From Stegostoma tigrinum (lineage: Eukaryota), in NCBI RefSeq assembly GCF_030684315.1, contig NC_081378.1:45922307-45986306 (forward strand): DNA of 64,000 nt, written 5' to 3'. Positions 1 through 64,000 of the stretch are shown in pieces. The position numbers and the translations under genes are program-made. Below the pieces are notes generated by a model. That model was not told where the DNA came from. It searched no databases and worked only from the letters and a program-made list of their open reading frames with translations. How positions within the stretch are numbered: position 1 is the stretch's first letter; each line of letters opens with the position of its first letter.

Positions 1-100
1 CTGACAAATCGGACTAGATTAACTTAGGATATCTGGTCGGAATGGGCGAGTTGGACTGAAGCATCTGTTTCCATGTTACATTGTACAATTATATGACTCT
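1..100 (+). mobile_element. CR1-type LINE 3' tail fragment
   Basis: Same 3' UTR as the copies at 10335 and 40370, ending in a tatgactct tail. Confidence 0.6.
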
Positions 101-484
101 CCATCAAGATGTTGGGGTTAGGCTTGATGGACCAGCTGGTAATTTCCTGCTCTCCAAATTCTTGGGGTTTGTGTGCCATATCTCTAAGTTTCTGGCTCCC
201 CTCCTCATTATTCCTAGTGCCTTCCTGAAACTACATCCCATTTGTTTCTAACAATTGGTAAATCTGTAACAATCTTTCGAGAAATCAAACATTTCCTAGT
301 CTTGAATTCATTCCTCAGATCACCACATCTTAACTATTCCTAAGCCTAAATATTCAAACTTTTCTTTACAATGAAACACATTCAGCACTCAGTTCTGGAA
401 CCAACTTTACAGAGATTGCTTAAAATGGGCTAACACTTGCAACTGAGGTGATCTCAAAACAACCTGAGTGTCTGTAGAATCAAT

Positions 485-700
485 GCCACTCCCTCCTCAG
501 AAGATTGTGGGTTCATGTGCCATGTCTAAGGGTCAATTATATAATACAATCTGGCACACTACTTCAGTACTTCCAGATGCTGTCTTTTTGATGAGACATT
601 CAACACTCACAATCTGCTCAGTCAGATGAGCAAAAAAGATCATGTGTCATTATTCAAAGATGTTATAGTCAATATTTAGATTTCAAACAATTACATTTAA
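485..700 (+). mobile_element. Degenerate SINE, Deu-domain-like; a similar copy lies at ~24160-24545
   Basis: gctgtctttttgatgagacatt...aaaagatcatgtgtcattattc resembles the DeuSINE core (recalled, not searched). Confidence 0.45.
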
Positions 701-719
701 CAAGTTGCTCAATAATTAC

Positions 720-1250
720 ATAGGCTTGCATAGGATGTATGGTACAGAAAGAAATCATCAAGCCCAATCAGGCCATTCCAATACTTATGCTCCATTGTAG
801 CCTTCTCCCATATTAACCTGTTGTTGTCAACCTCCATTCCTATCTACCTCATGTGCTTGTCTAGATTCCCCTCAAAAACATCTATACTATTCACTTTCAC
901 CATTCCCTGTGGTAGTGAGCTCCAAGCTCTTTGAGTTAAGCAGTTTCTTCCAAATTCCCTATTGGATTTTTTGGTCACCTCTTTATATTGAGTCAGGCTC
1001 CATTTATGCTGCTTCCCACAAGAGAAAACATTCTCTCTGCACCTGCTCTATCAAGACCTTGTATATCTTTAAAAATCTATATTACGTCATCCCTCTAATG
1101 TTTAAAGAGGAGAGAGACCTAGCCTGTCAATTCTTTTCTGATAGTTATACCCATGCATTTCTAGCATCTTCAGAAACTCCTCTAACGTCTCCATACTCAC
1201 TTTTACAATATGCTAATCAGAACTGCATGCAATACCCAGCGTGCTATGCC
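720..1250 (-). mobile_element. Old CR1-type LINE 3' fragment
   Basis: Decayed similarity to the 3' part of the 5742-7930 element. Confidence 0.6.
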
Positions 1251-1458
1251 CCTTGTCTCATTGCTGTTTGGGGGAGTTTGCTTTGTGCAGATGGATTGCA
1301 GCATTTGATGCATTACAACAGCAACTGCATTAAAATAGAATTTATTGGCTGTGAAATGGCTCGAGACGTCCTCAGAGCTTGAAACGTGCCGTATAGAGTG
1401 TTTTCCTCTTTACTTAAAATCCTTTAATCAGAAGTGGATCTGATTTGATTTCACTGAC

Positions 1459-1653
1459 CTTTCTTGTTCCAGTCCTCCGCAGATACAGCAAGCGCTGTGC
1501 TTGATCCAGCCCCGCTATTCGCCGAAGACTCTATCTTCGTTTTTAGTGCCTGCTCCTTTGCGACCAGCATCTGCTGTCTCTCCATAAGTTCTTGAATCTG
1601 CATCTCCAAGGCTTGAATCTCACTGGAAACTGATGCCAACTGCTCCTCCAGAT
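1459..1653 (-). CDS. RECQL: RecQ-like helicase 1, N-terminal coiled-coil coding exon; the rest of the gene lies left of the window
   Basis: 195-bp phase1-phase1 exon with tgcatAG acceptor and GTcagt donor. Reads xLEEQLASVSSEIQALEMQIQELMERQQMLVAKEQALKTKIE...EDWNKK, resembling the vertebrate RECQL N-terminus. Head-to-head position with GOLT1B matches known synteny. Confidence 0.85.
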
Positions 1654-3711
1654 CTATGCAAAATGCAATTTTTAATCAAAACGCTGATGTTATTTGGCCA
1701 AAATCATTGAAACCAAATGCAAGTATCACAACTATTTACATAAATTTGAAAAGAGATATAATTAAATAAGATTTAAGTGGATATTATTGATGCAGTTTTA
1801 AAATTTGGAGATATAATTTTACAGTGACATACACAACTTTAAAATGACACAGAAAACAGCCTCAGGTCAATCTGAGGTCGAGCTAAACACCTAAGTAACA
1901 AGCCTGCAAATCTTCCAGGTCTTTGCTTTAAGGAGTAATCTTAGGGACACAGACCAGTATGGAGCAGTAGTGTTGTAGTTTCCTTGAGGCGTCTCCATAC
2001 AGCCTAGAATTACAAGAGCTGATCTGCAGTGTTCCTATCCGTCCCAGAAGGTGGATAACAATACAAAAGGGCACCTAAGTAGCTGATCATGGGAGGTTAC
2101 CTCCCAAATATTGGAGAATAATCATATCAAGATCAAAAGCAAAGTGGTTTCCTTCTTTCCCTTCAAAACAAGTAAGCCAGGAACAAGTTGATTCTGGAGC
2201 CAACGCTGCAATGCTGTCAGCCAGACCTGTAGCTCCACTCTCTATTTTGCTCCTTTTAGTCAGCTTAGGGTACTGGAAGGGGACGGGCCAGAGGTAAAAC
2301 CATGCAGAGTAATATGCCTAATGCACCAAATTCAGCAATGACTTAATCTGGACAGCTGCAACAGGTTTCAAGTGCACTTAGAGTTAAGGATGGGTTTGAA
2401 GGTCATCTGCTAGGATTTGAGCTGCCAACCTGTATGTATAATCTGTAAATAGACTCCTCTCATCCCCTTCCTTTAAAATAAATTAATTCACTGTCAAATA
2501 GCTGTGTATCATTATCCAATTCCAAAATAAATAGTGATCCAGATAATCCATAAGATTAATATATCCACAAAAATTATTTTGCCAAAACACAATCCTTCCG
2601 TAATGATATTACCCACTGTGTGCGCAAATACACTTGGACATCCTTACAGCCGCTCCAGTATTTCAAAGTCAATTGAGTTACATCACTTCAAATGAGGTCG
2701 GTTCACTCACAATTTTGACTTTTTGTTTTAAGGTGGAGTCTGCCTGAAGCAGAAGAAAGTTTTAAAACTGGACTCTTACAGACTGGGATCTAGAACATCC
2801 TCTCCTCTGCTTCTACTGCTTGAAAAACTCAAAAAGTCCTCCACCTTCTGATGGCACAATCTCTATCAAAGATTCAAAGTCATAAAGCCTCATCTTATGG
2901 CTCCAGGTATTGTGATTAATGGCAGCCACACAGTGACTCATGGCACGACTGAAACCTAGCAATTTCCTGTCAGAGGCTAGGTATCCAGTGGACGATAATC
3001 CTATGCCTTCAAACCTATAATATCTTTGAATACACCTTGTTCTGACAGATTACACTCCCTTCCCTGTACTGCGTCTAAATTGGAAAGTTCAGCAACCTTA
3101 CAGTCCCAATATTGAGGCTCAACTGATGGGATTAGAGAATAGAGTACGGCCTTACTTCCAACTCTGCACCACTGCTTTGCAAAATAACAGCACTATGAGC
3201 ACAGGTTCTATGAATAAGCCCTTTAGGTTGATCAGTCTCAACTGTCTGCATGTCAACTCCTCTCCATTAAACGTAAACCTATGCTGGCATGTTCTATCGT
3301 CAAACCAACCTGGGTAGAAACATTGTGCTGGTGCTCTTCAGAAAAAATTTCAGTACTGAAGCAGCTGAATTCAGCCCTAGAATATAGGACATGAACACCA
3401 AGCATCAACACCTTGAACGGCAAAAACTTCACCAGGTTTAGTCCAATCCCAAAATTTTAGTGAAACTCTCACAAGACAGCACTCACCTGAAACTGCCTCC
3501 ATTCTTGCAAAAGTGACTCCTGAATTACTGGTACACCTTAAAAACCTATAAGAAAATATGCAACCAAGTGAATTCCTAGGGCATAAATACACAGCAATTG
3601 TAAGAAACTCAGAGTTTCCATGGATCCATATTAGAGACTTCACCTTAAGTTTCTGTAAGGTTTTCATCTCAAACATTACCTACTAAACTGGTCTTAAATG
3701 CACTGTGACTG

Positions 3712-3808
3712 AACAAAAACAGAAGTTGCTGGAAAACCTCGGCCGGTCTGCCAGCATCTGTGAAGAAAGAAAGTTAACGTTTCGGGTCTGGTGACCCTTC
3801 TTCAGAAC
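3712..3808 (-). mobile_element. Penelope-derived short repeat (family B) with an intact minimal hammerhead motif
   Basis: Minus strand reads gtt-CTGAAGA-A-gggtc(acca)gaccc-GAAAC-GTT-aac. Confidence 0.65.
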
Positions 3809-3850
3809 ATATACAGGCAGCATGTTGTTGAGCAGACGAACAAAGGTTAC

Positions 3851-3961
3851 TAACTGCAGCCTGAGAGTTGTAAGCACATAACTCCATTTTATTTACACTG
3901 CCACTTCCTTTGCCCGCCTGATTTTCGAGTCTTGCACCGGACAGTTCAGCATTCCTGGTTG
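3851..3961 (-). CDS. RECQL: Candidate RECQL start-codon exon
   Basis: Acceptor ttttttgcAG at 3962. Two ATG/donor pairs give the phase 1 needed: ATG 3879 with GTtagt at 3854, or ATG 3887 with GTaacc at 3850. No homology check was possible. Confidence 0.3.
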
Positions 3962-5741
3962 CTGCAAAAAACCTCAATTGCCCTTATCTGTTAGTAATTG
4001 CAGGCAGAGATTGAGGCAAATTAGTAGCAACTTGAATTTACACTTCATACAATGACACAATCTGTCCTGGCACATCTACAATGGTGTGGGGAAGGAGGTG
4101 GAGAGGAAGGGGTTAACTAGCAGAAATAACTGATCAAAACCAGAGACAAAAACACAACTTGGGGTTTGAAATATATTTCAATTTGGTGACTTTTAGGGTT
4201 CTGTACTTAACAAATAGGACACAAGAATTAATTCTGCAATTACAAACATTTTTGAATTGTTGTCATTATCCTCAAATGAATTTTAGCCATTGTTCATTTA
4301 TTATTCAGCCATAAAAGGCTAGTGCTTATAACAGTTAACAGCTTTGCTGCAGAATGAGTCAACTTCCCAGAGAATCCAGACAACAGGAGACTTCTTCAGG
4401 AATTTTCAGTTCATTAATTTTTACATTGGTCCAGCTTTAAGCTAAATTTAGATAGACTGTGTTCACAGCTCAAGGTACTCAATAAATTATTTCTGCTCAG
4501 GAAGTGTTAGCAGAAGAAAGGCTAAGGACTATTTAGCTTCCTATAATCACATGGTGCAATGAGGAGTTGTTTTTAAAACTAAGCATAGCAATCGAGTGAT
4601 TCATAACAAATTCAGACAAGATGCGAGGAGAATCTGAGTGGTGGAAAGTTTTAGAAATCAGTGATTCATAGTCACCTGTTCCACCAACACATACATACAA
4701 GCAGCAGAAATAGGCTGTTCAGCTGGTTGAGTATCCTCTGTCATTCAACTACGTCATATTGGATTTGACTGTACCCTTAAATTCATGGTCCGGCCTATTC
4801 CGATAACATTTCACCCTCATGCTTGACACAAATCTATCCACCTCTGCCCTAAATATATTCCTCTCTTAATTTAAAAGAAGATAGTACCTTGGTTTCACAA
4901 TTGGAATACTTGAGCCAGTAAAAGTCCAGCAGCACACAAATAAGACAGAAATTGCTGGAGAAAACCAGCAGGTCTAGCAGCATCTGTTCAGGGAGAAACA
5001 AAGTTAATGTGGAGTCCAATATGATTTCTCACAAATAATAAATGCTTGTAATTCTCCTAACAACTTCATAAGATGCATCAGTACAAGAAGTATAGGGATT
5101 TACTGCATTTTTACAGGCTCATCTTACTTTCCAATTTTTGGTCTGTTGCCTTATAGGTTACAGTGCTTCAAGTGGACACCAAGTTATCATCAACATACTG
5201 GTGGGGTCACCAGTGATCAGAAACTCAACTTAGCTAGCTACATAAATACAGTGGTTGCAGGAGCAGGTCATAGGCTAGGAATTCTGTGGCATGTAATTCA
5301 TCTCCTATCTTCCCAATGCCTGTCCACCATCTACCAGGCCTAAGTCAGGAGTATGACTGAATACTTTCCACTTGTCCAGACAAGTACAGTTCCAACAACA
5401 CTTAAGGAATTTGACATCATCCAGGTAAATGCCAATTCACCCCATTCAGAAACTTCAACATTTGCTCTTTTCTCAGTAGTAGCAGTGTGTACCTATTTAC
5501 AAGATATACTGCAGTAACTCATCAAGGCTCCATAGATCGCACCTTCCAAACTTGTGACCTCTACCACTTAGAAGGATAAAGGCTGTAGATACATGGGAAG
5601 ATCACCAGCTGCAAGTTCCCCTCCAAGCCAACAATCTCTCCCTCAATGTCAGCAAAATGGAGGAGCCTAGTCATCGACTTCAGGATGTAGAGTGGAGGAC
5701 ATGCCTCTGTCTGCATCAGTGGTGCTGAGATGGAGATAGAC

Positions 5742-7930
5742 ATAGAACATAGAACAGTACAGCACAGAACAGGCCCTTCAGCCCACAATGTTGTGCCGAC
5801 CATTGATCCTCATGGATGCACCCTCAAATTTCTGTGACCATATGCATGTCCAGCAGTCTCTTAAATGACCCCAATGACCTTGCTTCCACAACTGCTGCTG
5901 GCAACGCATTCCATGCTCTCACAACTCTCTGCGTAAAGAACCTGCCTCTGACATCCCCTCTATACTTTCCACCAACCAGCTTAAAACTATGACCCCTCGT
6001 GCTAGCCATTTCTGCCCTGGGAAATAGTCTCTGGCTATCGACTCTATCTATGCCTCTCATTATCTTGTATACCTCAATTAGGTCCCCTCTCCTCCTCCTT
6101 TTCTCCAATGAAAAGAGACCGAGCTCAGTCAACCTCTCTTCATAAGATAAGCCCTCCAGTCCAGGCAGCATCCTGGTAAACCTCCTCTGAACCCTCTCCA
6201 AAGCATCCACATCTTTCCTATAATAGGGCGCCCAGAACTGGACGCAGTATTCCAAGTGCGGTCTAACCAAAGTTTTATAGAGCTGCAACAAGATCTCACG
6301 ACTCTTAAACTCAATCCCCCTGTTAATGAAAGCCAAAACACCATATGCTTTCTTAACAACCCTGTCCACTTGGGTGGCCATTTTAAGGGATCTATGTATC
6401 TGCACACCAAGATCCCTCTGTTCCTCCACGCTGCCAAGAATCCTATCCTTAATCCTGTACTCAGCTTTCAAATTCGACCTTCCAAAATGCATCACCTCGC
6501 ATTTATCCAGGTTGAACTCCATCTGCCACCTCTCAGCCCATCTCTGCATCCTGTCAATGTCCCACTGCAGCCTACAACAGCCCTCTACACTGTCAACGAC
6601 ACCTCCGACCTTTGTGTCGTCTGCAAACTTGCTGACCCATCCTTCAATTCCCTCGTCCAAGTCATTAATAAAAATTACAAACAGTAGAGGCCCAAGGACA
6701 GAGCCCTGTGGAACCCCACTCACCACTGACTTCCAGGCAGAATATTTTCCTTCTACTACCACACGCTGTCTTCTGTTGGCCAGCCAATTCTGTATCCAAG
6801 CAGCTAAGTTCCCCTGTATCCCATTCCTCCTGACCTTCTGAATGAGCCTTCCATGGGGAACCTTATCAAATGCCTTACTGAAGTCCATATACACCACATC
6901 CACAGCTCGACCCTCATCAACCTTACTAGTCACATCCTCAAAAAACTCGATAAGGTTTGTAAGGCATGACCTACCCCTCACAAAGCCGTGTTGACTGTAT
7001 TTGATCAAGCCATGCTCTTCCAGATGGTCATAAATCTTATCCCTCAGAATCCTTTCTAACACCTTGCAGACGACAGACGTGAGACTTACCGGTCTATAAT
7101 TGCCGGGGATTTCCCTATTTCCTTTCTTGAAGAGAGGAATTACATTTGCCTCTCTCCAGTCCTCAGGTACGACTCCAGTGGAGAGCGAGGATGCAAAGAT
7201 CTTCGCAAGTGGCGAAGCAATTGCATTTCTCGCTTCCCAAAGCAGCCGAGGACAAATCTGATCCGGGCCTGGCGACTTGTCAATCTTAACGTTTGACAAA
7301 ATTTTCAGTACATCAGCTTCCTCTATCTCTATCCATTCCAGCATGCACACCTGCTCTTCAAAGGTTTCATTCACTACACAGTTCGATTCTTTCGTAAAGA
7401 CAGAAGCAAAAAACTCATTTAGGGCTTCCCCTACCTCCTCAGGCTCCACACACAAGTTCCCTATGCTATCCCTGATCGGCCCTACTCTTTCTTTGACCAT
7501 TCTCTTATTCCTCACGTAAGTGTAAAATGCCTTTGTGTTTTCCCGGATTCCTTCTGCCAAGCCTTTCTCGTGCCCCCTCCTGGCTCTCCTCAGACCATTT
7601 TTGAGCTCCTTCCTTGCCTGCATGTAATCCTCTCTAGCTGAACTTGACCCTAGCTTCCTCCACCTTATGTAAGCTACCTTCTTCCTTTTCACTAGAAGCT
7701 CCACCGCTCTCGTCATCCAAGGTTCCTTTATCTTACCCCTTCTTGCCTGTCTCAGAGGGACATATTTACTCATCACTCCCAACAACTGTTCCTTAAACCA
7801 TCTCCACATGTCTATAGTTCCCTTACCATGGAACAACTGCTCCCAGTCCATGCTTCCTAACTCGTGTCTAATCGCATCATAGTTTCCTCTTCCCCAATTA
7901 AATATCCTCCCATTCTGCCTAATCCTCTCC
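5742..7930 (-). mobile_element. Young 5'-truncated CR1 LINE
   Basis: Uninterrupted ORF2 remnant, 3' UTR ending in (TTCTATG)n-like repeats, TAGAC duplicated at 5737 and 7931. Confidence 0.92.
5824..7851 (-). CDS. CR1 ORF2 reverse transcriptase, 675 aa, lacking the endonuclease
   Basis: KSPGPD, NYRPVSLTS, QHGF, YMDFSKAFDKV, SGVPQGSVLGP, FADD and RDLGV motifs. Confidence 0.93.
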   Translation of the reverse strand: MDWEQLFHGKGTIDMWRWFKEQLLGVMSKYVPLRQARRGKIKEPWMTRAVELLVKRKKVAYIRWRKLGSSSAREDYMQARKELKNGLRRARRGHEKGLAEGIRENTKAFYTYVRNKRMVKERVGPIRDSIGNLCVEPEEVGEALNEFFASVFTKESNCVVNETFEEQVCMLEWIEIEEADVLKILSNVKIDKSPGPDQICPRLLWEARNAIASPLAKIFASSLSTGVVPEDWREANVIPLFKKGNREIPGNYRPVSLTSVVCKVLERILRDKIYDHLEEHGLIKYSQHGFVRGRSCLTNLIEFFEDVTSKVDEGRAVDVVYMDFSKAFDKVPHGRLIQKVRRNGIQGNLAAWIQNWLANRRQRVVVEGKYSAWKSVVSGVPQGSVLGPLLFVIFINDLDEGIEGWVSKFADDTKVGGVVDSVEGCCRLQWDIDRMQRWAERWQMEFNLDKCEVMHFGRSNLKAEYRIKDRILGSVEEQRDLGVQIHRSLKMATQVDRVVKKAYGVLAFINRGIEFKSREILLQLYKTLVRPHLEYCVQFWAPYYRKDVDALERVQRRFTRMLPGLEGLSYEERLTELGLFSLEKRRRRGDLIEVYKIMRGIDRVDSQRLFPRAEMASTRGHSFKLVGGKYRGDVRGRFFTQRVVRAWNALPAAVVEARSLGSFKRLLDMHMVTEI

Positions 7931-8736
7931 TAGACGAGAGCTTCCAATTCCTAGGAGTAAATATCACCAACAATCTATCCAGGAACATTCGTGTCAACAC
8001 TGCAGTCAAGAAAGCACACCAATGCATCTACTTCCTCAGAAGCTAAGGAAATTCCACATGTCTACAATGACTCCTGCCAATTTTTACAGATGAACCATAG
8101 AAAGCATCCTATTTCCACGAGAAATTACAGAGAGTTGTGAACTTAGCCCAGTCTATCACAAAAACCAGCCTTCCTTGCACTGACTCTGTCTACACTTCCC
8201 ACTACCTTAGGAAAGCAACCAATATCAAAGATCCTCTCCGCTCCCCCCGCCCCCGCCAACAGTTATACTCACTTCCACCCATTTCCATCAGGCAGAAAAG
8301 ATACAGAAGTTTGAAACCATTTACCAACAGATTTAAGAACAGCCTCTTCCCCATTGTTATCAACTTATGAATGGACCTCTCGTGTTAGAGTTGATCTTTC
8401 TATACACCTTCTCTGTAGCTGTGACAATATATTCTACATTCTGTTCTATTACCCTGATGTACTTATATAAGGTATGATCGGTCCAGTTAGCATGCAAAAC
8501 AATACTTTTCACTGTATATCCATACACGTGACAACAACAAATCAAGTCGAATCAAATCAAAAGCCATACACCACCCTGACTTGGAAACAAAATTGCAGTT
8601 CCTCCATGTCACCCAGTAAAAATGCTGGAATATCTTTTCTAAGAGCACTGTAGGTGTCCCTACAACACACGCAGCTCACAACCACCTTCTGAAGTCCAAT
8701 TAGAGATGGCCAATAAGTTATGACCTAGCCAGTGAT

Positions 8737-10040
8737 AGAACATAGAACACAAAACAGTCTAGCACAGTACAGCCAAAGGGCCCATGATGCGGTGCCAAAC
8801 GTGTACCTTAAACCTAAGGTCTGGCCCCCACCTTATATTATCATCCACATGCCTACCTAATAGACGCTTAAATGCCTCTAATGAGGCCGACTCCACTACC
8901 CTCTCTGGCAATGCATTCCACACCCCTTTCACTTCTGAGCAAAGAACCTACCCTGGACATCTCCTGTATATTTACTTCTACTCACTTTAAAACTATGTAC
9001 CCTCATAATAGCTACCTCCACCCCAGGAAAAAGTCTCTGGCTGTCCACTCCATCTATACCTCTGATCATTCTGTACACCTCTATAAAGTCACATCTCATC
9101 CTTCGTTGTTCGAAAGAGAAAAGGCCTAGCTCTCTCAACCTTTCCTCGTAAGACCTTCCCTCTGTTCCAGGCAACATGCTGGTAAATCTCCTCTGCACCT
9201 TTCCAACACTTCCACATCTTTCCTGTCATGAGGCAACCAGAACTGGACACAAGACTCCAATTGTGGCCGAACCAGGGTTTTGTACAGCTGGAGCATAACT
9301 TCACGGCTCTTGAACTCAATCCCTCTATGAATGAAAGCTAACACACCGTATGCCTTAACAACTCTATCCACCTGGGTGGCAGCCTTCAGAGAATTTTGGA
9401 CATGAACCCCAAGATTCCTCTGGTCCTCCACACTGCCGAGAATCTTTCCGTTAACCCTGTATTCTGCTTTCAAGTTTTTCCTTCCAAAATGAATCACGTC
9501 ACACTTTCCAGGGTTAAACTCCATCTACCAGTTCTCAGCCCAGCTCTGCTTCCCATCAAGGTCCCTTTGTAACAAAGAACAGCCCTCTGCACTGTCCACA
9601 ACTTGACCCACATTTGTATCGTCCACGAACTTATTAATCCACCCGTCCACTCCTACATCCAAATCATTTACAAGAATCACAAATGAAAGAGGACCCAAAA
9701 CAGATCCTTGCAGTACACCACTCATAACTGAGCACCACATTGAATATTTTCCGTCCACTACCACCCTTTGTCTTCTAAGGGTCAGCTAATTCTGAATCCA
9801 ATCTGCCACATTTCCCCCAGCCCAGGCCTCCTTACTTTCTGCATGAGCCAACCATGGGGAACCTTATCAAACGCCTTACTTAAATCCATGTAGATCACAT
9901 CCACTGCTCTACCTTCATCCACGTGTTTGCTCACCTCTTCAAGGAATTCAAAAAGGTTTGCGAGGCATGATCCACCCCTCACAAATCCATGCTGACTATC
10001 TGTGCCTATCCAAGTGATCATAATGCCTATCTCTCAGAGC
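8737..10040 (-). mobile_element. Decayed CR1 LINE 3' part
   Basis: Frameshifted RT ORF pieces at 8929-10021; CCAGTGAT duplicated at 8729 and 10041. Confidence 0.88.
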
Positions 10041-10334
10041 CCAGTGATCCTGACATCCCATGAATAAATAAAAGTCACCAATTTCTCCCTCAATCACCTT
10101 TTTAAGCATTGAGTTCAACCCTCAAGTCCCCTTAAAAGTTGCTATCCCCTTGCTCTAAGTCTATAGCTGGGTAACTGGGCCTTCCTGCTCACTCTTCCAT
10201 CATGGCTCCCAACTCTTACAAAATGAAAGACAAGGGACACTTTGACTATAGAACCAGGAGTAGTGTCTGATAACAACTACAATCGAAGCGGGGAGGTTGT
10301 GTGAACATTACCACCTCTCCATTGGCCAACAGTC

Positions 10335-10830
10335 AGTCATAGAGATGTACAGCACAGGTCCTTCGGTCCAATTCATCCATGCCAACCAAATATCCCAAAA
10401 TAATCTCATCCCATTTGTCAGTATTTGGCCCATTTCCCTCTCAACCCTTCCTATTCATGTAACTATCTAGATGCCTTTTAAATGATGTAAACGTACCAGT
10501 CTCCATTACTTCCTCTGGCACCTCATTCTGTACACACACCACCCTCTGCTTGAAAAAGTTGCCCCTTTGAGCCCTTTTACATCTTTCCCCTCTCAACTTA
10601 AAGCTATGTTCTCTATTTTTAGGCTCCCCTGCCCTAGGTAAAAGGCTTTGATTATTCATCCTATCCACGCCCTTCGTGGTTTTCTAAACTTCTATGAAGG
10701 TCGTGCCTCAGCCTCCGATAGTCTAGAAGAAATTACCCCAGCCTTTTCAGCCTCTCCGTATAGCTCAAACACTCAAACCCTTTCAAGTTTCACAACATCT
10801 TTCCTTTATTAGGGAGACCAAAAGTGGCCT
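10335..10830 (-). mobile_element. CR1 LINE 3' fragment
   Basis: ORF 10441-10668 matches the CR1 ORF2 C-terminus (HSFKL...FFKQRVV...FKRHLD). Confidence 0.8.
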
Positions 10831-10839
10831 AACTTTGCA

Positions 10840-11030
10840 ATAGAAACAGAAACTGGAGAAACTCACCAGATCTGGCAGCATCTGTGAAGAGAGAAAATGA
10901 GTTAATGTTGAGTCCATTATGACTGAAGACTGGATTGGAAATATTAACTATTTTTCTCTCCACCACCAGACCTGCTGAGATCTTCTGCACTTTCCATTTT
11001 TATTTCAGATTTCCAGGATCCACGGTAATT
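10840..11030. repeat. Palindromic Penelope-derived family B insert; further partial copies at ~4945-5020, 11385-11472 and 58545-58605
   Basis: Inverted arms of the ctggagaaactcagcaggtctggcagcatctgt motif. Confidence 0.6.
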
Positions 11031-11599
11031 GACTCAGTTGCAGTTCAGCTTGAACTACTCAAATTCATCTCAAAGATTGCCAGAATCAATATCTCACAAG
11101 CAATCCTAGAAAATAACATCCCTTAAGGAAACAAGGGAAAGAATGAAAATAAGAGATGATTTATCAAAAAGGGGAATGGTTGGTCACACCCTTCCCCCAC
11201 GATTTTAGGAACTTTCACTTTCAGAAGAAAAAAGAAGTGTCCCAAATCTATCTAAACTTTCCTCTAAGCTAAAATTTACCCAAGGAAACAAACACCCTCA
11301 GCCAAAATTTCCAGAAAGCTACCCTCAGTGACTGGCACAGTCCAGTCCATCATTAATGATTCTGAGACGATACTCCAAGGACAAGTCACCAGACCCAAAA
11401 AGTTAACTCAGATTTTCTCTTCACAGATGCTGCTGGACCTGCTGAGCTTTTCCAGCAATTTCTGATTTTGTTCCATTGTCAACGGACGGCGCCCATCACC
11501 GCACAGCGCTGCCCTTCAGAAGCTCCACTATCTAAACGTGATCAGCTGTAACTTCATTCTGATCTGAGGCTAAATGACTGATCGGGATCTATCAAAGGG

Positions 11600-11927
11600 G
11601 TAGCATGGTGGTTTGGTGGTTAGCACTGCTGCGTGACTGCACCAGGGACCTGGGTCCGATCCCACCCTCGGGTGACTGTCTGCGTTGAGATTTGCACGTT
11701 CTCCCCGCGTCATGTGGATTTCTTCCGGGTGCTCTGGCTTCCTCCCACAGTCCAAAGATGCGCAGGGTAGATGGATTGTCCATTGCTATATTGCCCGTAG
11801 TGTTCAGGGATGTGTAGATAAGGTGGGTTAAAGGGGATAGGTCTGAGTGGGATGTTCTGAGGGTCGGTAGACATTTGATGGACCGAAGGGCCTGGTTGGC
11901 CACTGTAGGGATTCCATGATTCTATGA
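11600..11927 (+). mobile_element. tRNA-derived V-SINE (HE1-like)
   Basis: A/B-box-like head, central gtgtggatttc.tccgggtgctctggcttcctcccacagtccaaagatg domain, CR1-like tail. Confidence 0.8.
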
Positions 11928-12174
11928 ATAACTTGAGGATGCAAATATCAACCTGTCACCAAGGTCCCAGCCAATCAGTATCCAGGTGTCTCGCCATTGG
12001 CCAAGAGGCAGCCAATCACGTTCAGAGCGCCTTTCCATGATGTCACGCTCAGCATAAGCCACGAGCCGTTTTTATTTAAAATTCAAGCAGCCGAATGCTT
12101 TACAAACAAAACTCCGCCACAACCGACAGCAGTGGGAACAGCGCGGAACGGGACGTTATCGCAGTTACATTACC

Positions 12175-12265
12175 CACCGGCCTAGTCTCGGTACATCCCG
12201 CTCCCAACCAGCGGTAAAAGCGATGATGGCTGCAGCAGCTCCGGCTCCTGCGACTGACTCAGCCG
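12175..12265 (-). other. RECQL: Probable RECQL non-coding exon 1
   Basis: GC-rich stretch at the left edge of the CpG island, just past a GC box, ending in donor-like GTgggt/GTaatg on the minus strand. Boundaries approximate. Confidence 0.4.
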
Positions 12266-12847
12266 CGGCGGGGGCGGGGCTTCACCCCGTCGATCAAAGG
12301 AATGGCCCACCAATTTCACCAAATCAGAGGCCGGAGTTCCGCTCACCCGTCGTTGGCTTGGAGCAAAACCAATAGAAACGCGCAATCGCCCCCCGTCACT
12401 CCAACGGCTGTCGACAATTCTCCAATCGAAGACAAGTAGCAACCAATTCCGCACACCGCTGCCGCTTCTTCTCCAATCAGAGGCGGTCATCCCTGGCCCG
12501 TTCCTGTCAATCACATCGCAGCGCCATGAATTGGGGGCGGGAGATCCTGTCAATCAGGCCCCATGCCCTCCGTGAGAGGCGGGGCCTTGGCCAATGGGTG
12601 GGGACGCCTGTGAATCACTGCCCTGCTCCACCCATAAGGGGGACGGACACTCCCGTCAGTCACATTCCAACCCCACCCCTTGGGGGCGGGGACCCTGTCA
12701 ATCAAGAGTAGATTGCGGTGTTGTCCTGCCTCCGGAAGTGATGTGTTCTCGGTTTCTAGGGGGTGTTGTGAGGAGGTGCGTCGCTTCCGGAGGACGTGGC
12801 GGCTGATGTGGATTTGGAGAAGCCGATGAGAATTTGCGGCCGTCAAC

Positions 12848-12872
12848 ATGATTTCCCTCACGGACTCGCAGA
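12848..12872 (+). CDS. GOLT1B: Golgi transport 1B, coding exon 1 (MISLTDSQ)
   Basis: ATG in aacATGa context, 25 nt, GTaagt donor; typical GOT1-family N-terminus. Confidence 0.95.
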
Positions 12873-15800
12873 GTAAGTGACCCCTCCTGGGGCCGCGGCA
12901 GGTTGCAGGCGCCGTTGGGCCGGGCTGTAGGGGAGAGAGCCGGCCCGTGTCTGCCCTTAGAGGATCCTAGCGCTTGCGGCCTTGGGCCCAACCTGGCTTC
13001 AGGAAACAGCTGCATGCCCCGAGTATCCAGTTCGGAATCGGAGACTTTGGCCTTAGTGAAGCAAGAGGCTTTCCAGGTGTGAGCATAGGCTCGAGGCACT
13101 GGGAGTTCCTCGTAAGAGAGCACTGGACTTCCCAGTGACTGCCCTGTCCCACTGTGGTCACTAACGAAAGAAATCCAACTCCCTAGCAACATTCCATAAG
13201 TGGCCGTGTCTGGGCTTCAAATCAATGAACCACACAATGCCAGTATGTTGCAGATCACTTGGGGAAATCTCTGCTTTCCTTTTGTGGTAATTAATTAAAT
13301 GTCCCGCTGTACAGTGGGCTGGAGAGAACAACTTGGCCTGCTGTGTTCATCCAGCTCCACTTTGTTATCTCGGATTCTCCTTCCATCATCTGCAGTTCCC
13401 ACTACCTCTGATCGCCATTAAAAACCTACTCATGGGATGACCGGAAAATCTTTGAAAGAACACTTAATATCAGCATCACGCCTGTTGCAGCATTGTTTTA
13501 TTGCATTTATAATATTTGTTCCTTGGATGTGCGAAGATGCCCTGCATGGAGACTACTTAGGCTCTTCTAAAATACACTTGAATAGCGAAGTCAATAGATT
13601 ACTAAGTTGCGTGCCTGACCCAATGATTTTTAATGAACAAAGCTTTTAAAATGGAGGGAGTCTGCACATTAAATTTCAGATATAAATGCAATGCTATGAA
13701 CTTACTGCATCTTAATTAATGGTTAGTCTTATGGGCTGTGACAGGCACTGTACCTGTCAGATGAAAACACTGTAAATGAAAGAACTTGCATTTGTAATGC
13801 ACCTTTTGCCACTTAGGTCATCCCAAAATGCTTCACTGTCAGTTTGTACTTTTCTAAAATGTTGTAACGTAGAATACTGCATATTTTAAGTATTCAATCA
13901 ACCCCTGCAGTAATGCTTTAGTAAAAAGTGTCCTGCACATTTCCTTAAACACTGGGACTTTTACATAACACATGATATTTTGTTTAATCAAGCTTAACAC
14001 CAGACTAGGATTGCTTCTTGCTAAATTAAAAACCTGAATAGTTGTAGATGCCATCAGGAAGAGTTGTCAAATCTTAGCATTATTGCACTAAATGTCAGAT
14101 TAGAGCTGAAGTTACATGAACACATTGACATGGTGTATCTGAAAACACTTGACATTGAGAAAGTAGCTATACATTTCCAACCTTATATCCAGGATGGTTG
14201 AAATAATCTAATCGAGAAGTAAGAATATTTCTTTCAGGGACTACTTGCAAAAAATGTCTGCAAGTGCTAGAATTGCAGTACTCTTGATTTTGCAGTACTC
14301 TCGTATTTCAAATTTCCTATAATTTTTCAGTTTTAATACGAAAATGTTATTGTATCTAATCAGGAATTGTAATGCCTTTAATGCATGTCAAATGTGCCGG
14401 GTAGTTTAATGAAGCTTTTGGTCCACGGATTTTCATTCTGACTAGAGGCTTACTTTTGTGCAGATAAATGTTCGGCTGCATAATGTGAAAATGGTAATAT
14501 GATTCGAGCTTTCGTCTATCACTGAGTGTAATATGCTAAGGCTTGTGATAATCTTTCCAGCTGGCATTTCAAACTATTATTGCGTACAGAGGATAAAGAA
14601 CTCTATATATAAATTTGTTTTCCAAATGTATTTATTTGTAACGCTATCAAAAAAAAACTTTCAGGTAGTGCAGAATTTGATTTACCTGCCTTGTCAGCTG
14701 GTGATTTTGTCAGGTGTCTATTGAAATTCTTCATGTTTATAGCACCTCATAGATTAAGTTAAGCTCACCTACTTCAATATTGTTGCTATTTCAAAACAAG
14801 CCGTGAATTGGGTTTCTGTGCTTACCTGTACCATTCACTGGAGGAAGTTGCCAAGACGTTTGGATACTGTATGTTTTAGTTTGAACCAAGTCAACCTGTA
14901 TCAGTGCTTTGGACAATCGGTGACACATGGCCAATATTCAGTGCTGCCAACACGTTATGTGAAGGTTAGGAAATGTTCTGGTGCTTTGGTAGAGATGGGC
15001 TTGATTTTTTTTGTTCTGATGTTGTTTGAGATGCCAGTGAGCATTTACTGACTGTCTCTAGTTTCCTTTCAGAAGGTGGCTATAAGTTGCCTTGAACAGC
15101 TGCACTTGAGTGTCTGGTAAATTTACTCTGGGGTACCATTGGGGAGTTTTGAGCCAGTAACAAGTCAGGAAAGTGAGTGACCAGGAAGAAACTGTGTTAA
15201 TTTTCTTTGTGCTTACTGCCTATCTTGTTCTAGGTCATTTGCTGTTGTTAAGCGACTTATATATGATGCATGTGATGGCCATGGCAGCACTGACATTGAA
15301 GGAAGTGGATGCTTGAGATGGTAGATGAGCTGTGAATTAAGTGGCTGCTTTGTTCTTCGAGCTTTTAGGTTTTTTGAATAGTACTTCAGCTACCCATGTC
15401 CTGGCAAGTGGTGATTCATCCATCAAAGTCTTGACTGCTTTGTTCTATGTGGTGGAACGGTTTTGGGAAATCACAAGGTGAGCCACATGTTGCACAATAT
15501 CCAGCCTCTAACCTGCTTGTTCATCAGTGTGTTTATGTGATTCCCTTAAGATGTTGATGGTCCAGGATTCAGCAGTAGTATTGTCGTAGACTATTGGGTG
15601 ATGGTTAGATTCTCTTTTTTTTGTTTAAAAAGTCAGAAATTGCAGCCGATAGGATCTGTTGTCAAATGTCATTACCACTCAACAGTCAAGCTTGTAGGTG
15701 CTCATATCTTGCTGTATGTGGGTATAGCCACATCACATGTCAGCTAAAAGAGCCTCAAAATCTTTAAAACAATACATCACAACAGTGACGACAGTTCAGA

Positions 15801-16007
15801 ACTACCTCATCGGATGTGCTCTGCCATGAAGTGTTTTTATGATTTTTACATTTTAGAGCTTAAGGTATGATTAAATAGCATATTTTGTTTAGAAAATTTG
15901 ATTGTTACATAATATCCATGTTCATATTATTCTCCTGTGTTAATATTCATCTGTTAGTTCAGGTGGTGGAACCTTATTGTAATGTATTTGTACTTATTGT
16001 TTTGCAG

Positions 16008-16099
16008 AAATTGGAATGGGATTAACAGGCTTTGGTGTGTTTTTCCTGTTCTTTGGTATGATTCTCTTCTTTGACAAGGCGCTTCTTGCGATAGGAAAT
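16008..16099 (+). CDS. GOLT1B: GOLT1B exon 2
   Basis: ttttgcAG / GTaagt; 92 nt; [31 protein letters not shown]. Confidence 0.97.
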
Positions 16100-16759
16100 G
16101 TAAGTTTAAATGACTAAACTTGTATGTTTCTCTAAAGTCTCATTGTACCCGTCTTGATGTGTAGACAAATCTTGCTATTTAGATAGTAAGCATTTTACCT
16201 CTTCTCTTTCTTAAAAGAACGCTTTTTATTAGTGCCTAGGTCTGTTGACTGTTCTTATGAAAAGAATTCCAGCTCTGATGTCTAATAGGTGCTGGAAAAC
16301 CATTGAGCACGTTTTGATTTCTGTTTTTATAAACGCTTAAGCTGATTGTATGGAGCTAAATGACGATGGGATCGCAATGACAAAAAGTATTGTGCACTGC
16401 TGCTTAACTCAATTTGCTATTAGGCGAGGCTAGAACCTTGATTGTGAAACCGATATACTCCAGTAGTATGTAATGTGTTGCCTTGAACCATCAATTATAA
16501 TTCCTCCCACTCCTGCCACCACACATTTCATAGCCTATGTTGCACGACCCCTTTTCTTTTGGCTTGCTTTTGTTCTTCATCAAATCTGTCTAGGTACACA
16601 AACTAAATGGGAAAGGCAAAATATGATTGCAACTGCTGGATATATTTTTCTCAGTGCATATGATATGATAAGTTTAAGGAGGCATTAATATATTGAAATC
16701 CAGATGTCAGTACCAGAACTGATGCCTGTCTTGTAAACTTTCAGCTAACCCTTTTGAAA

Positions 16760-17495
16760 CTCAGGGGATTACAGACCAGTGAGCTTCACATCAGTGGTGG
16801 GGAAACTATAGGAGAACATTAATCTCTACTTAGAGAGGCAAGGTTTGATCAGTTATAGGCAATATGTCTTTGTCGGAGAGAGATCATTGTCTAACAAATC
16901 TGAATATTTTGAGGTGGTGACCGGGAGTGTAAATGAGGTCAGTGCAGTTGAAGTAGTTTATAGATTTCAACAAAGTTTTTGATACAGAAGGTAAAAGCAC
17001 GTGGGATCCAGGGTAAAATTGTATAAGCGTCTAGGCCTGAAACATCAGCTTTTGTGCTCCTAAGATGCTGCTTGGCCTGCTGTGTTCATCCAGCTCCACA
17101 CTTTGTTATACACTGGGATCCAGGGTAACATAGGATTGGGATCAAAAATGGATTTAGTGGTAGTAGACAGGAAGTGGTAAAAGGCCGTTTGTGTGCCAAA
17201 GAACGGTATCCAGTGTTGTACTACAGGGGTGAGTGCTGAATCTCTCATTGTTTGTGACATATACAAACAGTATGGATGAGAATATCGAGGAGAGGGTGAT
17301 AAGTAAGTTTGTGAATGACACAAAGATTTACTGGGTGTTGATAACGAGGAAGAAATTCTTGGCTTACAGGAGGATGTAGTTTGGTCAGATGGATAGATCA
17401 GTTGCAGATGGAATTCAACCTATGTGTGAAATGAAGCACTTTGGAAGAAATAATGAGACAATGGAATTGTCTTCTGTACTGTATGATTCTATGAT
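16760..17495 (+). mobile_element. Decayed CR1 RT fragment containing a Penelope-derived insert (17017-17113)
   Basis: YRPVSFTS-like start; insert flanked by TGGGATCCAGGGTAA at 17002 and 17114. Confidence 0.7.
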
Positions 17496-17804
17496 TTCTG
17501 CCCACAAGTGACTGGTTTTCTTTTTCCTTTAGCTTTTTTAAAATGGCCTGATTGCTAAGGAAGTCATCAAGTACACCTAAGTTATTTGCAGAACATACAG
17601 CTATTATACTATTTCACACTAAAGAATCTTCGTGCTTAGGATAAATTACACTTTCACTTGATAGAACTTGCAGTTGGTAAGAAATAGATGAGAGATTCAG
17701 AGTAAGAATGTAGGTTTTGAAACTGCGTTAAAGATATTATAAATGTATGATTTCAACTATCTCAGATCAGTCCTTCAAGCAAACTTTATTCTTTCTTTTT
17801 ACAG

Positions 17805-17983
17805 ATTTTATTTGTGGCAGGCTTGTCTTTTGTAATCGGCTTAGAAAGGACTTTCAGGTTCTTCTTCCAGAAACACAAAATGAAAGCCACAGGCTTCTTT
17901 CTGGGTGGTATTTTTGTTGTGCTGATTGGCTGGCCAGTAATAGGCATGGTTCTTGAAATTTATGGCTTCTTTCTTTTATTCAG
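17805..17983 (+). CDS. GOLT1B: GOLT1B exon 3
   Basis: tttttacAG / GTaaga; 179 nt; ILFVAGLSFVIGLERTFRFFFQKHKMKATGFFLGGIFVVLIGWPVIGMVLEIYGFFLLFR. Confidence 0.97.
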
Positions 17984-18309
17984 GTAAGATAAATGTGAAC
18001 TCTTACTGAGCTTATTCTCCATGTGATTGTCCATGAAATTATGTTGTCATGTTACAAATAGCTGCTTTATTTTGAGTAATATAATTATTTTTAGAGTTAG
18101 ATTTCTAGTTCCAGTAGTAGTTTGACGAACATATAAGACATTGGAAATCGTGATCTGAAGACTTTAGATTTCAGAACTCTGTTAAATTTAAATGGCATTG
18201 CTCAGCCAGGACTCCAGTGTTAACTGCTTTCGTTTAGTTACTTTACAGAAACTGTTATCTGATTTCGGTGTCTTTCAAATAAGGAAATTATTTTATTTTT
18301 AAAAGTTTT

Positions 18310-19900
18310 CCCTTTTTTTGGGATGTGGGCGTTGTTGGCTAAGTCAGCATGATTTCCCATCTCTCGTTGTGCTTGAGAAAGTGTTGGTGTGCTGCTACCT
18401 TGAACCACAGGAGTCCTTGAGAAGTAGGTGCGTAAACATTGCTGTCAGGAAACAAGTTCCAGTTTTTTCACCCAACAACAATGAAAGAACAGCAGTATAT
18501 GTCCCAAGTCAATATGGTGTGTGGCTTGGATGGGAACTTGCAGTTGATGACACTCCTGTGCATTTACTTCCCTCCTACTTCTAGGATTCTTCTAGGACAG
18601 TGCTGTTGATAGAGCTTTTATGAATTTCTGGAGTGCTTTTAAATGATGCACTTTGCTGTGGCTGTGCGTTGACTATAGATGGAGTGAATGTTGAAAGTGA
18701 TGGATGAAGTGCCAGTGAAGCTGGCTGCTTTCTCTGGCTTCCTGTGTGTTGTTAGAGTTGCACTCCCCAAGCAAGGGTGAAGTATTCTATCATACTCCTG
18801 ATTTTTGCTTTGTAGATGGTGTACAGAGAAGCCAGGAGGTAAGTTATTCGCTACAGGGTTCCCAGCCTCTGACTTCCTCTTTGTCTGCAATTTTTGTGTG
18901 GCAAGCCAAGTTCACTTAGTTGTCAATAGTAGCCCCTAAGATGGTGATTGTGAAAGATCTGACCATGGTAATGCCATTAAATGTCATGGGAGTGGCTCGA
19001 CTCTCTAAAGGAGGTGCACGTTGCCTAACAACTGCATGATGTGAGTGTTACTTACCATATTATCAGCTATGTATGGATATTGTCGAGATCTAGATCTTGC
19101 TGCACATGGATATAAAATGATGGAGTGGACTCGATGGGCCAAATGGCCTTATTTCCACCCCTATATCTTATGGTCTTATAAGTTGTGACTGATGCCAAAT
19201 AGTTGTGACTGATGCTAAATATTGGGCAATCATCAATGAGCATCCCCATTTCTGAAGATTTGATAGAGGAAAGGTAGTTGAAGGTGGCTGGGACACGGAC
19301 ACAGATCTGAGAAACCACTGCTTTTCTGGGACTGAGATTATTAACATTCAACAGCTACATTCATCTTCAGTTCAAGATATGACTTCAAACAAAGGAGAGT
19401 CACCCCCAATCCTTATTAATTTGAGTGTGCTTGACATCAAGGAAAAATCATTCTCATTTCACCTGTGGAGTTCAGCTTTTTTGGCCATGTTTAGTCCAAA
19501 TGTGTAATGAGATCAGGAACTGAGTGGCCATGGTGGAACCCAAACTGAATATCAGGTATGTGGGCAATTGCTTTTAAGTGCTGCTTAACTGTACTTAACA
19601 TCTCCTTCCGTCACTTTGCTGATTTGGACTGATGGGGGAGTAATTGTTCAGATTGGATTTGTCCTGTCTTTTGTGTACAGGATGTACATGGGAAGTTTTC
19701 TACATTGCTGATTGGTGCCTATGTTATAACTGTACTGGAATAGCTTGGCTAGTGGTGCAGCTACTTCTGAAGCACAGACCTTCAGTGCAACTACCATGAT
19801 GTTGTCAGAGCCCATTGCCTTCAGTGCAACTACCATGATGTTGTCAGAGCCCATTGCCTTCAGTGCAACTACCATGATGTTGTCAGAGCCCATTGCCTTT
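18310..19900 (-). mobile_element. Old L2/CR1-superfamily LINE in GOLT1B intron 3; a related copy lies at ~15030-15725
   Basis: RT remnant KAMGSDNI..VALKVCASEVAAPLAKLFQYS; 3' end matches the 35860-36650 copy. Confidence 0.7.
19779..19899. repeat. Perfect 39-bp tandem repeat, 3 copies
   Basis: Unit CCTTCAGTGCAACTACCATGATGTTGTCAGAGCCCATTG. Confidence 0.95.
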
Positions 19901-19974
19901 GCAACATATGTATTTTCTAAATACCCAAAGTTTAATTTTCTAAAATTCTGTTTCTTTCCCTTTGTCTCTGCTAG

Positions 19975-20056
19975 GGGTTTCTTCCCAGTCGTGGTTGGCT
20001 TTATTAGACGAGTGCCTATATTAGGCTCAATTCTGAATTTACCTGGAATAAGCTCA
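19975..20056 (+). CDS. GOLT1B: GOLT1B exon 4
   Basis: tctctgctAG / GTaagt; 82 nt; GFFPVVVGFIRRVPILGSILNLPGISS. Confidence 0.97.
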
Positions 20057-23000
20057 GTAAGTATTTGTATTATTCAGTGCATGTTAAAAATGACAGGATT
20101 ATAATTTAAAGACTTTTTTTTTCAAAATCCAGAATGCTTAATGGTGTATTTAACTGATGGCTGTTCCAAAGACTACAGTCAGTGGCGGGCAGTGAATTTC
20201 AAGACCTGTTATTTAGTGAAACCATATGAAGTGAATTCTTGTTTGCAAGGAAATAAGTTAAAACAAGCATAAACTGGATAAATAATTGTGTTACACTATG
20301 AACCTTACTTCCAAATATGTATTGCATTTTGTCGGTTGAATGAAGTTGAATTTATAAAGGATTTTACTGTATTCTAAGATTGTATAAGTGCACAGGTACA
20401 TATGAAAGTAAGAGTCAGGGAAAGGTAGTCTGCCAAGCTTATCCTGTACTGTGTTAGATCAGTCAATATCCCTGACCACCAAACTCCTCTATTAACAATC
20501 ATGTCACTCCTACAATACACAAACAAAAGCTTTTCTTAAAAATAAAACATTAATGCAATGGGAATAACATTGAGGAAATTATTCCCATACCTTTCATTTC
20601 ATTTACAGCAAAAACCTCTAACAAAATGTTGTAACTAAGTGCTTTTAGACACAAATCTTATTGACCCTCATCTTTGAATGTCAAATGAATTGCCCTCCAT
20701 ATGAGGAACTGAAAACTTGGCCACAAAGAACTATTCCTGGCTTAGTGTGAACAAGATCTTTAAAAAAGAAAAGTTCTTTTGACATGAGGTATCAAGGTTT
20801 TAGGAGTGATATAGCAAAATTCTTCGACCTTTGCAAAGTGTTGTCAACATGTGGAACAGACATCTAAATAGAATAGTGAATGCAAGGAATTTTGCAGTTG
20901 TTTGAGAAACAGTTGCATCTCTCCAGAGGTCCCTGTGGTCAAGTTTCAGCAAGATCAATGATAATGTGGCTGAATTACTGAGAACTACACATCCATAACA
21001 TTACAGTAAAAGTTAGTTATGTCTTTGAGGGCGGTGGTATTTTCTCTGGTATGGTTAAGTATTGTGCTCATGAGTAGAATCTTTTGCCTAACTATGGCAT
21101 CAAAAATATTGATAATTCTCAGGTAAATTTTGTGTAAACATTATTACCGGTGAAAGGAATGAAGAGAATAAGTATTTTAATATTGAGTACATCTCCCTGG
21201 TATCTTTTTCAATAGGGACCTCTTTTTGGTTTGAAAGAATTAGTTAAGTTTTAGTATTTGAGTTGTGTAAAATTAGATTATAACTAGTATTTACCCGTTT
21301 CTTCCAGTTTCACTTGGCCTTCAAACTGCATTGTGGCATTGGTAGGAGGTAGAATTGTCATTGAGGAAGCTGCTACAACTTTGAAAGAAATTGTTTTTCA
21401 TAGGTGGTAGATTAGCTGAACTTTCTGATGTAGATTGGAGTGTAATACAAGTGGAGGTTCCCCAGCTGTCATCTAGTTATCAAGAAAACAAGTATGTGAC
21501 TTCACAGCAGAATTTCAAGTCATTTTAATCCCTGGTATTCGGCAACAAACAGGTGGATTTGGTATTTCTGCAGTCAAAACTTTTAGACCCTATTCAGTAT
21601 TAATGCTCAGACAGACACAGCACATCTAAACTTACACTTGTAGGTCCAGATTTATCTTCGTATTTTTGTCTTTGGCAATGCTATTATGTAACATGGTAGA
21701 ATTAAGTAGTATTGCCTATCCAAAGAATTATGTAGATGATGATGATGAGCTACATCAAGCGATTTATTTTGATGTGCAAGCAACATGTGTAAATGATATG
21801 AGCGTTCTTTACATCATTGAAGAACTGAGTAGCCAGTCTTCATTATTTTAGACAGGACACTGAAGAATGTATGGCTGCAAATCCATATGGAAGAGATCCT
21901 TGCCATATTTTCAGCAGCAAATTTTTAAAGTGTATTGTTCAAATGAAATATTGATTTTTCCATTTTTTTGTAAGTTTGTTTGTATCAGTGACTATTAAGG
22001 AGCATAAGTTAATTATCTGTCCTTCGGAGGAGGAATTGCACGTACCCTGGTAATGTCTGAAAGTGCAAAAATGCGAAATGCTTTTTATGCATTAATAGTA
22101 CCTGGTTCTGTATGTTGTGCATCAGTAAATATTCACCATTAAGCAGTTTATCCTGTTGTGAACACAGTTCAGTATTACCTTTTATTTGGATGATAGTCGT
22201 ATTTTCAGACATGTTAAGGATAAGATGTATTAACTAAAATACAACTTCATTTCATTCTCTTTAAAGTGTAATGGTCCCTCTCCGACTCATAGGAGTGCCC
22301 ATAGACTCTAATTCAAGAATAGGTCTTGTTTGCTTCTACAACTCTATTGAGCATATGTGCTGTGTAATGGCAGAAAAGTGGGCAAATTCACAAGAACAGA
22401 GAGACTGCCTGGACAGTGACTGCACAATGAGGAATTATTGAAAAAGCAAATTTTAAATCGTGCCAATTACTTCAAATCAGCATCAGGGATGGGACAGGGG
22501 GAGAAATTTGAATGAAATTGAAGATGAACTTCATTTCAAGAATAAGGAAGACATACCAAAGCTAGGTAATGATTATTTGTTTACGTTTAATATACATTAG
22601 GATTGAAGTGCAAAAGACAGGAGCAATGAAATTAATAAGCATTTTGTACAGTTCACTTTGAAAGGAATTAATGCTGTCATTGAAGGATTTTCCTGACTAT
22701 TTGGTAATGATCACCAGTTAATTTGGTAAATGAAGAAAACCCTCAGAACTTTGAGAATGGTTCCTCTGGTTCAAAGATCCCAGTTTGAACATAATTGCTG
22801 TGCATCATCAACTACTCCAGGGACAGATTAAAATACAAGTCGAGGCAGAGATCCCATAGTGATCCAGTTCCCAGTGGTTTTGAGTTAAAGCTCAGAATGT
22901 AACAGGATAGTTGATGGGGAAAATTGAAATGAAACATTAGTATTATCAATTGAGTCCTGAGGGCATGCATTTTTGGAGCAGAGTAGAAAATGTTTTGTTC

Positions 23001-23497
23001 TGCATCTTGCCCATGTCATTAATGACTTTATCATACAAAACAAAACTTGCACTTTCTACTGCTTGTTACTTCCCCTAATCAGAGAAGCTTTTTGTTATGT
23101 TAATTGCATTAGCAGATTATCTGTTTCTCCCACAATAATTATATACCATTGTTTAATAATTGAGTAAACTTTGAAGTAAGCCCTTACTTGTGAGTTTTCC
23201 ATCAGAGCATTCTAGGTCATCTAATTTTCATGTTCTGCATGCATGTTTAATTACGACTAATTAAGCCACTCTAAAGTTCTATCTTGTGTGGGCTATCTTT
23301 CAGTTTCTTTGTGTAACGTGCAAATCTAGTTCCTGGGAGAGAAATGTACAAGAATTTGTTTACATAGTCAAGCCATGTAAATTTTTGAATAATGAATGTA
23401 TTTAATGGAAATATATTTCTTAAAGTGCAAATACAGTGTGAAACAACAAAATCCCAGAAATGCCCTGCAAGTTTGTCAGCTTCAGCAAAAAGAGCAA

Positions 23498-23770
23498 AGA
23501 GTCATAGAGATGTACAGCACAGAAACAGACTCTTAGGTCCAACTCATCCATGCTGACCAGATACCATGAATTAATCTAGTTTTATTTGGCCCACATTCCT
23601 CTAAACCCTTGTATTCATGTACCCATCTAGATGCCTTTTAAATGTTGTAATTGTCCCAGCCACCACCTCCATCTCTGGCAGCTCATTCCATACACGCAGC
23701 AACCTCTTGGTAAAAGAAAAGTTGCCCTTTCCCCTCTTCCCCTCTCACCTTTAAACCTACGGTCCCTATC
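23498..23770 (-). mobile_element. CR1 3' end fragment
   Basis: Similar to 10335-10600 and 40370-40603. Confidence 0.7.
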
Positions 23771-26759
23771 TTCTCATTAGTTTTGAGGGATATCTGCTGA
23801 AAATATAAGATGCCTCTTACCTTTTAGAGGCTTTCCCATGTCGACTGTGTTCCCAGTATTGTTTGTATTTTTTTGTAGTGACCAACACACATTGGGAATT
23901 AGTAGTAGATTTTATTGGCACATGTACTCCAGTACAGGGATATGAGTGAAAAGTGTACAAGTTTGCCTTTCCTGGCACCATCTTGGGAACAAAGATACCT
24001 AGGTATAAAATCTTAGGTACATCTGCAGTGGTGGATTTATTTAGGTCAGTTATTTTTTGGCAGACTGGCACGTTTGATATTTGAGAAAACCTCTACTTGG
24101 AAATAAAAGATGTCTTGATATTGTAACAATGTGTCATTCAGTTCATTTGATAGCAGTCTGGCTTTGTACCTGAAGTTGTGTGCTTAAATACCACAGCAGG
24201 ACTTGAATACATGACCTTTTTGCAAGTCCAGTGTAGTATTAAGTGAATGGTAAATTTAGAATTATCAAGTATCTGAAGATAAAGTAGGATTGTATCTTCT
24301 TGTTGGACCAAGTTTAAAGGTCTATGATGCAGTTTGTAGCGAGTGCTGCAAGTTCTCCTGATACCCGAGTTATATTCCAGTCTGAACCAAAAATACCAGA
24401 AGTGGATAATTGATCATTCATCTTGTTGGTTTCAGTGTCTTGCTGTGTGTGATTGACTGCTGCATTTGACAACAGAACAGCAACACTGATCACACTTTAG
24501 ATGTAATTTGTTGTTTACGAAATGTTTTAGAATGTGCCGAAGATGTGAACTTTTGCGTTGTTGCTAATCTTTTCCTTGTACTGCAGTGTTCTCATCTGCC
24601 TTTATGATATTCAGCATTCTGCATTTTAATAACTTTCCATTCATGCGAATGAGGGGAAAATGAGTTGTGAATGATTGCCAAGTCCAAATTCAGTAACCAA
24701 CTCTACGTTGTGATTGTCGTGTGCTGCAGTAGGTTGAAGTGGTATTGGTTAGAGTAGAAGAATTAGTCATTGCAAAAAACGTTTTATTTTAAATTAAAGT
24801 GACCTTTCAAATTGGAATAATCCAAAACACACAGCCATAGACTGATCAGTAGCACATTGACCTTATCAGAATTTCTGCTATATATTCAGATAAAGTGTCT
24901 CACAGTCAAATCCAATTTATATTGACTTGATTGTGGACTACCATGCAATGGTAGAAAACATTATCTTCCCTACACTTTGTAAAATGCCCTTCTAAGATAA
25001 TACTTCCTGGAGGTCCATATTCAAAATCCCAATCTCAGTTCACAGCTCCTTTTTATGTTTAAACGACCCACTGCTTTGCATTCTGTTCATTTTTGCCTTT
25101 TGTTTAAATGAACCTTCAAGAAAATGTGTTTACATAATCAAACCATCTAACACTTTGAATAATGAATTTACTGGTGCTATGCGACTTGTTAACAATTGTT
25201 CCGTTAAATATCTTTAAAGCTGACGATATCATAAAGGAGGCTGAGCATGAAGTACGTATCTTGTTATATTTTCATAATGGTCTTGTTTGCATAACCTGGA
25301 GGAAAAGCTGCTTCCTATAGCAGTATAATTTAGCATTCTTTTTAAGCAATGATATGTTGTGAACTTAAAACTATAGAGCAAAGAATTAGTTCCTCTGCCA
25401 CTGGCTAGAACTATTTCACAAAGGACAGCTTATAGCACAGTTGCAGGGATTATTTGCTCAGTTTGCTATCCATTGTGGTTGATAAATTGAAAATGACCAT
25501 TGGCACACCTGTAATTTTTCAGCAAGCTACTTGCTGCATTTTAAACCCTACCCCTCTTTTCTGAGATCGGAAAAGATCTCAAAGTCTTTACTGTTTCTAA
25601 CTGAAATGAATTTGTTTTTCCCCATCTATTGCCAGGTTTCGGCAATCTGATTTGTTATTCCAATTGATTATTGGAATGCTTCAGCTTTTAGATTTTAGCG
25701 CATGCTGCAAATGCACAAGGGTTAGTCATGAGTTTAAATACCGATAACATTCATTTTTAATGGTGCAAATATTAGTACCACTACCAGTTTCTTCCAGGAA
25801 GTAATTCAGCGCATGAACCTATTAATTTGAAATGTATGGGCTGAGATGCTTGACTGAAGTATCCCTGAGCCATGCATCTTCCTTGTTTTGGGAAAATAGG
25901 CTAGGAACCTTGGGGATTTATTTAGTGCAAGCTGTTGGGAATTGCACTGTACTTCCCCTTCTATCTTGCCCAGCTATAGGTTAGATTTGAAATCCTACTG
26001 TGTAGAATATTTTCGGCGAAAGTCTGTGCCTTGCTTATCTGATCAAATTCATTACGGTCTTTTCATCTTTGCTGCTACATTAGATTATGGATTTCTGTGC
26101 TTTTACATTTTGTTTAAAATCTGAAGGCTAACTGCTTGAAAGCTGTTGAGATATGTTGGTGGGGATTCATCAAAGAATTTAACTAGCTTTTACTTATGAT
26201 TAATTATGGAAAGGAAGGCTGAAAATATTTGGGTAAAGGAGAAGACCAGTGTTTACAAAATGAAAGATACTAACCGTAGAGATAAATTGCTTGATGCCTA
26301 TGCTGTGGATATCTAAGATATTAGGAATTGAGAATAACATGAAACAAAAAGGAGACCATCTGGAAATAATCAGGTCAGGCAGCATCAATGTATAGAAGGA
26401 CAGAATTAACATGTCAGATTAATCTGTAATATATTAAAAAAGCAGAAAAGTCAAACCATTCATTTCTTCAAAATTATATAATCTTGTTTAATATTAACCG
26501 TTCCAGATGAGGTTCAAGGATACGTTTGTTTTGGTTTGAAACCTAAGATCACTTTTTTATATAGGAAGGGAGCTTCCATTTGGAAAGTGTTATTTGTACT
26601 CATTTGTTATTAAACAGTGCAGCAAGGAGAGCTGTGGATATGCATTTAATTGTCACCTGATTTAGGACAACTATGTCAAAGTCTTTGAATATTAAACATA
26701 ATGAAATAACACCTCTTGGTTGTATTTTAGCTAATTACAGTTTCCTTTTGTTTTTGCAG

Positions 26760-26798
26760 TTTGTAGATAAAGTTGGAGACAGCAACAGCATGGTATAA
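26760..26798 (+). CDS. GOLT1B: GOLT1B exon 5 (terminal coding part)
   Basis: tttttgcAG then FVDKVGDSNSMV-TAA. The five exons sum to 417 nt = 138 aa plus stop. Confidence 0.96.
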   Translation, partial: FVDKVGDSNSMV

Positions 26799-27690
26799 CA
26801 GAGACTGGATGGACAACTACAGAAGCATACTGTATAATTATATTTATAAGGTTTACCTAAGGAAAACATTTCTAAATTTATATTTTACTGAGTTACCTGT
26901 GTAGGAACAAATAAAACTTGATAACGTTCTTTGTACCAAGCTACTTTGTTAGAGAGGAGAGGTGGTCATGGCATTGAATTCCACTCTCTTCAACCTGTCC
27001 TCCCCTCCCCATTGTTCCAGCTGTCTTTTCATACAGAATGCCTGAAGCCACAGCCTCCAGCAGAGAGGGCAAGGTAGGCTGGAATGTGGGCTGAACCACT
27101 ACCAGCATCCATGCTGCTCGTTGATCAGCAGGAAGGAAGTGAGCCTTAAACTGGCTGAGTTGGACCAGATAAGACCAACTAAAAAGGAATATCTTTCTAT
27201 TTAAACCTTATTTGATGAAGGCAAGCAATTATTGAAATACTAGAAGGACCCTGACCCACCTGGCCACTTTTTTTGGTTTGCCATTTAAGTAATACAACAC
27301 TTGAATGGGCACACCTTGTCCCATTTTTCACTTAAAAATACATGTGATCTTGATCTTTTAAATAAAAGTAAATAGCTTTCATTTCTGATTGTCTTAGCCT
27401 TAATTGTGTGTGTCTCACTGCAGTTATTTTTGATCACTTTATTGTCTCTTGTGTTGTACCTGTATCTTTTTATGTGAAAGATCAGGTTAATGACGAGTTT
27501 TATCTTTCATGACTGCCTCACTTGGCAGGGATTTTGTGCAAATTAACATGACTGATGTATTATGTACCTTTAGCAGACGGTGATTACAGTTGTTAAAGCA
27601 GATTTTTTTTAGGTTATATTTTCAAACATGAACATTTTTCTTGGTGTTAAAACTAATGTAAATAAATGTTTGAAGCAAATGATTATCACT
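26799..27690 (+). terminator. GOLT1B: GOLT1B 3' UTR with candidate poly(A) signals
   Basis: AT-rich unique sequence with AATAAA at ~26910, 27361 and 27661. The true end is unknown. Confidence 0.5.
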
Positions 27691-30600
27691 TTTTTTAACA
27701 AAATGTGCCCTTAATATGACAACACTTACAACAGTGAGTTGTTAAAACTGAGAATCAATATGTTTTGCTTGTTCATGTAGGTTTGTGTAAGGCCTGTACT
27801 TACCTGCCAATGGAAGGAAAGTTTGTTTTTTTATAAAGTGTCCTAAAAATAACATTGTCTTCCAATGGTACGGTTTTGTTCTTGACCAAAAGGAAATCCT
27901 ACAATGGAAATTAACCTTTGTGATCTTTTAGAAAAAGAGATTAATAACATCCAAACTGGTGTATCAAAATTTGTCTGAAATCTTGGAAAATCTGATGTAA
28001 AAAAAATATATTGAATCTTTGTCTATATGGATGCCTGTTGCCTGTGTAACTTCTAAAATGAGACAGTATGAAAACACCAGAGCTGCTGGTCTAATTTTCA
28101 TAACCTGAAATGGTATTTATACATGTATTTACATAAGGAACTGTCTAAGGTGCTAGTTTGACCGGGAGCAGAAACTAGGGGCAAGTTAATAAAGAATGAA
28201 ACCAAGATGGTGTACTTTAGGGAAAAGAAAATTTGATTTTCTTTCATTTTTATAGATGAGTTTAATTTGACTATGATTCTGTATTGTGCACCAAAACAAT
28301 ATTACAAGTTTAAAGTACTCATTCCAGACCAAAGTTCATAGAACGCATTTGTGACATTTAGGGCAGCTGCTGAACATGTTAAGAGTTGCACTTTTTGTAC
28401 CCTACTGCCCTTTGTACCCTTTGAGACTAGAAGTAACAGCATTGTGCATCTTTTCTAAATTGCAGAAAGAAAACAAAAAAATGCCCATGGTTTTTTCTTG
28501 TACTGAAAATTTTGCATGTATTTATTATATCAGTCTCTCCAAACATACACTTTCCACTGAACATGCTTCTTAATTTTTTGCATTTAATTTTTTTAAATTG
28601 TAGGTCATAAGTCAGGAAATTTTGGTGTGAATATTATTTTCCATTTTATGACTATGCAGTTCTTTCTGCCATGTCAGTATGTGTTGAAAGAAATCTTTGA
28701 TTTGGAAAGCAGAAGATATCCCGACTAGTATGTTCCATGGTGAATATAATGTCACCAGGTTTGTAGAAGCACAACTCTCAAGTCCAGCTTGTCATCTGTA
28801 TTTATGGGTTTTTAAAAATTGCTTGAGAATCAATCATACTTATCTCAGCAGCCCTCAGGCAGGTGGTTACTTGTGTAAATTTACCTGGTGCAAATTTGTA
28901 TAGTTTTTCTAAGGTCATGAATAGAACTGTTGATCTGTTCTGGTGAGTTAACTAAAATAAACCAAATGTTGGCAAAACAGTGGATCTATAATGTTTTAAT
29001 ACTAGATAAAAATATGTAACCATGAAGTGATATTCTGAAAAATTTGAGTCCAGTTTATGTGGCCAGCCTTACAGGGCTTGTTTTCCAAAGATAGGATTGA
29101 TCACTAAATTGATGCTGCAGATATATTACAGCTTGATGAATTGCTGAACACAACAGGAGAAAAGAGTAAAAACAGATTCAGTATAACTTGTAGTTGACAA
29201 TTTAAAAAATCAGTTTAACTGAAGCCACTCCTCTTCTGATAGAAGTCTGAATCTAAAGCAAGATATGATTTCTCAAACATATGCAATGCAGTTTTCCAAC
29301 TGATAATATTAAGATTCTGTAGAAATCTGTTGTATTTTTCTTAAATTCAATTCTTAGATTGTCATCTTGTGATCTAGTTGTACTACAAAGCAGGAACTTA
29401 CTTCATTGACTGTGACAGTAGGCAATTGCAAAGGATATTAGGAGAATTAGCCACAGTCGTGATGTTGAAGAGAATTTTTTTTTGCATAGTTTTGAAAGTT
29501 GGGTGATAGAAATCATATTAGAACAGTTTAACAAGAACTCCCAAGTATGGGAGACTGATGTTTTAATTCTGAACCACTGATTTGAGAGAGAGAGAGACAT
29601 CTGCACGTAAGCCAAGCTGAGAAGGAGGAAGGTGCAAACCAGAACACAGATTTGTGCAGGAAATGTGTGAATGTGTCAAATCCTTGTTCAATCTCTGATA
29701 GGCTCCAGTGAGGTAATGGAGATTGGCAATGACAGGACAGATTGAACTTTTTAGTACAGGACTTTCGTACATGATAGGATGAGAATGTTGGAGTAATCCA
29801 GAGGCTATTGGAAACTTGAGGACGGAGTTTCAGTGAAGGTGAAGTTGGGACAGAGGCGCATGAAGTTGCAGAGGTGGAAATCTCAGTTCATGGTCAGACA
29901 ATGTTGAGTTTATGCACCATTTAATCCAAATTCAAAATAGATGCACTAGGGAACTATGGATCAATTCAACCACACTGAAACATAGAGGTTTTACTTTGCC
30001 ATTGTTTGACCTGAAGAGAGTGATCATCTATTACAACTATTGAACTGAGACAAAAAAGTAGAGTTATATTTTAAGGTGAAGGCAGAGTTAGAAAATTGAC
30101 TGATTAACCTTCAGCTGCATGAACCACAGGCTCTGGGATTCTCTTCTGAAGTATCTCTGCCTTTTCGAGATCAGTCCATCTCTTGGATCAAGCATTTGGT
30201 TGCATGTCCTAATGGTTCTGTAATTCAGTCCCAAATGTTGTAAATTCTGGTTTGAAGTGCCTTGGGTAATTTTTTTCGCAAATTAGAAGTGCTCTCTAAA
30301 GGCCATTACATGCAAACGTGCTAACTTGGAAAATTAGCAAATGCTGACAGACCAATCAAGGCAGGCCCAAATTAAGGGCAAGGGATCTATGCAGATGAAT
30401 TAGACTGAAAATGCAGTGGCCATTAGCTAATTATAATTTAAGATTCAATAATCCCATCATTTCATTCCCTTCCCTTCTAGAGGAATAAACTGCTTCAAAA
30501 TAATGAATATCAGTGATGGATTTAGATAAAAGTGCAAAAATCCTTTCTCTTGGCCAATTAGCAGCATCTGAAATTTGAAAGTAAAAGTAGGTCTGATGAT

Positions 30601-32013
30601 TGCAGTTATGTTTTGGCCTCTGGTAAATCTGAGCTCAACTATATCATTTGGATTTGTGAACCAAAATCTTTAATAATAGTCCGATGACATATACAAAACT
30701 GTGCACTCAGTCCCTGCCCTGACCCAACTGCAGCCTGGAGGCAGTTGTGGGATGATCTGCATTGAAGGTACAATTTGCTGATTTTTAACAGAGATTACTT
30801 CTAGATACATTTTGGAGGGGTAAAGCTGTTTGTATGACTGAAATAATTGTATGATGGATTTCTGATGAAGGGCCACCCATACATTTTAGCCTGTTTATTT
30901 CTCATGCCGAATTGCTGTATATTTAAGTTATTTTCTGATGTGAGGCTAATAATTGCTGTTGATTATGGTATGTTAATGCATCACATGCACCTCTTACATT
31001 TCTCTGTTATTTTAAAGGGGTTAGTGCATATGAAGTGAAACAGGATACATCAGTAGACGTCATTAGTAATTTCTGTCCAATGGTTTCTCTGACTGACTGG
31101 AAATAAACATTTGACTTGAAACCTTAATGTGTGAAATCATGTTTTCCAAGAATAAATGGGGGTGCAGTTTGTGTTCATTCATGGTCTTTTAATACTAAAC
31201 TGGAGATAAAGGTATTGTACTCTACTTACAAGTAAAACAACCACTAATTTTCATTCTATGTTAATTTCTGAGGAGGCATTCACATCTTACAATAACCATT
31301 TGAAAATTTAAATTCTGATTTTTACATTAAAAACACCCAGAAATTTAAAAGCTAGCATGTGTATAAAATTAAACACTAGCTGTTGAATAATTGTAAAATA
31401 CCAGCTACCTCACTAATTTCATTTGGGAAGAAACCCGCCATTCTTTCCCAATCTGACCTCTGCCCCTCATTCAACTCTCTCGCACTCTCGCGCGCTCTCT
31501 CTCTAATCTGTTTGACTTTTTACTATCCTCCAAAGTGGCCTAGCAAGCCACTCCCAGGCAATTTAGAATGGACAGTAAATGCCGAGAGTACATTTTCAGC
31601 CGTGATCCTTGCTGTCTTTCCCTGTCATTGTTTACAGCTTTGGTAGAGATTGTGGTTCTATTTCCCCATGAAAGGATGGTAACAAAAGGATCACAAGAAC
31701 ACCCTGCTTTGAGTTTGAAAAAGAAACAAAAATTTGTTCACAAAATTGTCCACTGCCCACCTCAAGTATAATATTGCATTGTAGTAAAGTCTTAACTCTA
31801 TACCTTTGAAAAAGAATTGGTAAAACTGTGTCATTCCTTGACAATTCCACAGTAATAGTTAATGAATTCATGGTAAATCAGCCCTCTGTCTCAAAGTGTG
31901 AACAGTACAGGACATAATTATAACTGTGTGTAAAACACTGATCATTGGTTAGGCTGGAGCAAGCAGCTGTGAAGAAAATTTATTTCTCCCCAAAAGCTGT
32001 TCTCTCAAGAAAT

Positions 32014-32177
32014 AGAGATAACCAGGTGTCGAGCTGGATGAACACAGCAGGCCAAGCAGCATCAGAGGAGCAGGGAGGCTGATGTTTTGGGCCTAAAGGG
32101 CCTAGGCCTGAAACGTCAGCCTTCCAGCTCCTCTGATGCTGCTTGGCTGCTGTGTTCATCCAGCTCTACACCCTATG
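32014..32177. repeat. Palindromic Penelope-derived family A insert
   Basis: Inverted arms gagctggatgaacacagcaggccaagcagcatc; AAGAAAT on both flanks. Confidence 0.75.
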
Positions 32178-35100
32178 AAGAAATCGTAGGCAAACTCTTA
32201 ATTGCTAGTCCCGACCTATTATTTCATCTTGAATTATATCTGCCTCACATTTGTGCGTAACTAGCTTGCATAAAGTAATATTGGATTGCTCTAATTAACC
32301 TTCAGCCCATCGTTCATTCAATCTACTTTATCCAGGCACCTCTGAGTGGAGTGGGGGGGAGGGGGGGGGGCTGTGTTTTCCCTGTTGTGACAACATCTAG
32401 ATGTGAGATTGTTGACTGAGATACGGCGATGTTGGTTAGTACACAGCAAGGTCTTTATTGGAACAAATAGAGGTGGACTTACAGTAATCGATGGGCCAAA
32501 TGGCCTTCCTTCCACTCCTATGTCTTATGGTCTTATAACCAGTGTGAGGATGCTAAAGTCATTAAAATCACACTGGACTCATACTCTGAAAGCTCTGGTC
32601 TTGTGGGTTCAAAGGGCAACTGGTGGAATTTGAATTCAATTAAATATCTGCAATATAAAGTGAGTGGTGGTAACCCTAAAATATGATGAATTGTGGAAAA
32701 TCTGGTTCATTTAATATCCTTTTAAGGCAGGAAATTGGTGTTAATTGTTCTGCCTTACATGTGGCACCAAACCTACTGAAGTAGCCAAGCTAGAGGATCA
32801 TATTAAGGCCAACAATGCCTAATCCCATGAAACAAAGATTGATTTGTATTTTAAACCCATTAATCTCCCATCTAAAACAACAGACTAAATTATCAGGAGA
32901 AAAACCGAATATAGCTAAATTAATAATATCAAACTAATACAGAGGGGAAAGATCCAAGGACTAGCCTCTGATTTCTTTGTTGAAATGATGCCCAAAGTGG
33001 ACTGTAGGGAAGGCTTCACCTATCTCTAGAGGGAAATGTGACATACTGTCAAAGAAAGGGTGATTGTTTAAGCTCAAAAATATATGAAAGAACCTGGGTG
33101 TTCTTGTGGGCTGGTCACTGGAAGCAAGCATGTCAGCAAACAGTCAGCAAGACAAACAACATGTTGACCTTTGCAGAATAGTCATACTGTATTTGTGCAG
33201 GCCTTTGGTGACGCCTGCTTTTTTATTTACAGGTTTGGTCTCCTATCAAAGCCAGGGGCAAGTTTTTTTTTAAAAAAAACCTGCCATTATGGCACTGCAG
33301 TAAACTTGGTGCGCAATGTGCTCAGCCATTGTCATAGCCAAAAGAATTAATAGAACTCTTGCCTCAGCTATAATTACCTTGTGCTAATCCTGGCAGTGTG
33401 TTGAAATATTAGTGGGCTGGTCTGAGCCAAATAATGTGTGAGATGGTCATGTATGGGAAAGGTGGAAATTGCAATGGTAATTTCCATTCATTGAAACATG
33501 GAATTGTCAATGCCAACTTGGCTCAAGAGAAGAAAGATTTTCTGGGAATTAAGAGTTTTGCATTGATGCTACTATGGTATTGCGGTGAGTAAACTGTATT
33601 GTTCACATGAAAACTTTATATTTGGGATATTTCAAATCCTTTTGTCTTGTGGCACATTTGGTAAGCATTACTGACAGTTCTCTTATCTATGTTTTAAAAA
33701 AGGTCAAAGCAGTTCTGCTCTAGGGAAAGGTTTCCATTTATCCTAATAGCAATTGACATTTTTGATTTCTGAACATTGCAATTACCTCCCTGCTTCCTCA
33801 GAATGTGCAATTATAGTCACACAAAAAAGTTGTGTTTCTCTTCATCATTGGATGTCTTAACCTTTTCTTGTATTCTGCTGGATCAGCATTGTCTGGCATT
33901 CGACAAAGAAAAGTTCAGTTTTCAGTTTTCTCTTTATTTAAAGATTGATATTTTAAGTAAAAAGTTTTCTTGGCCGTTTGATTATAATATTACAAAGAAT
34001 ATTGGTGACAATATTATCATCTCAGTTTTGCTCTGTGGTAAAGAGGTGGTGCTCATCTTACACTTTACTGACTTTCTCTGCGTTTGTCCATGAAAAATGC
34101 TTCTGTTTCAGCATCAGGTTCAATGTGACACACTTTACAGGGGTGAAATCAGAGTAGACTCCGAACCAGCAGCTTAAAGCAGAAATTATAAATTTGATTG
34201 AATTGATGCACAAAGCAAAATTTAAGAGGGCATGAGACAGATGAAGTTAAAGAAAAAATGAGACACAGAAGCTAAGCAAAAGTTATTTTTTAAAAAACAA
34301 ACTCCATTTGTTCTGAAGGAGTGAAATTCTACATTTGTAAACGTCATTATCGACGGCTCAAGAGGTTGTTCTGTTGTAATTGTCACTTATCGTGTCATTT
34401 AAATTCCCATTTCCAAAGACATTAACCACATGTTTCAGATTCTTAAAGTATCGAAATGGTGAACAAATACAACAAGTTCATGCTATTTCAGCCAGAATCC
34501 AAGGGAAAAGTAAATAAAAACAGAGGTGGTCCATAAATCATTTCAAGCATACTTCAACATTCAATAAAATCATAGCTGATCCTAGAATTCAGCGCTACTT
34601 ACTTGTCTGATTCCCATATCTTAGCTTCCTTTTACAGACCAAAATTCTAATGATCCCAAATTTCAATACGTTTAATAATGTGTTTCCTCTAGGGTAGAGA
34701 ATTCCAAAGATTCACAACCTGCTGAGTGAAGATTTTCTTTCCCCCTCATCCCAGTCTGAAACAGCTGACCCCTTTCTCCTGAGACTCTGCCTCTAGTCAG
34801 GAAACATCTTCTCAACTTTCACCCAGTCAAACCGTCTGTATCATGGTGTTTCAATGAGATTACCTTACTGTTCTGAAAGAGTATAAATTCATTCTGAACA
34901 ATTCCTTCTCATAAAAAAATCCAATTTGTACCACTTCACTCTTAGCTCTCTGAAAATGATATTACTGCATGCCTCACCAATGAAATATCTTGTATATTAA
35001 GTACCTTTTATAAGTTTGTAAAAACTGTTAATTATTGTTAAACAACATGCCTACCACTGAAAATTACCTAATAAATGGGGGAGTCTCATTCTTTGAATTT

Positions 35101-35859
35101 TTAATTGCTGTTTTAGAAGGCATTCATCCGACTGAATGACGAGGAAGTAAAAGTGGTAAAGGATGGAGAATCCAGATCAAATTACCTTCTGCAAAAAGCT
35201 TGAAGCATCAGCATCCTGGGGGAAGTTCTCTGTACATGGCCAGCAAATGGATCACAATAGCACTAACAACCATCTGAAGGCTTGGGGATGAGTATAAGTG
35301 ATTGTAACAATTTGGTTAGGACTGCATTAGTAATAGATGTGATATGAGGAGTGGACACTAACTTTTACAGTTTAAGTTGAAGTTCCCAGTTGTGATGCTG
35401 CCCAGCAGATATTTAAATGCTGAGGCATAATGGAGAATAGCTAATCTCCATGGTGCATCTGAGACCTAACAACGTAGGAAAGAAAAAGGATCAAAATCTG
35501 GACATTATGAAGTCAGTGATCGCTTGATCATTCCCGCCAATACATGCTTGAGTAGATCAGAAAACACAACATATGCTTAAGAATGGTCAGGAAGAGGGTT
35601 TCATTTTTAAAAGTAAGTGACTCCAGATTCAGGGAAGATTGGAGGTGTTTCCCAAGGATTGACTGCATTTGAACCAAGAGAACAAATGAATTGTCAAAAT
35701 GGACAATGGGGAATGGCCACTAAGCCATTGAGAAGGAAGAGGGGAGAATAGTAAATATGCAATCAATGTGGGCAAGTTAGAGCATAGAAATAAATGAGAC
35801 CAGTATATGGTGAAAAGACTTAACAAAAATATTAACATGCAGAAGGAATAATGGGTTTG

Positions 35860-36650
35860 GTTTTATTCACTAGTGTGTCACCAGTTGGGCCAGCGTTTCT
35901 TGCCCTCCTTTAGTTACCTTTGAGAAGGTGGTCATTACCTCCTTGAACTGCTGCAGTAGGTAGATCCACAATGCTGTTAGAGAGGGAATTCCTGGATTTT
36001 GATCCAGTGGCACTGAAGGAACTGCAGTATATTCCCACGTCAGGATGGCGAATGGCTTGGAAGAAGACTTGAAGGTGGTGGTGTTCCCATATGTTTTCTG
36101 CCCTTATCTTTCTAGATGGAAGTGGTTGTGCATTTGGAAGGTCCTGTCTAAAGATCTTTGGAGAATTCCTGCAGTGCATTTTGTAAACAGTACACACTGC
36201 TGCTGCTGAGTGTTGGTGGTGGAGGAAATGAATATTTGTGGATGTGACACCAGTCAAGTGGGCTGCTTTATCCTGCAGGGCACCAAGCATCTTGAGTATT
36301 GTTGGAGCTGCACTGTCAGGAGAGTATTCCATCACACCATGATTTGTGCTTTGTGGGTGACGGACAGGCTTTGGGGGGGTCAGGAGCTGAGCTACTTGCT
36401 GTGGCAGTCCTAGCCTCTGAACTGCTGCTGTAGCCTCTGTATTTACATGGCAAATTTGATTGAGTTTCTGGTCAATGGTAATCAACAGAATGTTGACAGC
36501 AAGGGAATCTATGATGATAATGCCATTGAATTTGAAGGAGTGGCAGTCAGATTTGTCTTTTATTGAAGATTATCATTGCTTGCTATTTATGTGGCATGAA
36601 TATCACTTGCTACTTTCAGCCCAAGCCTGTACATTGTTCAGGGCTTGTGG
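35860..36650 (-). mobile_element. L2/CR1-superfamily LINE 3' fragment
   Basis: Remnant reading frame TIDQKLN...MEYSP...QDKAAHL...YKMHC. Confidence 0.7.
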
Positions 36651-37549
36651 AGGAAAGAGTTGAATTGACCAGTTACAAAAAGGGAAAAGATGTTAATGTA
36701 CTCTTTCACAGAAGTGGATTTATTACCCATCCTTAATTGCATCTTCAAGGTATTTAGGAGTCAATCACATTGTTGTGATTCACATATAACCCAGGACAGG
36801 TAAGGACAACAAATTTGCATTAATAGTCATTTAGCAATACCGAACTTGAGTATTTCTGACGAAAACACATTTTGTTGAAATTTTTGTATCCTGAGACATG
36901 AACTAGGAATTGGTTTGCACCTATTTTGTGGAGGTGGAACAGGCACGGTGGTGTAGATGTTCTTTCTGGCTACAAAAGACATGGTTGAATGTATTAATAC
37001 ATGTAAAAATTAAAGGCAACGTTTTCATAGTCCTACTGGACCATACAGTTGCTCTTTCATTAAAGAGAGACAACTAGTGGTGGTTTAACCCAAGGGTCAC
37101 CACCTCAAGCAAGGAGAAAGGTTAAGAAGGAAAGTCTTTCCGATAACCTTAGCAGATACAGGAATTGAACCCATACAGTTGGCATCACAGTACATTGATC
37201 AATACATGTAGCTTCCAGTGCACCAAACTGCAAGTCCAACTGACAACTTAAATTTGTTGTTTGTGTAATTCCTTGCATGAATTACAGAATAGTCTTAGAC
37301 CCTATTTTGCAGATTTTGCAAGCTCAGGATAGTTGGTACATTCAATGCTTCGCTTTGTGAACACCTCAAAGGATATGCTGTTCAGTACAACCCATCAGTT
37401 TTGGGATGTACAGACTAGATATTTGGTATAACACTGGCACTGAAATTCACATGCCACATTACTCACTTAGGGGATAAGTTGAGCATCTTTAGTTTGACCT
37501 TTGAATTGGTATTCTTCTGAATTGCCCTGATGATTACGAGACAAAACCT

Positions 37550-37905
37550 TTTTTTATTCATTCACTAGATGAGGGTGGCACTGACCAGGCAGCATTTATT
37601 GGTAATCCCTAATTGCCCAGAGGGCAGTTAAGAGTCACTCACATTGTTGTGGGTTTGGAGTCACATGTGGGCCAGACCAATTAAGGATGGCAGTTTCCTT
37701 CTCTAAAGAATATTAGTGAACCAGATTTTTTTTTCCAACAATCAACAATGGATTCATGTTCAGCATTATACTCTTAATTCCAGATTTCTTTCTTATTGAA
37801 CTCGAATTCCATCATCTGCTGTGGCAGGGTTTGGACCCAGGTTCCCAGAGCATTATCTAGGTGTTTGAATTAACAGTCCAGCAATAATACCACTAGGCCA
37901 TTGTA
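37550..37905 (-). mobile_element. tRNA-derived SINE, same family as 42750-43110
   Basis: Reverse complement of the 42750 copy. Confidence 0.75.
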
Positions 37906-40014
37906 GTGCCCAAATTTCCCTTAGTGGACCAAATTATGTCTGTGACAAATGGTGATAGTTTCAGTCACTATTACTGAGGTTAGCTTTCAATTCCAGATTT
38001 TTTTTTGTGGTTAATTTATTGAATTCAAGTTCTGCTGGATTTGAACCTCTGTCCTTACATCATCAGCCTGGGTTGCTGAAATATCAGGACCATACCCAGA
38101 GAAAGGCAAAGAAGTAGCTTTAAATGGAGCCAAAAATATTGCTGTATGACAAAGCGCATATTATGCAAAGTGAACTTGGTGAATTAAAAGCCATTTGTCA
38201 CAAGAAGATTTTGGTTCAATGGCACAAACAGAAATTTGACAACAAACTGGAAAGTAAGTATATCAGGACTATAATACTTTTACAATGGATAGAATAAATA
38301 CATAAGGAGGAAGAACAGCAAATGTTATTAAAAGTGCTCAAAATCAATTCAAATAAAGTCACTTATTAGAGAGCAAAAATAAATTATTTTAATAGTGGGG
38401 TTTTACTACAGTTTTCACAAGGGAGGAAAAATAAATTAGATAACAGATACTGTTCTTAGGGCTTTGGGTTGCGAACTTATTGATTGGAAAAAGAATAAAT
38501 AGAAAACGTGGAATGGAATTCCTGTAACATGCACAAGATTCTTTCTTCAAGCAGATTGTTTAATGGTAGGGTATTTGTCTAATTACACATAAACAAGATG
38601 CAGTAGATGAATTACACGACGGCAAAGCCTCAGGGCTAATGATCACAATATGGTACAGATTGATGTCTAACTAAAAAGGGGAAAGGTTAGCATGAAAACA
38701 AGGGACCTACAGTACAGTAGAACAGATCATACAGGTATGAAAATAGACCATTTGAAATTAGATGAAAAGAGAAATGATTGTACAGATTTGCAATTTTTGT
38801 GAAGGAACTGAGATGCCTGCACGTTACTTAAGCAACAGGACTACTTCAAGTCTTCAAAATGCTATGAATAAATTTTAAAAATTGCAATTATAATTTAAGA
38901 GAGCACAAGGGGCTTGTAAATTCCATAAAAGCATGCAAAGAAATTGATAGTGAAATAGGGTTTTTGCAAGGTAAAGAACCTCACAAGTATGAAATGAAGT
39001 TAAACTTCAACTGGATACCAATCTATTCAATAACTGTCAGATGTGCTGATCAAATGAAGGACTATTTTATTTAAAGTATTGTTTTTAAAACATTTACAAC
39101 AAATAAATATTAATAGTTTAAACTAAGTGAGTGAAGGTATAATGTCAGATATATATTATTTTCAAGTACTTTTGTTATTCATAGTGATTTTAATTGCTGA
39201 ACTAACTTTTCTGATGCATTTATCAATTGTCCACATTCTGTTTATTTATGTGCGTAGAATGACAAAAGATGCAGAAGATTTGAATGTTCTTTCACTGAAG
39301 TTATGCATTCTAGATTATTTGTTTGTATTTGCCAATGTAAACTGTCAGACTCTAAGCACATCACTACAGTTATCCTTTAGGGATCTGCAAAGGTCAACCC
39401 TAATTGTATTAGCGTCAGAAAAGTACATTTCTGTCAAAACATGAATTGACTGTATAGTTTTCTAAAGCAGCACCAACTACCTTGCAAAGTTACACGGGTA
39501 CCTCTTTGTCTGTTATTTAAGGTTATACAGTGAATGTGTTCATCAAGTGAATGGGCTCATTCACAAGGATCAAAGTTTCAAGCAGACTGAAGTACTTCAC
39601 ACGTAGAAAGATTGTTAAATATTCTTTAGTATTGCTTTCAACAAAATGTTGGCTAATAATGGCAGAAGTATGAAGTATATATTTTATTCAACTTTACCAG
39701 TGGCATTCACTACTCATAAAGTGATGAATAATTCAACCACATTTGAATAATTACCTGCCACAGCCTGGCTGTCTGTGCCATTCTAGGGAAAAAAATTCTT
39801 TTGATGTTACAGCCAATAAGGTATTGTACTTTCAAATACCGCCATTGCTAGCAAGTATTATTCTAATTTGGATAGTCCATCGTTACCAATCCTCCTTTCT
39901 CTATGCGAAGACCAGGAACTGACTAATTGTAGATGTAGGAGCCACTACCCTTACATAACAAGGATGTTTATTGTATGATAGCATGCCAGGCATAATTAGT
40001 AAAGAGGGGGAGGG

Positions 40015-40212
40015 GGGAGTTGGTTAGTTCAGTTGGCTGGATGGCTGGTTTGTGCTGAAGAGTAATGCTGACAGCGTGGGTGCAATTCTCACACCGCTGA
40101 GGTTGCTATGAAGGACTGTCGTTCTCAACCTTATCCCTCTCCTGAGCTGTTGTGAATCTGCAGTTGAGCCACCACCATTCTCTCTAATGAGCAAGCAGTC
40201 CTATGGTCCTCC
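40015..40212 (+). mobile_element. tRNA-derived SINE, third family; a minus-strand copy lies at ~37025-37200
   Basis: A-box-like tagttcagttgg head; shared accaccac...ctctctaatga...gcag.cctatggtc tail in both copies. Confidence 0.55.
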
Positions 40213-40369
40213 TTTATAATTACTAAGGACTGTGAGAAGCTGTGCAGCATGTATTTGCACCTTTCAGGTACTCTAAGAAGTCAACTGTCTTACCATGTAT
40301 CTTTACCAGTTTGGCTGGATGTTACATAAGCATTAGTTCCAACAGAAATATTACCTTATACGACATAAA

Positions 40370-40603
40370 ATCATAGAGTCATAATGCACGGAAGCACAGC
40401 ATGGAAACAAACCTTTCAGTCTGACTTGTCCATGCTAACCAGATATCTTAAATTAATCTAGTCCCATTTGCCAGCATTTGGCCCAGATCCCTCTTAAACC
40501 CTTCCTATTCATATACCCATCCAGATGCCGTTTGAATGCTGTAATCGTACCAACCTCCACCACTTCTTCTGGCAGCTCATTCCATACGTGCACCACCCTC
40601 CAT
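40370..40603 (-). mobile_element. CR1 3' end fragment
   Basis: RVVHVWNELPEEVVEVGTITAFKRHLDGYM. Confidence 0.8.
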
Positions 40604-40895
40604 GCACAGGAATTCCTAGAAACTTGGTTTTCAATCCTTAAATGCAATCACCAAATGTGTAATTAGACCCCATACACAAATGCATGCAGATCAGAGCCAG
40701 AAATGACACAACCCAACTTAACAAATCAGATCATATACACCTCAGGCAGAGTGGAACAACATCGCTTCATCAGAGGCTGTATGATGATGTTACCGAGCAT
40801 GGTGATGAAACATCTGTACAATAACCAGTCAGCTCGGCAAGCAAGCCAACAACCTCATCCACAACTGGAGCTCCAAATCTTCACAAGAACCTCAA
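40604..40895 (+). mobile_element. Penelope-like element 3' end with a decayed hammerhead motif
   Basis: QEFLETWFS...DPI resembles a GIY-YIG ORF C-terminus, followed by aTGATGAtgttacc-gagcat-ggtgatGAAACATC. Confidence 0.55.
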
Positions 40896-41277
40896 AGCAG
40901 ATATAGATGGTGGTGTGTTTCCTGTAAATGTTAAAAAATCTGTACAAGTCTGGCATTTTTGACAGAATTAGAGGTAATATCAGTTGTCCATTATATAGAA
41001 ATCCATTGGATATACAATACAAAAACAGGTTCTTTATCCCGACCAGTCCAAGTACATTTTTTTCCTTCATGAGCAATACTAATCCCATATTTTACTCATT
41101 GTTTCTTTACCCACTTCCATCTATTTAACATGTTTTTGAAAAGTGGTATGTTCTCCCATTGTTAATTCTTGTATGGGATTCTAAAAGTTCATAAATCTGT
41201 GCATGACAAGACTATTTACCAAAACACCCCCCCCAACCCCCACCCCTGGCTGCCTCCTCTGTCATGGGAAATTTTTA

Positions 41278-41645
41278 ATGCGATTTGATTTATTGTTGTC
41301 ACATGTACTTAGGTACAGTGAAAAGTTTTGTTTTATGTCCAGTACAGGCAGATCATATCACACAATGATTATTGAGTGGTGGAACAGAGTGAGGAATACA
41401 AAGTTTTAGCTGCAGAGAAGGTGCACAAAATCAAGATCAACAATAGATTTGAAATTTTAGAGGTCCATTCAGAAGTCTTAATAGCAGCAGGGGAGAAGCT
41501 ATTCCTGAACCTGTTGGTACATGTGTTTAAGCTTTTATATTTTCTGCCTGCTAAAAGAGGTTGGAAGAGAAAATGACTGGGGTAGGAGTGATAGTTGATG
41601 TTAGCTGCCTTTCTGAGGCAGCAAGAAGTATATAGCACTGTCCCA
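41278..41645 (-). mobile_element. Rex1/Babar-like LINE 3' fragment
   Basis: HPSH-like...FQPL.AGRKYKSL...TNRFRNSF.P.AI; matches 8190-8560. Confidence 0.7.
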
Positions 41646-42301
41646 TCAAAACCGCTCATACTTCTCCAACTATAGTTTTCATAAGGTTCTGTATTGGGAA
41701 CATCATGAATTTATTTTTCTTACATCCTATGCCTTGTGTAATTTGAAACAATGTAATATTTATGTTTCATGGTCTTTATCAATTAAAAGAGCTACCTTTC
41801 AAGTCCACTGTGGTCATTGCCATCATCCTGGCACAGTATTTTGGTTTCTTCGACATCATTGGAGTGTGCCTAAAACCAGATATCCGTGCCCACTCTGCCA
41901 TCAGGGCCATTTTCAGTGCCATTGACGACATTGTTATACGCCCAAGTGATCCTTAATCACTACCCAATCATCACTCTGCTTTCTGCATGGTTCTTTCCTC
42001 CCATTTGCTTCTTTGCTGTTTTGTGAACCTAAACATCACATCTCTTTGTTCTTCCACCTCATTGAGCTTTCCCCTTATGCAAAGTATAATAATTTCCTCT
42101 AACTACCACCTAATAGTTACTGTCAATGACTTTTATTTGGAACATTTTCACCCATGTGAAATGTCCTTGCAACTTTTATTTACAAAATGTTTTACGATGT
42201 CTTCTACTGAATATAATCTGGAAATCTGACACCAACTCCTTACAGTCCGAATCATTTCCGCCCAATTCTGGTAAACTTCCAATAACTTATAAATAAATAA
42301 G

Positions 42302-42580
42302 GGGTAGGCCATTTAGAATAGAGTTGAGGAAAAACTTCTTCACCCAGAGAGTGGTGGATATATGGAATGCTCTGCCCCAGAAGGCAGTGGAGGCCAACTC
42401 TCTGGATACTTTCAAGAAAGAAATGGATAGAGCTCTTAAAGATAGTGGAATCAAGGGTTATGGGGATAAGGCAGAAACAGGATACTGATTGTGGATGATC
42501 ATCCATGATCATAACGAATGGTGGTGCTGGCTCGAAGGGCCGAACAGCCTAATCCTGCACCTTTTGTCTATTGTCTATTA
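42302..42580 (+). mobile_element. Young CR1 3' end
   Basis: RGRPFRIELRKNFFTQRVVDIWNALPQKAVEA...; tail gtctattgtctatt. Confidence 0.8.
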
Positions 42581-42749
42581 TACTCTCTATTTCACTACTT
42601 CTGGCCATTTTAATCCAATTTTATATACCCTTGGTTTTCTTCCTGCGTGATTCTTAGTTGAAGTATTTCTGAAGTCCATTGTTGGGATTTTTCTGGATAC
42701 TGATAAATTTTAAGATGCTATAAATTTCCCAGCAACTGACTGAAGTTAG

Positions 42750-43110
42750 GGGAGGTGATGGCCTTGTGGTTTTATTGCTGGACTGTTAACCCAGAGACCT
42801 AGACAACGTTCTGGGGGCACGGGTTCAAATCCTGTCATGGCAGATGGTGGAATTTGAATTCAATAAAATATCTGGAATTAAGAATCTAATGATGACCATG
42901 AATCCATTGTGAATTGTCAGGAAAAACCCATCTGGTTCATTAATGTCTTTTAGGGAAGGAAACTGTCATCCTTACCCAGTCTGGCCTACATGTGACTCCA
43001 GACCCACAGCAAAATGGTGGACTCTGAACTTCCCTCTGGGAAATTAGGAATGGGCAATAAATGGTGCCTAGCCAGTTACGCCTTCATCTTGTTAATGAAT
43101 TTTTTTTAAA
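42750..43110 (+). mobile_element. tRNA-derived SINE with a LINE-like 3' tail
   Basis: tggccttgtgg A-box and ggttcaaatcc B-box; tail resembles 8700-8736. Confidence 0.78.
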
Positions 43111-43821
43111 AATCTTGGGTCAAAATTTTACATGTTTTAAGATGTTTTCAGTAACAAATAAGCTTACAACATTGACCAGACAATACCCAGTGAGCAATGA
43201 ATGCAACAAACTACTAAAAAGGTTCTTTTCCCATTAACCAATTAAAAGAACCAAAAAAAATCTATAGGTAGCTTCCCAACAAAATATTCTCTTCTGATTT
43301 TAGGGAGTTCACGATCACAGTTAATTGCTGTGGATAGTTGTTGACTGTATTATCTAATAGTTTTTTGAGTTTATTAAGAAGTAGCACTTTAGATATGATA
43401 CATTATTTGCTTAGGCAAAGTGTACAACTGTGACAATTGAGGATAGCTCACCGACTCCAGAGGACAAACATGCAGTCGGTACGTAGTGTTTTGGTCTTGA
43501 TAAGTGGTGGGGCGCAGCATCCTGCTCCCTAGGTGAAGTGTTAGAGACCTCTTCCCTCAGCCTTTCTTCACTTCTTCTCGTCCTTCCTCTACCTGCCTGG
43601 TGTAGACAGCTCATTGAAGACTGTGGTCTGAGGATTGCCCCCAATGAGGAATGCATAAAAAAGTCTGCTTGTTGAGAAGTCCCCAAAAAAAGAATTTGCC
43701 TTTTTCCCTGACTACTTATTGTTGTAACATATTTCCAGGGACATGATATTTCCTCCATATCAATTAATTTCCTGAACTCTGTTGGCCAATGTCCATGGGA
43801 CAACTATACTTGATGTCAGAT

Positions 43822-44658
43822 AACAAAGTGTGGAGCTGGATGAACACAGCAGGCCAAGCAGCATCTCAGGAGCACAAAAGCTGACATTTTGGGCCTAGAC
43901 CCTTCATCAGAAAAGGGGGAGGGGGAGAGGTCTCTGAAATAAATAGGGAGGGGGAGGTGGATCGAAGGTGGATAGAGGAGAAGATAGGAGGAGAGGAGAC
44001 AGATGAGTTAAAGGGGCGAGGATGGAGCCAGTACAGATGAGTGAAGGTGGAGAGGTAGGGAGGGGATAGGTCAGTCCGGGGAGGACAGACAGGTTAAGGG
44101 GGCGGGATGAGGTTAGTAGGTAGGAAATGGAGGTGTGGCTTGAAGTGGGAGGTGGGGATAGGTGAGAGCTATCCCCTCCTCCCACCTCAAGCCTCACTCT
44201 CACCTATTCCCTCCTCCCACCTCAAGCCACACTCTCACCTATTCCCTCCTCCCACCTCAAGCCGCACTCTCACCTATTCCCTCCTACCACCTAAAGCTGC
44301 ACCTCCATTTCCTACCTACTAACCTCATTCCACCCCTTTGACCAGTCCATCCTCCCCGGACTGACCTATCCCCTCCCTACCTCCCCACCTACACTCACCT
44401 CTACTGGCTCCATCCCCGCCCCTTTAACTTGTCTGTCTCCTCTCCACTTATCTTCTCCTCTGTCCATCTTCAATCCACCTCCCCCGTCCTTATTTATTTC
44501 AGAACCCTCTCCCACTTCCCCTTTTCTGATGAAGGGTCTAGTCCAGAAACGTCAGCCTTTGTGCTCCTGAGATGCTGCTGGGCCTGCTGTGTTCATCCAG
44601 CTCCACACTTTGTTATCTTGGATTCTCCAGCATCTGCAGTTCCCATTGTCTCTGATAC
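43822..44658. mobile_element. Long inverted-repeat Penelope-derived family A insert
   Basis: Arms of ~340 bp, purine-rich then pyrimidine-rich; internal 35-bp repeat x3; ACTTGATG(T/C)CAGAT at 43808 and 44659. Confidence 0.8.
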
Positions 44659-46685
44659 ACTTGATGCCAGATGACCATTGTCTCCTTGCCTACTTCCATT
44701 TGAAGATTAGTTTTCATTCCTTCTAAGAAAACAAAAATTATTCATTTTGAAACCATCACACCAATAATCCCTGCATTCATTCTCCAGAATTATTTTGAAC
44801 AAGCTTTCTTTGTGAACAATTCTTTGTGACTATTTGCTCTTTAAGTCTTTGCAAGTCTTATCTTTTCCAAGGGAAGCTCTTCCAAAAGTTAAAAGTGCTG
44901 GTGTCTTCTTCAGAGTATGTACAACTTGAGAACTTAACTTTGTTCTCCAAGGTTTTGGAGTAGATCTGTAGCTTGGGTTGTGGGTGTTGTGAGAACTTTG
45001 TTCATCACACTACAGGTATTGTCAGACTGATAAGTGTCTCCAACATTTTCTGTTTTTATTTCAAATTTTAAGTGTTATTGCTTTTATTTAAGGGGTGCCA
45101 TTCTCACTAGTATTCTGTCTGGTAGTTAACACAAAAACAATCTTTCCTTCTGCTTGCTGCAGCTCTGTTCAACCTTCCTCAATAGGTCTATCTGTCTAAG
45201 TGTCTCTATCCCAAAGCCTTCTAAATCATGTATCTTTTGCAGTTGAGAAATGAGAAAACACACTTATAAATGCAGCTTCTGTACTGCCTGCCTTGCTCCT
45301 CAATCAGAATTTGAAGTGACATGACTTGGTTCAAGAGGTTCCAGGAATGAGACTCTGCCAACACCCTCAAACTCCCGGAAGAATTTTCAACCCAGACAGC
45401 TACATCCCCATTGATTTAACCTCAGATGATTAATACAAGAAAATGATTTGGAAAATGCCAACCTGTTGTCCAAGTAGTTCATTAAGCTGAGATGACAAAG
45501 AGGGAAAAACTGAATCAATGTAAGACTTGGAACAACTAATTATATCTGTCTTCATTTTCAATTCCAATGGTTACTCACATCAAACACGAATACATACTCT
45601 GTCCAAAACCCTGTCCTCTTGCTTACCGGCAATCAACTTAACCCTTTTAAGCAGTGGCTTTGCTGTTTGATCAGTGATTTCATTTTGACTATCTGTTCAT
45701 ATGGCCCACTTGATAATGATTCTCAAATACATTTCTTAGGGAGAATGAATGGATCATTTGAAAATACGAGTAATACCAATCAGTGCACTGCAGAATTAAT
45801 TATTACAATCTGAAATCAAGTCCCATTTTTGAAAATTTTGATTCTTGAACGTGACAACGCAATGAAAAAAGGTTAAAACATGTTTGAAAACAATACCATT
45901 ACTGTAGTATAAAAACAGAAAAACAGCAGGTTTGGAGATGATGAAGAGAGAGAAACAAAGTTAATATTTTGAGTCCTGTGACTATTCTTCAGTTCTGAGG
46001 TTTAATAGCTGGTTTGCAACAGATCCAAAACAAAATCCACCATTGCACCCTAGACTAAAATCAAACAAACTTTCTCTCAATGCTGCCTCTGAATAGGTTC
46101 ATAGTTTAAGTTCAGTGGAGTCAAAGCTAATCATTAAAGCATTATCATTGTAACATGCAAACAGTAGCATGTAATAGCAGCACATAAAAAGAATAGAGCA
46201 ATGATTGTGGATGACCTTAATCTTCATGTTGATTGGTTTAATCAAACTGGAAATGGTGGAAATGACAACAAATTCAAAGAGTGCATTAGCAATAGCTTCC
46301 CAGAGCATTATGTCATGGAACCAACCAGGCAGCAAGCTATTTTGGATCTGGTAATTGGGGCTTGTGAGGTTAGTAAATGAGGTTGGTGTAATAAATGGTC
46401 TCTGAGTATAATATTCCTGAGGAAGTAGTAATCATAACATGGTAGAATTTAATATTCAGTTTGAGAATGAAAAATTTGGGTCAGAAACAACTGCTTAACT
46501 TAAATAAAGGGACTCACAATGAAATGAGGATAGAGTTAGCTAAAGTGAACTGGGTGGATAGATTAGAAGGAATGACAGTAAGCAAGCAATGGCAGACATT
46601 TAAGATGGTAATTCATGATTCTTAGCAAAATTACATCCCAGTAAGGAGGAAAGAATTTAAGTGAGGAATAAACTAACTATGGCGA

Positions 46686-47691
46686 TGATTATAAAGTGGA
46701 GGTTGACTCCTCCCCCCCAGAACGAAAACCAAAACACCCAAATAGGCGCACCTTGACCTTAAATCTGTTAAAAAGGAGTGTGAAAAGAAGTGTAATCTGT
46801 TTTTCAGCAACTTCTAATGTTCAAATAAACTAATTCTCTGACACTCACTTCAAAATCAACAAGTAGCAATTTATTTATCTAACTCTGACAGTGAATAAAT
46901 TCACTAAACTATTAACAAATGGAGCAAACCCCTTCAAACAATTAACTATTCCCAAATAAAACAAGATTCCAATGGTATGCTGTTCCAATAAATACAATTC
47001 CCACTTATATGAAATTTTAAAAATACGTAGAATTTGGTTTCTCAAAATTATGGCCAGGTTACAAGTCTTCCAAAATGTTCTGTGCCTTCTCTGTTGAATG
47101 GTCTGTCAGGAATACCTTCTCTGTCAATTATTCTGTAAGGAATATTAACTAGTTGTGCTGTAGGTACCTTTGATTTAGATGCTGCTTTCTCTAAGACTTA
47201 GAGGAGACCGTCAGAGCCAGCAGTTCTGTCTTGAGAACTGAGAGCTGTTAACTCTGGCAGATGGCAATTAGTTCTCATTCTTTGTGCAGTTGCCTTCTTC
47301 TTATATATCCTTGATGACATACAATTTCTTACAGTAGAATTGGTCCTTTGTTGTCAAAACCATCAGATTTAAATTTAATTGGTTTTTGGTATCTAAGTGC
47401 CTGGTTCAAATTGATTGGCTAAATTCAAAACTTGTCTTGATAACAAAACAAAACCACTGCTTGGCCTGCAAAGTGTATGACCTTTTAACACAGATGTTTC
47501 AATTCAGGTGCTCTCTGTGTTCTTGCAAACTTTCAACTTGCTCACAGACGTCCATTTAAAATCTCTAATCATGGAAAAAGTACATCGTCTTTTAAAGGGA
47601 CCACATACTGCTTTCCCCCCTAACATTTTGCAAACACCAAATGCTAATTCCTGCCTCCCAATCCACAAGTATTCTACACAACTTCGCAACA
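46686..47691 (-). repeat. 3' LTR
   Basis: Starts TGTTGCG on the minus strand right after a T-run and the purine tract AAGGGGTAGG (47692-47701). Confidence 0.85.
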
Positions 47692-50600
47692 CCTACCCCT
47701 TAAGAAAAAAAATTAACCATCGTTATGAAAAGATACCTTCATCTTCTTTTTCTTTTAAAGCCTTAACTCCATTACATCACTACAGTCATATCTCATTCAT
47801 CTAGATTTACACATTTCATACTAATTCTACACATAGACAACATTGAACACTACCATTTCTATCTTATAGAAACATCTTTCTTTTAAACCAACAATAAAGT
47901 ATCTGAAATATTTTCACAAGCCGCAACGTGTAAAATTTGTAAATGCTTGTAACATCAGAGTCCAATTAAACAGTTTCGTGTTCTTGTCCTTAAATCTTTC
48001 CAGAAATGTCAATGGTTTATGATCCATATACACAACCATCTCTGATGCATTGTTAGCAGCATAAATATTAAGCTGTTGTACGGCCATTACCAAACTCAAT
48101 AACTCTTGTTCAATGATTGAATTTCTTTGTTCTGGTGGATATTGTCTTTTTTGAGAAGCAACTAATTGGCCTTTCAATTCCACAATCACCCTCCTGTAAC
48201 ATCATAACTCCAACACCCACATCACTTGCATCAATGGCGACTTTGAAGGGCTTCAAAAAATTTGGCTCAGCTAAAACTGTTGCAGTGATTAACACTGCTT
48301 TTAAATTCTCAAATACCTCCTGGCGTTGTTCTGTCCACTGACATTTTGTTTTCATTTTTAACAAATCTGTCAACAGTACCATGGTACAAATTTCCTGCAG
48401 AATCCACTCAGTCCTAAAAATCAAAGTGCTTTCTTGTTTGAGAATGGTCTTAGAAATTACTTGATGGCCCTTGTCTTCACGTTTCTCTGTGACATCCATC
48501 CGTATCCAATGTTGTGCCCTAAGAATGTCACTTCCACCTTCGCAAATTCTGTTTTTGCCAAAGAGCATGGCCAAATTCTCCACGTAATCTTTCTGCAAAT
48601 GACTAAAAGATCACTAAAACATCTATGTATTCAGCACAATTAGTCAATCCTGCAAGAACACTTTTCATAAGTCTTTGAAAACTGGCTGGTGTGTTTTTCA
48701 TTCCAAAGTGTATTACCTTAAATTAACACAGCCATTTGGGGTAACAAAAGACAAAACTTTTTTTGGTCTCTCTGACAAAGGTACTTGTCAGTAACCATGA
48801 AGTAAGTCCATCATTGTGATGTAAGTGGCTTGTTCTGCCTTGTCCACACAGTCTTCCAGCCTTGGAATTGGGTATGAGTCAGATTTGATCAGGGTGTTGA
48901 CCTTCCAATAGTCAGAATCATTGAGTACTATCAGGTTTGGGAACCAATGATTGACAAACTCCATTTGCTTTGACTCGGCTTTTTGACGTTTTCTTAGAGT
49001 ATCGCTTGTAATTCCTTAAGAACCTGCACTGTTTTGATAGGATTAAGCCTGTCACAGTGTTGTTTATCAGAACAGCATTCACTACTATACGTGTATTATT
49101 GTGTTAGTCCTCCCCATTCTATTTCTACATATGTCCTCATAGCACTACAATGAGTGTTTCAGTTCAGCTTTCTGTTCTAGGGACAGATAGCTCACTACCC
49201 TATCCCATTCCTTAAGGACTTCCTCATTATTCAATTTATTCTGAGGCACAACAAAATCCAAATCATCTGGATTTTATTCCTCACTCTGAGTAGCAGTAAC
49301 TAATATTTGTTTTTGCGGTTCCCTTTCCCTATCATAGTAAGGTTTCAGCATGTTCAAATAACATACCTGATAGATTTTTATCCTATCTGGCATCTTTACC
49401 AGATAATTCATCTGTCTTAACTTCTTCTCATTCTGATAGGATACACTAAACCTTGCTTTGGAGGAATCTCCTACCAGTGGTAATAGCACCAATACATTAT
49501 CCCCATGGGCAAATTTATGAATTTTAGATTTCTTATCTGCTTCTTGCTTCATTATTTGTTGTACCCTGTTCAAATGTTGCGTAGCCAATTCACCTACTCT
49601 GTTTAATCTCTCTCTCACCTCAGATACATAATTCAACTATGAGATCTTGGACTTCGGACCTATCAACTTTTCCTTAATTATTTTTAAAGGCCATCTCTTA
49701 CTTCTTGTCTAAAGATCAATTCAAATGGAGGAAACTGATTTGATTCATTTGGAGCATCTCTAACAGCAAGGAATATAAATGGGATACCTTTATCCCAATC
49801 ATTTGGTAGTCCTGGCAATAAGCCCTCACCACTGTCTTTCGGGCCTGATGCCATCTGTTTAATGCTCCTGGGATTCAGAATCGCAAGCATTTGATTTAAA
49901 GTGTTGGATTTAGGAGGAAACGTACACAATCAATTATAACCCACATGAAAGGTTCTTCGAATGCAGAAATCGGCATCAAAGGTGCTGGTTTTGTTACTGC
50001 CTGTGGCTTTCCTACCATCTGACACGTATTGCAGGTATGGCAAAATTCAACCACATCTTTCTGTAATCCAGGCCAAGAGAAATGCTTTTCTATCTTAGCC
50101 TGAATCTCGCTCAATCCTGAATGATCTCCTGCAGTTAATTCATGTGCTACCCACAATATTTCCTGTCTGTGTGCTATTGGCAACACAACTGCCCATTTCT
50201 CATCTGCACTAACCTACCAAGTTCTCCATTTTTGCCATAAGATTTTATCTTTTGAGTAATAGCATTCTGGAATACATTCTGATTCCTTTACCATGTAGGC
50301 TTTATGATATAACTCTTTTATTGATGCATTTTTGTGTTGTAACTCCACTAATCTTTCATAACTAAACATCTTTGCCTGATCCTCTACCAGCCTAGGTATT
50401 TTCATACCATCTCATTAAACAGGATGTCAGGTAATGGACCTCAACTGCTTCATCTTTCTCTTTTGTTTTCCCTTCTTGTTCTAACTTCTGTCTGTGATAT
50501 CTTGTCATCACACAGTCCAGAAAACTTCCAGGATATTTTTCTTTTAATTCCTCAGCTCCCTGGTTTTCTTTTGGCTTTTCAACTGAAATGGGCATCACTC

Positions 50601-52483
50601 CCATCTGTGATCCAGTGATATTGTTTCCAAGGACAAATTGCATTCCTGGAAGAGCCAATTTTTCTATCACTTCTGCTATTACATTCCCAGTCTTGATTGG
50701 ACTTCCTAGCCTTATCTTACACAGAGCAACACTAATCAGATTATCACTCTCTCAGGCGATATTTCAGAAAGAGTGCAAATATTTTCATATTTACAGACTG
50801 ACCATCTCCCATACCTTACAATATGTTAACTTCATTACCTACTCCCCTGCTCTTCCTGAGTAAACCTTATCGATACAGGTGAAGTCTTTGAAAAGACCAG
50901 GCACGATGTTACTTTCCAGCCCATGACTAGGCTGTGTACCCTCCTGTAGCTCCTCAACTTCTCCCGGGATTTCTTTCACTACCACAACTAATCTCACTGG
51001 TTCAGCCTTTTTTACCATATCATTTTTCCCAGTGTTTTTCTTAAACTACCAGCACTGTGACTTTGTGTGTCCCATCTCATCGCAGCAAAACCACCTGAGA
51101 TCTGTCACCTCTTTTCTACCATGTTGGGTTTCTTTTTCATCCATGATAAACTGTTCCCAGGGTAATCTACTTGTTTTTTTTTTCATTGAAGGGCCTCCTT
51201 CTTTCCCAATTTCCATTCTTACATGGAATGAAATTGCTGTCGGAAGCTAGATTTCCAGTTATGCATATTCGTCCATCACTTCTGCAGCACCTCACACCGT
51301 TTAACTTTGTGTTCCTCAACACGAGTTCTTATCACTTCTGGAAGTGGGTCTTTAAACTCCTCCGGCAGAATAGTACCTCTAAAATCCTCATATGTCTTCA
51401 TAATTTTTAATGTTCTCATCCATCTATTGAAGTTTCTCTATTTAATTCTTTCAAACTCAATGTAAGTCTGACCTGGTTCCTTTCTTGTATTTCTGAACCA
51501 TTGTCAAAATGGGACCAATTCATAGACACTTAGGATATCCTATTTTATATCTTCATATTTTCCTGACACCTCCTCTGGCAGTGCTAAAACACTTCGCAAT
51601 GCCTGCCTACTAACTGGCTCTGAATTGACATTATCCACAGACTCTGGCCATTTCATCTGTTTAGAAATGAAAAAGGCTTCTCCATCTTTTCCATCACCAA
51701 ATTTTGATAACATTTTGATGTATTTGTATACATCCCTACCAGGCCTTAAGTTACAGTGGATTTGCTCACCATCACTCTCCTGCTCACTAAGTCTACCTTC
51801 TACCTTCATCTCCTTTTAAATTAACTTGCCTAACTAATTGTCAATTTCTGAAGTTCAAACTCTCTCTTTTTCTTTTTTACGTTCAAGCTGCTTCATCTTT
51901 TCCAACTCAAGCATTCTTTCCTTTTCTGTTTGCTCTGCTTTAAACTGCAATTCAAGCTGTTTCAGTTTCCTTTCTTTCCCTTCAGCTAGGGCTGTTCTTT
52001 CCCTTTCTTTCTTTTCTAACTCCAGCTGTCTTATTTGCAGTTTAATGTTTTCTAAGCCGTGTGCTCTTGACTGTTTATCTGATCAACCGAAATGCTTAGC
52101 TAAGTCTGTTACAATTTTAAATTTCTTGTTATCGCTAGTTAAATCCAATTCTTCCCTGTCTGCTAATTCTAAAAGTGTCTCCTTTTACTGACTTTCCAAA
52201 CTTTCCTTTTTCCAAACTTCCTTGGCAAATTTGGGAAGCATTTTTGACCCCAGAACCTCTTTAGCCATTTCCCCACTTTTAACCAACAGTGAGCAACTGA
52301 AATTAATCGGATTTTCCACTTCTCACTCACGTTTTATTTAAAGATCTAGGACACTAATCACCAAATCTGATGAAATCTACTAGGACCTTTCATACCCTAA
52401 ATCTGTTCAAATATATTAGGATCTGTACTAATCCATTCAGGCCTGTTCAAATCCTTTCAAATCCCAGACACGAGCCCCTTATC

Positions 52484-53539
52484 TGTTATAAAGTGGACAT
52501 TGACCCCCTCTAAGGAAAAGGAGTGTGAAAAGTGATGTAACCTGGAATACAACAATTTCTAGTGGTCAAACAAAATAATTCCCTGACACTCACTTTAAAA
52601 CAACAGTTTATTTATCTAGCTCTAACAGTGGATAAATTCACTAAACTAATAACAAATTGAATAAATCCCTTCTAACTATTAACTATTCCTGAACAAAACA
52701 ATATTATAATGGTATGCTGTTCTAATAAATAAAAGTCCCACTTATTTAAATTTTAAAAAAACATCGAATTTGGCCTGCTGAAATTACAGTCAGGTTATAT
52801 GTCTTCCGGAACGTTCTGTGCCTTCTCCATCGAATGGTCTGTCAGGAATGCATCCTTATACAAATGTTTTGCCAGGAATGTTTTCTCCATTGGTTCTTCT
52901 GTCAGGAAAATTAACTAGTTGTGCCGTAGGTACCTTTGATTTAGGTAACAAAGTGTGTAGCTGGATGAACACTGCAGGCCAAGCAGCATCTCGGGAGCAC
53001 AAAAGCTGACGTTTTGGGCCTAGACCCTTCGGTGCTTTCTCTAAAACTTAGAGAAGACTGTGAGAGCTGGCAATTCTGTCTTCAGAGCTGCTAACTCTGG
53101 CAGATGGAAGTTAATTCTCCTGTCTTTGTCCAACTGCACTCTTCTTTTATACCCTTGATGACATATCAATTTCTTGCAATAGAATTGGCCCTGTGTTGTC
53201 AAAACCATCAGATTTAAATTTAACTGGTTTTTGGTATCTAAGTGCCTGGTTCAAATTGATTGGCTAAATTCAAAACTTGTTGTCTTGACAACAAAACAAA
53301 ACTGCTACTTGACCTGCTAACTGTATGACCTTTTGATGCAAAGGTTTCAATTCAGATGCTCTCTGAGTACTTGCAAACTTTCAAGCTGCTCACAGATGCC
53401 CATTTAAAATCTCTAAGCATGGAAAAAGCACATCATCTTTTAAAGGGGCCGTGCACTGCTTTCCAGCCTAACATTTTACAAACACCAAATTCTAATTTCC
53501 TGCCTCCAATCCACAAATCTTCTACCAAATTTTGCAACA
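52484..53539 (-). repeat. 5' LTR
   Basis: TG...CA termini; followed by a degenerate tRNA-Pro-like PBS (ggggctcgtgtctggga, ~52462-52478); contains a Penelope-derived insert at ~52946-53030. Confidence 0.85.
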
Positions 53540-55102
53540 TAACCTAGGAAGTTACAGAGAGTATTAAGTTGTTAGAAAAAGCATATAAGGAGGTCAAAGT
53601 CAGTGATGGCCTTGAAGACTGGGATAAATTCAGAAACCAGCAAAGGAGGCCTAAAAAGATAATAAAAACAGAGAATATTTTCTGTGAATATCATTTAGTG
53701 AGAAATATAAAAATTGACAATAAGAGCTTCTTTAAATATATAAAAAGGAAGAGAGAGGTCAAAGTGAACATTGGCCCCTTGGAAAATGAATATGTGGAGA
53801 TGGTTTTGGGGAATAAGGAAATGACAGAGCAATTAAACAGATATCTTGCATCTGTCTTTACACTGGGAGATACTTTGAACACTAAAAAGTATGGGGGAGG
53901 AACTAAATTGTTTAACCTCTCTAAAGAAATAGTATTAGAGGAACTAATAGGCCTTAAGGCAGATAGATCCCCTGACCCTAATGTTTTGTATCCTAGGATT
54001 CTAAAAGAGCCAGCTACAGAGAGAGTAGAATGATTGCATGTTCCAAAAAATCATTTGATTCTGGGGAAATACTGTAGAATTGGAAAATTGCCAAGGTGAC
54101 ACACCTATTCAAAGAGGGAGGGAGACAAAAATGGAGTAATTATAGATCAATTAGTCTAATATCTATTGTTGGGAAAGTATTGGATCAATTGCGAAAGAAA
54201 TAACTGCAGAACATATGAAAAATCAAAACTAATCAGAGTCAGCAAGGCTTCATGAAAGGTAAATGGAGTCTGACAAATTTATTACAGATTTTCAATGAAA
54301 ACTCAAACAAAGTGGATAGAGGGGAACAAATTGACGTGTTGCATTTGGACTTCCAGAAGATATTTGACAAGGTATCTCACAAAAGGTTAAATCATATGAT
54401 AATGGCCCACGGTGTTGGAGGTGGCATATTGGAATGGTTAGAGAATTGGCAAATGGACAGGAAACAATGAGTGGAGATAAGGTGTTCCAGAGGAGGTCCA
54501 CAGGTTTCAGTTCTGGGACCATAACTGTTTGTAATATATACTAATGACTTGGAGAAGGGAAGTGAAAGTAATGTAGCCAAATTTGTGGAAGACACAAAAA
54601 AAGGTGCAAAAGTAGGTTGTGAGAGGGATGAAACAGTTTGAAGAGACATTGATAGGTTAAGTAAGTGGGAAAAATGTTGGCTTATGAAAATATTTGTGGG
54701 AAATGCAAAGTTGTTGAATTGGAAGGGAGAACAAAAGAACAGAATATGACTAAAATGGAGAAAAACTGCAGAAAGCCAGAACAAAAAGGGACTTGGGGAA
54801 ACTTGTACATGAAATACAGAAAGCTAGTATAGAGGTGCAGGAGGTAATCAGGAAGGCTAAGGGAATGTTGGTCCTTACTTCAAGGGCTTTGGAGTGTGAA
54901 AGTTGGGAAGTCTTACTGCAACTGCACAAGGTGCTGGTGGGCCACATTTGGAGCACTGTGAGCAATTTTGATCCCTTTATTTGAGGAAAGGTATCATTTC
55001 ATTGGAGGCAGTTCTGAGAAGTTTCATTAGGCTGATTCCTGGTATAGCGGGATTGTCTTGTGAGTAAAGATTAAACAGGTAGGGACTCTATTCACTGGAG
55101 AA

Positions 55103-55729
55103 TAAGACCATAAGACGTAGGAGTGGAAGTAAGGCCATTCGGCCCATCAAGTCCACTCCGCCATTTAAATCATGGCTGATGGGCATTTCAACTCCACTTC
55201 CCTGCACTCTCCCCGTAGCCCTTGATTCCTTTTGAGATCAAGAATTTGTCGATCTCTGCCTTGAAGGCATCCGACGTCCCGGCCTCCACTGCACTCCATG
55301 GCAATGAATTCCACAAGCCCACCAATCTCTGGCTGAAGAAATGTCGTCTCATTTCAGTTTTAAATTTACCCCTTCTAATTTTAAGGCTGTGCCCACGGGT
55401 CCTAGTCTCCCTGCCTAACGGAGACAACTTCCTAGCGTCCACCCCTTCTAAGCCATATGTCATCTTGTAAGTTTCTGTTAGATCTTCCCCCAACCTTCTA
55501 AACTCTAATGAGTACAATCCCAGGATCCTTAGCCGTTCATCATACATTAAACCTACCATCCCAGGGATCATCCGTGTGAATCTCCGCTGGACACGCTCCA
55601 GGGCTAGTATGTCCTTCCTGAGGTGTGGGGCCCAAAATTGGACACAGTATTCTAAATGGGGCCTAACTAGAGCCTTATAAAGCCTCAGAAGCACATCGCT
55701 GCTTTTATATTCCAAACCTCTTGAGATAA
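55103..55729 (-). mobile_element. Young CR1 3' fragment inserted antisense in the older CR1
   Basis: Open frame ISRGLEYKS...RPHLEYCVQFW...FKAEIDKFL; tail gtcttatggtcttat. Confidence 0.85.
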
Positions 55730-56020
55730 ACAACATGAGAGGTGATCTGATTGAAACACACAGGATTCTTAAGGGGCTTGACTGTGTAAACGCTGAGAAG
55801 ATGTTTCCCCTCATAGGGGAGTCTATGGCCAGAAGGTATAATTTTGGAATCAAGGACCATCAATTTAAGACTGGGTTGAGGAGGGATTTCTTCACTCAGT
55901 GGGTTGAGTCCTAGCAATCCCTTGCCACAGAGAGCTGTGGGGGTGGAGTCCTGATGTATATTTAAGGCTGATTCTTGATCAGTTGAGAATGCAAGGGCAG
56001 GAAAGTGATCCTGAGGAATG

Positions 56021-57137
56021 GAGAGAGATAATGGGAACTGCAGATGCTGGAGATTCCAAGATAATAAAATGTGAGGCTGGATGAACACAGCAGGCCAAGC
56101 AGCATCTCAGGAGCACAAAAGCTGACGTTTCGGGCCTAGACCCTTCATCAGAGAGGGGGATGGGGGGAGGGAACTGGGAGCTTTTGTGCTCCTGAGATGC
56201 TGCTTGGCCTGCTGTGTTCATCCAGCCTCACATTTTATTATCTTGGAATCTCCAGCATCTGCAGTTCCCATTATCTCTGATACTATTTTAACCTCACTGC
56301 GAAGCCTCTTCCAGGGATGCCTAACCTGAAGAAGTTACCCTCCTCCCTCCGGACCAACCTCAGGGAATCTCTCTCCCATTGGCTCTCCATCTTCGGTCCG
56401 CCTCCCCCTCTCTCCCTATTTATTCCAGTTCCCTCCCCCCATCCCCCTCTCTGATGAAGGGTCTAGGCCCGAAACGTCAGCTTTTGTGCTCCTGAGATGC
56501 TGCTTGGCCTGCTGTGTTCATCCAGCCTCACATTTTATTATCTTGGAATCTCCAGCATCTGCAGTTCCCATTATCTCTGATACTATTTTAACCTCACTGC
56601 GAAGCCTCTTCCAGGGATGCCTAACCTGAAGAAGTTACCCTCCTCCCTCCGGACCAACCTCAGGGAATCTCTCTCCCATTGGCTCTCCATCTTCGGTCCG
56701 CCTCCCCCTCTCTCCCTATTTATTCCAGTTCCCTCCCCCCATCCCCCTCTCTGATGAAGGGTCTAGGCCCGAAACGTCAGCTTTTGTGCTCCTGAGATGC
56801 TGCTTGGCCTGCTGTGTTCATCCAGCCTCACATTTTATTATCTTGGAATCTCCAGCATCTGCAGTTCCCATTATCTCTGATACTATTTTAACCTCACTGC
56901 GAAGCCTCTTCCAGGGATGCCTAACCTGAAGAAGTTACCCTCCTCCCTCCGGACCAACCTCAGGGAATCTCTCTCCCATTGGCTCTCCATCTTCGGTCCG
57001 CCTCCCCCTCTCTCCCTATTTATTCCAGTTCCCTCCCCCCATCCCCCTCTCTGATGAAGGGTCTAGGCCCGAAACGTCAGCTTTTGTGCTCCTGAGATGC
57101 TGCTTGGCCTGCTGTGTTCATCCAGCCTCACATTTTA
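56021..57137 (+). mobile_element. Penelope-derived hammerhead-containing tandem element (retrozyme-like)
   Basis: Inverted segment 56021-56178, then 3.2 identical 300-bp units; TGATCCTGAGGAATG duplicated at 56006 and 57138. Confidence 0.8.
56449..56480 (+). ncRNA. Minimal type I hammerhead ribozyme motif, unit 1; identical at 56749 and 57049, antisense copy at 56122-56153
   Basis: ct-CTGATGA-A-gggt(ctag)gccc-GAAAC-GTC-ag. Confidence 0.6.
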
Positions 57138-57399
57138 TGATCCTGAGGAATGTCAGATCAGCAATGGTCCTACTGAATGGTGGAGCAGGTCAGAGAAGCC
57201 AAACAGCCTTCTTCTGTTCCTATTTCTTACAGTCTTATGATTCTGCACCATTGTCAATTTTGTTTTCTCTCTCTCTTTCCAGTGGGCTTGCACTCTCTGT
57301 TCTTGCTGTCTCTGCTGCTGGAGATACCTGGCACTGACAGCATCCCTCTCTGAGCAGACTGGTTAGAAAATATCTTTGAAGTTGAGGATTGCAGTGCTG

Positions 57400-57664
57400 A
57401 CATTGCAAGTGTTGGTGGGTGGGCGGGGGGTCTGACCCTGGCGAGTCACTGGCGTCCATCCCCGCCCCCCCTTACCTGCAGGTAGCTCCGCGGGGCTCTG
57501 TCAGTGCCTCCAACTCGTCCAATCACCGAGACTGACATGTGGCCGCTGTAGCTCTACCCGTCCTGCCAGAGGGACCTGTCGGAGAGCATTTAAAGAGGCA
57601 AGGACCAGAGAATAGCATCACACACTCTCTCTCCGCCTGCAAAGTGAACATTGACGAACAGGAG
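57400..57664 (+). promoter_or_regulatory. SPX proximal promoter and 5' UTR
   Basis: Locally CpG-rich; GC boxes at ~57421 and 57461, CCAAT at 57519, TATA-like TTTAAA at ~57588, upstream of ATG 57665. Confidence 0.55.
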
Positions 57665-57670
57665 ATGAAG
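57665..57670 (+). CDS. SPX: Spexin precursor exon 1 coding part (MK)
   Basis: gagATGAAG|GTgaga; the two-codon first exon splices in frame to the signal-peptide exon. Confidence 0.85.
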
Positions 57671-57980
57671 GTGAGAGAGATTTGCTCCGTGGTCCTGCTT
57701 GCTTCACCGTACTGTATAGATAACAGACTGATTTAAACAGGAAGGAATCTTTCAATATCCAGCACAGGCAGGTTCTGAAGGGGTCTGTTTCTTCGGACTT
57801 GCTTCAAAACAAGCGCCACTCTGGGTTCAGTCTTGACTGTAGAAGTTTATTCGGACGGTGAAAGCAAAAAAAGACACGTTCCTTTTTTTTGTTTATTATG
57901 ACAATTAATTTTTGACAGAGCGGCACAGTGAAAAGTTGCCCCGGATATTCACTGAGCTATTCCCTCTCTTTCTTGTGCAG

Positions 57981-58061
57981 GGTCTGGGGGCTGTCACCGC
58001 TCACACTCTCCTGCTGCTGCTTCTAACTTCATTCACGGTGCAGACCCGGGGCGCTCCGCAG
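57981..58061 (+). CDS. SPX: SPX exon 2 (signal peptide)
   Basis: Polypyrimidine tract plus AG, 81 nt, GT donor; GLGAVTAHTLLLLLLTSFTVQTRGAPQ. Confidence 0.93.
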
Positions 58062-58185
58062 GTACCCACGCCAACTTGTTCTAGGCGCGCCTTTCCTCTC
58101 AGCTCGTTTATCGTGTTCACGCTTCGTCTTCCAGACTCTTTTGAAAACAAACCCCCTGACCAGTTGATGCTTCTTGTTTGTGTAG

Positions 58186-58243
58186 GTTCGCTTTCAGAGA
58201 CGTAATTGGACACCGCAGGCAATGCTGTATTTGAAAGGAGCAC
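58186..58243 (+). CDS. SPX: SPX exon 3 (most of the mature peptide)
   Basis: tgtgtAG / GTaagt; 58 nt; VRFQRR-NWTPQAMLYLKGA. Confidence 0.97.
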
Positions 58244-59040
58244 GTAAGTGAACTCTGAATTGAACTGCTCTCTTTACAATACGGCTCCCAGTCAGATCCA
58301 TGGTCTGTACAGTAATTGTTTCTCAAATACTTGTTTCAACTCGTTTTAAACCTTTGCGTTTTGCTTATACCTCATTTCTAAACAAAGGACAGGCGAGTGC
58401 AGAAACAAGCTGGTGACAATCCACAGATAATGCCTGCCCTGCTGAGTTTTCCCAGCATTTCCAACACCCGCATTTCTTTCGTTATAAGAAAACGCTGATA
58501 AAGAGCCGTACTGAATTCGAGGCGCTAACTGCTTTTCTCCCCCCTCTCTCCCTACCGATGCTGCCAGATCTGCCGAGTTTCTCCAGCGCTTTCCGTTTTC
58601 TGTTTGTGATAAGCTAAATGAGAGCTGGAACCGTATCATTTTAATGGCTGCCCAGAGATTGCAGAATTCTTATGTCTCATGGATTATTATTATTTATCAT
58701 ATCAATCACTAATATCAGTTTTGTATTACTATTGCATAACTGTGTACATAAATCACAAGGGTTTAAAACTAATTGTTTTGGTGTTTTTTTTAAATTCAAT
58801 AATAGCATCTGAAGTAACTAGAATAGCAGTTCCCACGATAAACTGATGGATTGAAATGATGCTGATAGAAGCTTTCCATAATGTTGACTTCTATCCTTCC
58901 ATTCGTTAATATGCAATAAATCCTTACTGACTTCTCAAAATAAACTATTTCAGGCCTGTTTAGTTTTATACCATGTGGAGGGCAAATGGAATGCCCCCTC
59001 AACTTACAAAACACTGACCGAGCTTGAGGAGAACTGAGTT

Positions 59041-59231
59041 TACAAAGTGTGGAGCTGGACGAACACAGCAGGCCAAGCAGCATCTCAGGAGCACAAAAGC
59101 TGACGTTTCAGGGGTCTAGGCGTGAAAAAAACAGCTTTTGTGCTCCTAAGATGCTGCTTGGCCTGCTGTGTTCATCCAGCTCCACACTTTGTTATCTTGG
59201 ATTCTCCAGCATCTGCAGTTCCCATTATCTC
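59041..59231. repeat. Palindromic family A insert in SPX intron 3
   Basis: Inverted arms; GGAGAACTGAGTT at 59028 and 59232. Confidence 0.8.
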
Positions 59232-59719
59232 GGAGAACTGAGTTAACTGGGTTTGGACGGTCCGGGAAGCCGAGAGGCACAATTTAAAACCCATTTGCTC
59301 CGCTCTTGCCTGAATACAGCTGGAGACCGTGGGGGTTAAAATTTTCCCATTTCCAATGAACCATGTGGGCTCGAAACGTTAGTTTGAGCCCTCTCCACGG
59401 ATGCTGTCTAACCCGCTGTGAAGAAGGGTCTCGGCCCGAAACGTCAACTTCCCTGCTCCTCTGATACTGCGTGGCCTGCGGTGTTCAGCCAGCTCCGTGT
59501 TATCTGTGATTTACAACGTATTTCTTTTCTTTGCTTTCAGTTCAGATTCCAGTATCTGCAGTAACTTGCTCCTAAACTCACGGTTAGCAGAACATTTCAC
59601 AAGTCACAGAATGAAAGGCTGCCGGTAAAATGTACAAAGTCAAAACGGGCAGGATTATGAGACTTCTACACGTTTGAGAAAATAGTATTTCAAATATCCC
59701 TTCACAATTCTCATTACAG

Positions 59720-59782
59720 AGGGACGTCGGTTCATTGCGGATGGTGGTAACGATGGGGACCTCTTTGAAAAAATAGATATTG
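59720..59782 (+). CDS. SPX: SPX exon 4
   Basis: cattacAG / GTaaga; 63 nt; Q-GRR amidation/cleavage site then FIADGGNDGDLFEKIDI. Confidence 0.95.
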
Positions 59783-59935
59783 GTAAGAGATAGAATTGGA
59801 TACATAATCGGCGAGAAATGTCTAAATATCTTAACCGCGCCCCTATACTTCTCAAACTAGTATTGGTATGACGTGGGTTATTTTCAGTCCTGCATTCCAT
59901 TGTACAGATATAATCATTCTCTTGTCTATTGGCAG

Positions 59936-60022
59936 AAACCAGAAGCCAAAACACCAACCCATTAACTCTATCAGAAGCAACAGCGATACTACTGGCTTCC
60001 ATCAGACAGGCACAGCTAGAAG
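59936..60022 (+). CDS. SPX: SPX exon 5
   Basis: ttggcAG acceptor; ETRSQNTNPLTLSEATAILLASIRQAQLE resembles the prospexin C-terminal region; ends at AAG|GCaagt (GC donor). Confidence 0.9.
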
Positions 60023-60259
60023 GCAAGTGTTTTTTTTATTTGCAGATAACCAAATGTTTGTTGTTCACTGGGGCATGTAGACTTACAAACCTGCAACATA
60101 CCAACAGAAGGGGTTGGGAAGACCAGTGGTTACTCATTTGCTCGTCTCACCTACAGTGCTCCACAAACCTGCAGTAATGTTAACTCCTGAACAGTTCAGA
60201 TTCTATTTAACTACCTTCCAAATCATTGTAAGGTCGCTTCAACAGCTGCAAGGAAATCT

Positions 60260-60501
60260 GTAAAAACCAAAAGAAAACTGCAGGTGCTGTAAATCAGGAA
60301 CAGCAACAAAGCTGCTGGAAAAGCTCAGCAGGTCTGGCAGCATCTGTGAAGGAGAAAACAGAGTTAATATTTTGGGTCTGGTGACCCTTCCGCAGAACCA
60401 GTTCTGAGGAAGGGTCACCAGACCTGAAACGTTAACTCTGTTTTCTCCTTCGTAGATGCTGCCCGACCTACTGAGATTTTCCAGCAACTTTGTTTTTGTT
60501 G
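60260..60501. repeat. Palindromic family B insert in SPX intron 5 with a hammerhead motif
   Basis: agtt-CTGAGGA-A-gggtc(acca)gacct-GAAAC-GTT-aact at ~60400-60437; TGCAAGGAAATCT at 60247 and 60502. Confidence 0.8.
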
Positions 60502-60879
60502 TGCAAGGAAATCTATTTCTTAAGTGAATCTAGTATTTTGCTTTTTCCAAGCGGAATTTAGTTAGAGTTGTTATCATGTTCAGTATGAAGGGGTAAAGTT
60601 TGTGCAAGGGATTCTAGATTATATTAGAAACTTACTGTTCACTTAATGTACGTGTCGATCCCCGCGGAGCTTAATTAGGTCCTTTTGAGATTTCACGTCA
60701 GATGGAAATAGATCACAGGACTACCTCAGCCAAAGATTCATTTAGGGCTGAATAAAGCAATACAGTACACCCATGATACCATATCCCAGATAAAGAAGAA
60801 TTTGAAGTCTTGTGAAAGTTCTAAAGGGTGGGAACCATAGATCTACCCTGAACTCCTTTCAAATGGGGGTCTATGCTTG

Positions 60880-61158
60880 TAGGCATGGTGACTCAATGGT
60901 TAGCACTGCTACCTCACAGTGCCAGGGATTCCAGCCTTGGGCAACTGTCTGTGTGGAGTTTGCATGTTCTCCCTTTGTCTGAGTGGCTTTTCTCCAGGTG
61001 CTCTGGATTCCTCCCACAGTCCAGAAGATGTGCAGGGTAGATGGATTGGCCATGCTAAATTGCCCATAGTGTCTAGGGTGGGAAATGTAAGCACAGTGGA
61101 GGGCCAGTATGGACTTGATGGGCTGAATGGTCTGCTTCCACACTAGGGATTCTATGAA
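60880..61158 (+). mobile_element. V-SINE (HE1-like)
   Basis: Same family as 11600-11927. Confidence 0.8.
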
Positions 61159-61459
61159 ATGAGAGGATTTGCTCAATTTTAATTTAAATATGGCAGCTCA
61201 TACTGAGAAATTTGTTTCACTTTTGTCAAGAATCCTCTATTATCCCACCCTCCCAAATTAAAAGAATATGTGAACTGAGTAGGTGAATATTGTCAGACTC
61301 TTTGATGACAGTAGGCATCACTGCAAAGCTTAATTCATGTCTTTGTTAACATATTTATGGAGTTAGAAAGCATCAGAGCTCATATGCCTCTACTAATACT
61401 TACTTTCCCCCCTATTCACTTCCATTCAAGACAGACTGTTCCACATTTAGGGATTCTAT

Positions 61460-61750
61460 GAAAACAGGCCCAACAGATCCACACTGACCATTGGAGCATT
61501 CCACTCAGACCCATCCCCCTATAACCCACTTAATCTACACATCCCTGAACACTATAGGCAATTTAGCATGGCCAATCCACCTACCCTGCACATCTTCGGA
61601 CTGTGGGAGGAAACTGGAGCACCCGGAGGAAACACACACAGACATGGGGAGAATGTGCAAACTCCACACAGACAGCTGCCCAAGGGCGGAATTGAACCTG
61701 GATCCCTCATGCTGTGAGGCTGCAGTGCTAACCATTGAGCCACCGTGCTG
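61460..61750 (-). mobile_element. V-SINE (HE1-like)
   Basis: Reverse complement of the same family. Confidence 0.8.
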
Positions 61751-62594
61751 TCTCCTGTTGCATGTTCATCACAAACAAGAACTAAACTTGACATTTTCCT
61801 GGTTAGTAAGTCAGGCATGACACCAATCACTCACTGAGACATTAGGAAATTTGTACACAATTACATAATTAAAAGACCACATGGTAGGGTTTGAGAGAGA
61901 GCAGGGGAGTGCTGTTATGTCACACCAGCTCAGCAAAGTACATTAACTGCTTATGGATGTCATTTGCTGTTTTGTGGGTCCTTCTCATATAGTCATTGGC
62001 TGCTTCACTTTCCTCCCAAAATATTGATGGACTTCAACATTCATTCATTGGTTGTGAGCTGGTTTGGGACAGAGGGGTGTTACATCAATTCAAATTCATT
62101 TATGGTCATCCTTGATTTAGAAAATCTGAAGTCTGTCTGACCTGAAGGTGGGTTGTCAAGTAGCACCAGTGAACTGCTTAAGAGTCAGTATGAGGCACAT
62201 TTATACTCCTTGGTAGGTTAGTTGCCTTCTTTGTGTCTGCTGCCAAATAAATTGCAAGATGCGGGAATAGTTCTAAAGGAGTGAAGCATCTGCACATGTT
62301 ACATTTTAGTTCAAAATTGTTCAGCTATTTTATGATGTCACTGAAACAGGTGGGATTTGAACTCATGGCTCCTGGCCCAGATATGGGGTGTGTTACCTCT
62401 TCAGCACAACAGGTCTCACCACAAACCTTACATTTTCAAAACTTTAACCTATTTTTCTAATCAACCTGTTCAGATGTGTTCTGACAAGCCTCAAGAGCAG
62501 CTGGGATTTAAACCTGGCACTCCCAGGCCAGGTACTGACGCTACCACTGCATGACAAAAGTCTCCTCTGCAAACCTGAAACACTTGTTTAAAGA

Positions 62595-62814
62595 GATAAT
62601 GGGAACTGCAGATGCTGGAGAATCCAAGATAACAAAGTGGGGAGCTGGATGAACACAGCAGGCCCAGCAGCATCTCAGGAGTACAAAAGCTGACGTTTCG
62701 GGCCTAGACCCTTCATCAGAGCTCGGGGGTCTAGGCCCGAAACGTCAGCTTTTGTGCTCCTGAGATGCTGCTGGGCCTGCTGTGTTCATCCAGCCTCACA
62801 TTTTATTATCTTAT
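62595..62814. repeat. Palindromic family A insert in SPX intron 5 with a hammerhead motif on the minus strand
   Basis: gagct-CTGATGA-A-gggtctaggccc-GAAAC-GTC-agctt (62687-62724, minus); ACACTTGTTTAAAGA at 62580 and 62815. Confidence 0.8.
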
Positions 62815-63873
62815 ACACTTGTTTAAAGATGTAGGTAAGCTTGGCAGTCAATTTAATATCGCTAGCACAATATCTTTTGGGAAAAATCAGGAGAAATTAA
62901 CAGGGACACAGATGGACAAATTTAAATAAAATCTTCGCTAGCTCTCCTTTAACAACAGATAATGCTATCTTACTTGGTTTGAGTTTTTTGATGAGATAGC
63001 AGAGGAGGTAGACAAGTGCAATGTTAAAACGGTGTTTGATAAAGGATCATATATTAGACTTTTTAGGAGGTTTTGTGATGTTTTCAATGTTGAACCACAC
63101 AGGTTGATGCTATTCAAAGCATTGCCTTGAGGAACCAAAGAATGATTGTCACCTAGTTTTGCAAACAGAAAGCACACATACAAATGTTGCAACAGTTTGG
63201 ACTGAACAAAATAGGGAACAGGCAAAAATGTGTTTTTTTTTTAAAGTAACACTCAGCTTCTGCATGACCAAATGACAATTGGTAATATGAAAAGCATTGA
63301 TGGGACATGGGAAAAGAACAAACGAGACGACTAGCTGGATTGCTCATTAGACAAGACAGTGGAGACCTGAAGGGATGAATGGTGTCCTAGTGTGTAACTT
63401 CATTGTGGCCTTCTCCATCCTAGATTTACCCTATTCTACCAAATAATTGGCTTTTATCACAACTTCCTTGCCACACTTAGACAAAGTTTTTTAATCACAG
63501 CAATGCTTTTGTAAATAGGATCCATTTTAATGATCAAATTCATTCACCTATGAACAAAAAAGTGTTCACAAGGAATGCAGATAGGTACAAAAGGTTGTTT
63601 GAATTTTTTATTTGCTTCGCTCTTCGCTCAAAGTCAGTCATAAAGATGTTATTTCTTCCACAACTGGCACAGGGACAAAATTGGAGAAGGGACAGTTAAG
63701 AAAATCAATAACACAAGCATTATGGGGTTTAGTGTGGGGGTGCAATTGATCTGATAACTACTTCAGGCACAAGTCAACCTAGAATTAGCAACTACCCAAT
63801 TTACTCATTCCAATAGATTTGAACAACGACCCCTATGAATTATCACTCATTTGAGTTTTTTTTGGAATTACAG

Positions 63874-63944
63874 GTGAGAATGAGGAAAGTGCACAACAGC
63901 ATTTTTGGCAAGAGAAGCCAAATTGGAGAAAATTACTCGTCTAA
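63874..63944 (+). CDS. SPX: Probable SPX exon 6 (terminal)
   Basis: T-tract plus ttacAG, phase 1 compatible; GENEESAQQHFWQEKPNWRKLLV-TAA has an acidic start and an NW like other prospexin tails. Total CDS 366 nt. Confidence 0.7.
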
Positions 63945-64000
63945 CCTTTTGAAACACTTCTGCAAACTTGGGTTTTCTCCCCCACATCTACTAGATTTCA

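Follow-up and report, generated by a model that had tools for sequence, protein, structure and literature searches.

The array and its target site

The window analysed here is a stretch of 64,000 nucleotides from Stegostoma tigrinum (NC_081378.1, positions 45,922,307 to 45,986,306). Between positions 56006 and 57152 it holds a tandem array of a 300-bp unit, preceded by an inverted partial copy and enclosed by a single target-site duplication (TSD). The unit is described below in the numbering of a longer parent Penelope-like element (PLE), which starts at the base after the hammerhead GUC.

56006-56020, plus strand: left copy of the TSD, 15 bp, identical to 57138-57152 and present as a single copy in the contigs from runs X1 and X2 that lack the array
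56021-56177, minus strand: inverted short arm, parent 3475-3528 followed by 1-100, terminating at the long ("tail") end, with three extra bases at 56021-56023
56124-56151, minus strand: hammerhead core of the inverted arm, predicted cut after GUC
56178, plus strand: untemplated G between the arms, matched by neither
56179-56478, plus strand: unit 1, parent 1-203, G, parent 3433-3528; its first base directly follows the predicted hammerhead cut (GUC)
56479-56778, plus strand: unit 2, same sequence as unit 1
56779-57078, plus strand: unit 3, same sequence as unit 1
57079-57137, plus strand: partial unit 4, terminating at the short end, unit position ~60-64
56317-56381, and again at +300 and +600, plus strand: first 21 codons of the parent PLE open reading frame (ORF), with the N-terminal residues of the L070 frame
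56381-56383, 56681-56683 and 56981-56983, plus strand: join of parent 203 (ORF start) to parent 3433 (3' end); its central base, G in this array, is A at the majority of sister loci
56451-56478, 56751-56778 and 57051-57078, plus strand: minimal type I hammerhead core, predicted cut after GUC
57138-57152, plus strand: right copy of the TSD, identical to 56006-56020

Self-comparison of the window gives a periodicity of exactly 300 bp from 56179 to 57138. Units 1-3 are 300 bp each with a pairwise identity of 100%, and the total of 3.2 units is the count in the assembly, no array-spanning contig being among the matches listed. The inverted arm is 100% complementary over 154 nt (56024-56177). An initial annotation, made from the sequence letters, had described the 300-bp period, hammerhead cores at 56451, 56751 and 57051, the inverted partial copy at the left end and one 15-bp TSD around the whole array. 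All of these are confirmed, and the inverted arm adds a minus-strand core, whose pattern match spans 56126-56151. The same annotation saw no real ORF; that holds for the array, yet each unit retains the 21 parent codons from an ATG at unit position 139.

Contigs of 351 nt from runs X1 and X2, two other samples under the same organism label and from one study, fuse 55753-56005 directly to 57138-57235. Because these contigs carry one TSD copy, an empty allele exists and the insertion is polymorphic, and the empty site in two other samples indicates that the insertion is young. The array is almost certainly a real, young, non-autonomous mini-Penelope multimer.

A parent Penelope-like element in the same genome

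Locus L070 contains a 3,528-bp unit that is bounded by the pseudo-LTR (pLTR) of the window unit and encloses RT and GIY-YIG regions. The window unit aligns with this parent in two blocks of 99-100% identity, bridged over a 3.2-kb gap, and is composed of the pLTR with its hammerhead and the ORF start of the parent. The Pfam matches at L070 are weak (GIY-YIG, E=7.5e-4; RVT_1, E=0.026) and fall under the curated cut-offs, and in the parent copies examined the ORF is frameshifted and in pieces. The L070 translation has a CX4CxxC linker before the GIY-YIG region. A CX2-5CxxC linker upstream of GIY-YIG, a mark of the Neptune clade, is described as missing from Penelope/Poseidon (PMC8557442), and Nematis also has a linker; for the putative parent protein, the motif points to Neptune rather than Poseidon.

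Judged by the origin of its pLTR and termini, the window unit is a non-autonomous derivative of an EN+ PLE. The insertion also has the anatomy of a PLE insertion, with an inverted arm, a tail at one end (ends at 100 and ~60-64) and a TSD of 15 bp. Searched genome-wide, a mid-unit motif matches 5,826 times and a motif of the 3' block 33,261 times.

A predicted minimal hammerhead and a possible footprint of its cut site

The pattern CTGATGA..GAAACG occurs eight times in the 64-kb window, against 0.07 expected by chance. Rfam returned no hammerhead match in the window at E<=5, only miRNA-like matches on inverted repeats. On folding, helix I comes to some 2 bp, in line with the caveat of the initial annotation, and the hammerhead is absent from the minimum free energy (MFE) fold. 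Helix III is self-complementary; two copies could pair with each other through it, at some -3 kcal/mol. The predicted circular monomer, with an MFE of -52.6 against a shuffle mean of -57.7 (z=+1.1), is no more stable than shuffled sequences. The motif has the conserved core, the unpaired base before helix II, the G-C closing pair, the palindromic 15.2-16.2 and the short helix I of the minimal PLE hammerhead (Cervera & de la Pena 2014), the type described in PMC4209133, and its form in the window is the commonest among 178 fetched copies.

The window's long arm begins at the base after GUC (56179), preceded by the untemplated G at 56178; this end point is easier to reconcile with a cleaved, linear RNA than with a closed circle. 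Among 271 anchored copies at the fetched loci, six end at the cut site and two one base earlier, with fewer than one per neighbouring position. Across the genome, equally degenerate patterns find 3,158 copies whose first base directly follows GUC. The positions three bases before and after this one give 251 and 638 starts, respectively, the 638 being inflated by indel variants. The first 100 listed cut-site matches comprise 65 that are palindromic, 10 with a shared 3-nt microhomology and 25 that are neither; scaled from those 25, about 790 clean cut-site starts stand against 251. A perfect palindrome whose centre is the 4 nt following the cut is present at 727 loci. The corresponding number for an equal palindrome of 4 nt immediately upstream, a control that contains a mutable CpG, is 39. 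At L082, L083 (via four A), L198, L203 and L205, an ORF-start 3' end is fused directly with the cut site.

The concentration of copy ends directly behind GUC hints that the predicted hammerhead cuts in vivo. The cleavage proposed in the initial annotation thus gains support of a genomic kind, from the copy starts and the palindromes. For the anole PLE, the available text of the report states that none of the RNA reads stop at the hammerhead cut, unlike the genomic copy ends that pile up there in this genome, and that the hammerhead is dispensable for insertion in vitro (PMC11167929). Among frog retrozyme dimers, eight of nine failed to cleave (bioRxiv 2026.07.22.740005).

ORF-start 3' ends at L082, L083, L178, L198, L203 and L205 meet the cut site or a point just upstream of the core, in two cases through short A runs, and these joins hint at RNA-end joining. 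At L182:1495-1510, a copy lacks the two bases immediately preceding the cut, as though its site were trimmed and crossed.

Sister loci and a continuum of joins

The 34-mer spanning the junction of the window unit has three exact matches genome-wide, all in the window array. Allowing one mismatch gives 52 further matches, many of them 300 or 301 apart, and the join is found to within one base at 27 loci including the window, with L057 and L058 representing versions of one insertion. Distinct TSDs of 10-16 bp flank 18 of the 27, which indicates mobility; scans of the other nine found no TSD of 10-16 bp. The outcome for the initial annotation, which expected the junction at independent loci and held that a junction unique to this locus would mean local duplication, is therefore divided. 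The exact junction is indeed confined to the window, but the one-mismatch search overturns the local reading and places multimers at many independent loci with TSDs of their own. The window's G at the join is absent from the short-read contigs among the matches listed.

A sample taken without regard to structure, the first 66 listed matches of the mid-unit motif on contig C1, yielded 60 loci. Minis account for 42 of these, 11 continue into the long ORF and seven are of other kinds. About 41 different joins occur among the 42 minis. The join could be extracted automatically in 34 of the 42, where it is repeated in 14 and present in both inverted arms in 11.

The window's join is found on three pLTR haplotypes, all of them also seen among parent-type copies, and a variant common to all units of L037 also occurs in the long parents L070 and L152. 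The same join on three parent haplotypes looks recurrent rather than like the mark of one family. These sequence patterns favour the repeated formation of minis from parent RNA. Three-part joins at L075, L153 and L170 suggest that some minis are copied again, and small mini families with their own source copies may exist, with classes of up to about 15 by our own estimate from 60 of several thousand loci. The discrete, uncharacterised retrozyme family proposed in the initial annotation gives way to a different picture, in which the unit is a fragment of a co-resident autonomous PLE and belongs to a continuum of minis whose joins are nearly private to each locus. The window array is one among thousands of such minis.

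Three candidate sources for these features were considered and rejected. A transcription start at parent 3432, which would make the join a closure of cap to 3' end, is unsupported, solo ends showing no enrichment there (351 versus 490 at a control position, the latter inflated by indel variants). Splicing or back-splicing finds no GT-AG at the join on either strand. RNA editing is likewise an unsupported origin for the variants present in all units, of which only 2 of about 9 are A-to-G. The right break points cluster in a CT-rich tract, and microhomology can account for the clustering. At L150 and L151 (G000:C1, ~19.04 and 19.09 Mb), which are separated by 50 kb, one and the same mini lies in opposite orientations; a segmental duplication is the probable cause.

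Paired ends of two-armed insertions

Two-armed insertions were drawn from the mapped loci on the basis of identity of at least 94% at both ends and one strand switch. All 54 pair one end at 58-71 with the other at 82-114, with no like-with-like pairing, and 47 of the 54 have a TSD of at least 10 bp. The window array obeys the same short/long rule, with its ends at 100 and ~60-64. It shares its general form with EN+ PLEs, for which partially tandem pLTRs, an inverted arm with a truncated 5' end and a tail of 30-40 bp at one end only have been described (PMC8557442, PMC3846280). The Poseidon PLE of the anole offers a further likeness, in that both strands of the target are nicked and two internal RT start sites lie downstream of the hammerhead (Frangieh et al. 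2024, PMC11167929), as seen in vitro there and as read from genome sequence alone here. From the pairing in 54 of 54 insertions together with those in vitro start sites and nicks, we infer that two cDNAs are primed from two nicks.

At five of the 27 join-bearing loci (L033, L046, L048, L050 and L051) the second arm is of parent type. A parent-type second arm needs either two templates or a chimeric source such as L058.

The window itself contains other insertions of this kind. An older two-armed insertion of the same PLE lies at 59028-59244, with ends at ~58-65 and 99 and its own duplication of ~13 bp; both of its arms end near the hammerhead cut site. Further two-armed insertions of the same PLE family, at 43818-44658 and 62592-62812, also pair short and long ends. 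Elsewhere, L147/L050 (G000:C20, ~16.011-16.015 Mb) consists of a 300-bp mini arm and a nearly full-length parent arm, which suggests two RNA templates in one insertion.

Probable repeated copying and later change

Sequence variants are common to all covering units in the window array and at L036, L037 and L039, and to both arms at L045 and L053. Variants of these two kinds imply that one template sequence was copied repeatedly. L140 (G000:C4:124484000-124490500) is a 3.6-kb insertion of a 302-bp unit with 11 joins in one arm and an inverted arm; its 10 full units differ by one substitution, and its join has a 6-nt microhomology.

Variants occur in only part of the array at L034, L043 and L141, and L057 and L058 are short and long forms of one insertion. 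The partly shared variants and the difference in length mean that arrays do change after insertion. The older arrays L044, L058 and L143 carry mostly unit-private changes. Among arms of at least 300 nt, the median is 487 for minis (n=64) and 905 for parents (n=26), in samples that are biased; mini arms are thus shorter than parent arms, a difference that an endless template would not lead one to expect.

A model for the array and its alternatives

It seems likely, on the evidence of the sequence, that the array was written in one recent event by the parent RT/endonuclease cycling around a short RNA that forms recurrently. Two elements of the initial annotation, a single insertion event and the involvement of Penelope machinery, are supported. 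In the proposed sequence of steps, parent transcripts would yield short templates again and again, instead of one master retrozyme doing so by descent. The parent enzyme would nick both target strands 15 bp apart, and two cDNAs would be primed at two internal start sites, at unit positions ~64 and ~100. One cDNA would halt after 154 nt and become the inverted arm. The other would make three rounds on a 300-nt template, either circular or linear with re-entry from end to end, and would run off at the hammerhead-cut 5' end before the two cDNAs are joined. A closed circle and a linear piece re-entered end to end are indistinguishable from the DNA.

More tentatively, and perhaps somewhat against the odds, the same observations could be read as retrozymes being born in real time. 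An active PLE would shed RNAs that span the pLTR and close at variable ends, sometimes onto the cut 5' end, before rolling into multimers. The pile-up at GUC would then be a fossil record of in vivo cleavage, and the end pairing would reflect a complex of two enzymes with two start sites.

A classic retrozyme lineage, the model of the initial annotation, would explain the array differently. A copy with one join between two hammerheads would be transcribed, cut twice, ligated at the cut site and propagated in its own right, with the G supplied by the source or the RNA, along the lines of the model proposed in PMC7229834 and PMC4209133. The presence of the join at 26 other loci is in keeping with such a lineage, as are the depths of the join-spanning short-read contigs, ~40-55x that of the unique flank by our own ratio, and the three-part joins with their suggestion of re-copying. 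The haplotype and join counts speak against it, since one join sits on three parent haplotypes and 42 minis have about 41 joins; the hammerhead is minimal, the circle folds no better than shuffles and a source with the G join is absent from this assembly. Descent from a self-propagating lineage is accordingly considered unlikely. The read-through transcript of a tandem source could instead have undergone cleavage at the 5'-most hammerhead alone and a single round of copying, involving neither circle nor re-entry. This would account for a long arm that terminates exactly at the cut site; L058, where parent sequence is followed by three mini units, and the alternating variant at L043, which fits the copy of an uneven source, agree with it as well. 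It requires, however, an unseen source for every private multimer, including the G join found only at the window, leaves the origin of the first multimer of each join unexplained and sits poorly with the 11 near-identical joins of L140, and it is thus rather improbable.

The two remaining explanations place the amplification outside the insertion event. Unequal crossing-over between the two pLTR copies of a single inserted mini could have enlarged it afterwards, a form of local amplification discussed by Li et al. (bioRxiv 2026.07.22.740005) and one to which the partly shared variants at L034 and L141 and the length difference between L057 and L058 would lend themselves. The window site is still polymorphic, which leaves little time for expansion, joins in both inverted arms (11 of 34) are impossible by unequal crossing-over, and unit-private changes dominate the older arrays, so that later DNA duplication is very unlikely as the origin of this array. 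That the assembly inflated a single unit might be supposed from the 100% identity of the units and the missing array-spanning contig among the matches listed. The clean TSD, the typical PLE ends and the many sister arrays with unit-private changes make this scarcely credible. Writing by the parent machinery around a short recurrent RNA thus remains the preferred reading.

Relation to known elements

The window array resembles the metazoan non-LTR retrozymes, which have tandem units of about 300 nt with one type I hammerhead each, a TSD of more than 4 bp and no protein, and for which mobilization by PLEs through circular RNA has been proposed (PMC7229834). Its units fall within the tandem 150-450 bp range, lack an ORF and are flanked by a TSD longer than 4 bp, as in the retrozymes of Cervera & de la Pena (2020). 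The metazoan retrozymes are described as having canonical hammerheads, GC below 50% and highly self-paired circles (PMC7229834). The PLE-derived window unit differs from these in lacking the normal helix I and loop contacts of the canonical hammerhead (helix I is ~2 bp), in its GC of 52% and the poor self-pairing of its predicted circle (z=+1.1), and in matching a parent in the same genome, of which it is a fragment, at 99-100% identity.

Vertebrate non-LTR retrozymes have been presented as PLE derivatives by Li, Clavereau & Pollet (bioRxiv 10.64898/2026.07.22.740005), who find such elements, on average 363 bp long, in the single Chondrichthyes genome of their set, and pLTR homology in Xenopus. 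PLE-derived retrozymes, also in a chondrichthyan, are therefore already reported. Their definition calls for at least two consecutive units, a complete canonical or minimal hammerhead and a motif MFE below -5 kcal/mol. The hammerhead core is intact in all three units, and the window array would likely be caught by this broad definition; the supplements of that study may list the window family or a relative. Its main text, as available, is without join spectra, TSDs, inverted arms, end pairing or a cut-site pile-up.

Putatively non-autonomous, multicopy head-to-tail PLE copies have been noted in Chlamys (PMC8557442, PMC3846280). The present work goes beyond the reports on EN+ PLEs in quantifying the tail rule (54/54) and in finding that minis outnumber long copies (42 versus 11 of 60 ORF-start loci). 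The minis keep the ORF start, which contains a protein-binding region in the Anolis Poseidon (PMC11167929). A literature search, conducted outside Repbase, Dfam and most subscription papers, found no report of a cut-site pile-up of PLE copy ends, of a join continuum or of the window family.

The literature, in the texts available, leaves open the role of the minimal hammerhead in Penelope elements, the origin of tandem and inverted insertions and the birth of animal retrozymes. The window locus links these three questions through one parent, a defined 300-nt substrate, a polymorphic site and signatures that can be counted genome-wide, and each of the three thereby becomes testable. The interest lies mostly in the family-wide signatures, not in the window array alone.

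Surroundings of the array

The array itself is probably without host function. Its target, at 55720-56020 and 57138-57230, appears to resemble the 3' end of an older repeat of LINE/SINE type. Between 57500 and 60000 the observed/expected CpG ratio is 0.6-0.8, compared with ~0.2-0.35 in the preceding kilobases, and a possible promoter would thus lie ~400 bp from the array.
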